From Alphaproteobacteria bacterium (GTDB lineage Bacteria; Pseudomonadota; Alphaproteobacteria; UBA2966): a stretch of DNA of 64,000 bases. Below the pieces are notes generated by a model. That model saw only the letters and a program-made list of their open reading frames with translations. It had not been told where the DNA came from and made no database searches. The stretch's first letter is position 1; each line of letters starts with the position of its first letter. Made by a program: the position numbers and the translations under genes. This document shows positions 1-64,000 of the stretch, one piece after another. The stretch lies in NCBI GenBank assembly GCA_964291395.2, contig OZ219856.1:2400001-2464000 (forward strand). Reading direction: 5' to 3'.

Positions 1-182
1 CGCGCCTTGCGCCGGACGATCGTGAAAGTGCCAAAATTGCCAATCCCGTAACGACCCTCCCTCTTCGACTTCCTCAGACCCGCCTCGATCTCACCCAAAA
101 CCAGATCAACCGTCCGCCTCGCCGCCGCCTTGCTCATGCCGCCCTTCCGGGCAACGTTCTCAATCAGCACGGTCCTGCTCAT
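1..182 (-). CDS. HU/IHF-family DNA-binding protein, 5' part (runs off window start)
   Basis: Manual translation MSRTVLIENVARKGGMSKAAARRTVDLVLGEIEAGL...IGNFGTFTIVRRKAR has the HU helices and FGTF motif; RBS GAGGAGG upstream; not in ORF track. Confidence 0.85.
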   Translation of the reverse strand, partial: MSRTVLIENVARKGGMSKAAARRTVDLVLGEIEAGLRKSKREGRYGIGNFGTFTIVRRKA

Positions 183-219
183 CTCTACCTCCTCTCGCGC
201 CGTGCCCTCCCTCAACAAC

Positions 220-248
220 ACTCTGCGCAATGACCCCACACCAGTCAA
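220..248 (-). promoter_or_regulatory. sigma70-type promoter for HU gene
   Basis: TTGACT-N17-CAGAGT on minus strand upstream of the HU RBS. Confidence 0.55.
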
Positions 249-331
249 CGACTGAAAAAAGGCGCTCCTGGAATTCCACGGCTCCATAGCTCATGGAGTA
301 CCCAGTCCTGTCGGGTTGAAGTCTTCACGCC

Positions 332-1621
332 TCAGCGCCCCACCCCCAGCGTCCGGCGTATCCATTCCGCCGCGACCAATGCCTTGTCGTCATTGGCATA
401 AGGAGCGGCGACCTGAATCCCCAAGGGTAATCCGTTGGGTCCATGTGCCGCGGGAACGGTTACCGACGCGCCGTACATCACCGTCCAGATCTTGCAGAAG
501 GTCGGATCGCCCGTGCTCTCCTCCCGGAGAGGCGCCTCGCCGGTTGCCGGCAACGTCATGATCACGTCATGGCCGTGCATCATCTCCGCAAACTGCGCGC
601 GGCAGATGACCGCGAGTGCCAGCGCGGCCCGATAATCTTCGCCCGTTCTCGCCTCTCCCATGGCCAGCAACTCCTTGAGGCGAGGGCTCAGCAAGCCGGG
701 ATAGGTCTCGCGCTCGAAGGTCAGCGTCCGCCACATCTCGAATCCAACCAACGTGTCCACGGCATCCTCGAGGGCATCGAATTCCGGCGGCAAAGAGACC
801 TCTTCAACGGTCGCCCCCGCGTGGGACAGACGTGAAACCGCCCCCTCGATCACGGCCTGCATGTAGTCTTCCGCCTTGTCCCATTGGGGTGTCCGGCAGA
901 ACGCGATGCGCGGCGCCGTTCTTACGGCATCATCGAGATCGACAGGCCCGGTATCCCACAGCGTCGCGGCGAGCAACATCGCATCCTCGACCGTCCTGGA
1001 CAGAATGCCGACCGTGTCCATGGAGGGTGCCAGCGGCTTCATGCCACCCACGTTGATGGCGTGAAACGACGGTTTGTAGCCGACGACCCCGCAATAGGCC
1101 GCCGGCCGGATGACCGAACCCGTGGTTTGCGAGCCGACGGCGATCGGCGACATATCGGCGGCGACGGCTGCCGCAGACCCCGCCGACGAGCCGCCGGGCG
1201 AGCGTGACAGCTCGTGGGGGTTGCGGGTCTTGGGCGGATGCTGGGTGGCGAATTCGGGCGTGACCGTCTTGCCGAGGATGACTCCTCCCTTCTCGCGGAT
1301 CATGGCGACGACGGCGGAGTCCTGCGGCGGCTGGTGGTTACGGTAAATGGGCGAGCCGTAGGCCGTCGGCATGTCGAAGGTGTCGAAGACGTCCTTGACC
1401 GCCACAGGCACGCCGTGGAGGGGCCCCCGCGCCGGCTCGCGGTCCCGAATGCGGGCTTCGTCCATGGATGTATCCCGGTCCACGTACACGTAGGCCTCGA
1501 CCTCCGGTTCGCGCGCCTCGATCTGCTCCAGAACCGCATCCGTCAGAACTTCCGAGCGAAGGTTTCCCGCTTCGATGCGCCGCGCCGCGTCGGCCGCCGT
1601 CAACGTATGCAAGTCCGTCAT
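332..1621 (-). CDS. Amidase signature family protein
   Basis: VAVKD lysine, PGGSSAGSAAAVAA and GSQTTGSVIRPA (Ser-cisSer-Lys triad). Confidence 0.92.
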   Translation of the reverse strand: MTDLHTLTAADAARRIEAGNLRSEVLTDAVLEQIEAREPEVEAYVYVDRDTSMDEARIRDREPARGPLHGVPVAVKDVFDTFDMPTAYGSPIYRNHQPPQDSAVVAMIREKGGVILGKTVTPEFATQHPPKTRNPHELSRSPGGSSAGSAAAVAADMSPIAVGSQTTGSVIRPAAYCGVVGYKPSFHAINVGGMKPLAPSMDTVGILSRTVEDAMLLAATLWDTGPVDLDDAVRTAPRIAFCRTPQWDKAEDYMQAVIEGAVSRLSHAGATVEEVSLPPEFDALEDAVDTLVGFEMWRTLTFERETYPGLLSPRLKELLAMGEARTGEDYRAALALAVICRAQFAEMMHGHDVIMTLPATGEAPLREESTGDPTFCKIWTVMYGASVTVPAAHGPNGLPLGIQVAAPYANDDKALVAAEWIRRTLGVGR

Positions 1622-1659
1622 CCCCGTTCCTCCACCCCCCGATTACGCTATCCGTCCTG

Positions 1660-2514
1660 TCACGTCGATGATCGGTCGTATCCCCAACGGTCATGCTCCA
1701 CAGCGTGGAAAAAATCTTTGAGCGCCCGATTAAAGGCCTCGGGTTCCTCGATATTGAGGTTGTGGCCTGACCAGGGAAACACGAGAAGTCCGGCCCGCGG
1801 CATGTGCCGGTGCATGAACAAGGTCGGTTGGATGGCTGGCGTGTCGACGTCGCCGAACATCAGCAGCGCCGGTACGTCGAATGCCTCGAACGCGTCCTTC
1901 TGCAAGTAGACCGACGGCCTGTCGGCGAACACTCCGCGAAGGGTGCGGGCGCATCCCTCGGCGGAATGCTTGGCAAGGCGGGCCCGGAAGGTCTCCCACC
2001 CACGGGGGTCCTTAATCTTGAAGGGCAAGCGCACCGTATCTTCGGCAAGGCTCATCGCCGTCTTCTCGGCTCCGTCCTCGTCGAATGCCGCGGCGCGCGC
2101 CTCGATTCCCTCAAGCACCGCGACCCTGTTCTCCAGGTCCGAGCCATGGCCGCCCGATCCCACCACCAGCGAGCGCGCCCGACCTGGATTGACGAGCGCG
2201 AAATTGAGTACGGCGTAGGATCCCATGGATACGCCGACGAGATGGGCTTGATCGACACCGAGATGATCCATCAGCTCTCCGATATCGGCAGAAGCCCGGG
2301 CTTGCGTGTATTTTTCCATGTCTTCCGGAATGTCGGAGGGAGGAAATCCGCGGGCCGCGTAGGTAACGCAACGGTATCGCCGCCCGAAGTAGTCAAGCTG
2401 CGGCTCCCACGTCTCATAGTTGTCCCCGAATTCGTGAGAAAAGACGATCGGAACACCTGAACCCACTTCTTCGTAGTAGATCTTCACGTCGTCGCTAGTG
2501 GTCATACGGGGCAT
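1660..2514 (-). CDS. Alpha/beta hydrolase
   Basis: GVSMG nucleophile elbow, C-terminal GHNLNIEEP; start placed at MPRMTT to avoid overlap with upstream aldolase. Confidence 0.88.
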   Translation of the reverse strand: MPRMTTSDDVKIYYEEVGSGVPIVFSHEFGDNYETWEPQLDYFGRRYRCVTYAARGFPPSDIPEDMEKYTQARASADIGELMDHLGVDQAHLVGVSMGSYAVLNFALVNPGRARSLVVGSGGHGSDLENRVAVLEGIEARAAAFDEDGAEKTAMSLAEDTVRLPFKIKDPRGWETFRARLAKHSAEGCARTLRGVFADRPSVYLQKDAFEAFDVPALLMFGDVDTPAIQPTLFMHRHMPRAGLLVFPWSGHNLNIEEPEAFNRALKDFFHAVEHDRWGYDRSST

Positions 2515-2539
2515 GTCCCGGACCCTCCCGTTCCGTCGG

Positions 2540-3244
2540 TCACGACCGGCGGGCGCGGTCCAGGAAATCCCGGGCCCCGGTCGCCAGCAAATTGTTCGCC
2601 ATCTCGTAGAAGAAACGCACGCCCCGGTCGACGTAAGCACCGACGTTTCCCCGGTTGACCAGCAATCCCGCCGTCCGACTTGCGCCGAGGATGGCATCGA
2701 TAGCGCCGTCGATGGCTTCCTGCACGTCATGGGGCCTCTCGTCGCCTTCCTCGAGCATGTGAAGGTCGTACCCCATGTCCTGGGCGAGATCTCCGCCGCC
2801 GATGAAGAAGACATCGATGCGGTCGTTCTTGAGCATGTCGGGCAGATTTTTCAGCCCCGCGCGCGACTCGATAATCACGATCACCAATTTTTCCTCGTGA
2901 TCCGTGGGCCGGGCGTAGCGAACCGTATCGACGACGTGTTGCGCCTCATGCGCCGTATGCACGAAGGGCACGATGATCCCGTCGACGCCCCGGTCGAGAT
3001 AACGGGTCAACAACCAGCGCAGATTGGTGTCGGGCCGTACGATGGAGGCGGTGCCGCTCACCCGCGCCGCCCGTGCCAACTCCTCCACGTCGCGAAAGGA
3101 CGGCGAGCCGCGCTCGCAGTCGATGAACACGCCATCGAACCCGAGGCTCCCGATCGTTTCGACCAGACTTGGCGCCACGTGGTTCGGATTTACGAACCAC
3201 ACCGGCTCATTCGCGGCGAGCTTCTCCTTGACGCGACGGCTCAT
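2540..3244 (-). CDS. HpcH/HpaI-family class II aldolase
   Basis: GFDGVFIDCE, IVRP, LDRGVDGIIVP, IIES and FIGGGDL motifs. Confidence 0.85.
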   Translation of the reverse strand: MSRRVKEKLAANEPVWFVNPNHVAPSLVETIGSLGFDGVFIDCERGSPSFRDVEELARAARVSGTASIVRPDTNLRWLLTRYLDRGVDGIIVPFVHTAHEAQHVVDTVRYARPTDHEEKLVIVIIESRAGLKNLPDMLKNDRIDVFFIGGGDLAQDMGYDLHMLEEGDERPHDVQEAIDGAIDAILGASRTAGLLVNRGNVGAYVDRGVRFFYEMANNLLATGARDFLDRARRS

Positions 3245-3404
3245 CTCGCGGAACTCCTTCTCAAGATCCGCACGAAGACACGGCGTGTCTCTGCGAGAGG
3301 CGGACGGCGACCTCGGACGTCACCGCTTCCCCGACCTCGCGCACACGCCTTCCCCGCGACGCAGATACGCCAAAGGGAAGGCGTGGAACGTGAGCGAAGC
3401 CGAG

Positions 3405-4391
3405 CTACATTTTCATTTCAGCCGGCAGTTTCACGCGGCCGGGATCGACTTCCTTCAGCAAATCCGGACAGAACCATTTGTCGAAGTCGAAGGCATCCAC
3501 GTCCTTCAACCGTCCCTGGTTCAGCATCTGCTGGAGGACTTCCTTGGTCTTGTCGAACGACTGCTGATCGAGCGCCACCTTGTAGGTGAGTTTGGGGTAG
3601 AGCTGGTTCATCAGGTCGGGCGACAGGTTGAGGAATTCGCCGACGATGTTCTTGGTGTCCGCCGCATCGTTCACGATGTGGTTGTTCGCGTCGATCATCG
3701 ACTTCATGAACTTCTTCGCCTTGTCCCGGTTCTCATCGATGTACTTGCGGTTCATGTAGATGAACACGACGTCGTAGAGGCCGACCTGCTTGTTGTCGAC
3801 CAGGATGTGGGTTCCGGGGATGGCGAGCGTCGCGCGCGACAGCCAAGGCTCCCAGTTCGCGAAAGCGACGATGTCGCCCCGCTCGATGGCAGCAGCCATT
3901 TCAGGCGGTTCAACGTTCACCACGCCCTCGTTGTACGCGTCGTAGTCGAGCTTGTAGTGGTCGAGAACAGCCTGCCACAGGGTTTCCGATCCGGTGCCGA
4001 TCGTAACGCCGATCTTCTGGCCCTTCAGATCTTCGATCTTCTTGATCTCGTCCGACGCCACGATGCCGTACCATCGGTCGAGGGTGACGATCTGCGCCAC
4101 GGCGCAGATGTTGTTGTCGACCAGATGGTTGTTGATGCCGGCAAGCGCTGCCGCCATGGATGCGTTCGACTGGTGACCGATGAGCAACGGCACCGACGCA
4201 CCGCCCGAGGGGCCGGTCTTGAGTTCCGTATCGAGACCGTTCTTCTTGGTGAAGCCACCGAGGTGACCCACATAGAAGATCGAGAATCCGGGATCGACCC
4301 CGGTTACCATCGTGAACTCAGCGGCCTTTGCCGACACCGTGCCGAATGCAGCGACGGCGGCCACGGCCGCAGCGGTGAGTAACTTACGCAT
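3405..4391 (-). CDS. ABC transporter substrate-binding protein, NitT/TauT family
   Basis: Signal peptide MRKLLTAAAVAAVAAFGTVSAKA; IEDLKGQKIGV and WEPW motifs; RBS GGAGGA. Confidence 0.88.
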   Translation of the reverse strand: MRKLLTAAAVAAVAAFGTVSAKAAEFTMVTGVDPGFSIFYVGHLGGFTKKNGLDTELKTGPSGGASVPLLIGHQSNASMAAALAGINNHLVDNNICAVAQIVTLDRWYGIVASDEIKKIEDLKGQKIGVTIGTGSETLWQAVLDHYKLDYDAYNEGVVNVEPPEMAAAIERGDIVAFANWEPWLSRATLAIPGTHILVDNKQVGLYDVVFIYMNRKYIDENRDKAKKFMKSMIDANNHIVNDAADTKNIVGEFLNLSPDLMNQLYPKLTYKVALDQQSFDKTKEVLQQMLNQGRLKDVDAFDFDKWFCPDLLKEVDPGRVKLPAEMKM

Positions 4392-4511
4392 GTTTTGTCC
4401 TCCCAAGTGAAAATTCCCAAGAGACAACCCATTACACCAAACGCCACCCGCGGGTTGCGTTACCGCCTCGGAGGGCGGAACGACCAATCACCACGCATTC
4501 GAGTCGCTCGC

Positions 4512-5348
4512 CTACGTGACGGGCGAATACCGTCCGGCAAATTTGAAGATTGCCCAACGGAAGCAGCGGTCCACGATGAAACCAAGGAGCGCCAGCGTCA
4601 GCAGGGCGACGAAAATCTCGGGGATCTTCATGTAAAGCCGAGACTCCCATAGCAGCGTGCCGATGCCGTGATTAGCGGCCACGAGTTCCGCCGCAACGAT
4701 CGTCGTAAAGGCGTTAGCCATGGCCACGCGCATGCCCGTGAGAATGAACGGCACGGTAGCCGGCAGCGTGACCAGGAAAAAAACCTGCGTCCGGGTCGCG
4801 CCGAGCGATTGTGCCGCGCGGGTCTTGTTGGGCGCGATACTCGACACGCCCGCGGCCGTCGTCAGAATGACGATGAATACCGTGGCGTACGTGATGATGA
4901 AGAACTTCGAAGCCTCGCCGATACCGAACCAGATCACGGCGACAGTGATCATCGCCACCGCCGGAATGAAGCGCAGGGTCTCCACGTAGGGATCCATGAA
5001 ACGGCGGACGGTTAGGAACGACCCCATCAATAGCCCAACGACGATGCCGATCGAAGATCCGAGAACGAACCCGACAGCGATCCGCATCATGCTGAAGCCG
5101 ACGTGCTCGAACAGCTTACCGTTGGCGATCAACTCGGCCGCCTTGGACAGCACAGGGAGCGGCGGCGGGAATAGTACCGACGAAAGCAAATAAACCGAGA
5201 TGAGGTGCCATAGTACAAACAGGCTGACGAAGCCGATGGCATAGATGCCGTAGAGGTTTGCAGTCTTCCTGAGGGTGGTCCAAGCAGCTTCACGCGCGCC
5301 CTCCTCGTCAGGCGCGGGACGTGTCGCCGAGACCTGCGCCGGGCTCAC
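4512..5348 (-). CDS. ABC transporter permease, NitT/TauT family
   Basis: Multiple TM segments, AAQSLGA (EAA-like loop), IVAAELV motif. Confidence 0.9.
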   Translation of the reverse strand: MSPAQVSATRPAPDEEGAREAAWTTLRKTANLYGIYAIGFVSLFVLWHLISVYLLSSVLFPPPLPVLSKAAELIANGKLFEHVGFSMMRIAVGFVLGSSIGIVVGLLMGSFLTVRRFMDPYVETLRFIPAVAMITVAVIWFGIGEASKFFIITYATVFIVILTTAAGVSSIAPNKTRAAQSLGATRTQVFFLVTLPATVPFILTGMRVAMANAFTTIVAAELVAANHGIGTLLWESRLYMKIPEIFVALLTLALLGFIVDRCFRWAIFKFAGRYSPVT

Positions 5349-6142
5349 GCGGCCTCCTCCTGGTCTTCGCGACTCAGCGATTGCAGCACCTCCTCGCGGA
5401 TCATGTCATAAACCTCGCGATAGACCTGCATGAAATCGTCGTCGGTACGGCGGCGCTCGGCGCCCAGATTCACCTCCACGATGCCCTTCAACGTCGACTC
5501 CGGCCCTGCAGTCATCACGCCGATACGCGATCCCAGCGTCACCGCCTCGTCTATGTCATGGGTGATGAACAATACGGGCGTCTCGTTCTGATGCCAGATG
5601 CGCGCGAGCTGCTCCTGCATGATGGTCCGGGTCTGGGCATCGAGGGCGCCGAAGGGCTCGTCCATCAGAAGCATCTTGGGCTCATTGGCCAGGCATCTCG
5701 CGATCTGGATCCGCTGTTTCATGCCGCCGGAGAGTTCGACCGGGAATTTGTCCTCCTGGCCGCCGAGACCCACGAGTTCGATATATTTGCGGGCATGGGT
5801 TTCCCGCTCGCCCTTCGGCATGCCTCGAAGTCGGGGACCGAACTCGACGTTCTGCAGCGCGCTGCACCAAGTGAATAGGGAATCATCACCCTGAAAGACA
5901 ACGCCGCGGTCCTCCCCAGGACCCGTGATGGGACGTCCATCCAGCATGACATCCCCACGGGTTGGGTGGTCGAATCCCGCGATGATGTTCAACACCGTGG
6001 TCTTGCCGCAGCCCGACGGACCGAGCAGACAGAAGAACTCACCTTCGTGTATCTCAAGGTCGAAATCGCGGATGGCCGTGTAGTCCGCCCCTTGGCGCGA
6101 ACGGAACGTCTTCTCGAGCCCGCTGATCGAGATCAGGCTCAT
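5345..6142 (-). CDS. ABC transporter ATP-binding protein, NitT/TauT family
   Basis: GPSGCGKT, LSGGMKQR, LLMDEPFGALD. Confidence 0.95.
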   Translation of the reverse strand: MSLISISGLEKTFRSRQGADYTAIRDFDLEIHEGEFFCLLGPSGCGKTTVLNIIAGFDHPTRGDVMLDGRPITGPGEDRGVVFQGDDSLFTWCSALQNVEFGPRLRGMPKGERETHARKYIELVGLGGQEDKFPVELSGGMKQRIQIARCLANEPKMLLMDEPFGALDAQTRTIMQEQLARIWHQNETPVLFITHDIDEAVTLGSRIGVMTAGPESTLKGIVEVNLGAERRRTDDDFMQVYREVYDMIREEVLQSLSREDQEEAA

Positions 6143-6385
6143 TCAGCCTCCTGCGATAACTCAAGCAATTCGGAGAGACCAAGCACCACCGATTGACCGT
6201 ACCATCCCTGGACGGTCGAGCCAGACGCTATCGTGGGAAATCTTAAGGCCGGTGTCTCGATGCACGCAACTTCCACAAGTCTCGACGGCGATCATTCGGA
6301 GGAATTTCGCATTGCATGGCCGTGGGCAGGAGGTAGAGACGCACGAAGTCTCCGTTACGGCGGCGGCCTATGCTACGACTCTGCC

Positions 6386-7039
6386 ATGAAAGCAGTCGAA
6401 TGGCAGATCAGCGATACGCCAGTCGGTTACGAAGAAGCCGTGGCCGCGATGGAGGCACGGGTTACGGACATTCAGGAACACTCGGCAGCGGAACTCGTGT
6501 GGCTTCTTGAGCATCCGGCCCTTTACACCGCGGGTACCGGTGCGCGGCCCGAAGACCTGCTCGACGGATCGCTCTTGCCTGTCCGTGCCACTGGGCGGGG
6601 CGGAAAGTACACCTATCACGGCCCAGGACAGCGGGTGGCTTACGTCATGCTCGACCTACGGGAGCGCGGACGCGACGTGCGCCGCCATGTAAACCTACTC
6701 GAGGAATGGCTCATCCGCGCCCTCGAGCGGTTCAACGTCGTGGGTGAACGACGCGAGGGACGGGTCGGCATCTGGATCGATCAGGGCGGCAGGCGCGAGG
6801 CCAAGATCGCCGCCGTGGGCGTCCGCGTGCGTCATTGGATCACCTATCACGGCGTGTCGTTGAACATAGAGCCGGACTTGGACCACTACCGGGGTATCGT
6901 ACCCTGCGGCATCGGCGAATACGGTGTCACGTCCCTCGTGGATCTGGGAATTCCCGTGACGACCGCTGAGGTGGATTCGGCATTGATGGAGACATTTGGC
7001 GGGGTATTCGGGCCGCAGGCGGCAATCGTTGACGCTTGA
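6386..7039 (+). CDS. lipB: Lipoyl(octanoyl) transferase
   Basis: [36 protein letters not shown]; start at MKAVEW. Confidence 0.95.
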
Positions 7040-8263
7040 TCATTCGTCATCGGGAAGCACGACCGCACAAACGGTCGCCGCCGTGCCTCCCAGACCCAGG
7101 ACAACGAACGCCCAACCCCAGCCGGCACCGGCCTCGAACATGTCGAGCACGCTGCCGAACGCAAAGGGCGCGAGCGCCCCGATGCCGATGCCCAGGATGG
7201 ACCGGACCGCGAGGGCGCGGCCGAGCATCTCCTGTGGCACCGACTCGGTCATGGCGGTGGAGAGCACCGCCGAATCCCCGATCGCCGCGAAGCCATACAG
7301 GGCGGCGAACAGGAGCAGCAGCGTCGCCGGCAGGCCCCCGCTCCAGCCGAAGCCGAACGAGCAGGCCGTGCCGAGCGCCGCCATGACAAACAGCACCATA
7401 CGGCGCCCGAAGCGGTCGGATGCCCGTCCCATGGAGAACGAAGAGAAGAATCCAGATAGGTGGAGCACGATTGCGATCGTCACGCCGAGGCCTACCGCTC
7501 CCAACGAGAACCGCTCGCCGAGGGCGGCGAGCAGGAATGCCGGAGCCCACGCCCAGACGCCGAACAGCTCCCAGGAATGGCCGATATATCCGATCGTCAG
7601 CACGAAGGAGCGGCGATCGCGGAACAGATAGGTCCAGGCCTGCATAGTCTCGACGTCGTCGGAGACAACATTCACCGATCGATTGGCCGCGGAAGTGCCG
7701 AACAGGGCGCCCAACACGGAACCGGCCGCGCACACTAGAAACGCGGCCTCGTAGCCCTGTGTCGCCGTAAAACCGGTGGAGAGGCTGATGGAGCCGACAT
7801 AGCCCGCGGACATCGACGCCAGGATCCAACCGACGCCCCCACCCCGCCGTTCGCTCGGCAACTTCTGGGACACCAGCATGATCGCCGGAATGTAGGTGCC
7901 GCCCTGGGAGACGCCGACCAACGCGTAGAGCCACAGCGCCTCCGTGTAGGAACGCGCGTAGAGTGCAAATGCCAGCGACGCCAGCGCCGACAGCCAGCAA
8001 AACACTAGGAAGACCCTCTTGGCTCCGATTCGATCGGAGAACCAGGACGTAAAGAACAACGAGACGGCGAAGCCGGTGAAGAAACAAGTCTGAACAAAAC
8101 CCGCCTCGCTCGCCGTCATGGCCCACTCGCGGGTCAGCGTGGGCAAGGCCGCCGCGTAGGCCATGTAGATCAGGTTAAAGAAGAAGCGGCTGAGGCAGAG
8201 CGCGGTCAGCCACGACCGTTCGACCGTCGCGTCTTCCTTCGCTGCATCAACCAATGGCTTCAT
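7040..8263 (-). CDS. MFS transporter
   Basis: About 12 hydrophobic segments; SDRIGAK and ASDRFGRR motif A repeats. Confidence 0.88.
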   Translation of the reverse strand: MKPLVDAAKEDATVERSWLTALCLSRFFFNLIYMAYAAALPTLTREWAMTASEAGFVQTCFFTGFAVSLFFTSWFSDRIGAKRVFLVFCWLSALASLAFALYARSYTEALWLYALVGVSQGGTYIPAIMLVSQKLPSERRGGGVGWILASMSAGYVGSISLSTGFTATQGYEAAFLVCAAGSVLGALFGTSAANRSVNVVSDDVETMQAWTYLFRDRRSFVLTIGYIGHSWELFGVWAWAPAFLLAALGERFSLGAVGLGVTIAIVLHLSGFFSSFSMGRASDRFGRRMVLFVMAALGTACSFGFGWSGGLPATLLLLFAALYGFAAIGDSAVLSTAMTESVPQEMLGRALAVRSILGIGIGALAPFAFGSVLDMFEAGAGWGWAFVVLGLGGTAATVCAVVLPDDE

Positions 8264-8344
8264 AATTTTCCTATGCCGTTCACTGGGAAATGCGGCAAAC
8301 ACCGCTTACCTATGGTGCGCACCGTTCACCATAAGGATGTTGGC

Positions 8345-8842
8345 ATGGCTCTCCGTACGCTTCTCTTCGGCCTGATGGCCATTTCTGTTGGCGGCCCAGC
8401 CCTGGCCGACGAAATCGGCTCCGTGGACACCGCCTTCAAGCTGATCGGCGCCAACCACAAGATCGTCGTCGAGGCCTTCGACGACCCCAAGATCAAGGGC
8501 GTCGCCTGCTTCCTCAGCATGGCGCGAAAGGGCGGCATATCTGGCACGTTGGGTCTGGCGGAGGAGACGTCCGATGTCTCCATCGCCTGTCGCCAAGTCG
8601 GCCCGATCGAATTCGTCGAAGCCATTTCGTCAGACGATGAAGGCGAGCGCGTGTTCAAAGCGCGGCGCTCCGTCCTGTTCAAGAAACTCCAGGTCGTGCG
8701 ATTTCTTGATCGCGAGCGCAATTCGTTGGTTTATCTCGCCTACAGCGACAAGCTGATAGATGGATCGCCAAAGAATTCCGTCTCGGCCGTCGCCATGATG
8801 CCCTGGGGCGACAAATTGCCGAACGAACCCCTTGTCGAATGA
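8345..8842 (+). CDS. creA: CreA family periplasmic protein
   Basis: EIGSVDTAFKL, AFDDPKIKGVACF, SIACRQVGP, YSDKLIDGSPKNS. Confidence 0.9.
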   Translation: MALRTLLFGLMAISVGGPALADEIGSVDTAFKLIGANHKIVVEAFDDPKIKGVACFLSMARKGGISGTLGLAEETSDVSIACRQVGPIEFVEAISSDDEGERVFKARRSVLFKKLQVVRFLDRERNSLVYLAYSDKLIDGSPKNSVSAVAMMPWGDKLPNEPLVE

Positions 8843-8916
8843 TCCGCCCCGGACCGTGGCTGACAATTGCCGAAATGCATACAATGGGCGCGGCGAAGCT
8901 GACAAAGGGGCAAGAC

Positions 8917-9345
8917 ATGCCGGGCAGGCCAAAGACGACGACGGTGACGATCATCCCGTCATTGCGGTATTCGGATGCGTCCGCTGCGATCGATTGGCTG
9001 TGCAACGCATTCGGATTCGAGCAACAGCTCGTGGTCCCCGAGGACAACGGCGCCATCGCCCACGCGCAGCTTACATTCGGGAACGGCATGATCATGCTCG
9101 GTTCCGAGCGCGACGTACAGGGCGATCCGGTTGAACGATCCCCAAACGTTGACGCGTCATCTGCCCACGCTCGCTACGTCATCGTCGAGGATGCGGACGA
9201 TCATTGCGCAGGCGCGAAGGCGGCGGGCGCTGACATTATCATGGAGCCGGAGGATCAGCCTTATGGCGGGCGGCTGTACGCCTGTCGAGATCTTGAGGGA
9301 AATCCCTGGTACTTCGGCACCTACGATCCTTGGCAGGATAATTAG
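8917..9345 (+). CDS. VOC/glyoxalase-family protein
   Basis: PSLRYSDASAAIDWL, HAQL, PEDQPYGGR, RDLEGNPW. Confidence 0.88.
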   Translation: MPGRPKTTTVTIIPSLRYSDASAAIDWLCNAFGFEQQLVVPEDNGAIAHAQLTFGNGMIMLGSERDVQGDPVERSPNVDASSAHARYVIVEDADDHCAGAKAAGADIIMEPEDQPYGGRLYACRDLEGNPWYFGTYDPWQDN

Positions 9346-9392
9346 AGCGGATTTCTCAGCCCGATCAACGGGGCGACGGCCCCGACGCGGGA

Positions 9393-9848
9393 TCAGTCGA
9401 TCTCCACGATCATTTCCACCTCGATCGGAATCTGGAATGGCAGGGAACCCATGCCGACGGCGGAGCGGCTCCCGCGCCCCGATTCACCGAAGACCTCCAC
9501 CATGAGGTCGGAGAAGCCATTGATCACTTTGGGATGTTCCCGGAAATCGGGTGCCGCGTTGACCATGCCCAGCACTTTGACCACCCGGCGGACCCTGCTC
9601 AGGTCGCCGATCTCGGCCTTGAGGGTCGCCAACACGTTTATGCCGACGTTGCGAGCCGCCTGCTGCCCCTCTTCCACCGTCAGCGTATCCCCGACCTTGC
9701 CCTCCACGGGACCATTCGTTCCCCGCGGACCATGGCCCGAGAGGAATACCAAGTTCCCCGCCGTCACGGCGCCGACGTAGTTGCCCACCGGCGGCAGCGG
9801 GTCGCCGAGTTCGATGCCCAGTTCCCGTAGCCGGTCGTCGACACTCAT
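9393..9848 (-). CDS. RidA/YjgF-family protein
   Basis: GNYV, FLSGHGP, HPKVINGFSDL, RSAVGMGSLP; RBS GGAGGA 7 nt before ATG. Confidence 0.9.
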   Translation of the reverse strand: MSVDDRLRELGIELGDPLPPVGNYVGAVTAGNLVFLSGHGPRGTNGPVEGKVGDTLTVEEGQQAARNVGINVLATLKAEIGDLSRVRRVVKVLGMVNAAPDFREHPKVINGFSDLMVEVFGESGRGSRSAVGMGSLPFQIPIEVEMIVEID

Positions 9849-9862
9849 TTGCCAATCCTCCA

Positions 9863-10177
9863 CTATTCAGTCCGACGGGCGGAAAATCCCTGGCCGACCA
9901 AGGCACACCACTCGTCCTCATGGACCTCCGATTCGACAATGCAATTCACGATAGCCGAGGGCGGCCCGTCGGCGCACGCGGCGAGCATATCGTCCACTTC
10001 ACGGAGCGGGCCCACGAATACCGCTTCAACGCTGCCATCCACGCGGTTTTTGACCCAGCCGTCGAGACCGCGATGCGATGCTTCGTCGATGGTCCAGTAA
10101 CGGAATCCAACGCGCTGAACCCGCCCCAGGATGCGTACCTGCGCCGCCTTGATATCCCTGCGAGCGTTCTCAGCCAC
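9863..10177 (-). CDS. acyP: Acylphosphatase
   Basis: GRVQRVGFR and [13 protein letters not shown] signature; GPPSA. Confidence 0.9.
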
Positions 10178-11303
10178 CGTAAACGGCGATAAAGAACCCG
10201 GCGACGACGGCCGTCCCGATCACGCCGGCCACATTGGGACCCATGGCGTGCATGAGCAGGAAGTTGTCGGGATCGGCGCGTTGTCCTTCCACTTGGCTCA
10301 CGCGAGCGGCCATGGGAACGGCGGACACACCCGCCGATCCGATCAATGGATTGATGGGGTTCTTTCGGCTCATCAGATTCATGAGCTTGGCCATGAGCAC
10401 CCCTGCCGCCGTCGAGAAGCCGAATGCCACAATCCCGAGCGCCAGGATCTTCAGGGTCTCGACTTGCAGAAACCGTTCCCCCGTCATGGTGATTCCGACT
10501 GCGGCCCCGAGAAAGATCGTCACGACATTGATGATCTCGTTCTGAGCCGCTTTCGAGAGGCGCTCGACCACACCACATTCGCGTAGGAAATTTCCCAGCA
10601 TCAACATGCCGATCAGCGCCGAGGCCGCGGGGACCAGAAGAACACAGAGCACGGTAACCACCAGGGCGAACGCCAGCTTCTCATGCTTGGAAACGGGGCG
10701 CAGCGACCGCATGCGGATACGCCGCTCGTTTTCGGTAGTCAGCAACCGCATTATGGGCGGCTGAATCAGAGGCACCAGAGCCATATAGCTGTAAGCCGAT
10801 ACGGCGATCGGAGCCAACAGATGCGGCGCGAGCTTGTTGGCAAGAAATATGGATGTCGGGCCGTCGGCGCCCCCGATGATCCCGATCGCAGCGGCTTCCG
10901 GCGCCGCGAAGCCGAGCGTAACGGCGCCGACGAAGGTAGCGAATACCCCGAACTGCGCGGCCGCTCCCAGGATCAGCATACGCGGGTTGGCGATCAGCGG
11001 ACCGAAGTCCGTCAGCGCGCCGACACCCAGGAAGATGAGAGGCGGGAAGAGCTCCAACGTGATGCCGAGACCGATGTAGTGGAACAGACCACCGGCGGTC
11101 TCCGCCGTGGGCAGATTCACGAGCCCCTCAGTCGGCAGATTGGCGAGGAGCGCCCCGAAGCCGATCGGCACCAGGAGAAGCGGCTCGAACCTCTTGTATA
11201 CGGCGAGATAGAGTAGTCCGAGCACCACTCCCCACATCACCAGCATCCGCCAAGTGAGGTGGAAAAATCCCGTCAGCTCAATGAGGTCGGTAAGGTTTTC
11301 CAC
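10170..11303 (-). CDS. Na+-translocating decarboxylase beta subunit (OadB/MmdB family)
   Basis: [60 protein letters not shown]. Confidence 0.95.
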
Positions 11304-11309
11304 GTAGCG

Positions 11310-11708
11310 TCAGGACAAGGTCAGCAGGACCTGTCCCTCCTGAACCGACGCGCCGACCTGCGCTTTCACGGACTCGACCTTGCCGTTGCGGGGCGCCGAC
11401 ACGGCCGTGTTCATCTTCATCGCTTCGAGCGTGACCAGCTTTTCGCCCTGCTGGACTTCCTGTCCTTCGGCGACATGAACCTCGACGACGGTTCCGGAAA
11501 GCGGGCTGGCAACATCATTCGTGTCCGCGGAGCTCGTGGGCGCAACGGGTGGCGGCGAGGCGGCGGGTGGCGCGATCCTTCCCGAAGCACCTGCGCTACT
11601 GGCCGACAGCGCAAGAGCAGCTCTGGGCGCCGTGGGGGGAGCCTCCCCCACCTCTTCGACGGCAACATCATATGTCTTGTCATCGACGGTAACCTTGAAA
11701 CGTCTCAT
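11310..11708 (-). CDS. Biotin carboxyl carrier subunit (MmdC-like)
   Basis: EAMKM biotinylation motif, Ala/Pro linker, N-terminal FKVTVDDKTYDV. Confidence 0.92.
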   Translation of the reverse strand: MRRFKVTVDDKTYDVAVEEVGEAPPTAPRAALALSASSAGASGRIAPPAASPPPVAPTSSADTNDVASPLSGTVVEVHVAEGQEVQQGEKLVTLEAMKMNTAVSAPRNGKVESVKAQVGASVQEGQVLLTLS

Positions 11709-12125
11709 CTACCTGTTCTTCCTTCGCTGCCCCTTCGTCGTCACGCGTGGCCAGCGATCCCACGGCATACGATGCGCGCCGAAACTTTCGAACCGCCCCT
11801 CGAGCGACCAGCCGGGCGGCCGGTGACTAGGAGCGGAAATACGCACGATCCGATGTGGCCCGTCCATGACCGCAGTGACCGCCGCCGAGACCGCGACGAC
11901 ATGCTCCGGAGGGATGCTGCCCCGAGGCCTACCAAATGAGATCGGCGTTGCGCCAGCACCACCGCTGGCGCCGCCCCGGGTGAACGGAGCACCGATCAGT
12001 GCGCAGGCTACCCACAGCAAGGCCAGGACACCGAGAACGGTGCTCAAACCCGTTACGATGACCGCAATATGGTCGATCCATTCCACCATGACATTCGACA
12101 GCGACAGTTTCCCTATTTCGCCCAT
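11709..12125 (-). CDS. OadG/MmdD-like membrane anchor subunit
   Basis: Single TM (TGLSTVLGVLALL), VVAVSAAVTA motif, W...GR tail; TGATG coupling to upstream gene. Confidence 0.8.
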   Translation of the reverse strand: MGEIGKLSLSNVMVEWIDHIAVIVTGLSTVLGVLALLWVACALIGAPFTRGGASGGAGATPISFGRPRGSIPPEHVVAVSAAVTAVMDGPHRIVRISAPSHRPPGWSLEGRFESFGAHRMPWDRWPRVTTKGQRRKNR

Positions 12126-13678
12126 CAAAGCGGAATATTGCCGTGTTTCTTGGGAGGCCGGGTCTCGCGCTTGGACAACAGGCTGCGCAGGCCTAGCGCG
12201 ACGGCCGAGCGCGTGTGTGACGGCTCGATGATATCAGTGACGAACCCTTTGCTCGCCGACAGGTACGGCGAGGCAAACTGCTCACGGTATTCCGAGGCCA
12301 GTTCGGCCCGTCGGGTAGCGGGCTCCTTCGCCTCTTGCAGTTCTCTCCGATAGAGGATGTTCACGGCCCCATCGGCACCCATCACAGCGATTTCCGCGCT
12401 CGGCCACGCGAACGCCAGATCAGCGCCCATGTCGCGGCTGCACATGGCAAGGTAGGCGCCGCCATAGGCCTTGCGCATGAATACTGTGATCTTTGGTGAC
12501 GTCGAATTCCCATAGGCGAAAAGCATCTTCGCGCCGTGCCGAATGATGCCACCAAGTTCCTGCGTCACGCCGGGAAGGAACCCGGGAACGTCGACGAGCG
12601 TAACGATGGGGATGTTGAAACAGTCGAGGAAGTTGATGAAGCGTGCCGCCTTGTCCGAGGCATCGATGTCGAGCGTCCCCGCCTTCACCGTCGACTGGTT
12701 GGCTATAATGCCGACCACGATTCCACCGACGCGGGCGAATCCGATGATGACATTTCCCGCAAAATCGGGCTGCACTTCCATGAATGAACCATCGTCCACC
12801 AGCCGGTCGATAACCAGATGCGCATCGATCGGCTCCTTTTCGGACTCCGGAACCAAGGTATTCATTCCGGGATCCTCGCTGAGCGTGAGGTTTTCCGCAG
12901 GTTCGTGCGGCGGATCCATGACATTGTTCGACGGCAGGTACGACAACAACCGCTGGACGATCGCAATGGCGTGGGCATCGTCGTCGGCCACGAAGTGGAT
13001 ATTGCCGCTGATCGTGGCATGTGCCGCAGCACTGCCAATCTCCTCCATGGTCGTAATTTGACCGGTCGCCGCACGGATGACGTCGGGACCGCAGATGAAC
13101 ATGTTCGCGTTGGACTTCGTCATGATGATGAAATCCATCAGTGCTGGCGAGTAGGAGGCGCCGCCTGCGCACGGTCCAGCGATGACCGCGATCTGAGGTA
13201 CCACGCCGGACATCCGGACATTGCGGACAAACACCTGCCCATAGCCCGCTAGCGACTCCACGCCCTCCTGAATTCTGGCGCCACCAGAATCGTTGAAAGC
13301 GACGATAGGCATGCCGTTCGTACCGGCGTAGTCCATAATGTTGCAGATCTTTTGCGCATGGATCTTTCCCAACGATCCGCCGGCAACGGTGAAATCCTGG
13401 CTGAAAGCCGCGACCGCGCGGCCTTCGGTAAATCCGATTCCGGTGACTACGCCGTCACCGGCAAGCTCGCGCTTTTCCATCCCGAAGTGCCGCGTCTCGT
13501 GCCGAACGTGCAGTCCAAATTCCTGGAAAGTATGGTTGTCGAACAAGCCGACAAGCCGCTCCCGGGCAGTCATCTGACCGCGCTCGCGCCGTTCCTCAAG
13601 TTTCTCTACCCCGCCGCCGAGCAAAGCCTTCTCGCGACGACGCACGAGATCAGTCAAGAGTTCGGTCAGTCGTGCCAT
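12125..13678 (-). CDS. Acyl-CoA carboxyltransferase (methylmalonyl-CoA decarboxylase alpha-like)
   Basis: TARERL, QDFTVAGGSLG, DSGGARIQEG, GPCAGG, RKAYGGAY, KKHGNIPL. Confidence 0.92.
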   Translation of the reverse strand: MARLTELLTDLVRRREKALLGGGVEKLEERRERGQMTARERLVGLFDNHTFQEFGLHVRHETRHFGMEKRELAGDGVVTGIGFTEGRAVAAFSQDFTVAGGSLGKIHAQKICNIMDYAGTNGMPIVAFNDSGGARIQEGVESLAGYGQVFVRNVRMSGVVPQIAVIAGPCAGGASYSPALMDFIIMTKSNANMFICGPDVIRAATGQITTMEEIGSAAAHATISGNIHFVADDDAHAIAIVQRLLSYLPSNNVMDPPHEPAENLTLSEDPGMNTLVPESEKEPIDAHLVIDRLVDDGSFMEVQPDFAGNVIIGFARVGGIVVGIIANQSTVKAGTLDIDASDKAARFINFLDCFNIPIVTLVDVPGFLPGVTQELGGIIRHGAKMLFAYGNSTSPKITVFMRKAYGGAYLAMCSRDMGADLAFAWPSAEIAVMGADGAVNILYRRELQEAKEPATRRAELASEYREQFASPYLSASKGFVTDIIEPSHTRSAVALGLRSLLSKRETRPPKKHGNIPL

Positions 13679-13785
13679 ACCCCAAATGTTCGAAAGTGGC
13701 GGAAATCAACGCGCTCCGAGCGTCCGGAATACCATTATAGTGAGGCCACAGCCAGCAGAAAGGCAAAGCGAACGTGACGGGTCCG

Positions 13786-14496
13786 TCACGACAAACGACT
13801 CAATTCGAACAAACGCTCGACCGCATGTAGGTCGAGGCACAGGCGTTCAGCGCGCTGCACCGCCTCAGCGTCGTCGCCCCAGCGCTCGGCCTGCCACGTC
13901 TCGTCGAGGTGGCTCAATTCCCAGGCTGATTGAGCGTCCAAACGACCGTGAGACAGGGCCAACGCCAACACCAGAGAGCCAGTGATTGTGGTCGCCAGGT
14001 GGAGCGCAGCGAGTTCCAGATCATTGTGCGTGGCGACGGCATCACGCAACGCCACCAGGCTGTGACGATCCTGCGCGGCTGGCATGATGTCGGTGGTGAC
14101 GCCCAAGGGGGCTGATAACGTCTCGTCAACCCAGTCGAGCAGGGGTTGCCATTTCTCCGCCTGACGGGCGGAAAGGTCGGCGTTCTCCGATCGGTAACAC
14201 AACAGATCGGTTTCTCCGTAGGCGGATACCCGTGCGATGATTCCATCTCTTTCCGGTGACACCCGATCAATTGCCGTTACCGCGATACGAGTCAGCGGCA
14301 TGCATTGTGGCCGAACCTCGTCTTCCTGATCACGCCATTCTTTCGCGATCGCAAGCCCCAGGGACTCATTCGGAAGCCGCAGGACCGATTTTGCGGGTGA
14401 CCTCAAGGGCCGGCCATCCAGTGTCACCACCGTCATCCCATCCGCTGAGGCCACACTCACTTCCTTGTAGAGACGCTTGCGCGGACGAAGGGTCAT
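13786..14496 (-). CDS. ATP12-family chaperone
   Basis: KRLYKEV, LDGRPLRSP, ETDLLCYR, GSLVLALA, LDETWQAERWG. Confidence 0.9.
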   Translation of the reverse strand: MTLRPRKRLYKEVSVASADGMTVVTLDGRPLRSPAKSVLRLPNESLGLAIAKEWRDQEDEVRPQCMPLTRIAVTAIDRVSPERDGIIARVSAYGETDLLCYRSENADLSARQAEKWQPLLDWVDETLSAPLGVTTDIMPAAQDRHSLVALRDAVATHNDLELAALHLATTITGSLVLALALSHGRLDAQSAWELSHLDETWQAERWGDDAEAVQRAERLCLDLHAVERLFELSRLS

Positions 14497-14567
14497 TAGC
14501 CGAGCACCTTGTCAACGGCGGCACCGATACCCCTAACCACCGGACGCCGATCCGAGGAGCAGCCTCG

Positions 14568-15239
14568 TCATCCATCCAACAGAGTAGTCAGTATGCCCGC
14601 AAGGTCTTGGAAATAGTCGATCACGGCGTGCGCGCGGGCGGCACGCAACTCGTCGACAGGATGATAGCCCCACGATACACCCACCGCGTAGGCTCCGGCC
14701 GCCCGGGCCATCTCCATATCGTACGTCGTATCGCCCACGACGGTCGTGTTCTCCGGTTCTGCGCCCGCTTCCGCCATCGCACGCCGTACCATTGCCGGGT
14801 GAGGTTTTCCGGGGTTCCGATCAGCGGTCTGAAGCGTCACAAACCGACCGTGAATTCCGTGACGCTGGAGGGTTGCTTCAAGGCCCCGTAGTGACTTTCC
14901 GGTGGCCACGCCGGCCAACATTCCATTCTCTTCTATGTGGGCGAGTATCTCTTCGACCCCTGGATATAGTGGCTCCTCGTAATGGGGTGCGCGCCGCATC
15001 TCGAAGAAGGCTGCACGATAACCCTCGATCAAGCTTTCATGGTCACTCCTAGACCCCTTGGGCAAAAGCCGTACCATCGAGTCGTGGAGTGACAATCCCA
15101 CGACGCGGCGAATGGCATCCTGGGACGGACGAGGAAAATCCAGACCGTCGAACGCTCGGTTCATCGCGCCGATGATCGTCCGCTGACTGTCGACCAGAGT
15201 GCCGTCACAATCGAATATGACTAGCCCACGCGGTTTCAT
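14568..15239 (-). CDS. HAD-IA hydrolase (phosphoglycolate phosphatase-like)
   Basis: FDCDGTLVDS, ATGK, KPHP, VGDTTYD. Confidence 0.92.
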   Translation of the reverse strand: MKPRGLVIFDCDGTLVDSQRTIIGAMNRAFDGLDFPRPSQDAIRRVVGLSLHDSMVRLLPKGSRSDHESLIEGYRAAFFEMRRAPHYEEPLYPGVEEILAHIEENGMLAGVATGKSLRGLEATLQRHGIHGRFVTLQTADRNPGKPHPAMVRRAMAEAGAEPENTTVVGDTTYDMEMARAAGAYAVGVSWGYHPVDELRAARAHAVIDYFQDLAGILTTLLDG

Positions 15240-16234
15240 CAAAGGCCTCCAAGATCGCCTGACGCGTCATCGAATCCTTCCCGAAAGCCGAAGAATTCCC
15301 AGGTTTCCAACATGTGGGGCGGCAGTTGTGCCGACACCGAGATTCTGTGTCCATCCGGCATTGGAACATCTATGGACCGGGCGTGGAGATGCAATCTGCG
15401 GGAGAGCCCCGACATATGGGCGGCCGATCCACCGTACTTTCCGTCTCCCAGGATTGGTGTACCAATCACTGCCATGTGGACCCGGAGCTGATGGGTTCGG
15501 CCCGTCTCAGGCGATAGTTCAACCCAGGCTGCCCGGCGGCCGGCCGCCTCGATGACACGGAAACCGGTCCGCGCCCGCTTGCCATCGGCAATTCCTGTCA
15601 TGCGCTCACGTCGTCTCCTACCTTGTTTGGCGAGGGGAAGGTCAACTGCTCCCTCGAAAGGCTTGGGAACGCCGACCACCACGGCCCAATACGTCTTCCG
15701 TGCCTCACGCCGCCGTAGCGCCTCGGCGATCGCAGCGGTTGCCCTGGGTGTCCGGCCCACCAGCAGGACGCCACTCGTATCTTTATCCAATCGATGTGCC
15801 AGCCGCGGCCTCTCGGCCAGCCCGAACCGCAGCGCATCCAACATCGCATCGACATGTTGGCCGACACCGGTTCCTCCCTGCACTGCCAATCCTGCCGGCT
15901 TGTTCAGCGCGATGACGTCAGAGTCTCGATAAATCACATGGGCACGAATCTGCCGAGCTTGGTCTTCCCCGATCAGGGTGCTTTCGTCCAGAGGCTCTGC
16001 GGAATCCTTCTCGCTGCCTGTTCCGCTTTCGGCCACCGGTGGAATGCGGATGATCTGGCCCTCCGCGATCCGGGTCGAAGCCTTTGTACGCCGCCTATCC
16101 AGCCGAATCTGTCCCGTGCGCAACAGTTTCTCCAAGCGGCCGTGAGACAGGGCCGGATAGTGCCGCCGGAACCAACGGTCGAGGCGCGTGCCCGCCTCGC
16201 TGGAGGAGACTCTGCGGAATTCGATGCCGCTCAC
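15239..16234 (-). CDS. rluC: RluA/RluC-family pseudouridine synthase
   Basis: N-terminal S4 domain (RLDRW), NKPAGLAVQGG, HRLDKDTSG, TGRTHQLR. Confidence 0.9.
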   Translation of the reverse strand: MSGIEFRRVSSSEAGTRLDRWFRRHYPALSHGRLEKLLRTGQIRLDRRRTKASTRIAEGQIIRIPPVAESGTGSEKDSAEPLDESTLIGEDQARQIRAHVIYRDSDVIALNKPAGLAVQGGTGVGQHVDAMLDALRFGLAERPRLAHRLDKDTSGVLLVGRTPRATAAIAEALRRREARKTYWAVVVGVPKPFEGAVDLPLAKQGRRRRERMTGIADGKRARTGFRVIEAAGRRAAWVELSPETGRTHQLRVHMAVIGTPILGDGKYGGSAAHMSGLSRRLHLHARSIDVPMPDGHRISVSAQLPPHMLETWEFFGFREGFDDASGDLGGL

Positions 16235-16611
16235 GTGACCAGGGCACGCATCAGGTGCATGCCAGCGAATATGCCGGCAAGTGCCAAGATTACGGAAGCG
16301 ACCACGTATCCGACCGCGGACACGATCTCGCCTCGCTCCACCAGCGTCGCGAAATCCAACGAGAACGCGGAAAACGTCGTGAATCCGCCTAGCAGGCCAA
16401 CGGTCAGAAATGCCCGAAGTTCATTTCCGATGTTCCATTTGATGCCTATCAAGGCGATGAGAATGCCCATCAGGAACGAGCCAACGACGTTGACGGTGAG
16501 CGTGCCATACGGGAATGCAGCGCCCAGCCACTTGAGCGCGTATACGCCGACATAGTGGCGACCCACGGCACCGATGGCGCCGCCTGCTGCAACAGCCAGG
16601 ATAAGTTTCAT
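16231..16611 (-). CDS. crcB: Fluoride efflux channel CrcB/FluC
   Basis: GGAIGAVGR, FPYGTLTVNVVG, GLLGGFTTFS. Confidence 0.95.
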   Translation of the reverse strand: MKLILAVAAGGAIGAVGRHYVGVYALKWLGAAFPYGTLTVNVVGSFLMGILIALIGIKWNIGNELRAFLTVGLLGGFTTFSAFSLDFATLVERGEIVSAVGYVVASVILALAGIFAGMHLMRALVT

Positions 16612-16651
16612 GGAGAGGTCTGTTCGAGCAATGGCTTACGCCGTGACGCGT

Positions 16652-17590
16652 TCATGTGACACCGAATATCCAGCCCTCTTGCCACCAGCGCGCGACAGAC
16701 AACCCCGGGGGATTCCAAACCGTGCCATCGCCCGACAGGCGCCGCAAGGCTGCCGCCGCAATCAGGGCATCCGCCTTGTCGTCCTCGGACCCGTCGTCCA
16801 ATATTCGGTCCCGCAAAGGTGCTGAACCATAGAATTCCAGGACCTGATTGAGCGTTTGCATATCGCGAACCTTGCCCGTTGCGGCCGATGAAATGCGAAC
16901 GAAGGCACCTGGATACATGTCCACGGCAACAATGACCGAACGGGATTCGGGCAGCCGATCGAAGGGCCAGATGCACAAATGAGGAACCTTAAGACGCAGG
17001 TAATGCAAGACGCGCATTCCCGCAAGCGATCCCTTTGCGACCTGCGCTGGCCCCACCAACCGGAATATGCTCTCCGGACGCCCCAAGCCTACACGGCGGC
17101 AGCGCTCGTCCGTAATACGGAGGCGGGGCTCATATCGGACACCGCCTTGAAAGTAGCGGGCGTACCGGCTCCCCTCGACGAACGCTCCGGCGAAAAAGTC
17201 CCCTGTGGCTTCGCACACGTTATCGACGCACAGCCACAAGTCGGCAGCGGTAGAGGGTGCGTCGGGAACATTGGGAAAAAACTCACCCCGATCAAAGCGT
17301 GGAAACGAGAAGGCGAAGTCGAATCCCACCAGAACGCGACCATTTGGCGAGAGAATTTCTACGAACCAGTCCGCGAATGTGCTGCGGGTCCAGTGTTGCC
17401 CGTCCGGGGAAGGCACGAGACGCGGTGCGGACCGTCCAGCCTTCGCCATGGCGACTTGCAAACCCGGCAATCTTGGACCGCGCGCACCCGACCAATCTAC
17501 ACCGACGAACCAATCGAAGGCCGCAGGCGGACCTGCTTCGTCATTCTCCGTCGGAATCGCTTCGCTGATCTCGAAGCTTCTGCCAGTCAT
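16652..17590 (-). CDS. Uncharacterised DUF429-like (predicted RNase H-fold) protein
   Basis: FVGVDWSGA, LVGFDFAFSFP, IWPFD, DKADALIAA, EGWIFGV; 312 aa open frame; start overlaps rarA end by 50 nt. Confidence 0.7.
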   Translation of the reverse strand: MTGRSFEISEAIPTENDEAGPPAAFDWFVGVDWSGARGPRLPGLQVAMAKAGRSAPRLVPSPDGQHWTRSTFADWFVEILSPNGRVLVGFDFAFSFPRFDRGEFFPNVPDAPSTAADLWLCVDNVCEATGDFFAGAFVEGSRYARYFQGGVRYEPRLRITDERCRRVGLGRPESIFRLVGPAQVAKGSLAGMRVLHYLRLKVPHLCIWPFDRLPESRSVIVAVDMYPGAFVRISSAATGKVRDMQTLNQVLEFYGSAPLRDRILDDGSEDDKADALIAAAALRRLSGDGTVWNPPGLSVARWWQEGWIFGVT

Positions 17591-18857
17591 TCAAGCGCTT
17601 GCGGATATCGCGTTCGAACCCGCGTTCACCCGGCTGGTAAAAGGTGTGACGCGGCATGTCATCAGGGAAATAGTTCTGGCCGGAAAAGCCCTCCTCCGTT
17701 TCGTGGTCATAGAGGTATCCTTCTCCATATCCAAGATCCTCCATCAGGCGGGTCGGTGCGTTGAGAATATGCTTTGGCGGCATCAAGGATCCCGTTTCTC
17801 GCGCTTTCCGCGTCGCGGTGCCCAGCGCCCGATATGCCGCATTCGATTTGGAGGCGGTCGCCAGATAGATGACGGCTTGCGCCAGTGCCAATTCCCCCTC
17901 GGGACTGCCGACGAACTCGTACGCCTCCTTGGCCGCTAACGCCTGAAGGAGAGCATGAGGGTCCGCAAGACCCACATCCTCGACCGCGAATCGGACCAGC
18001 CGTCGGGCAATGTATAGCGGTTCCTCGCCTCCAACCAACATGCGGGCGAGCCAGTAGAGCGCGGCATCTGCATCCGAACCCCGAAGGGACTTATGCAGGG
18101 CGCTGATCAGGTTGTAATGCCCTTCCTGCGATTTATCGTAGACTGGTGCCCGCTTTTGGACCGCTGTCACCAATGATTGCGAATCGAGAATGTCATCGCC
18201 AGACAGCGAAAACAGTTCTTCCGCTAGGTTGAGCACGTAACGACCATCTCCGTCGGCCATCGCCCGCAATGTCTGACGAGCATCTTCATCCAGGGGAAGC
18301 GACGTCTCTTCGGCCTCCTCGGCCCGCTGCAGAAGAGTCTCGAGGGCAGAATCATCCAATCTATTCAGGACGAGGACCTGACACCGGGAAAGCAATGCCG
18401 CGTTTAATTCGAACGAAGGATTTTCCGTCGTCGCGCCGATCAGCACCACGGTTCCGTCTTCTACGACGGGCAGAAAGGCGTCCTGCTGTGATCTGTTGAA
18501 CCGATGAATCTCATCGACGAAGAGCAGTGTTCCACGGCCATCCAAACGCCGGCTTTTCGCCGAATCGAATACCTTTCGGAGATCCGCCACGCCGGAGAAC
18601 ACGGCAGACAGCTGAACGAACTCCAATCCGGTGTGTTCGGCCAAGAGTCTTGCGATCGTGGTCTTACCCGATCCGGGCGGTCCCCAGAGAATCAGGGACA
18701 CGATGCGTCCGGCGGACACCATGCGGCCGATTGGACCTTCGGCAGCAAGCAGGTGCCCCTGTCCGACGACTTCTGCCAATGTCTTCGGGCGGAGCTGATC
18801 GGCAAGCGGCCGGGGCGTCCCCTCCGAAAGCCCTGCGGCTTCGAACAACGTGCTCAT
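17541..18857 (-). CDS. rarA: Replication-associated recombination protein A (MgsA)
   Basis: [48 protein letters not shown]. Confidence 0.96.
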
Positions 18858-20275
18858 TGCCTGACCATGACGTTCAATTGGCGATCGCCCCGCTTGATCG
18901 CGATCCTCCAGTTCGAGGCTTCCTCGTTTGTCGCCACGAGAACGTCTTCGACAAGCTCTATTTCTTTCCCGTTAATTCGTACCAGCACATCTCCCGGCTT
19001 CAGCCGCAGATTTCGGGCGGGACTGTTCGTGGCCACCTCCACCACCACCACGCCCCGACGCATGGGATCAAAGCCAAGTTCCTCGGCAAAAGCCGGCGAA
19101 AGATTGCCGATCCGCGCACCGGCCAGTGGACCCCGACCCTCGACCCAAGTCAGATCCCTCTGCGGCATCTCCGGCGGCGGCCCCAGCGCGACCTCAGTCT
19201 TGAGAGTCCTCTCCCCGCGCAGAACGGTCAGTTCCACGTTCGAGTCCAGAGGATGGGTCGCGATCCGGAATTCCAATCCCTCGGGGTCGAGGACCTTATG
19301 CCGCCCGATGGCCTTGATGATATCGCCCACCTTGATGCCGGCTCTATCGGCGGGTCCCTTCGGATATACGGCGTTGACGAGAACCCCACTTGGACGATCA
19401 AGGCCTTGCGCGGACGCGATATCAGCGGTCACCCCTTGCCCTGTAGCGCCAAGCCACGGCCGGACCACTCGGCCTCCGCGGAGAGCGCCTTCCACGACGA
19501 CGCGTACCATGTTGGCGGGAACCGCAAATCCGATACCGATGGAGCCACCGGACTTCGAGAAGATGGCTGTGTTCACACCGGCGAGCCGACCATCGAGACC
19601 GACCATTGCACCCCCCGAATTGCCGGGATTTATTGCAGCGTCAGTCTGGATGAAATAGCGGTAATCAGCTACGCCCACCTGAGTCCGGGCGAGCGCTGAG
19701 ACGATACCACTTGTAACGGTCTGGCCCACGCCAAACGGATTTCCAATCGCGAGAACAATGTCTCCGACCTCAATGTCATCCGAATCCATGAGTTCCAGAT
19801 GCGGCAAGGACGTTCCTTCGGTTTCGATACGCAGAACGGCGAGGTCCGTCCGTTCATCGGTCAGCACGACGTCCGCGTCAAACTCGCGCCGGTCCGCTAA
19901 GGCCACGATGACTTCGTCCGCACCGGAGATGACGTGGTTGTTTGTCACAATGTAACCGTCGGGACGCACGATGACGCCTGAGCCCAACGAGTTCTCGATA
20001 CGCTCACGCCGGGCGCCGGGAGGCAGCACGTCACCGAAGAACCGCCGGAAGAAGGGATCGTTGAACAGTGGCGAACGGAACGTCCGTCGCACAACCTTCC
20101 GAGCATAGATATTGACCACCGCGGGTGCCGTTCGGCGCACAAGTGGCGCATAGCTGAGCTGTAGTTCGGCGTTGCTGGTCGGGACGACCCGTTCCGCCGC
20201 TCGGACCCCGGAAACTCCAAACGCGAAGATCATCACCCACGCGAGGGACAGCACCCACTCTCTTCTGAGTACCAT
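18854..20275 (-). CDS. DegQ/HtrA periplasmic serine protease
   Basis: TNNHV, TDLAVL, INPGNSGG catalytic triad; two PDZ domains; signal peptide; start approximate. Confidence 0.93.
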   Translation of the reverse strand: MVLRREWVLSLAWVMIFAFGVSGVRAAERVVPTSNAELQLSYAPLVRRTAPAVVNIYARKVVRRTFRSPLFNDPFFRRFFGDVLPPGARRERIENSLGSGVIVRPDGYIVTNNHVISGADEVIVALADRREFDADVVLTDERTDLAVLRIETEGTSLPHLELMDSDDIEVGDIVLAIGNPFGVGQTVTSGIVSALARTQVGVADYRYFIQTDAAINPGNSGGAMVGLDGRLAGVNTAIFSKSGGSIGIGFAVPANMVRVVVEGALRGGRVVRPWLGATGQGVTADIASAQGLDRPSGVLVNAVYPKGPADRAGIKVGDIIKAIGRHKVLDPEGLEFRIATHPLDSNVELTVLRGERTLKTEVALGPPPEMPQRDLTWVEGRGPLAGARIGNLSPAFAEELGFDPMRRGVVVVEVATNSPARNLRLKPGDVLVRINGKEIELVEDVLVATNEEASNWRIAIKRGDRQLNVMVRQ

Positions 20276-20385
20276 GGAGCCCTTTCGTGTCGACCCAACC
20301 ATTCGGATACTCGGCAGCCCAAAATCCAAAAGGGGCAGCCCAACGCCACCCCCTTTCGATTCTGCTCTCGATCCAATCACCGGGT

Positions 20386-20817
20386 TCAGGCGGCGACCTC
20401 CGCCTGCTCTTCATTGTCATCGCCGGGGACCGGCCCCGAGTCCAAGCCCTTCGCGCCTTCGTCACGGTCGACCAACTCGATGAAGGCCATTTCTGCCGCG
20501 TCGCCATAACGGTACCCCTTGCGCAGCACCCGGGTGTAGCCTCCGGCCCGGTCGGCATACCGTTCCGCCAAGGTCGTGAACAATTTCTGGACCAGCGTAG
20601 TATCCGGAATGGAAGCCAATGCTTGGCGACGGGCATGAAGGTCTCCGCGCTTCCCCAACGTGATCAATCGATCAACGACGCGCCGAAGTTCCTTTGCCTT
20701 GGGTAATGTCGTTTCGATCTGCTCGTGCTTGATCAGGGACGCGGCCATGTTGCGGAACATTGCGGTGCGATGGGCACTCGCCCGATTGAGCCGGCGTCCT
20801 TGGTTGCGGTGACGCAT
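20386..20817 (-). CDS. rplQ: 50S ribosomal protein L17
   Basis: MRHR...[23 protein letters not shown]. Confidence 0.97.
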
Positions 20818-20850
20818 TCGCATTCGCTCCCCTGTACGGCCCTTCCCTTC

Positions 20851-21888
20851 CTAGAAGGGCTCTTCCATCCTCTTGGCCAGTTCCTCGATGTTTTCGGGCG
20901 GCCAGTTCGGCACTTCCATACCCAGATGCAAGCCCATCTGAGCCAATACCTCCTTGATTTCATTTAGAGATTTACGCCCGAAGTTAGGCGTGCGCAGCAT
21001 CTCGCCCTCGGTTTTCTGAATGAGGTCCCCGATATAAACGATGTTGTCGTTCTTGAGGCAGTTCGCGGACCGCACGGACAACTCCAACTCGTCAACCTTC
21101 CGCAACAGATTGCGGTTGAATTCAGGCTCGATCTGTTCCTCGATCTTCTCTTCGGTCTTGGGTTCCTCAAAGTTGATGAACAACTGCAACTGATCCTGGA
21201 GTATGCGTGCGGCATAGGCGACCGCGTCGTCGGGCGTCACGGTCCCGTTGGTCTCAACCTCAAGCGCAAGCTTGTCGTAGTCGAGGATTTGGCCTTCGCG
21301 CGAATTCTCCACCTTGTAGGCAACCTGACGAACAGGGCTATAGAGAGCGTCCACCGGGATCAGTCCGATGGGCGCGTCCTCCGAGCGATGCTGCGATGCC
21401 GGAACGTAACCTTTGCCCGAATCCACCGTCAGCTCCATGGACAGGTTGGCCTTCTCGTCGAGCGTACAGATCACCAGATCGGGATTCATCACCTCGATGT
21501 CGTGGCCGGCCTCAATCGCGCCGGCACGAACCTCGCCCGGACCATCCGCTTTGAGCGTCATCCGCTTGGGCCCTTCACCGTGCATACGCAGGGCGAGGCC
21601 CTTCACGTTCAGAACGATATCGGTGACGTCCTCACGAACCCCCTGTATGGACGAGAACTCATGAAGAACCCCGTCGATTTGAATCGAGGTCACGGCTACG
21701 CCATGCAGGGATGACAAGAGAACACGCCGCAACGCGTTGCCGAGCGTCAGACCAAAACCGCGCTCCAGTGGCTCCGCGACGACAGTCGCGACTTTTTGAT
21801 CATTCTTGTCCGCCTCGATGACCAGTCCGTTCGGTTTGATGAGTCGAAGCCAATTTTGCTGATTGACGCGTTCACTCTGCAAAGTCAA
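20851..21888 (-). CDS. rpoA: RNA polymerase alpha subunit (TTG start)
   Basis: [45 protein letters not shown]. Confidence 0.97.
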
Positions 21889-21984
21889 TGGAGAGCTCTT
21901 TCCTCAAATGCGGGAACGGCTAAACCCGCTCCAACCAAGTCTTTATGAATCAGCCGGCCTCGATGACGGGGCGGCTGGGCTTCC

Positions 21985-22374
21985 CTACACCCGGCGCCGC
22001 TTTGGCGGCCGGCAACCGTTGTGCGGTATGGGCGATACATCCTTGATCGTGGTGATCGTGAACCCGATCGCCTGAAGCGAACGGAGTGCCGATTCACGAC
22101 CCGATCCCGGTCCCTTTATCCGTACTTCCAATTGCTTGACGCCATGCTCCATCGCCTTGCGGCCGGCGTCCTCGGCGGCAAGCTGCGCCGCATAAGGGGT
22201 CGATTTCCGGGATCCTTTGAACCCCTGTTGTCCCGCAGATGCCCAGGCGATGGTGTTGCCCTGTGCATCGGCGATCGTGATCTTCGTGTTATTGAATGTG
22301 GCGTTCACGTGCGCAACCGCAGAAGTAATGTTCTTGCGTTCGCGACGCCTGACTCGAGTCGTGCCCTTCACCAT
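21985..22374 (-). CDS. rpsK: 30S ribosomal protein S11
   Basis: [27 protein letters not shown]. Confidence 0.98.
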
Positions 22375-22422
22375 GGCTTTGTCCTTACTCGCCCATTCCT
22401 TGGTAAGTGAGGGAAACCCGAC

Positions 22423-22791
22423 TTACTTCTTCTTGCCCGCGATGGCGCGCGCCGGCCCTTTCCGGGTGCGGGCGTTGGTGTGTGTACGTTGGCCACGAAC
22501 CGGCAGCCCACGACGGTGACGCAATCCGCGATAGCATCCCAAATCCATCAGCCGTTTGATGTCCATGGCCCTCTCACGTCTCAAATCGCCTTCGACGATG
22601 TAGTCACGATCGATGATCTCGCGAATCTGGATGACCTCGGCATCGGCCAAATCACCAACGCGTCGTTCAGCAGGGATGGATGCCTTTCTACAAATCTCCT
22701 TAGCCTTAGAGCGGCCGATTCCGAAGATGTATGTCAGGCTGATCTCAACACGCTTGTTCGTTGGGATATTTACGCCGGCAATTCGTGCCAC
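22423..22791 (-). CDS. rpsM: 30S ribosomal protein S13 (GTG start)
   Basis: [26 protein letters not shown]. Confidence 0.97.
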
Positions 22792-22877
22792 GCCAGACCC
22801 CCAAATTTCAAATGCAAGAAGGCGCAACCCCTAAGTCACCCAGGGTACGCCTCATCAATGCCAGTGGAAAGTGCGCG

Positions 22878-22906
22878 ATTATTGGGAATTGCACTCTTCA
22901 AGTCAA
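22878..22906 (-). promoter_or_regulatory. sigma70-type promoter of alpha operon
   Basis: TTGACT-N17-AATAAT upstream of rpsM. Confidence 0.6.
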
Positions 22907-22910
22907 CCGG

Positions 22911-23561
22911 TTAGGTCGCCTCCATCAACGATTCCATCTCGCGCTCGAGCTGCTCGATGTCGGCCATGGCATCGACCGATTCGAGAACGCCTTTTTCCCG
23001 AAAAAATAGCAAAAGAGGTTCTGTTTGCACGTGATAGTCTTCGAGGCGATGCCGAACAGTTTCGGGATTGTCGTCCGCGCGACGGCGAAACCGACGCCCC
23101 CCGCAAACATCGCAAACACCTTCGCGGTCCGGCGGCTTGTTCACGTCGTGATACCCTTCGCCACATCGCGCGCAAGAAAAGCGGCCTGAAATCCTTTTCA
23201 CCATGGCTTCGTCATCTGCCTCGAACAAAATGACCAAATTGAGCGCCATGCCCCGCTCCGCCAAGTACTCGTCGAACATCCGGGCCTGCGAAAGCGTGCG
23301 CGGGAATCCGTCCAATATGACGCCGCTCGCGCAATCGGGTTCCTCGATCCGTTCAGCGACCATGGCAACGATCAGATCATCGGGAACGAGATCACCCGAT
23401 GCCATTCGCTCCTCGACCCGGATCCCGATTTTCGTTTTCTCTTCCACAGCCGTCCGGAGCATTTCTCCAGTCGACAGTGCTTTGAGACCGAATTTCTCCT
23501 CCATGATCCTTGCCTGCGTTCCTTTGCCGGACGCCGGTGGACCAACCAGAGCGATGATCAG
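22911..23561 (-). CDS. adk: Adenylate kinase with 4-Cys zinc LID; inferred CTG start
   Basis: P-loop GPPASGKGTQ lies upstream of first ATG (23504); STGEMLR, ILDGFPRT, CARC...CDVC, RADDNPE. Confidence 0.92.
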   Translation of the reverse strand: MIIALVGPPASGKGTQARIMEEKFGLKALSTGEMLRTAVEEKTKIGIRVEERMASGDLVPDDLIVAMVAERIEEPDCASGVILDGFPRTLSQARMFDEYLAERGMALNLVILFEADDEAMVKRISGRFSCARCGEGYHDVNKPPDREGVCDVCGGRRFRRRADDNPETVRHRLEDYHVQTEPLLLFFREKGVLESVDAMADIEQLEREMESLMEAT

Positions 23562-24901
23562 CGGTTGCGACCTCTGAGTCTGGATTTCTTGATCAGCCCC
23601 TCATATTGGTGCGCAAGCAAATGGGAGTGCACCTGCGCCACCGTATCCATGGTCACCGTAACGACTATGAGTAGCGACGTACCACCAAAATAGAACGGAA
23701 CCGCGTACTGTGAAATGAGGAGCTCGGGAAGCAGGCACACGAGTGCGAGATATGCGGCACCGACGCACGTCAATCGTGTCAGCACGTAATCCAGATACTC
23801 GGCCGTGTTCTTGCCGGGCCGGATTCCCGGAATGAAACCGCCATATTTCTTCAGGTTATCCGCGGTATCGGACGGATTGAAAACAACCGCAGTATAGAAG
23901 AACGCGAAAAAGACGATCCCACCTATATAGAGGCCGAGATACAGCGGCTGACCGCGGCCGAGCAACGACGTCACCGTTGTCAGCCACTCCGGCCCTCCCG
24001 ATGCGCTGAAGCCTGCCAAGGTTATCGGCAACAGCAGCAGGGAAGACGCGAAAATGGGCGGAATCACGCCTGCTGTATTCAGCTTGAGCGGCAGATGCGA
24101 GTTGTCGCCACCGAACATCTTGTTGCCAACCTGACGCTTGGGATACTGGATCACGATGCGTCGCTGCGCACGCTCCATGAACACAATGAACGCGATCGTC
24201 ACGACGGCCATGACCATCAGGAACAGGATGAACAGGGTAGAAAGCGCACCGGTCCGGCCCAGTTCAAGAGTGCTTACCAGCGCGCGGGGCAACTCCGCGA
24301 CGATGCCGGCGAATATGATCAACGAAATCCCGTTCCCGACACCGCGCGCCGTGACTTGCTCGCCCAGCCACATGAGGAACACGGTTCCACCGGTCAGCGT
24401 GACAACGGTCGTGATCCTGAAGAAAGCTCCCGGCTCGAGGACCGCGCTGCCGGACGCCCCGGTCATGCTTTCGAGGCCGACCGCGATGCCGTAGGCCTGA
24501 ACCGCCGCAAGAAGGACGGTGCCGTAGCGAGTGTATTGATTGATTTTCTTACGACCCTGTTCGCCTTCCTTTTTCAATTGCTCAAGCTGTGGCGATACCG
24601 TCGTCATCAACTGCATGATGATCGACGCGGAAATGTAAGGCATGACGTTCAGAGCGAAGATCGTCATGCGCCCCAGCGCGCCCCCGGCGAACATGTCAAA
24701 CATCCCGAGGATGCCGCTCTGCTGCTGGCGGAATATGTCCGCGAGAATCGCGGCGTCGATTCCAGGCACGGGAATATAGGTTCCCAGACGGTAGATGATC
24801 AGGACACCGAGCGTGAACCAGATTCGCCGCTTCAACTCCGTGGCCTTGGAGAAGGCGCCGAAATTGATGTTGGCGGCGAGCTGTTCGGCGGCTGAAGGCA
24901 T
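23558..24901 (-). CDS. secY: Preprotein translocase SecY
   Basis: IPVPGID, PYISASII, GVGNGISLIIF, FIPGIRPG, GGTSLLIVV. Confidence 0.98.
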   Translation of the reverse strand: MPSAAEQLAANINFGAFSKATELKRRIWFTLGVLIIYRLGTYIPVPGIDAAILADIFRQQQSGILGMFDMFAGGALGRMTIFALNVMPYISASIIMQLMTTVSPQLEQLKKEGEQGRKKINQYTRYGTVLLAAVQAYGIAVGLESMTGASGSAVLEPGAFFRITTVVTLTGGTVFLMWLGEQVTARGVGNGISLIIFAGIVAELPRALVSTLELGRTGALSTLFILFLMVMAVVTIAFIVFMERAQRRIVIQYPKRQVGNKMFGGDNSHLPLKLNTAGVIPPIFASSLLLLPITLAGFSASGGPEWLTTVTSLLGRGQPLYLGLYIGGIVFFAFFYTAVVFNPSDTADNLKKYGGFIPGIRPGKNTAEYLDYVLTRLTCVGAAYLALVCLLPELLISQYAVPFYFGGTSLLIVVTVTMDTVAQVHSHLLAHQYEGLIKKSRLRGRNR

Positions 24902-24911
24902 CGTTCTGATG

Positions 24912-25517
24912 TTACTCCGTTTCGGAGCCCCGCTCCGGCTTATCGTCTCGTGTCCGGGCTTCTTCTCCGGCAGATGTCCCGTCGTCCTGAGCTTCGGACG
25001 CGGAGGCCTTGGCCTCTTCCGGCTTCCGACCCTTCTTCGCCACCGCCTCGGACTTCGCTTGGCGGAGTACGGTCACCCTGCCACCCGCCTTTTCCACGGC
25101 CGTCTTGGCGCCTGCGGAAGCCCAATCTACCTCCACCGATAGCATCGTCGTCAGCTTCCCTTTGCCCAGGAGGCGGACACCGTCCCGCAACCGCGTCACG
25201 ATCCCGGCCGCGGCCATCGCCGCCGCATCGACGGGCTTCGAAGCATCGATCTTACCGGCATCGACGGCGGCCTGAAGACGGCCGACATTCACCGCGGCAA
25301 ACCTCTTACGGAATATGTTGTTGAAGCCGCGCTTCGGCAAGCGCCGGTGTATAGGCATTTGCCCGCCCTCGAAACCCTTGAGCGCGACACCGCTGCGGGA
25401 CCGTTGGCCCTTGTCTCCTCGACCCGATCGCTTGCCCTTGCCCGACCCGATTCCCCGACCCACGCGGGTGCGGGCACGGCTGGCGTTCGCACGATCGGAA
25501 AGTTCGTTGAGATTCAT
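24912..25517 (-). CDS. rplO: 50S ribosomal protein L15 with long C-terminal tail
   Basis: [29 protein letters not shown]. Confidence 0.95.
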
Positions 25518-25536
25518 CGATCCTCTCCGCGCCTTG

Positions 25537-25731
25537 CTAGCCCGCCTCTTCAACACGGACTAGATGCTGGATCTTGTTGATCATACCCCGGACGGACGGC
25601 GTGTCCTCAAGCTCTCGCGTGCGGTTCATCTTGTTCAAGCCCAAACCCGTCAGCACTTGGCGCTGCCGCCTGGGGCGCCCAATGGCGCTTCGCACTTGAG
25701 TAACCTTCAGCGTTTCACCCTTCTTCGCCAT
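25537..25731 (-). CDS. rpmD: 50S ribosomal protein L30
   Basis: [26 protein letters not shown]. Confidence 0.96.
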
Positions 25732-25734
25732 CGA

Positions 25735-26277
25735 TCACTCCTTGGCGTCCTTCGCAGCCTGATCCCGGCGACCCACGATATCGCCGATTTTCTTTCCGCG
25801 TTTGGCGGCGGCGAAACGCGGCGACATGACGCGGCCCAAAGCGTCGAAAGTGGCCTTCACCATATTGTACGGGTTCGCCGTACCGATCGATTTGGTCACA
25901 ACGTCCTGCACACCCAAGGTTTCGAACACCGCCCGCATGGGTCCGCCGGCAATGATACCGGTGCCAGGAGGCGCGGCCCGCAACACCACCCGGCCGGCGC
26001 CAAAACGGCCCTGCACATCGTGGTGAAGCGTTCTCCCCTCGCGAAGGGGCACGCGAATCATGTTACGCTTCGCCTGCTCGGTCGCCTTGCGAATCGCCTC
26101 CGGGACCTCACGAGCCTTGCCGTGACCGTATCCCACCCGGCCTTTCTGGTCACCCGCGACCACTAGCGCCGCGAACCCGAATCGGCGGCCGCCTTTCACG
26201 ACCTTCGCGACGCGGTTGATACTGACCAGCTTGTCGACAACTTCGCTATCGCCGCGGTCGCCGAACGTTACTGCCAT
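25735..26277 (-). CDS. rpsE: 30S ribosomal protein S5
   Basis: [24 protein letters not shown]. Confidence 0.98.
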
Positions 26278-26292
26278 GATGCGCTCTCCCCG

Positions 26293-26655
26293 CTAAAACG
26301 AAAGGCCGCCCGCGCGCGCTGCATCGGCAAGCGCCTTGACCCGGCCGTGAAAGAGATAGCCGCCACGATCGAATACGACACGTTCCACGCCCGCCAATTT
26401 GGCCCGGCTGGCGATGACTTCGCCAACCTTGGTCGCGGCGGCGACGGAACCGCCCGAACCGCCGGCCGCCCGCACGTCGCGGTCGAGTGTCGAGGCGGAG
26501 GCCAGGGTGACACCCCGGACATCGTCGATCACTTGCGCATAGATGTGCTTGTTCGAGCGATAGACCGACAGCCTCGGCCGCCCTCCAGCCGATCCGCGGA
26601 GACGGTGGCGGACACGCCGCGCGCGGCGCTTGTTCACTGTTTCGCGCCTAGCCAT
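26293..26655 (-). CDS. rplR: 50S ribosomal protein L18
   Basis: [28 protein letters not shown]. Confidence 0.97.
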
Positions 26656-26660
26656 TGACC

Positions 26661-27194
26661 CTACTTCTTTTTTCCTTCCTTGCGGAAGACGTATTCGCCC
26701 ACATATCGGATCCCTTTACCCTTGTACGGCTCGGGTTTCCGAAACGCCCGAATTTCGGCGGCAACCTGACCTACCTTCTGCCGGTCCATCCCGGAGATCG
26801 AGACGGCCGTCGGCCGCTCGCACTTGATGTCGATATCCTCCGGAATGGGATAATTGATTTCGTGGCTGTATCCCATCTGCAGGTTCAACGTCCGGTCTTC
26901 CACAGCCGCTCGGTATCCCACACCGATAATTTCCAGCTCCACCGAAAATCCTTGGGAGACGCCCCGAACGAGATTGTCAACCAGCGTCCGCTGCATACCC
27001 CACATAGTCCGAGAACGCTTTGAGTTGTCCCGGGGCTTGATGACGATTTCGTCGTTTTCCAGAGACGCGAGTACCTCTTCGACCAACGTCATCGACAGCT
27101 CGCCCATCGGGCCTCTGGCCGTCATTTCCTGCCCGGAAACCTCCACGGTCACATCTTGCGGCACGGGCACGGGTCTCTGTCCAATCCGTGACAT
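26661..27194 (-). CDS. rplF: 50S ribosomal protein L6
   Basis: [22 protein letters not shown]. Confidence 0.98.
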
Positions 27195-27202
27195 GATTCC
27201 AC

Positions 27203-27601
27203 CTAGATCACGTTACACAGGACTTCGCCGCCAACATGCTCGGCGCGCGCTTCCGAGTCGGAGAGGACACCCTTGGGGGTCGACAGAATGGCGATGCCAA
27301 GACCATTGGAAACCCTCGGCAAATCCCGAATCGAGGAATACACTCGGCGTCCGGGGCGTGACACTCGCGTGATCGTCTGAATCACGGGTTCGCCCTCCTG
27401 GTACTTGAGTTCGATACGGATTTCAGGCTTGCCGGTTTCGCTCTCCATACGCTCGTAGCCACGGATATAGCCCTCGCGCTTCAGGACATCCAGCACGTTC
27501 GCCCTCAAGTTCGAGGCGGGACTGGTGATCGAACTCAGATAAGCCCGCTGACCATTGCGGATGCGCGTCAACATATCGCCCAAAGGATCGCTCATCGACA
27601 T
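27203..27601 (-). CDS. rpsH: 30S ribosomal protein S8
   Basis: [27 protein letters not shown]. Confidence 0.97.
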
Positions 27602-27612
27602 GCCGGCACCTC

Positions 27613-27918
27613 CTACCAGCTCGACTTGACCATGCCGGGAATACGCCCTTCGGAGGCCAACGACCGCAAGGCGATACGTGATAGACGAAGCTTGCGATAG
27701 TAGCCCCGGGGGCGGCCGCTGATTTCGCAACGGTTGCGCACACGGGTCGCCGAAGAGTTTCGCGGAAGCTCGGCAAGTTTGAGCCGAGCGGCAAAGCGCT
27801 CCTCTTGCGGCAGAGACTCGTCCGCCGCAATCTTTTTCAGCCGCTCCCGCTTGCCGGCATACTTGGCGACCAGCTTCTGCCGCCGCCGGTTTCTCTCTAT
27901 CGCGCTCTTCTTGGCCAT
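27613..27918 (-). CDS. rpsN: 30S ribosomal protein S14 (long, zinc-independent type)
   Basis: [30 protein letters not shown]. Confidence 0.97.
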
Positions 27919-27967
27919 GGTGCCGCCTATCCTCGTGCCGTCCGGTTCGGAACCCCGCCCGCCGGTA

Positions 27968-28507
27968 TCAATTCATGAAAGGCATGCCGAACCCGGCAAG
28001 CAATTCCCTCGCTTCGTCATCGGTAGCCGCAGTCGTCACGATCGCGATATCGAGCCCGCGGATCGTGTCGACTTTGTCGTAGTCGATCTCCGGAAAGACG
28101 ATCTGTTCCCGGAGTCCTAAGGAGAAGTTCCCCCGTCCGTCGAAGCTTTTGGGTGATACGCCGCGGAAATCGCGGACCCGCGGAAGGGCGATGGTGATCA
28201 GGCGGTCGAGGAACTCGAACATGCGCCGACGGCGCAGCGTGACCTTCACGCCGATTTCCATACCTTCACGCAACTTGAAATTAGAGATCGATTTCCGAGC
28301 CTTCGTGATCACGGGCTGCTGCCCCGCGATCGCCGTGAGATCGGCGAATGCGCTTTGGACGACGTTCGAATCCCGGGCACCTTCGCCCATTCCCATATTG
28401 AGAACGATCTTCTCTAGCTCCGGGATGCGCATCGGATTGTCGTAGCCGAACCGTTCTCGCATGGCCGGTCTGACGACGGTGGCGTAATGCTGTTGCATAC
28501 GGGTCAT
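27968..28507 (-). CDS. rplE: 50S ribosomal protein L5
   Basis: [28 protein letters not shown]. Confidence 0.97.
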
Positions 28508-28516
28508 GGTCAATTC

Positions 28517-28840
28517 CTATAGATCCACGACTTCGCCGGACTTCTTCGCGAACCGCACCTTGCGCCCGTCGTCTAGAAACTTGAATCCGACACGTGTTGC
28601 TTCGCCGGTCTTCGGATCGACGAGCGCCACGTTGGACAACGTCAGAGACGCTTCCTTCTCGATGACGCCACCGGGATTCCCCGCCTGGGGCCGCGCATGG
28701 CGCTTGACGACGTTGACGCCCTGAACCAGGACGCGCCCATCCTTGCGGAGGACTCGAAGGACCTCACCTTTCTTGCCCTTCTCCCGGCCGTTCAGAACGA
28801 CAACTTGATCGCCCTTGCGAATTTTCGACGCGCCCGCCAT
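28517..28840 (-). CDS. rplX: 50S ribosomal protein L24
   Basis: [27 protein letters not shown]. Confidence 0.96.
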
Positions 28841-29208
28841 CACAACACCTCGGGCGCGAGCGAGACGATCTTCATGTGCTGCTTGGCCCGGAGCTCGCGA
28901 GTCACCGGTCCGAAAATTCGGGTACCGATCGGTTCACCCTGGGGATTGATCAACACCGCCGCATTTCGGTCGAAGCGAATGGCGCTGCCGTCAGGACGCC
29001 GGATCTCCTTGGCCGTGCGTACGACCACGGCGCGATGCATGTCACCCTTCTTGACGCGTCCCCGCGGGATCGCTTCCTTGACGCTGACGATGATGATATC
29101 GCCGATCGACGCGGTACGACGCTTCGAACCGCCCAGCACCTTGATGCACTGGACGCGGCGGGCACCCGAATTGTCGGCTATCTCGAGGTTTGTTTCCGGC
29201 TGAATCAT
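28840..29208 (-). CDS. rplN: 50S ribosomal protein L14
   Basis: [29 protein letters not shown]. Confidence 0.98.
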
Positions 29209-29237
29209 GTCGTCAACCCGCTCGTCACCATCGTTCC

Positions 29238-29474
29238 CTACCTCGCTTCCGCGAGAACTTCCCAGCTCTTGAGCTTGGAGACGGGCCGACATTCTCGGAT
29301 TCTCACAACGTCACCGACGCTGTATACGTTTTCCGGGTCGTGTGCGTGATACCTCTTGCTGCGCCGAATGATCTTTTTGTAGAGCGGATGGCGAACGCGG
29401 CGCTCCACTCGCACCACGATCGTCTTATCACCGGCGTTGCTCACGACGACGCCCTGCAAAACTCGCTTCGACAT
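29238..29474 (-). CDS. rpsQ: 30S ribosomal protein S17
   Basis: [22 protein letters not shown]. Confidence 0.97.
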
Positions 29475-29484
29475 TCCGCCCCTC

Positions 29485-29682
29485 CTAGGACACTTGGCTG
29501 GACGCCGCGTTGAGCATCGTCTTCACGCGTGCGATGTCACGCCGCACTTCGCGGATTCGCGCAGTATTCTCAAGCTGACCCGACACCTTTTGAAAGCGCA
29601 GATTGAACAGCTCCTTCTTCGAGCCGAGAAGGAGATCATTGAGCTCGTCCACCGTCTTGCCGCGCAACTCCTCGGGCTTCAT
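29485..29682 (-). CDS. rpmC: 50S ribosomal protein L29
   Basis: [22 protein letters not shown]. Confidence 0.96.
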
Positions 29683-29683
29683 G

Positions 29684-30100
29684 TCAGCTACCCTCCGTGC
29701 GGCTGATAATCCTGGTCTGCAAGGACAACTTCGCCGCACCCCGCATCAGCGCTTCGTGTGCCAGTCCCGACGGAACGCCGCCCAACTCAAACATCACGCG
29801 CCCCGGCTTAACGCGGCACATCCAGAACTCCGGAGATCCCTTACCCTTACCCATGCGAACCTCGGTCGGCTTGGAGCTCACCGGCACATCGGGAAACACA
29901 CGAATCCAGACGCGCCCGGTGCGCTTGATGTGGCGCGTGATCGCCCGTCGGCAGGCTTCGATCTGGCGCGCCGTGATGCGCCCGGCCGTCGTCGCCTTGA
30001 GCCCGAACGTGCCGAAGTTGAGCGTGTTTCCGGAGGACGCCGAACCGTGGATGCGGCCTTTCTGAGCCTTGCGATACTTGGTACGTTTAGGCTGTAACAT
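29684..30100 (-). CDS. rplP: 50S ribosomal protein L16
   Basis: [25 protein letters not shown]. Confidence 0.98.
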
Positions 30101-30127
30101 GGGATTGCCTTCGTCGCGCCTGGCGGA

Positions 30128-30808
30128 CTAACGCTGCGTCTGCTGATCCGCCAGCAGCTTGTCCTGCGCCATCGGATCGTGCGCCATGATCTCACCCTTA
30201 AAGACCCACACCTTGACGCCGCAGGTGCCGTAGGTGGTGAACGCCGTCTGCTGACCGTAGTCGATGTCGGCGCGCAAGGTGTGCAAGGGCACGCGGCCTT
30301 CACGATACCATTCAGTCCGGGCGATCTCGGCCCCGCCGAGACGGCCGCCACAGTTGATTCGAATGCCCTGGGCGCCAAGCCGGATCGCCGACTGAACCGC
30401 GCGTTTCATAGCGCGTCGGAAAGCGACCCGGCGTTCGAGTTGCTGGGCGATATTTTCGGCAATCAGCTTGGCGTCGATCTCGGGTTTGCGGATTTCGAGA
30501 ATGTTGAGATGCACTTCGCTTCCCGTCATCTCGGAGAGCTTGGCGCGCAACCGCTCGATGTCGGCACCCTTCTTCCCGATGACGACGCCCGGACGCGCCG
30601 TGTGGATCGTGACCCGCGCCTTCTTGGCGGGCCGTTCGATCACGATCTTGCTGATCCCCGCTTGGGAGAGCTGGCCTTCGAGGAACTTTCGAATACGCAG
30701 ATCCTCATGAAGCAGCTTTCCGTACTCGTTCTTGTTCGCGTACCACCGGGACTCCCACGTCCGGTTGATTCCAAGACGCAGACCGACAGGATTGACCTTC
30801 TGACCCAT
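30128..30808 (-). CDS. rpsC: 30S ribosomal protein S3
   Basis: [31 protein letters not shown]. Confidence 0.98.
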
Positions 30809-31188
30809 CAGGCAGTCTCCTCGCGTTCGCGGACGACGAGCGTGAGCTCGCTGAACGGTTTGTGGATTCGCCCCACCCGACCCCGCGCCCTGGGCTGCCA
30901 CCGCTTCATCACCAGCCCTTTGCCGACACTCGCCTCCGCAACATAGAGCCGGTCAACGTCGAGCTGATGGTTATTTTCGGCATTGGCGATCGCCGACTGG
31001 AGCACCTTCTTGACTTCACGCGCGATGCGCCGCTTCGAGAACGTCAGCTCCGCGAGCGCAGAGTCGACACCCTTGCCCCGGATGGTGCCCGCAACGAGGT
31101 CGAGCTTGCGAGGGCTGATCCGAACGTGCCGGGCCTTCGCCATAGCCTCGTTGTCGGTGAGGCGCCGGGGATGCGATTTCTTTCCCAT
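30808..31188 (-). CDS. rplV: 50S ribosomal protein L22
   Basis: [22 protein letters not shown]. Confidence 0.97.
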
Positions 31189-31192
31189 GGGC

Positions 31193-31471
31193 CTACGCCC
31201 TTCGCGCCTTCTTGTCCGCCGCGTGCCCGTAGTAGGTCCGTGTCGGCGCAAATTCTCCGAGCTTGTGACCCACCATGCTCTCGTTGACGAGCACGGGGAT
31301 GAACTTGCGGCCGTTGTAGACGGCGAACGTCAGTCCGACGAACTGGGGCAATATGGTGGAACGGCGAGACCAAGTCCGGATGACTTGGTTGCGTCCGGAT
31401 TGCCGAGCCGCCTCCGCCTTCTTCAGGAGATAGCCATCGACGAATGGACCTTTCCATACTGAACGGGCCAC
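31193..31471 (-). CDS. rpsS: 30S ribosomal protein S19
   Basis: [29 protein letters not shown]. Confidence 0.98.
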
Positions 31472-31481
31472 GTGACCTCTC

Positions 31482-32309
31482 CTATCTCTTGTGCCGGCTG
31501 CGCATGATTAACCGGTCCGTCTTCTTGTTTGACCGGGTGCGCTTGCCTTTGGTCGGCTTGCCCCAAGGGGTTACCGGATGCCGGCCACCTGACGTGCGTC
31601 CTTCGCCGCCACCGTGCGGGTGATCGATCGGATTCATCGCCACACCACGGACGGAAGGACGTTTGCCCAACCAGCGCCTGCGACCAGCTTTCCCAAGCTT
31701 GATGTTCTTGTTGTCGGGATTCGAGACGGCACCAACGGTCGCCAGGCATTCCGCCCGAACCATGCGTTGCTCACCCGAACTGAGCCTCAGCAGCGCGTAG
31801 CCCGCATCCTTGCCAACGAGTTGCGCATAGGCGCCCGCGGCCCGCGCGATCTGGCCACCCCGGCCCGGCTTCATTTCGATGTTGTGAATGATCGTACCCA
31901 CCGGAATGTTGCGCATCGGCATGGCGTTCCCTGGCTTGACGTCGACCCGCTCACCGGAGATCACGGTATCGCCAACCGAAAGCCGTTGCGGCGCCAGCAC
32001 GTATGCGGTCTCGTCGTCGGAATAGCGCAGCAGTGCCAGGAATGCAGAGCGATTGGGATCGTATTCGAGACGCTCCACCTTGGCCGGCACGCCGAATTTG
32101 CGCCGCTCGAAATCGACGATACGATAGCGTTGTTTGTGCCCACCGCCGATGCGGCGTGCGGTGATCCGGCCGCTGTTGTTCCGGCCACCGGTCTTGGACT
32201 TGCCTTCCGTCAGCGATTTGACCGGCTTTCCCCTCCACAAATCGGAACGGTCGACCAGCACCAGTTGGCGCCGGGACGGCGTCATCGGCCTGTATGATTT
32301 CAGTGCCAT
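31482..32309 (-). CDS. rplB: 50S ribosomal protein L2
   Basis: [31 protein letters not shown]. Confidence 0.98.
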
Positions 32310-32312
32310 CCC

Positions 32313-32621
32313 TCAAATCCCCGTCGTCACGTCGATGGATTGGCCTTCCTCCAGCGAGACGATTGCCTTTTTGTAGGCCGCGCGACGGCCCGGACGCCCA
32401 CGGAATCGCTTTTGCTTGCCCCGCTGACGCAGCGTGTTCACGGCTTTCACCTTGACCTCGAACAGGTCCTCGATGGCAGCCTTGATCTCCGGCTTCGTGG
32501 CATCCATGGCGACCCTGAACGTCACCTGGGCATGTTCCGAGCCAAAGGTCGACTTCTCCGTAATCACCGGACTGCGGATGATATCGTACATGCGTTCCCG
32601 GGAAATCTTCGCGGACCTCAT
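32313..32621 (-). CDS. rplW: 50S ribosomal protein L23
   Basis: PVITEKS, ATKPEIK, KKAIVSL. Confidence 0.97.
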
Positions 32622-33238
32622 AACAGCCGAGCCTCCAAGTGCTCGACGGCAGCCTTCGTCAACACCAGCGTGTCACGGCGAAGAATGTCGTAGACGTTCG
32701 CGCCCTGTTGGGGCAGCACATCGAATTGCGGAATATTCGACGCCGCGTACCGGAAATTCGCGTCAACCTCGGGACCGTCGATAACCAGCGCGGACCCCCA
32801 TCCCAGTTTCGCCAGTTTTGCGGCAAGTGAGTTGGTTCTTGGCGCGTCGAGCTTCGCCTCGTCGATGACCACCAGTTTGCCACCCACCGCCTTGGCGGAC
32901 AGCGCGGTGCGCAAGCCCAGCTTCCGAACCTTTTTCGGCAAACTGATGGCGTGATCCCGCACGACCGGCCCGAAGGTGACGGCACCACCGCGGAACTGCG
33001 GCGACCGGCGACTGCCGTGGCGAGCGCGTCCGGTGCCCTTTTGCCGCCAGGGCTTCGCCGTAGTGCCGCTGATCTCGCTGATCCCGCGCGTCTTGTGCGT
33101 CCCCGCCCGCCGTTTAGCCAACTGCCACTTCACGACCCGATTGAGGATATCGGCACGTACGGGCACGCCGAAAACCTCATCATTGAGTTCCACCGTGCCG
33201 GCGGACTCGGAGTCAAGCGTGGTTACCTCGGCCTGCAT
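32618..33238 (-). CDS. rplD: 50S ribosomal protein L4
   Basis: [21 protein letters not shown]. Confidence 0.97.
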
Positions 33239-33243
33239 CGACC

Positions 33244-34011
33244 CTATTCCTTGCCCTCGCCGTCTCCGGCGGCCCCCGGTTCGTCCTCGGACGCGGGCTC
33301 TTCCGCTGCCTCACCGGCGACATCTGCCACCGCCGCGACACCCTTCAGGCCCGCAGGCAGCGGAACATCGTCAGGAGATTTCCGCTTCTTCGCATCAGTG
33401 ACGCGAATCCAACCTCCCTTGGCGCCCGGCACACCGCCCTTGACGAGGATCAATCCTTCTTCCGGATCGGTCGACACGACCTCGAGGCTTTGCACCGTTA
33501 CCCGTTCCGCACCGAGGTGCCCTGCCATTTTCTTACCTTTGAACACCTTGCCAGGATCCTGGCATTGCCCGGTGGAACCGTGTGCGCGGTGTGAGACCGA
33601 AACACCATGACTGGCAGCCAAGCCGCCAAAATTGTGCCTCTTGATGACGCCGGCAAATCCCTTGCCGATGCTGACCCCGCAAACATCGACGAACTGTCCA
33701 GCCACGAAGTGATTGGCCGCGAGCTCGGCGCCTACCTCCACCATATTGTCGCCGGACACCCGAAACTCGGTGACCTTCCGTTTGGGCTCCACTTGGGCCT
33801 TCACGAAATGCCCGCGCATGGCCTTCGAGACGTTCTTAACCTTGGCCGTCCCCGCGCCGAGCTGGACGGCGTCGTAACCGTGCGTCTCCATGGTCCGCTG
33901 CGCGACCACTTGGCAACCGTCCACCTTGAGGACCGTCACAGGCACATGTTGCCCATCACCTTGAAAGACCCGGGACATCCCGACCTTGCGCGCGATGATA
34001 CCAGTACGCAT
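33244..34011 (-). CDS. rplC: 50S ribosomal protein L3
   Basis: [29 protein letters not shown]. Confidence 0.98.
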
Positions 34012-34019
34012 GCTCGCCC

Positions 34020-34328
34020 TCAGACCTTGATCTCGACGTCGACGCCCGCCGCGAGATCAAGCTTCATCAACGCGTCAACGGTTTCCGGTGTTGGATCGAC
34101 GATATCGAGAAGACGACGGTGCGTGCGCATCTCGAATTGCTCCCGGGACTTCTTGTCGATGTGAGGCGACCGCAGAACTGTGTAGCGTTCAATCTTCGTG
34201 GGGAGTGGGATGGGCCCGCGGACCCGAGCCCCCGTCCGTTTCGCCGTATTGAGTATTTCGCTCGCCGAAACGTCGAGCACCCGATGATCGTACGCCTTGA
34301 GGCGTATGCGGATGTTCTGGCTCATCAT
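34020..34328 (-). CDS. rpsJ: 30S ribosomal protein S10
   Basis: [30 protein letters not shown]. Confidence 0.98.
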
Positions 34329-34374
34329 GGTCTTTATCCCCCGCGAAATTCACGTATTGGTGTTCGCGGCAACC

Positions 34375-35565
<1,191 letters not shown>

Positions 35566-35617
35566 CGCTAATCTCCAATTGCACCCTTCCTCGCGTTACT
35601 CCGTCTGCGACTCCCGG

Positions 35618-37693
35618 TCATGCCAGTTTCGCGCGAACCTCGTCAGACACCGCCTGAGGCACTTGGTCGTAATGATCGAAGGTCATCGTGAACTGGGCCC
35701 GACCTTGGGTCATTGACCGCAAGTTATTGACGTATCCGAACATATTGGCGAGCGGGACCATCGCCGTGATGACCTGGGCATTGCCCCGCTGCGTCGTTCC
35801 GGTGACATTTCCGCGCCGCGAGTTGAGATCGCCGATCACGTCACCCATGAACTCCTCGGGGGTCACCACTTCGACATCCATCACGGGTTCGAGCAGTTTT
35901 ATGCCGAGCTTCGGGGCCGCCTCGCGAAATGCGGAACGCGCGGCAATCTCAAAAGCCATCACCGATGAATCGACGTCGTGCGACGCTCCGTCGACAAGCG
36001 TCGCCTTGAAATCGATGATCGGGAATCCAGCCAGGAGACCGGACTCAGCCACAGAGACGAGCCCCGTTTGCACGCCGGGGATGAATTCCTTCGGAACGCT
36101 GCCGCCGACGACTCGGCTTTCGAATTCGACATCGGAACCGGCGGGCAAGGGCTTGAACTCGATCCTCACGCGGGCGAATTGACCAGCACCTCCTGTCTGC
36201 TTCCGGTGCGTGTAGTCGATTTCACCGGCCCGGGTGATGGTCTCCCGGTAGGCGACCTGCGGTGCGCCGACATTGCCGTCGACCTTGAATTCCCGCTTCA
36301 TGCGGTCGACGATGATCTCAAGGTGCAGTTCGCCCATCCCCTTGATGATGGTTTGGCCGCTTTCGGGATCGGTCGATACGCGGAACGAAGGATCCTCCTC
36401 GGCAAGACGGGAGAGCGCCACGCTCATCTTTTCCTGGTCGTTCTTCGTGCGGGGTTCCACCGCCACCTCGATGACTGGATCCGGGAAATCCATCCGCTCC
36501 AGTACGACCGGGTGGTTGGGATCGCATAACGTATCGCCCGTGGAAGTGCCCTTGAGTCCGGCAAGCGCGATGATGTCGCCGGCCCTGGCCTCTTGGATGT
36601 CTTCCCGACGGTTGGCATGCATGGCCAGCATGCGACCGACGCGCTCGCGCCGTTCCTTGACGGGATTGAGGATCGCGCTGCCGGCCGACACTACACCGGA
36701 ATAGATTCGGATGAACGTGAGGCTGCCGACGAAAGGATCGGTCATCACCTTGAATGCAAGGGCTGCGAAGGGCTCGTCATCACTGGACTCGCGTGTGATT
36801 CGCTCGTTCACCGCCGACTTGACACCGCTGACCGCCGCGACGTCCGTCGGCGACGGGAGAAAATCGACCACGGCGTTGAGCAAGGGCTGTACGCCTTTGT
36901 TCTTGAATGCCGAGCCGTTGAGGACCGGCACGAATCGGCCCGAGATCGTCCCGGCTCGCACGCAGGCTCTGAGTGTCGCAGCATCCAGTTCATTGCCCTC
37001 CAGGTACCGCTCCATCGCCGACTCGTCCATCTCAACGGCGAGCTCGACCAGTTTTTCGCGATATACCGCCGCCTGGACCGCCAGATCGTCAGGGATGGCC
37101 CTGATCTCGTACTCGGCGCCGAGGGTTTCTTCCTTCCAGACGATGGCCTTCATCTCGACGAGGTCTATGACCCCGGCGTAGTCGCCGTCGCTGCCCACCG
37201 GCAACTGGATCATCAGCGGCACGGCACCGAGGCGATCCTCGATCATCTGGACACAGTTGAAGAGATCGGCGCCCGTGCGATCCATCTTGTTCACAAAACA
37301 AATGCGCGGCACGCCATATTTGTCGGCCTGCCGCCATACCGTCTCGGATTGTGGCTCAACGCCCGCCACGCCGTCGAACACGGCCACGGCGCCATCGAGG
37401 ACCCTCAGGCTACGCTCGACCTCGATCGTGAAGTCGACGTGACCAGGGGTGTCGATGATGTTGATGCGATGGTTACGCCAGGAACAGGTCGTGGCGGCTG
37501 AGGTAATCGTGATGCCGCGCTCTTGCTCCTGTTCCATCCAATCCATGACGGCGGCACCGTCGTGGACTTCGCCGATCTTGTGAGAACGACCCGTATAGTA
37601 AAGGACACGCTCGGTCGTCGTGGTCTTGCCCGCGTCGATATGGGCCATGATGCCGATGTTTCGGTAACGGTCGAGCGGAGTGACACGCGTCAT
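35618..37693 (-). CDS. fusA: Elongation factor G
   Basis: [30 protein letters not shown]. Confidence 0.98.
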
Positions 37694-37721
37694 AGGCCTA
37701 CGATCTCCCGAAATCCCGCGA

Positions 37722-38204
<483 letters not shown>

Positions 38205-38576
38205 CTAGCGGGGCCGTTTGGCACCATATTTCGAGCGCCGCTGCCTGCGGTCGCTGATGCCCTGAGTATCGAGTACGCCCCGGATGATGTGATAGCGCAC
38301 GCCCGGCAAATCCTTGACCCGGCCGCCTCGGATCATCACCACCGAATGCTCTTGAAGGTTGTGACCCTCCCCCGGGATGTAGCTGAGGACCTCGAACCCG
38401 TTTGTTAGGCGCACACGGGCAACCTTGCGCAATGCCGAGTTCGGCTTCTTTGGCGTGGTCGTATAGACGCGCGTGCAAACACCTCTCTTTTGGGGACACT
38501 GCTGCATGGCCGGCGTCTTTTTCCGCTTCACCGGACGCGCGCGCGCGTGGCGAATCAACTGATTGACTGTAGGCAT
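38205..38576 (-). CDS. rpsL: 30S ribosomal protein S12
   Basis: [22 protein letters not shown]. Confidence 0.99.
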
Positions 38577-38748
38577 CCTGCTTCTTCCCGGCGTCGGCCG
38601 CTGTCAAACGCGCAATAGCAAGCGACTGCGACACGCTCGCTTGACGGGTGTTCTTCGCCCACCCGCTGGGCCTGGCGAATTGTTATCTCCTGGTCTTCGT
38701 CAACGCGTCTAGACGGGACCGCCCACCACCGCCGACGAGAGAGCGCGC

Positions 38749-38777
38749 ACTATAGGTACGCCCATATGACGCGTCAA
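38749..38777 (-). promoter_or_regulatory. sigma70-type promoter of str operon
   Basis: TTGACG-N17-TATAGT upstream of rpsL. Confidence 0.7.
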
Positions 38778-38918
38778 GCGGAAAACCTAGACTTTCCACA
38801 GGGTTATTCAAGACCTTCCGAGGCGCGTCAGGTCCGGGATTTCGGGTAATCGCCTCCCCCGGTTCCCGTGTCTCGAGCGTCCGCAGTCGTGACGGCTGCC
38901 GGTCCCGTCCCGGGCCGG

Positions 38919-47304
<8,386 letters not shown>

Positions 47305-47434
47305 GTGCTCCTGACCCCAGTGGTGTACAGCGTAATTCCAACCGGCCCACGACTGCGGCGCGGGCAACTCCGCCTATCCTCGCCGGCGATGCGGCACGGA
47401 CGATCACGGCCGTCGCCCGTGCCCATCCCGGCAG

Positions 47435-47812
47435 TCACTTCAGCTCGACGGTCGCGCCGGCGCCTTCTAGCTGCTCCTTGATCCGGTCGGCTTCTTCCTT
47501 GGTAGCGCCTTCCTTGACCGGCTTCGGCGCGGCCTCCACCAGATCCTTGGCCTCCTTCAGACCCAATCCAGTGATGGCACGCACCTCCTTGATGACGTTG
47601 ATCTTCTTGTCGCCGAACGACGCCAGAACGATATCGAACGAATCCTGCTCCTCGGCCGTGGCGTCGCCCTCGGCCGGTGCGACCGCGGCAACGGCAGCAA
47701 CGGGTGCCGCCGCGGACACGCCCCACTTGTCTTCCAGCAGTTTGGCCAGCTCCGCCGCCTCGAGGACAGTGAGACCCGACAGTTCTTCGGCGATTTTCTC
47801 GATATCAGCCAT
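47435..47812 (-). CDS. rplL: 50S ribosomal protein L7/L12
   Basis: [36 protein letters not shown]. Confidence 0.97.
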
Positions 47813-47868
47813 TTGATCGTTACTCCTTCGATAGAGCCCGAGGGCCTTGTTGAATCCGTACAGGAGGC

Positions 47869-48387
47869 CTACGCCGCCTCGCTCGATTTGACATGCGCGT
47901 CGATGACGCGAGCGAGCTGACCGGCGGGCGCCTGGAGCACTCCGGCAACCTTGGTGGCCGGTGCGTTGAGCAGGCCAATGATCTTGCCTCTCAGCTCGTC
48001 CAGCGATGGCAAGCTGGCGAGATCCTTCACCGCGTCGGCGTCCAGCACCGTTTCGCCCATCGCCCCACCCAGAACGACGAGTTTGTCGTTCCGTTTGGCG
48101 AAGTTCACGCATGTCTTGGCCGGCGCAACCACGTCATCCGAATATGCGATCGCCACCGGTCCCTCGAACATCTCCGCCAATGACGCGTACGGCGTACCAT
48201 CGAGAGCGAGACGCACGAGCCGGTTCTTGGTCACGCGGAATTCGGCGCCTGCCTCACGCATCTTCCCTCGGAGTTCGTTCATCTCCGTGACGTTCAAACC
48301 GCGATAATGTGTGACTATCACAGCCGCCGCTTTGTTGAGGGTGCGGTTGAGGCCAATGACAACCTCCTCCTTCTCCATTCGGTTCAC
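47869..48387 (-). CDS. rplJ: 50S ribosomal protein L10
   Basis: [25 protein letters not shown]. Confidence 0.97.
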
Positions 48388-48542
48388 GCTTGATCTCCCA
48401 ACTCATGGGTCGGGCCGGGTACCCGCCCAACGCACGTCCTGGGTTGCACCAAAGGGCCATCCCATATCCGGATGGCGCCCACGATCCCTGTCCCAGCGGT
48501 CCGAACCGTGTGCATCGGCCCCGTGAGGCCCATACGGATCAA

Positions 48543-48608
48543 CCCCCGTCTATGCAGGCGACATCGCCGCCATTACGCCGAAATCCGGCACCTGCAGTCT
48601 TGGACAGG
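48543..48608 (-). ncRNA. L10 leader (rplJL autoregulatory RNA), core element
   Basis: CCAAGACTGCAGG...TAAT...CCTGCATAGAC: paired GCAGG/CCTGC helix with GA-rich flanks in the rplA-rplJ spacer; boundaries approximate. Confidence 0.7.
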
Positions 48609-48738
48609 ACGGTCCCGCCGGCCGGAGCCCGCGGGCCCTCTTCACCCCACCAAGGGTGAAACGCTCCAACTCTTCACATCCCGGCGCGCTCCGCCGGTCA
48701 CCGTTCTCCTCGGGCCATCCGCCGCGTTTGCCTCCGCA

Positions 48739-49434
48739 TCAGGAGACAGCACTCGCGACGTCGACCTTTACACCGGGACCCATGGTCGTGCTCACCGCGA
48801 CTTTCTTCATGTAAGCCCCCTTCGCGCCGCTCGGCTTGGCGCGATTGATGGCGTCAACGAAGGCCTTCAGATTGGCCACCAGCTGATCCTCACTGAAGCT
48901 CGCTTTGCCGATGCCGGCATGAACGATCCCCGCCTTCTCGACCCGAAACTCAACCTGGCCACCCTTCACCGCCTCGACGGCGTCGGCCACGTCGTTGGTC
49001 ACGGTTCCAAGCTTGGGGTTCGGCATGAGGCCGCGCGGGCCCAAGATCTTTCCGAGTTTGCCGACCACGGGCATCATGTCCGGTGTGGCGATACAACGCT
49101 CGAACCCGATTTCGCCGTTCGTCACCCTCTCGGCGAGGTCCTCGGCACCCACGACCTCCGCGCCCGCCGCCCTGGCCTCTTCCGCCTTGTCTCCCTTCGC
49201 GAACACGGCCACACGCACGGATTTGCCGGTGCCATTGGGCAGCGCCGCGACACCCCGCACCATCTGGTCGGCGTGCCGCGGGTCGACGCCGAGATTGATC
49301 GCCACCTCGATCGTCTCATCGAACTTGGTCCCGGCGGCCGCCTTGACGAGCTTGATCGCTTCGTCCGCCTGATAGAACATCTCGCGGTCGATCGACTCCC
49401 GAGCCGCCTTCAGCCGTTTGCCTGTTTGAGCCAT
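48739..49434 (-). CDS. rplA: 50S ribosomal protein L1
   Basis: [31 protein letters not shown]. Confidence 0.98.
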
Positions 49435-49438
49435 CGCG

Positions 49439-49867
49439 CTACTCCATGACCTCGATTCCCATCGACCGGGCCGAGCCGATCAGCATCTGCACCGCGCCAT
49501 CCACGTCGAAGACATTCAGGTCCGGCATCTTCTCTTCGGCGATCTCCTTAACCTGCTGCATGGTGACCTGGCCCACTGTCTCGCGGCCGGCCTCTCCGGC
49601 TCCCTTCTCCAGGCCCGCTGCCCGCTTGAGGTAGAACGACACCGGTGGCTTCTTGGTTTCGAACGTAAAGGACTTGTCGACGAACACTGTGATGACCGTG
49701 GGGAGGGGCATGCCCGGCTCGAGCCCCTGCGTCACCGCGTTGAACGCCTTGCAGAATTCCATGATGTTCAGGCCGCGCTGACCCAGCGCCGGTCCGATGG
49801 GCGGGGAGGGATTGGCCTGCCCCGCCGGAATCTGCAGCTTGATGTAACCTTCGACTTTTTTCGCCAT
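49439..49867 (-). CDS. rplK: 50S ribosomal protein L11
   Basis: [25 protein letters not shown]. Confidence 0.98.
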
Positions 49868-49897
49868 CTCAGACGCTACCCACTCCAGATGTCCGCG

Positions 49898-50428
49898 CTA
49901 GACCTTTTCGACTTGCGAGTACTCGAGTTCCACCGGCGTCGCCCTGCCGAAAATAGAGACCGCAACCTTCAGGCGCGCCCGCTCCTCATCGACCTCTTCC
50001 ACCAAGCCATTGAACGAGGTGAACGGACCGTCGGATACCCTGACCTGCTCGCCTACCTCGAAGATCACGGAGGGCTTCGGCCGTTCGACGCCTTCCTGCA
50101 CTTGATGCATGATGCGCGCGGCTTCGGTGTCGCTGATGGGCGACGGCCGGCCCGCCGGACCCAGGAAGCCCGTCACCTTCGGCGTATTCCTGACGAGGTG
50201 ATAACCCTCGTCGGTCATCTCCATCTTCACCAGCACATAGCCGGGAAAGAATTTCCGCTCCGCGTTCACACGCTGACCACGGCGCATTTCGACGACTTCT
50301 TCCACCGGGACCAGAATCTCGCCGAACATGTCGGACATTTCCAGCGCATCCGCCTGCTCGCGCAAGGACTGCGCAACCTTCTTCTCGAAGCCCGAATAGG
50401 CATGCACCACGTACCACCGCGCCGTCAT
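49898..50428 (-). CDS. nusG: Transcription factor NusG
   Basis: [22 protein letters not shown] domain, [10 protein letters not shown]. Confidence 0.98.
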
Positions 50429-50432
50429 CCGC

Positions 50433-50630
50433 TCACCCTCCGATCCCGAGAACCATCCGAACGCCGAAGGACAGCACTTGGTCGACCAGAAAGAAGAAAA
50501 TCGCGGCCAACGTGACCATGATGAAAACCATCACCGTCGTGATGCCAGCCTCCTTGCGGGTGGGCCAAGTCACCTTGGAGGTTTCTTGCCGAATCTGCCG
50601 TACGAACTCGCCCGGGCTGGTCTTTGCCAT
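50433..50630 (-). CDS. secE: Preprotein translocase SecE
   Basis: KVTWPTRKE followed by one TM helix. Confidence 0.96.
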
Positions 50631-50694
50631 GTCTACTCCCCACGGCGCGAGCGCTGTTCGCGACCGCTAGTGAACAAACGGGCGGCACCGAAAT

Positions 50695-50770
50695 TGGCAG
50701 GAGTGGCAGGGATCGAACCCGCAACCCCCGGTTTTGGAGACCGGTGCTCTACCAATTGAGCTACACTCCT
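50695..50770 (-). tRNA. tRNA-Trp (CCA)
   Basis: AGGAGTGTAGCTCAATTGGTAGAGC...CCGGT-CTCCAAA-ACCGG...GGTTCGATCCC...CCA, 76 nt. Confidence 0.96.
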
Positions 50771-50846
50771 TTGTTCCAGCGCAGGGCCGGACCGGTGCCC
50801 CGTCAGTCCGGCCTCTGCGTCGCGCGCTGCATCGCGCTGACTGTTC

Positions 50847-52037
<1,191 letters not shown>

Positions 52038-52156
52038 GTTTTGCTCTTTGCTCGACTATCCTTGGAATTCCCAACTCTTGGATTGATCTATCCTGTAACG
52101 AACCATTTCCCGCACCCGATGACCGACAATCTCCGTCGAACGCCTCGCCTCAGAAC

Positions 52157-52230
52157 TGGAGCGGGTGAGGGGAATCGAACCCCCGCGACCAGCTTGGAAG
52201 GCTGGGGCTCTACCACTGAGCTACACCCGC
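52157..52230 (-). tRNA. tRNA-Gly (TCC)
   Basis: GCGGGTGTAGCTCAGTGGTAGAGC, CCAGC-CTTCCAA-GCTGG, GGTTCGATTCCC, CCA end, 74 nt. Confidence 0.96.
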
Positions 52231-52264
52231 GTACCGGCCTCCCACTCACCCAAGCTAAAGAGGA

Positions 52265-52350
52265 TGGTGGAGGGAGTTGGATTCGAACCAACGTAGGCGT
52301 GCGCCAACGGGTTTACAGCCCGTCCCCTTTAGCCACTCGGGCATCCCTCC
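52265..52350 (-). tRNA. tRNA-Tyr (GTA)
   Basis: GGAGGGATGCCCGAGTGGCTAAAGGG, ACGGG-CTGTAAA-CCCGT, long variable arm, CCA end. Confidence 0.96.
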
Positions 52351-52387
52351 GGACGACGACGAAAAACCGCGATTTCCGGTTGGCCGC

Positions 52388-52415
52388 ACTATGAGAATCT
52401 GCTGCCTGATGTCAA
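52388..52415 (-). promoter_or_regulatory. sigma70-type promoter of tRNA-Tyr/Gly-tuf unit
   Basis: TTGACA-N16-CATAGT followed by GC-rich GCGGCC. Confidence 0.65.
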
Positions 52416-52516
52416 CTTCAAAAAGACGAACAAACCTACTGGCTGCGGCACATAAATTTCGCCGACAGCGCAAATCTCGATTGTTCGCGATAAAGATTAT
52501 ATGACTGATACCGCTC

Positions 52517-53353
52517 ATGCACAAGCCATCTTCAAGATCTTCGAAATCGAACGAACGTTCGAAGCGTCTGAAATCGCGCCGAAAATCGCATCCGCCAAGC
52601 CGGGAGAACAAGAGTCGAACGGTGTGGCTATACGGGCATCATGCCGTCATGGCCGCGCTCCGGAATCCATCCCGGATCTGTAACGAGCTCTTGCTGACGC
52701 CGGAGGCCTCCGCGCGGTTGTCGGAAACCCTGAATTCGCTGCCTAAGGGTCGGATTCCACCGACGCATGTGGTCAGGGCGACGGACATCGAGGCCGTATT
52801 GTCGCAAGGTGCCGTGCACCAAGGTATCGCCCTCAAGGCCGAACGGCTGCCCGGAGTCACGTTGGAGGAAGCCTGCGTCCCGCGGGACGACGACCGCAAC
52901 GTGGTCGTCGTCTTGGATCACGTCACCGATCCCCGGAACGTGGGTGCGGTGCTGCGCTCCGCCGCGGCGTTCGGTGCCCGTGCCTTGCTGGTCACTGAGC
53001 CGCACGCGCCGGTCGAGAGCGGCAGTCTAGCTAAAGCCGCCTCCGGAGCATTGGATACTCTCCCTTACGTTCGGGTAGCCAATCTCGCTCGCGCGCTGGA
53101 TCGGCTCGCCGGACTGGGATACTGGCGGATCGGCCTCGCCGCCGGGGCGGACTCATCGCTGTCCGAGACGGATCTTTCGGACCATGTCGTACTCGTGCTC
53201 GGCGCGGAGGGCAGTGGTCTTCGGCGGCTCACGGCGGAGAAGTGCGACCAGCTCGCGCGCCTACCGACGCGGGCCGGCTTCCCGGACCTCAACGTATCAA
53301 ACGCCGCCGCGGTGGCTTTGTACGAGGTGACGCGAAGCCTCACCGCACGGTAG
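52517..53353 (+). CDS. rlmB: 23S rRNA (Gm2251) methyltransferase, SpoU family
   Basis: LYGHHAV, HQGIAL, LDHVTDPRNVGA, LGAEGSG, LNVSNAAAV. Confidence 0.92.
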   Translation: MHKPSSRSSKSNERSKRLKSRRKSHPPSRENKSRTVWLYGHHAVMAALRNPSRICNELLLTPEASARLSETLNSLPKGRIPPTHVVRATDIEAVLSQGAVHQGIALKAERLPGVTLEEACVPRDDDRNVVVVLDHVTDPRNVGAVLRSAAAFGARALLVTEPHAPVESGSLAKAASGALDTLPYVRVANLARALDRLAGLGYWRIGLAAGADSSLSETDLSDHVVLVLGAEGSGLRRLTAEKCDQLARLPTRAGFPDLNVSNAAAVALYEVTRSLTAR

Positions 53354-53360
53354 CGGCTCT

Positions 53361-54755
53361 CTATTCCGCCGCCTGGAGAGTTCGGCCGTCGAGATCGTCG
53401 AGCCGGGACCGGACGTGCACGTCGCGCCGATGGCTCGGCAACTCGTCGGCCTCCATCATGACCGCCAGGACCTTGCGGCCATACTCCGTCACCAATTCGG
53501 CGTCGTCCTTGCCAGGCCGCATCGGAACGTGGAGCACCGAGTCCTGGGTATACATGTGCAGCGTGTCCTTACCGCCAGCGCTGACGGCCCGCGACGTGTC
53601 CGGCCCGGTCTCGCCGCGCACCAGACCGCGCAGCAGCTTGCGGCAGAGATAGACTCCGATATCGGAGCGTCCCGGGTTCTCAAGTGCATGAACGGCGATG
53701 GACCGCTGGCTGGTCAGAGCTTCCCAGTCGCCGGGCGCGCGCTGACCCTCGCCGTAGGGCCGCTCGCACTGGCCCACGAGGAAATCGATCTTGTCGTAAC
53801 CGCAATCCTCTTCGCAACCGTCGTGGTCGGGGTCGACTTCGTCGTTGAAGTGACGCCAGCCGAACATGATCATGTGCGTGTTGTCGACAGGCACGTGCCA
53901 GCGCGACAAGCACATGGTCGAATGCCGTTCGCGCCGGGCGGACGGGAACAACGACCCGATCTGCAGGAAGTTCGGGAACACCATCTCCGTGATGCGAACC
54001 CAAATGGTCTGCTGATCGGGATTGCGCCGGTTGGCGATGAACACGCAGCCGTTCCCGTTGCGGACCGACTCCCAGTCCATGACCGGCATGTCGTTGAATC
54101 CGTCGAGGTTGAGTCCGCTTTTCATGGCGTCGTCGACGCTGTCAACCGTCATGTTCGTGTGCAGCAGGGCCGTATGCATATGGTCCATGATGTTCTCGTA
54201 GACCTGCAGCCAGTTGCACGGATAGATGTTGGAGAACGGCACATATTTGGTCCCCTCCGGCAGATGGAAGCCGTCGTACTCGGGGAAGTCGGGTTTCTCC
54301 TCCGGCGGGCCCATGTAGGCGAACACCAGACCGTGACGCTCGAACGCGGGGTAGGCGCCGTGCACCACCGTGTCGTAGATCTTGCTGTCCTCGGGCTCGG
54401 CCGGCATCTCGAGGATGGTGCCATCGACGTCGTAGACCCAGCCGTGATAGCAGCAGCGGATGCCCCGGGGCTGGATAATGCCGTATTCCAACGAGGTACC
54501 GCGATGGCTGCAGTGCCGCTGAAGCATGCCAATCCGTCCCGAGCGGTCACGGAAGGCGACGAGGTCCTCGCCCATGATGCGGATGGCCTTAGGTACATCG
54601 GTCAGTTCTTCCGACAAGCAGACCGGCTGCCAGAACTTGCGCATCAGATCGCCCATCGGCGTGCCCGGCTGCGTCTCCGTCAGTTCGGGATCATGCGGGG
54701 GAATTTCCCGCTGATGGTAGGCGCCATAGGGCATTTTCCTTTTGCCGCTGCTCAT
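53361..54755 (-). CDS. Rieske non-heme iron oxygenase (phthalate dioxygenase/LigX-like), paralog A
   Basis: GTPMGDLMRKFWQP, CSHRG...CCYHGW Rieske motif, ENIMDHMHTALLH iron motif. Confidence 0.92.
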   Translation of the reverse strand: MSSGKRKMPYGAYHQREIPPHDPELTETQPGTPMGDLMRKFWQPVCLSEELTDVPKAIRIMGEDLVAFRDRSGRIGMLQRHCSHRGTSLEYGIIQPRGIRCCYHGWVYDVDGTILEMPAEPEDSKIYDTVVHGAYPAFERHGLVFAYMGPPEEKPDFPEYDGFHLPEGTKYVPFSNIYPCNWLQVYENIMDHMHTALLHTNMTVDSVDDAMKSGLNLDGFNDMPVMDWESVRNGNGCVFIANRRNPDQQTIWVRITEMVFPNFLQIGSLFPSARRERHSTMCLSRWHVPVDNTHMIMFGWRHFNDEVDPDHDGCEEDCGYDKIDFLVGQCERPYGEGQRAPGDWEALTSQRSIAVHALENPGRSDIGVYLCRKLLRGLVRGETGPDTSRAVSAGGKDTLHMYTQDSVLHVPMRPGKDDAELVTEYGRKVLAVMMEADELPSHRRDVHVRSRLDDLDGRTLQAAE

Positions 54756-54790
54756 TTCCCAGGGCCTCCTTCCACGGATCGGTTGCCTCC

Positions 54791-54819
54791 ATTTTACCAA
54801 GCTCGAATTCGGGGTTCAA
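54791..54819 (-). promoter_or_regulatory. Candidate internal promoter for Rieske paralog A
   Basis: TTGAAC-N17-TAAAAT with TG extended -10. Confidence 0.5.
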
Positions 54820-54844
54820 AATAGCACCCGAGACCATAGGCCCG

Positions 54845-56323
54845 TCAGGTGCCCGGAACTTCGGCGAGCTTCGGTGTCTCGCCGGGTGCCGGCGTGTAGG
54901 GGTAATTGCCGCGGGACAGCACGGCCTCGAGCCCGCCAAGCGACTCGATACGTGCCTCCTGATCGGCGAAAGCCCGGACGTTCGCAGTATCCGGATCGAC
55001 GACGGCGCGCAATCGCCGGTCGCAATCGGCCACGACGTCCGCATGGTCGGGGTCCGTACCGAGATCGTAGGCCTCGAACGGGTCCGCCTCCAAGTCGAAT
55101 AGTTGCGGTTCGTAACCCGCGTAATGGACATACTTCCACTTTCCGACGCGGATCATGAAGCAGCCGGTGATCGATGTCGCCGCATGGTATTCCACGAGTG
55201 GTGTCCGTTCCGGAACCAAACCTGCGGCGGCATCGAACAGCGAGTGACCAGGCAGTTCGGTCTTTTCCTCCACCGTGGGTTCCTCCCCCACCGCGGCGAT
55301 GGCGGTCGGGTAGATGTCGACCAGGGTCACAGGGTCGGATGCGGTGTGTCCTTCCGGGATATCGGGGCCGGCCATGATCAACGGCACACCGGCGCTCTCT
55401 TCATACATGACAGCCTTGCCCCACAACGTACGTGCGCCGAGGTTATCGCCATGGTCGCTGGTATAGATCACCCTCGTTGAGTCGTTCAGGCCAGTGGCCT
55501 CCAGGGACGTCAGGATCTGACCGATGTTGCCGTCGAGGAACGAGACCATGCCGTAGTAAGCGGCGATGGCCATACGCCGGTGGTCGTCATTGCGGAAGAA
55601 ATCGTCGTAGTTCTGGATTCGCCGGATGGCGTCCAGCACCGGATGCCGGGGCCGCGCCTTCGGCTCGCGCTGAACGGGCCAGGGCATGTCCTCGGGCGCG
55701 TACATGTCGAAGAACTCGTCGGGCGCCACCAAGGGAAAGTGTGGGCAGACGAGCGAGACGAACAGCACCCAGGGTTTGTCCGTGTACTTCGGCGCCTCCT
55801 CCGACAGCCAGCGACAGGCCTCCGCCGTGATGGCCCGGTCGTACTTGGTGTAGGTCGATTCTCCACGGCCCACTTCCTCGGCCAGCAGGCGTACGTTGGG
55901 CCGTTCGACCGGCGGGCTTCGCATCAGGCCGATCGCATCACCGATACCGTCGAGCACATGCATCGGCATAATTTCCTCGTCGAACCCGTTCGGGTCGTTC
56001 GTATCCCGGTAGTGCAGCTTGCCGATCGAGGTCACGCGGTGGCCGCTGGCCATCAACCGGTGACCCCAGCTAGGCACCCGGCCGTCGTAGGGATGCCCGT
56101 TGTCCCAGTAGCGGATCTGGTGGACGTAACGTCCTGTGGCCAACGCCGCCCGCGCCGGCACGCAGATGGGGCAGTTCGTGTAGGCATCGGTGAACCGGGT
56201 GCCCCGCGCCGCCAGCGCATCCATGTTCGGCGTCTTCACGGTCTCGTTGCCATGACAGCCGAGCACGCGCCGATTGTGCTCGTCCGACATGATGATGAGC
56301 AGATTGGTCGGCTGCATCTCCAC
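54845..56323 (-). CDS. Cys-type sulfatase (choline-sulfatase-like), cytoplasmic
   Basis: NLLIIMSDEH, CVPAR (CxPxR), GKLH, YTSDHG; no signal peptide. Confidence 0.92.
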   Translation of the reverse strand: MEMQPTNLLIIMSDEHNRRVLGCHGNETVKTPNMDALAARGTRFTDAYTNCPICVPARAALATGRYVHQIRYWDNGHPYDGRVPSWGHRLMASGHRVTSIGKLHYRDTNDPNGFDEEIMPMHVLDGIGDAIGLMRSPPVERPNVRLLAEEVGRGESTYTKYDRAITAEACRWLSEEAPKYTDKPWVLFVSLVCPHFPLVAPDEFFDMYAPEDMPWPVQREPKARPRHPVLDAIRRIQNYDDFFRNDDHRRMAIAAYYGMVSFLDGNIGQILTSLEATGLNDSTRVIYTSDHGDNLGARTLWGKAVMYEESAGVPLIMAGPDIPEGHTASDPVTLVDIYPTAIAAVGEEPTVEEKTELPGHSLFDAAAGLVPERTPLVEYHAATSITGCFMIRVGKWKYVHYAGYEPQLFDLEADPFEAYDLGTDPDHADVVADCDRRLRAVVDPDTANVRAFADQEARIESLGGLEAVLSRGNYPYTPAPGETPKLAEVPGT

Positions 56324-56353
56324 GGCTCCGCCGCCCGGGCTGCTGGTCCGCAG

Positions 56354-57568
56354 CTACTCCGCCGCTGACCGGATCGCCTTCCCGGCGATCTTGAGATATC
56401 CGTCCCGGGTTTGCGGCACCTTCATGCCGAGGATGGATCCCGCCACCTGGGTGCGCAGGATCTGGGCCGTGCCGCCGCCGATGGTGAACATGCGTGCATC
56501 ACGAAGCATGCGCTCGAGCGGCAGGTTTCTCGAATAGCCGGCAGCGCCGTGGAGTTGCAGTGCATCGTTCGTGACCTTGATCGCCGTCTCCGAAGCGAGG
56601 ATTTTGGCTTGTGCCGCCTCGCACATATCCGGAAAGCCGCCACCTGCGTTCCGCGCCGCTTTGTGGAGCAGGGCACGCGATGCCTCGAGTCCGATGGACA
56701 TATCCGCGAGCATCCATTGCAGGCCTTGGAATTCCGCGATGGGCCGGCCGAACTGATGCCGCTCCTTGACGTAGTTCAAGGCCTGCTCGTAGGCACCCTG
56801 GGCGATACCGAGCGCCATGGTGCCGGCGCCGACACGTTGGCCGTTATAGGCGTTCATCAGGCCGGCGAAGCCCCGGCGCAGGCCTTCCGGCGGGATGACC
56901 ACCATGTCCTCGGCGACTTCCATGTCTTCGAAGACGATCTCCGCCTCCGGGATACCCCGCAAGCCCAGAGTGGGCTCGCGGCGTGGAATTGAGAGACCCG
57001 GAGTCTCGTCGCGCACCGCGATGAATCCTGCAATGCCCTGCGATTGTCCCCTCTCCATGACCCGGGCGAAGACCAAGTGCAGCTTGGAGACACCGCCACC
57101 GGTGATCCAATGCTTCTTCCCATTGATGATGTAACGGTCGCCTTTCTTGACCGCGGTCGTGGTCATCTCGGTGGCGGCGCTGCCCGCGCCCGGCTCGGTG
57201 ATGCAGATGGCCGGCTTGTCCCCGGCGAGGACGATCCCGGCAGCCATCATCTTCTGATTCTCGCTGCCGTATTTCATGATCGCTCCGATGGCGCCCATGT
57301 TGGACTCGACGACGATGCGCCCCGTCACCCCGCAAACCCGCGCCATTTCCTCGATGACGAGAACTGCGTCGAAGTATGTCCTGCCCCTCCCCCCGTATTC
57401 CGGTGGGATGGTCATGCCCATGAAGCCGGCTTTCGTCAGCCGCTCGACGTGATCCCAGGGATATTCTTGAGTCTCGTCGATCTCCGCCGCACGCGGCTGG
57501 ATCTCGGTCTCGGCCAGCTCCCGGGCCCTCGCCTTGAGATCCTGCTCCGCTTTGCTCAGGCTGCTCAT
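56354..57568 (-). CDS. acdA: 3-sulfinopropionyl-CoA desulfinase-like (acyl-CoA dehydrogenase fold)
   Basis: EYPWD, GRIVVESNMGAIGAI, LAGDKPAICITEP, WITGGGVSKLHL, AYNGQRVGAG, MFTIGGGTAQILRTQVA, PQTRDGYLK match my recollection of Advenella AcdDPN7; lacks the IYEGT catalytic Glu. Confidence 0.82.
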   Translation of the reverse strand: MSSLSKAEQDLKARARELAETEIQPRAAEIDETQEYPWDHVERLTKAGFMGMTIPPEYGGRGRTYFDAVLVIEEMARVCGVTGRIVVESNMGAIGAIMKYGSENQKMMAAGIVLAGDKPAICITEPGAGSAATEMTTTAVKKGDRYIINGKKHWITGGGVSKLHLVFARVMERGQSQGIAGFIAVRDETPGLSIPRREPTLGLRGIPEAEIVFEDMEVAEDMVVIPPEGLRRGFAGLMNAYNGQRVGAGTMALGIAQGAYEQALNYVKERHQFGRPIAEFQGLQWMLADMSIGLEASRALLHKAARNAGGGFPDMCEAAQAKILASETAIKVTNDALQLHGAAGYSRNLPLERMLRDARMFTIGGGTAQILRTQVAGSILGMKVPQTRDGYLKIAGKAIRSAAE

Positions 57569-57637
57569 GCGCATAGCTCCCATGGTATCCCACACCGGGC
57601 TACCCGTGACGACCTCAAGATCAATTCGCAGACGGGG

Positions 57638-59038
57638 CTATTCCGCGGCTTCCCGCATGCCACCGTCGAGTTCATCGAGCCGCACCAGGATGTAGCGCCG
57701 ACGCTCCTTCGAGGGTAGCGGATCGGCATCCGCCACGATGTCGTAGACCTTGCGGCCATACTCCTTCATCAGCTTGCGGTCTTTCTCGCGGTCCGGCAGG
57801 CGCGGCACGCGCAGCGTGGTATCGGACCCGAAGGAGTGCAGTGTCTGCTCACCGTCCTCGCTCATGCCCATGGTCGTATCGGGCGGCGTCTTGCCCTCCA
57901 CGAGATCGCGCAGCAGCTTGCGGCACATGTAGACGCCGATGTCGGAGCTGCCGGGGTTCTCCAAGGCATGCACGGCGATCGGCCGCTGGCTGGTGATCGC
58001 GTCCCAGTCTCCGGGCGCCCGCTGGCCGATCTCGTAGGGGCGCTCGCACTGGCCATCGAGGAAGTCGATCTTGTCGTAGCCGCAGCCGTCCTCGCACCCG
58101 TCGCCGTGCAGGTCGATCTCGGCGTTGAAGTGCCGCCAGCCGAAGAGGATGCAGTTGGTGTCGTCTACCGGCGTGTGCCAGCGAGTCATGCAGACCGTTG
58201 TATGCCGCTGTTCGTGGGCGCTGGTCATCAGGTTCGCGTTCTGGATGAGGTCGGGGAAGATCATCTCCGTCATGCGGATCCAGATGGTGTTGTCGTCGAC
58301 GCGTCGCCCGGCAATGAACGTGATGCCGTGGCCGTTGCGCGTCTGCTCCCAGTCCATCACCGGAATGTCCTGGAACATGGCGGGGAAGTTGAGGCCGTCC
58401 TTCATGGCGGCATCGACGCTGTCGACGGTCATGTCGTTGTGCAGCAGCGCCGTGTGGCAGTGGTCCATGATGTTCTCGTAGACCTGCAGCCAGTTGCAGG
58501 GATAGATGTTCGAGAACGCCACGAGCTTGTTGTCCTCGGGGAAGCGGTAGACGTCGTAGTCGGGGAATTCCGGCTTCTCCTCGGGTGGTCCCATGTAGGC
58601 GAACACCAGCCCGTCGCGCTCGAACGCCGGATAGGCCCCGTGATAGACGGTCTCGGAGATCCTGCTGTCCTCGGGCTCCGCCGGCATCTCGAGGATGGTG
58701 CCGTCGATGTCGTAGACCCAGCCGTGGTAGCAGCAGCGGATGCCCTTGGGCTGGATGATGCCGTACTCGAGCGACGTGCCGCGGTGGCTGCAGTGGCGCT
58801 GCAGGACGCCGACGCGGCCCGAGCGGTCGCGGAAGGCGACGAGGTCCTCGCCCAAGATACGGATGGCCTTCGGAACATCCGTCAGTTCCTCCGACAAACA
58901 GACCGGGTGCCAGTGCTTGCGCATGAGCTCACCCATCGGCGTACCCGGACCCGTGCTGGTGAGCAGCGGGTCGGACTCCGGCGCGGCCGTCTTGTGATAG
59001 GCGCCGTAAGGGATTTGGGGGATCTTGACAACGGACAT
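57638..59038 (-). CDS. Rieske non-heme iron oxygenase, paralog B
   Basis: GTPMGELMRKHWHP, CSHRG...CCYHGW, ENIMDHCHTALLH. Confidence 0.92.
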   Translation of the reverse strand: MSVVKIPQIPYGAYHKTAAPESDPLLTSTGPGTPMGELMRKHWHPVCLSEELTDVPKAIRILGEDLVAFRDRSGRVGVLQRHCSHRGTSLEYGIIQPKGIRCCYHGWVYDIDGTILEMPAEPEDSRISETVYHGAYPAFERDGLVFAYMGPPEEKPEFPDYDVYRFPEDNKLVAFSNIYPCNWLQVYENIMDHCHTALLHNDMTVDSVDAAMKDGLNFPAMFQDIPVMDWEQTRNGHGITFIAGRRVDDNTIWIRMTEMIFPDLIQNANLMTSAHEQRHTTVCMTRWHTPVDDTNCILFGWRHFNAEIDLHGDGCEDGCGYDKIDFLDGQCERPYEIGQRAPGDWDAITSQRPIAVHALENPGSSDIGVYMCRKLLRDLVEGKTPPDTTMGMSEDGEQTLHSFGSDTTLRVPRLPDREKDRKLMKEYGRKVYDIVADADPLPSKERRRYILVRLDELDGGMREAAE

Positions 59039-59068
59039 GGCGACGGCTCCCGGACAATACCGGCGGGC

Positions 59069-59096
59069 ATTCTACTGATCGGCCGGATGTTGTGAA
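59069..59096 (-). promoter_or_regulatory. Candidate promoter for Rieske B-acdA-sulfatase unit
   Basis: TTCACA-N16-TAGAAT. Confidence 0.4.
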
Positions 59097-59204
59097 GTCC
59101 GGCAGCGGTGCTGTCCGACACAAACCGCACGGATTCAGATGAAACGATAGATTTTGGGTTTCGTATCGGCGCGAGACTGCCTACATTCCGGACGTTCCCA
59201 CGGC

Positions 59205-59279
59205 GCCGGATTAGCTCAGTGGTAGAGCAGCTGATTTGTAATCAGCAGGCCGGCGGTTCGAATCCGCCATCCGGCTCCA
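59205..59279 (+). tRNA. tRNA-Thr (TGT)
   Basis: GCCGGATTAGCTCAGTGGTAGAGC, GCTGA-TTTGTAA-TCAGC, GGTTCGAATCC, CCA end, 75 nt. Confidence 0.96.
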
Positions 59280-59509
59280 AATTTCTGCTTTATCTCTCGC
59301 CAAGGATTGCCCTTGAACCCGCGAGATGCCTCGTCCAGCACCCGACTCCGAATCCCGTGCCGGAGGCCATGGAAGCCCGAGGGCATACCTTTGCTGTTGC
59401 GGCCGTGCGCGGGTAGTGTCATAGAAACGCGGCATGCATCGCGCCGCAAAGCATGGGAACCAAACGATGAACCGGATGACCGGATACGGCAGAATCGCCC
59501 GTCGCGGCA

Positions 59510-59531
59510 ATTCGATGGTCATTCGATGGTC
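59510..59531 (+). repeat. 11-bp tandem direct repeat ATTCGATGGTC x2
   Basis: Read directly, immediately upstream of the BVMO RBS (TAGGAG). Confidence 0.8.
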
Positions 59532-59552
59532 ATGAGTTAGGAGCGGCGCGAA

Positions 59553-61250
59553 GTGCGCGCCATCCCGATGACGAAAACCCAATCGACCGGCTCCAGGGAC
59601 TCCTCACCCGAATTCGTCGACGTTCTGGTCGTCGGCATGGGTTTCGCCGGGATGTACATCCTCTATTGCCTGCGCGAGCGCGGCCTTACGGCGCGCGCCT
59701 TCGAAGCCGGCGGCGACGTCGGCGGCACCTGGTACTGGAACCGCTATCCCGGGTGCCGCGTCGACGTCGACAGCGTGCAGTACAGCTACAACTTCTCCGA
59801 GGAGCTCACCCGGGAGTGGCAGTGGACCGAGAAGTTCGCCTCCCAGCCAGAGCTTCTGCGCTACGCCATTCACGTCGCCGACCGCTTCGATCTGCGCCGT
59901 GACGCGAAGTTCGACACGCGCGTCATCTCCGCCGAGTTTGACGAGGAGACGAACTTTTGGACGCTAAGGACCGACAAGGGGGACGTCGCCTCGGCTCCCT
60001 ACTGCATCATGGCCACCGGCAGCCTGTCGACGCCGTACAAGCCCCCCTTCCCCGGGATCGAGGATTTCCGTGGCGAGTGGTATCACACCGGCACGTGGCC
60101 GCACGAAGAGGTCGACCTCAGCAGCAAGCGAGTGGGCATAATCGGCACGGGGTCGACGGGGATTCAAGCCATCCCGGTCGTCGCCGCGGAAGCCGAGCAC
60201 CTGACGGTATTCCAGCGGACGCCGCAGTACACCACGCCGGCCCGCAACCGGCCGATGGCTCCCGGTGAACAAGGCGAATTCAACGCGCACCGCACCGAAT
60301 GGCACGACGAAGTCCGGAACACCTTTTCCGCCATGACGGGCTTCCCCATGCCCACCAGGACCATTCACGAAGACACACCAGAAGAACGCCGAACCTATCT
60401 CGAGAAGCGCTGGGAAGAGGGGGGCATGCCCCAGGCCATGCTGGCGGCCTACAAGGACGTCAGGGTCGACGTCGAGGCCAACACCGCCGTGGCGGACTTC
60501 GTGCGCGGCAAGATCCGCGACATCGTCAAGGACCCAGAAGTCGCGGGACGGCTCTGTCCGCCGAGGGACCTGCCGATCGGCTCCAAGCGCCCGCCCATCG
60601 ACACGGACTATTACGAGACCTTCAACCGCGACAACGTCGCCCTGGTCGACATCAAGCGCGCGCCCATCGAGCGCGTGACGGCGGGCGGCATCAAGACCGC
60701 GACCGCCGAGTACGAGCTCGACGCCATCATCTTCGCGACCGGCTTCGACGCCATGACCGGATCGCTGCTCGCGATCGACATCCGGACCAGTCGTGGCGCC
60801 TCTCTGAAGGACGCATGGTCGGACGGGCCGGATACCTATCTCGGCCTGATGGTGGCGGGCCTGCCCAACCTGTTCATGATCAACGGGCCGGGAAGTCCAT
60901 CGGTCAAGGCGAACATGATCATCACCATAGAGCACCACGCCGACTGGATCCTGGACTTGATCGATCACCTCGCCGCGGAAGATTTCAACCGGGTCGAGGC
61001 AACGGAACGAGCCCAGACCGACTGGGTCGAGCACGCCCGCGAAGTCGCGGAGGCGACCCTGATGCCGGTCGCTGATTCCTGGTATGTCGGCGCCAACGTG
61101 CCGGGCAAGAAGAGGGTGTATATGCCCTACTTCGGTGGCTTCGACAGATACCGGAAGCTCTGCGACGAGATCGCCGCCGACGGCTATCGCGGCTTTGTCC
61201 TCTCGCGGGCGGAGACCACCGACACGGCCTCCAGCGCCGCCGCGGAGTAG
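59553..61250 (+). CDS. Type I Baeyer-Villiger monooxygenase
   Basis: GMGFAG, GGTWYWNRYPG, FRGEWYHTGTWP (FxGxxxHxxxWP), GTGSTG, ATGFD. Confidence 0.95.
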   Translation: MRAIPMTKTQSTGSRDSSPEFVDVLVVGMGFAGMYILYCLRERGLTARAFEAGGDVGGTWYWNRYPGCRVDVDSVQYSYNFSEELTREWQWTEKFASQPELLRYAIHVADRFDLRRDAKFDTRVISAEFDEETNFWTLRTDKGDVASAPYCIMATGSLSTPYKPPFPGIEDFRGEWYHTGTWPHEEVDLSSKRVGIIGTGSTGIQAIPVVAAEAEHLTVFQRTPQYTTPARNRPMAPGEQGEFNAHRTEWHDEVRNTFSAMTGFPMPTRTIHEDTPEERRTYLEKRWEEGGMPQAMLAAYKDVRVDVEANTAVADFVRGKIRDIVKDPEVAGRLCPPRDLPIGSKRPPIDTDYYETFNRDNVALVDIKRAPIERVTAGGIKTATAEYELDAIIFATGFDAMTGSLLAIDIRTSRGASLKDAWSDGPDTYLGLMVAGLPNLFMINGPGSPSVKANMIITIEHHADWILDLIDHLAAEDFNRVEATERAQTDWVEHAREVAEATLMPVADSWYVGANVPGKKRVYMPYFGGFDRYRKLCDEIAADGYRGFVLSRAETTDTASSAAAE

Positions 61251-61265
61251 TGCGTCCGTTCCTCG

Positions 61266-61706
61266 TTAGCGCTCCCCCTTGCACACCCCATAGGCCACGA
61301 AGATCGGGTCGCCGCCCCTGCGGGCGGCATAGCCGAATGTGGCCGTGCGCACGTATCTTCCGCTGATGGTGTTGAACGAGAGCTGCCGGAAATCACCCTC
61401 GCACTGCCACAACGCCGGCTCACCGTCATGGTAGGGGATGCGGCACCGGTAGGTCGTGGTGACGGCATCGAACATCGAGACGCCCTTGATCTTCTGCGTG
61501 ACCGTCCCGGTCTGCCAGTCCGTCTCCAGCGTGAAAGTGGCCTTCGGGAGGTCGGCGGCCGCGTAGACGCCGGTCCGCCCCTCGAAACCGCGAATGTCGG
61601 TATCGGCGCAAGCGTAAGTGCCGGCCAGCGCCGGCCGTGTCGCCAGCAGTCCCAAGACGACAGCGACAATGGTGGAAGACTTGCTCACCACAGGCGGCCG
61701 CTTCAT
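61266..61706 (-). CDS. Hypothetical secreted protein (4 Cys)
   Basis: Signal-peptide-like N-terminus ending PALA; TGATG overlap with ychF stop. Confidence 0.6.
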   Translation of the reverse strand: MKRPPVVSKSSTIVAVVLGLLATRPALAGTYACADTDIRGFEGRTGVYAAADLPKATFTLETDWQTGTVTQKIKGVSMFDAVTTTYRCRIPYHDGEPALWQCEGDFRQLSFNTISGRYVRTATFGYAARRGGDPIFVAYGVCKGER

Positions 61707-62752
61707 CAAACGTTGAACAGGAAGCGGGCGACGTCGCCATCCCGCATGACGTACCGCCTGCCCTCGGAACGCAGCCTGCCCGCCTCCTTGATCGCCTTTT
61801 CCGAGCCGAATTCCCCCAGTTCGTCTACGTGATAGCATTGGGCGCGGATGAACCCGCGCTCAATGTCCGAGTGGACGGCACCGCCCGCCTCGGGCGCCGT
61901 GGCGCCCTGGCGGATGATCCACGAACGCACCTCCTTGTCGTTCGCCGTGTAGAACGTCGTCAGCCCAAGAGACTCGTTGAGGGCCCGGGCCAGCGGTCCG
62001 ACGGCAGGCTCCTCCAGCCCCATGGACGCCAGCATCTCGGCCCGCTCATCCTCCGGCAGCTCCGCGATCTCGCTTTCCAGCGCCGCGCAGAGAACCACCA
62101 TGATTCCACCGTCCTCGGCCACGGCCTCCCGAAGCGCCCGGACCGGCGCCCCGCCCCCCCGGAGGTCGTTCTCCGCGACGTTGGCAACGACCAGCCCGGG
62201 TTTAGCCGACAGCAATCCGTAACCCCGCATGGCCCGTTCCTCCGCCGCGCTCCAGTCGCCCGCCGAAACCGGTTGCTCCGCCTCCACGAGGGCCAGCGCC
62301 TTTTCCAACGTATCCCGCCGACGCCCGGCCTCCTCGTCGCCGCCCCGGGCCGCTTTCCGCGCCCGTTCCAGTGAGCTCTCGATGACGCCGAGGTCCGAGA
62401 GAACGAGTTCCAGCTTGAGGTTCGAATAAGCGGACACCGGATCGGCCTTTTCGTCGAAGCAATCGATCACGTGGCAGAGCGCGGCCACCGCTCGGACATG
62501 GGCCAGGATCGCGACATGACCGGCGCCGACACCCGCCGGGATGCCCGGCATGTCGACCAGCTCCAGACGGGCCGGCACGATCCTCCTGGTCGGCACAGAC
62601 CGGGCGATCTCGCGCAGACGCGGATCGGGAATGTCGGCCTGGCCGATGTTGGGGTTGAGGGTGCCGGTCGCGACCGCCACGGTGTGCGCCGTGAGCGCCT
62701 GGAACAGGCACGTCTTCCCGCTTCCCGGAAGTCCGACGATCCCGCATTCCAT
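61706..62752 (-). CDS. ychF: YchF/OLA1-family ATPase, divergent
   Basis: GIVGLPGSGKT, PDPRL, DMPG, NVAE, HSDIERGFIRA, EGRRYVMRDGDV TGS domain. Confidence 0.85.
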   Translation of the reverse strand: MECGIVGLPGSGKTCLFQALTAHTVAVATGTLNPNIGQADIPDPRLREIARSVPTRRIVPARLELVDMPGIPAGVGAGHVAILAHVRAVAALCHVIDCFDEKADPVSAYSNLKLELVLSDLGVIESSLERARKAARGGDEEAGRRRDTLEKALALVEAEQPVSAGDWSAAEERAMRGYGLLSAKPGLVVANVAENDLRGGGAPVRALREAVAEDGGIMVVLCAALESEIAELPEDERAEMLASMGLEEPAVGPLARALNESLGLTTFYTANDKEVRSWIIRQGATAPEAGGAVHSDIERGFIRAQCYHVDELGEFGSEKAIKEAGRLRSEGRRYVMRDGDVARFLFNV

Positions 62753-62963
62753 GAAATTCAGACCCTGTGCGAAATGCTATCCGGTTTCACGACGGCGGAA
62801 CCCCGTTCCCTTCCCGCCTTTCCCGATTCCGGCACGCTGTTTACAAGTACCGGGTTTTCAGTACAAATCTTGCATCCAGTGGGGCTTTGGACGATCCCGG
62901 TCAAATTCGGCGGGATCATCGCTTGTGCTTACCGGTCCGCGATACCCGAGGAGACGACTCGTC

Positions 62964-63152
62964 ATGGCAACCAGCAGTAGCGATTCGGAGACGCCAGCGC
63001 TCCATAGCGGCCGTCGCCCGGACCCGGCGGCGACGTGGATTCCGGTGCCCATCTACCAAACCACCTCGTACCGGTTCAAATCCACCGCGCGCGAGCACGA
63101 CGGGATGCCGTCGCGGCTCCCGGTTCGAGGTCTTCGGCGACGTCGGGTGTAG
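62964..63152 (+). pseudogene. 5' remnant of O-acetylhomoserine sulfhydrylase (MetY/trans-sulfuration family)
   Basis: RBS GAGGAG then MATSSSDSETPALHSGRRPDPAATWIPVPIYQTTSYRF, matching the family N-terminal ET.ALH.G..PDP....VPIYQTTSY.F; similarity lost after about 40 codons, stop at 63152. Confidence 0.75.
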
Positions 63153-63154
63153 AC

Positions 63155-63547
63155 ATGCGGTGGATGCTGCTGGCAGGCCTGCTGTCGATCGCCGTCGGCG
63201 CCAACGCGACCACGGGAAATACGCTCCTCAACCACTGCAAGACGGGAGAGGGAAAAGGGCTGGAGTCGGCCATCCCCTTTGGAACCTGCCTCGGGTTCGC
63301 CGGCGCCGCGATGGAAGCCATGATCGCCAACGGGCGGGACGGGCGCATCAGGAAAAAGGTCGATGCGGACGCCGGCGCCCGGCGTGGATACCTGAGCGGC
63401 CGTGAGGCCTGCTTTCCCGCGAAGACCACGCCGGGCGAGGCACGCGATGCCGTGAAGCGGTTTCTCGAGGACCATCCCGACAGGTTGGGGGAAGCGGCCG
63501 TGGACTTGGCGGCCGAAGCCCTGGCGGGAGCGTTTCCCTGCGAATAG
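63155..63547 (+). CDS. Rap1a/Tai-like immunity-family protein
   Basis: Signal peptide, TGNTLLNHC, CLGF, CFP, FLEDHPDRL, ALAGAFPC C-terminus. Confidence 0.78.
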   Translation: MRWMLLAGLLSIAVGANATTGNTLLNHCKTGEGKGLESAIPFGTCLGFAGAAMEAMIANGRDGRIRKKVDADAGARRGYLSGREACFPAKTTPGEARDAVKRFLEDHPDRLGEAAVDLAAEALAGAFPCE

Positions 63548-63560
63548 GACCGCGCCCCCA

Positions 63561-64000
63561 ATGGAAAATGGAAAGGTCCTGGTGATCGTGCCCTTCCCCA
63601 TGAAGGAGGAACACTTGGCACTCCGCCGGGAGCAACACGCGTCCGGCGGTCTCGGCGTCCGGATCGAATTCGACTATCGGCCGGTGAAGGCGAGCGGACG
63701 CAACCTGATCAGCCCCTACGAATGGCCCATCGGCGAGACCGCCGTGCTGGAGGCCGGCCTGTCGGCCACGGAGGAAGGCTACGACGCGGTCTGCGTCGAC
63801 ACCACGGGTGATACCGGAGTCGCAGCGCTCCGCTCCGTTCTCGACATCCCGGTCATCGGGGCGGCGCGAACCTCGTTCCTGATGGCTATGCTGCTCGGGG
63901 ACAAGTTCTCGATCATCGCCATGTGGGACCGTTGGAACGACGCCTACCGTAGGACCGTCGACGAACTCGGCATCGGCCACAAGTTCGCCTCGGTGCGGGA
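63561..64000 (+). CDS. Asp/Glu/hydantoin racemase family protein, partial (runs off window end)
   Basis: Manual translation MENGKVLVIVPFP...EEGYDAVCVDTTGDTGVAALRSVLDIPVIGA...LGDKFSII; not in ORF track. Confidence 0.85.
   Translation, partial: MENGKVLVIVPFPMKEEHLALRREQHASGGLGVRIEFDYRPVKASGRNLISPYEWPIGETAVLEAGLSATEEGYDAVCVDTTGDTGVAALRSVLDIPVIGAARTSFLMAMLLGDKFSIIAMWDRWNDAYRRTVDELGIGHKFASVR

Follow-up and report, generated by a model that had tools for sequence, protein, structure and literature searches.

Gene layout at the locus

The analyzed window is a 64,000-nt stretch of contig OZ219856.1 (positions 2,400,001-2,464,000) from assembly GCA_964291395.2. The minus strand carries four co-oriented genes in the open reading frame list, with rlmB on one side and tRNA-Thr on the other. 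In the direction of reading, they encode a Rieske protein (Rieske B, 57638-59038, 466 aa), a desulfinase of the acyl-CoA dehydrogenase (ACAD) fold (56354-57568 or 57595, 404 or 413 aa depending on the start), a sulfatase (54845-56323, 492 aa) and a second Rieske protein (Rieske A, 53361-54755 or 54800; 464 aa from the ATG at 54755 and 457 aa from 54734). Pfam assigned to them, in the same order, Rieske and LigXa_C domains, three ACAD domains, a Sulfatase domain, and again Rieske and LigXa_C domains. The intergenic gaps are 69, 30 and 89 nt, the last widening to 110 nt with the 54734 start of Rieske A. The ORF coordinates thus bear out the layout of the original prediction, which placed four co-oriented genes with gaps of about 69, 30 and 89 nt between rlmB and tRNA-Thr. 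GC3 was 0.81 to 0.90 for the minus-strand genes and 0.61 for the plus-strand shadow ORFs.

The rlmB-type SpoU methyltransferase gene (52517-53353, plus strand; Pfam SpoU_methylase and SpoU_sub_bind) is convergent with Rieske A and ends 7 nt from its stop. At the other boundary of the island is the tRNA-Thr (TGT) gene (59205-59279, plus strand), found by ARAGORN. A divergent neighbor (59553-61250, plus strand; Pfam FMO-like and Pyr_redox_3) encodes a Baeyer-Villiger/flavin monooxygenase, which has an 83 to 84% ortholog in the related island L007, an 80 to 81% copy adjoining the sulfatase in the related genome G008, and 81 to 82% orthologs also in congeners without a desulfinase. Its membership in the island is uncertain.

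A promoter-like site (TTGAAC-17-TAAAAT with a TG extension, 9 of 12 matches) lies on the minus strand at 54791-54819 in the sulfatase-Rieske A gap, and another (TTCACA-16-TAGAAT, 10 of 12 matches) lies on the same strand upstream of Rieske B at 59069-59096. The region showed no excess of such sites, with 2 found and 1.4 expected from shuffles. The candidate promoter that the original prediction gave to Rieske A is thus nothing beyond a fit to the consensus. The ATG of Rieske A at 54755 is preceded by AGGAGG at a distance of 9 nt. All four genes were matched by Logan RNA-library contigs (at least 92% likeness), and two of these (X2 record 11, 57337-57695; X4 record 27, 57159-57670) bridged the Rieske B-desulfinase junction, although such contigs give no strand information, do not demonstrate one transcript and possibly include DNA. 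Two transcription units are probable, one of Rieske B, desulfinase and sulfatase and one of Rieske A alone. The RNA-library matches were labeled sponge or marine metagenome; the island belongs to an uncultured marine alphaproteobacterium that is probably sponge-associated.

Desulfinase, sulfatase and Rieske proteins

We found that the 404-aa protein scored 679.1 bits against the NCBIfam equivalog NF042439 (cut-off, 600), which no other gene in the genome exceeded, and that it matched structure 5AF7 over residues 4-397 with an E value of 1.6e-156. It has TIGGGT where dehydrogenases have YEGT, with Gly365 aligned to the catalytic Glu of 5OL2, and its R84 (TGRI), C122 (PAIC) and Q244 (NGQR) are the same as in 5AF7. 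R84, C122 and Q244 were identical in all 76 full-length metagenome relatives, but in none of 12 ACAD paralogs encoded by this genome. According to PMC9293079, the catalytic Glu is absent from the desulfinase family. Judged by its sequence, the product is a genuine 3-sulfinopropionyl-CoA desulfinase of the AcdA/AcdDPN7 family. The original prediction had called it an ACAD-fold desulfinase that lost the Glu and kept the Arg, Cys and Gln; family score, structure match and diagnostic residues all agree with that assignment.

The sulfatase matched Pfam Sulfatase from residue 7 (E, 4.7e-38), carries the motif C-V-P-A-R (CVPAR) and matched structure 6FNY with an E value of 2e-59; its best family and structures are choline sulfatases. 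Three FGE genes are located elsewhere in the genome. The product is, as predicted from these features, a cytoplasmic formylglycine-type S1 sulfatase that is choline-sulfatase-like. Assignment as BetC itself was rejected, since the TIGR03417 score of 282.8 bits is below the cut-off of 433 and Pfam found no Choline_sulf_C domain in the protein. Choline-O-sulfate use proceeds through BetC, the GMC dehydrogenase BetA, BetB and then the Rieske system GbcAB. The window Rieske proteins reached only 20 to 22 bits for GbcA (cut-off, 670), and the window cluster lacks GMC, ALDH and reductase genes. Outside the genus, two Comamonadaceae loci (L018 and L020) combine an SsuA-like ABC transporter, ALDH, Rieske (57 to 60%), reductase, GMC, sulfatase (53 to 54%) and a second GMC, with TauE additionally in L020. 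The two BetA-like GMC proteins, ALDH, Rieske homolog and reductase beside a sulfatase homolog follow the choline-O-sulfate logic of ester to alcohol, aldehyde, acid and oxygenase.

Rieske A and Rieske B are paralogs with 69% identity. Rieske B (Pfam Rieske, E, 6.1e-18, with LigXa_C) has the motifs CSHRG...CCYHGW and E-x3-D-x2-H-x4-H, and its closest solved structures, the phthalate-dioxygenase-like 7FJL and 7FHR (E, 5e-51), cover residues 22-263 only. By these motifs and domains, it is classed as the alpha (oxygenase) subunit of a phthalate-family Rieske non-heme iron oxygenase. The domain pair, the two structures and the lack of a beta subunit resemble alpha-only two-component systems such as phthalate dioxygenase, LigXa and the tert-butyl alcohol monooxygenase MdpJ, and one source names some 59 to 69% homologs after MdpJ. 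On the other hand, no NCBIfam equivalog came near its cut-off, and this genome alone encodes about 27 members of the family. An FNR-type/2Fe-2S reductase adjoins the Rieske relatives in L011, L018, L019 and L020, as a partner like that of phthalate-family oxygenases; one reductase homolog is found in the genome itself at C1:1321357-1322316.

Related islands and substrate supply

Other genomes share the linkage. The gene combination amounts to four islands in one genus, every one beside rlmB, with variable order and content; they share ancestry and are not independent observations. The L007 island (genome G010) contains TauD, an RHA-type Rieske, an unassigned gene, sulfatase (83%), desulfinase (88%), Rieske A (89%) and rlmB, with no B-clade Rieske. 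L084 reads Rieske, CoA-transferase, desulfinase (93%), sulfatase (81%), two Rieske genes and rlmB. The island of G008 (L005/L177 and L185, about 25 kb) has five to six Rieske genes, two TauD, FA_desaturase, two CoA-transferases and desulfinase (91%), and continues with LysR, two BVMO, an ACAD, sulfatase (84%) and rlmB. The original prediction had allowed that the four genes may not be one unit, and they do not form a fixed one: the order of desulfinase and sulfatase is reversed in L007, and 13.7 kb separates the two in G008. What is constant is the anchor of the variable island, rlmB: its homolog borders the islands of L007, L084 and L185 and adjoins Rieske A in L008, L009 and L012.

The orthologous sulfatase was present in all three desulfinase-bearing genomes of the genus and in none of the three desulfinase-less ones, where just a 53 to 55% paralog was found; gain or loss of one island can suffice to explain this perfect co-occurrence. 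The Rieske proteins behave otherwise. Rieske A belongs to a clade that adjoins rlmB in the window, L007, L008, L009 and L084, and Rieske B to a clade with L085_72, L006 and L011. Among desulfinase-less congeners, G003 and G004 have an A-clade Rieske beside rlmB, G005 has one of the B clade there, and the B-clade members of L006 and L011 have no desulfinase linkage. Since both clades occur without any desulfinase, the Rieske proteins are independent of it; with about 27 copies in 4.16 Mb, some adjacency is expected. Outside the genus, no neighbor of this Rieske family was present at 78 of 80 metagenome desulfinase loci, and 79 of the 80 lacked the orthologous sulfatase. The usual setting outside the genus is CoA-transferase, desulfinase and TPP enzyme, and a true BetC (636 bits) adjoins the CoA-transferase-desulfinase pair in two other lineages (L102/L103 and L110).

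The desulfinase is equivalog-level with, and shares the diagnostic residues of, the enzyme of the Act/SucCD-AcdA (AcdDPN7)-Mdo route for 3,3'-dithiodipropionate and 3,3'-thiodipropionate in Advenella mimigardefordensis DPN7 and Variovorax paradoxus TBEA6. The neighbors there are Mdo, LysR and methylcitrate-cycle genes, unlike the sulfatase and Rieske genes here, and the route is described for xenobiotic polythioester precursors, while the RNA-library labels here are sponge and marine metagenome. Mdo and CoA transferase had been reported missing from the window, and this extends to the whole genome (98% complete): no CDO-type Mdo was found, nor any ortholog of the Act-type family III CoA-transferase, with a best match of 38 to 40% identity. 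Without the two, the desulfinase may lack its substrate supply in this genome. For CoA activation, the proposal of a different entry route is weakened. Since L084 and L005/L085 have a canonical CoA_transf_3 gene immediately preceding the desulfinase gene, where the window has only the 69-nt spacer (57569-57637, minus strand), CoA activation is not different in kind but only missing here. The same arrangement is seen in act-acdA and in MIM_c31380-31390, as given in PMC6370202 and PMC5373536.

Oxygenase-made organic sulfinates from which a dedicated desulfinase releases sulfite are known from the Dsz (4S) and Sfn pathways. With Rieske and BVMO oxygenases adjoining a desulfinase, the likeness to the window is one of function only: none of DszA, DszB and SfnG is related in sequence, the DszC-like score is 63 against a cut-off of 850, and the window desulfinase requires a CoA thioester.

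Interpretation of the island

It was proposed that the genes form an undescribed module. In its strict form, one dedicated pathway, both Rieske proteins and the sulfatase would act in successive steps on a single organosulfur substrate to give 3-sulfinopropionate or its CoA ester, with the desulfinase as the last enzyme. The short gaps, the co-orientation and the junction-bridging contigs favor this, as do the Rieske paralogs flanking the desulfinase in all four islands and the sulfatase that tracks it; FA_desaturase, TauD, sulfatase, CoA-transferase and desulfinase also occur together on the unrelated 39% GC contig L110. Another sulfinate source is also needed, because Mdo was not found here and exceeded its cut-off in only 3 of 10 desulfinase-bearing relatives. 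However, order and content vary among congeners, desulfinase-free genomes retain both Rieske clades, the L007 island lacks the B clade, nearly all metagenome desulfinase loci lack both partners, and no one substrate obviously requires both sulfate-ester hydrolysis and a C3 sulfinate. We consider a single pathway unlikely. About equally unlikely is the view that four functionally unrelated passengers were shuffled together in an oxygenase-rich genome at a recombination hot spot by rlmB/tRNA-Thr. The scrambled order would fit, and so would the tRNA boundary and the presence at the same locus of a Type ISP restriction enzyme (L008) and an integrase (L012); the genome matches include about 27 Rieske, 14 TauD, 9 sulfatase-family and 3 BVMO proteins, and 181 of 231 neighbor proteins at 29 Rieske loci were unclustered singletons. 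Yet desulfinase and orthologous sulfatase were co-retained in all four islands despite rearrangement, same-branch sulfatases adjoin a desulfinase (L102/L103 and L110) or the Rieske clade (L018 and L020) in unrelated lineages, and the gaps of 30 to 69 nt and the bridging contigs argue against chance.

The missing transferase and Mdo, together with complete loss of the gene in three congeners, could also mean that the desulfinase was orphaned by CoA-transferase loss and has no physiological role left in this genome. This is very improbable: the intact gene encodes all four diagnostic residues and has a GC3 of 0.81 like its neighbors, near-identical RNA-library contigs cover it, and L007/G010 likewise retains it with no CoA-transferase match within the locus. 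Activation of 3-sulfinopropionate by SucCD, moreover, is possible in Advenella (PMC5373536), and sucC is found here.

The reading we prefer, to which we give about an even chance, is that the window is a trimmed form of a genus-specific, fast-rearranging catabolic island at rlmB with small sulfur-bearing solutes as its theme. Of the proposed module, the real, recurring combination stands, but it is confined to one genus, varies in order and content, and includes Rieske genes that occur without a desulfinase. The evidence partly supports a real, loosely organized island for sulfur-compound breakdown rather than a proven new pathway. In such an island, the cytoplasmic formylglycine sulfatase would hydrolyze a small alkyl sulfate ester, and Rieske A and B, as oxygenase components receiving electrons from a reductase encoded elsewhere, may act on small aliphatic substrates by hydroxylation or oxidative dealkylation. 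Because the family III CoA-transferase of the sister islands has no ortholog here, activation of 3-sulfinopropionate would be left to SucCD or an unlinked transferase. By well-founded homology, the desulfinase would then split 3-sulfinopropionyl-CoA into sulfite and propionyl-CoA with no redox chemistry. The sulfite could be oxidized by one of the PF00174 enzymes, sulfite-oxidase-family molybdoenzymes, encoded in the genome.

The desulfinase of the rlmB island

The four minus-strand genes of the island lie between rlmB (52517-53353, plus strand) and tRNA-Thr (59205-59279, plus strand), in the order Rieske B (59038-57638), desulfinase (57568-56354), sulfatase (56323-54845) and Rieske A (54755-53361). 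The original prediction had described four co-oriented genes with short gaps between these flanks; this layout was reproduced, with gaps of 69, 30 and 89 nt, and the motifs it quoted were all found in the island proteins by sequence reading and by alignment with the structures 5AF7 and 5OL2. Third-position GC was 0.81 to 0.90 in the minus-strand genes vs 0.61 in the overlapping plus-strand open reading frames (ORFs), which identifies the former as the true genes. The composition profile across the cluster was even (0.60 to 0.67 GC) and revealed no foreign-DNA signature.

The gene with the acyl-CoA dehydrogenase (ACAD) fold had been predicted to encode a desulfinase of the AcdDPN7 type, and by sequence comparison this family assignment is solid. 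The 404-residue protein, which has three ACAD Pfam domains, scored 679.1 bits on the NCBIfam equivalog NF042439 (cut-off of 600), while the next-best model, acryloyl-CoA reductase, gave 336 bits (cut-off of 640). Of the genome's 15 ACAD-like matches, it alone exceeded the NF042439 cut-off, the other 14 being below. The match to the AcdDPN7 structure (PDB 5AF7) covered residues 4 to 397 with an E value of 1.6e-156. In the alignment, Arg84, Cys122 and Gln244 were the same residues in 5AF7 (Gln246 by 5AF7 numbering), and Gly365 was aligned with a Gly of 5AF7 and with the catalytic Glu of butyryl-CoA dehydrogenase 5OL2. Arg84, Cys122 and Gln246 of AcdDPN7 are residues with specific roles in that enzyme. 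The Gly365 column held Glu in 7 of the 12 ACAD paralogs that the genome encodes, and the combination of Arg, Cys, Gln and Gly at the four diagnostic columns was found in 76 of 76 full-length metagenome relatives vs none of the 12 paralogs. To our knowledge, 3-sulfinopropionyl-CoA desulfinases have been studied in just two Betaproteobacteria, degraders of synthetic polythioester precursors. The family is described as having no catalytic Glu (PMC9293079).

The sulfatase and the Rieske oxygenases

The sulfatase carries a PF00884 domain (131.6 bits) that begins at residue 7, too early for a signal peptide to precede it, and its CVPAR sequence is the C-x-P-x-R maturation motif of type I (formylglycine) sulfatases. 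Three matches to formylglycine-generating enzyme genes (PF03781) were found elsewhere in the genome. Choline sulfatases gave the best structures (E value of 2e-59) and also the best family (TIGR03417), at 282.8 bits vs a cut-off of 433.45. Because of this score, and because Choline_sulf_C (PF12411) was absent from the protein in the Pfam search, an assignment as BetC was rejected. Taken together, the domain start, the maturation motif, the sub-cut-off choline-sulfatase score and the formylglycine-generating enzyme genes point to a predicted cytoplasmic cousin of BetC. A sulfatase paralog of 54% identity in a congener (G003/G009, C1:3000434-3001903) has one in-frame TGA.

Rieske A and Rieske B are 69% identical to each other and qualify by their motifs as phthalate-family (alpha-only) Rieske non-heme iron oxygenases. 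Both contain PF00355 (Rieske) and LigXa_C, and the cluster ligands CSHRG...CCYHGW are readable in both; the mononuclear iron motif reads ENIMDHCHTALLH / ENIMDHMHTALLH. Their closest solved relatives are the phthalate-dioxygenase-like proteins 7FJL and 7FHR, over residues 22 to 263 only. In the NCBIfam search no named Rieske equivalog came near its cut-off for either protein: the top model, 4beta-methylsterol monooxygenase, gave 47 and 54 bits (cut-off of 600). Glycine betaine monooxygenase (GbcA) was rejected at 22.3 and 20.1 bits vs 670. An atlas look-up of Rieske B returned only generic "ring-hydroxylating dioxygenase" clusters. In a maximum likelihood tree of 51 sequences, built without L005, which duplicates L085, and without matches of fewer than 400 residues, the A clade was supported at 98/94 and the B clade at 100/99, with the Comamonadaceae and Pseudonocardia homologs outside both.

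The window's own genome holds 27 copies of the Rieske family, counted at a minimum of about 39% identity over at least 390 residues (29 loci at E values of 1e-40 or lower), among them C1:173356, 668169, 727627, 1322580 and 2112015 and C3:1243734. It also has 14 TauD, about 8 GMC oxidoreductase, 9 sulfatase-family and 3 BVMO matches. The neighbours of the 29 Rieske loci fell into 5 clusters with at least three members vs 181 singletons, so a common substrate class was not revealed by recurrent neighbours. The window contains no reductase gene. An FNR-type/2Fe-2S reductase adjoins Rieske relatives at four other loci (L011, L018, L019 and L020), and one phthalate-dioxygenase-reductase-type homolog at 38% identity or more was found in the window's genome (C1:1321357-1322316), 47% identical to the L018 reductase and located beside another Rieske paralog. 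This single homolog vs 27 Rieske copies suggests that one reductase serves many Rieske oxygenases in the genome.

Islands of the genus and neighbours of the desulfinase

The linkage in the original prediction is not confined to the window's genome: four islands were found in one genus, all beside rlmB. The window island (Rieske B, desulfinase, sulfatase, Rieske A, then rlmB) is the most reduced version. The L084 island reads Rieske, CoA-transferase, desulfinase (93% identity), sulfatase (81%), Rieske and Rieske, then rlmB. The island of the congener G010 (L007) reads BVMO, an unassigned gene, TauD, RHA-type Rieske, a second unassigned gene, sulfatase (83%), desulfinase (88%) and Rieske A (89%), then rlmB. 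In the congener G008, an island of about 25 kb (L005/L177+L185) begins with Rieske B (86%), TauD, two Rieske genes, FA_desaturase, CoA-transferase and desulfinase (91%), and continues with two Rieske genes, TauD, CoA-transferase, LysR, Rieske, BVMO, ACAD, BVMO and sulfatase (84%), then rlmB. The congeners thus differ in gene order and content, and the cluster is a real, genus-restricted and rearranging island.

Within the genus, the desulfinase was found in three genomes (G000, the window's own, G008 and G010) and not in three others (G006, G007 and G009). The orthologous sulfatase (83 to 84%) was present in all three desulfinase-bearing genomes, while the other three had only a paralog of 53 to 55%. 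Of the links within the island, that between sulfatase and desulfinase has the best support, although gain or loss of the island as one block would give the same pattern of co-occurrence. Congeners without desulfinase have an A-clade Rieske gene (L008 and L009) or a B-clade Rieske gene (L012) beside rlmB, and the residence of Rieske genes here therefore does not depend on the desulfinase. The rlmB-side locus behaves like an insertion hot spot. In L008 the rlmB/Rieske A locus has a Type ISP restriction gene upstream (L008:5973-9341), and in L012 an integrase lies at the rlmB-side locus (L012:8556-9587).

Loci were surveyed with Rieske B and with the desulfinase as queries, and the gene calls were cross-checked with tblastn. 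Among the 76 genome loci inspected with Rieske B as the query, two had a desulfinase above 60% identity (L005 and L007) and three a sulfatase at 50% or more (L007, L018 and L020). In marine metagenomes the desulfinase is common, with at least 583 relatives encoded among at least 600 pattern matches, and 80 of these loci were kept. The survey of desulfinase neighbourhoods called for by the original prediction bore it out in part: the linkage to sulfatase and Rieske genes recurs in the genus, but the Rieske family was present at only 2 of the 80 metagenome loci (L084 and L085) and the orthologous sulfatase at one (L084).

The usual neighbours of the desulfinase are a CoA-transferase and a TPP enzyme. 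A family III CoA-transferase was located directly upstream on the same strand at 27 of the 80 loci (median gap of 21 nt), 56 of which had at least 1.3 kb of upstream sequence, and an acetolactate-synthase-like TPP enzyme was located directly downstream at 22 (median gap of 19 nt), 50 of the 80 having at least 1.3 kb of downstream sequence. LysR (12 loci), TauD (7) and MsrB (7) were also found, and no CDO-type cluster was present among the 33 annotated neighbour clusters. The arrangement of CoA-transferase, desulfinase and TPP enzyme is conserved and apparently not described before; the TPP enzyme scored 347 bits on its best NCBIfam model (cut-off of 509). The three genes, often followed by MsrB and GST, were seen in L091, L116, L178-L180 and 19 others. 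Among the relatives' genomes, the desulfinase was above the cut-off in 10 of 41 (the window's genome counted). A sister genus has the plain three-gene form in 3 of 3 genomes, with no Rieske or sulfatase gene within about 9 kb.

Sulfatases and desulfinases also meet in other lineages. A true BetC (636 bits) divergently adjoins the CoA-transferase-desulfinase pair in L102/L103 and L110, contigs of 39 to 46% GC that are unrelated to the window's genus. L102 (1740-9188) and L103 add a TRAP transporter; L110 (3786-11200; 39% GC) adds LysR, TauD and an FA_desaturase-like gene, and its family set with the latter two is that of the G008 island. The L110 BetC has PF12411, unlike the window sulfatase. 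In the Comamonadaceae, L018 (4411-16656) and L020 (5686-17346) contain an SsuA-like ABC transporter, ALDH, Rieske (57 to 60%), reductase, GMC, sulfatase (53 to 54%) and GMC genes, with TauE in L020. Both GMC enzymes are choline-dehydrogenase-like, and the cluster looks like a bet-type route for a sulfate ester.

Substrate supply, transcription and readings of the island

The prediction that neither 3-mercaptopropionate dioxygenase (Mdo) nor a CoA-transferase partners the desulfinase was upheld. An adjacent family III CoA-transferase and/or Mdo is the feature of the Act-AcdA-Mdo cluster. In contrast, both are absent in the window, where a 69-nt gap stands in the place of the CoA-transferase of sister islands, and the sister loci L084 and L005 have the transferase only. 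The window thus lacks a canonical CoA-transferase step that is present in sister islands. The closest CoA-transferase match in the genome is 38 to 40% identical, vs 57 to 86% for transferases that adjoin the desulfinase at other loci. The genome contains sucC, and in Advenella 3-sulfinopropionate is reported to be activated by SucCD (PMC5373536). PF05995 (CDO_I, the family of Mdo) had zero matches in the window's genome (98% complete). In the relatives' sample, it was above the cut-off in only 3 of the 10 desulfinase-bearing genomes, the window's own included: G008 (internal stop), G010 (23.2 bits) and the relative G036. Therefore, as a rule and not in the window alone, 3-sulfinopropionate has a source other than Mdo in this sample, and a CDO-type Mdo seldom accompanies the desulfinase in the relatives sampled. 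Ten matches to PF00174 show that sulfite-oxidase-family enzymes are available.

The RNA-library search returned four runs from three studies, labeled sponge or marine metagenome, in which part of the stretch was present; their sequences were placed on it at 92% likeness or more. These are assembled contigs, in which neither strand nor single transcript is visible and DNA carry-over is possible. In run X1, near-identical pieces (0 to 4 differences) lay on all four island genes and on the divergent neighbor BVMO. The Rieske B-desulfinase junction was spanned in run X2 (record 11, 57337-57695, 1 difference) and in run X4 (record 27, 57159-57670, 14 differences and 1 gap). The interval 54808-55108 was free of contigs in all four runs, and the contigs that cover the start of Rieske A ended at 54776, 54736 and 54728. 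This gap was rejected as a sign of a separate Rieske A transcript, since the contig ends are not the same and transcript starts cannot be read from contigs. Rieske A had been credited with its own candidate promoter. A consensus-like site is indeed present, but the two promoter-like sites upstream of Rieske B and Rieske A are no more than shuffles give (1.4 expected).

The four genes may form a thematically linked organosulfur island, probably of two transcription units, a reading that we hold at about even confidence. That they are a mosaic of unrelated passengers of the locus is unlikely, if worth serious thought; the scrambled gene order among the congeners is to be set next to the recurrent pairing of sulfatase and desulfinase. 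One dedicated four-gene pathway seems rather unlikely. Short gaps and a shared strand are what such a pathway has to offer, and the changing island content of the congeners is what it has to accommodate. A relic desulfinase is very improbable, with the lost transferase on one side and the intact diagnostic residues on the other. At present the island amounts to a sound annotation and a lead that can be tested, but not to a demonstrated pathway. It is a concrete site that ties candidate upstream enzymes (sulfatase, Rieske, BVMO and TauD) to the desulfinase, and the substrate, once worked out, would give marine and host-symbiont organosulfur cycling a sulfite-yielding branch.

An Mdo-independent, oxygenolytic entry into desulfination for DMSP-family compounds is improbable as a specific proposal. 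Methyl groups would be removed oxidatively from C3 sulfur solutes by the Rieske monooxygenases, perhaps once the neighbouring BVMO has oxygenated the sulfur, with 3-(methylsulfonyl)propionate (from methylmercaptopropionate) or dimethylsulfoxonium propionate as candidate substrates. Demethylation would produce 3-sulfinopropionate and formaldehyde, and 3-sulfinopropionate would be CoA-activated and then split into propionyl-CoA and sulfite. A sulfated solute of the same pool would be the substrate of the co-travelling sulfatase. If true, a host-associated marine bacterium would have a Dsz/Sfn-like route from sulfone through sulfinate to sulfite.

Literature searches, with most subscription journals outside their reach, returned no published description of the island's gene combination. 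Nothing on marine or Rieske contexts was found for 3-sulfinopropionyl desulfinase, nothing relevant among the papers listed for Rieske/sulfatase/choline dehydrogenase clusters for sulfate esters, and no paper for sponge symbiont Rieske/sulfatase/taurine. For 3-sulfinopropionate in marine settings, titles and abstract openings held nothing relevant.

Two observations concern the BVMO gene (59553..61250, plus strand). A 190-residue ORF (61266-61838, minus strand) between BVMO and ychF matched no Pfam family at E values of 1e-6 or lower. At 59700-59760, contigs of all four RNA-library runs pile on a piece of about 50 nt at the BVMO start, with many loose ends and joints. This pile-up most likely represents a conserved FAD-binding motif that genes of other organisms share, and not BVMO expression.
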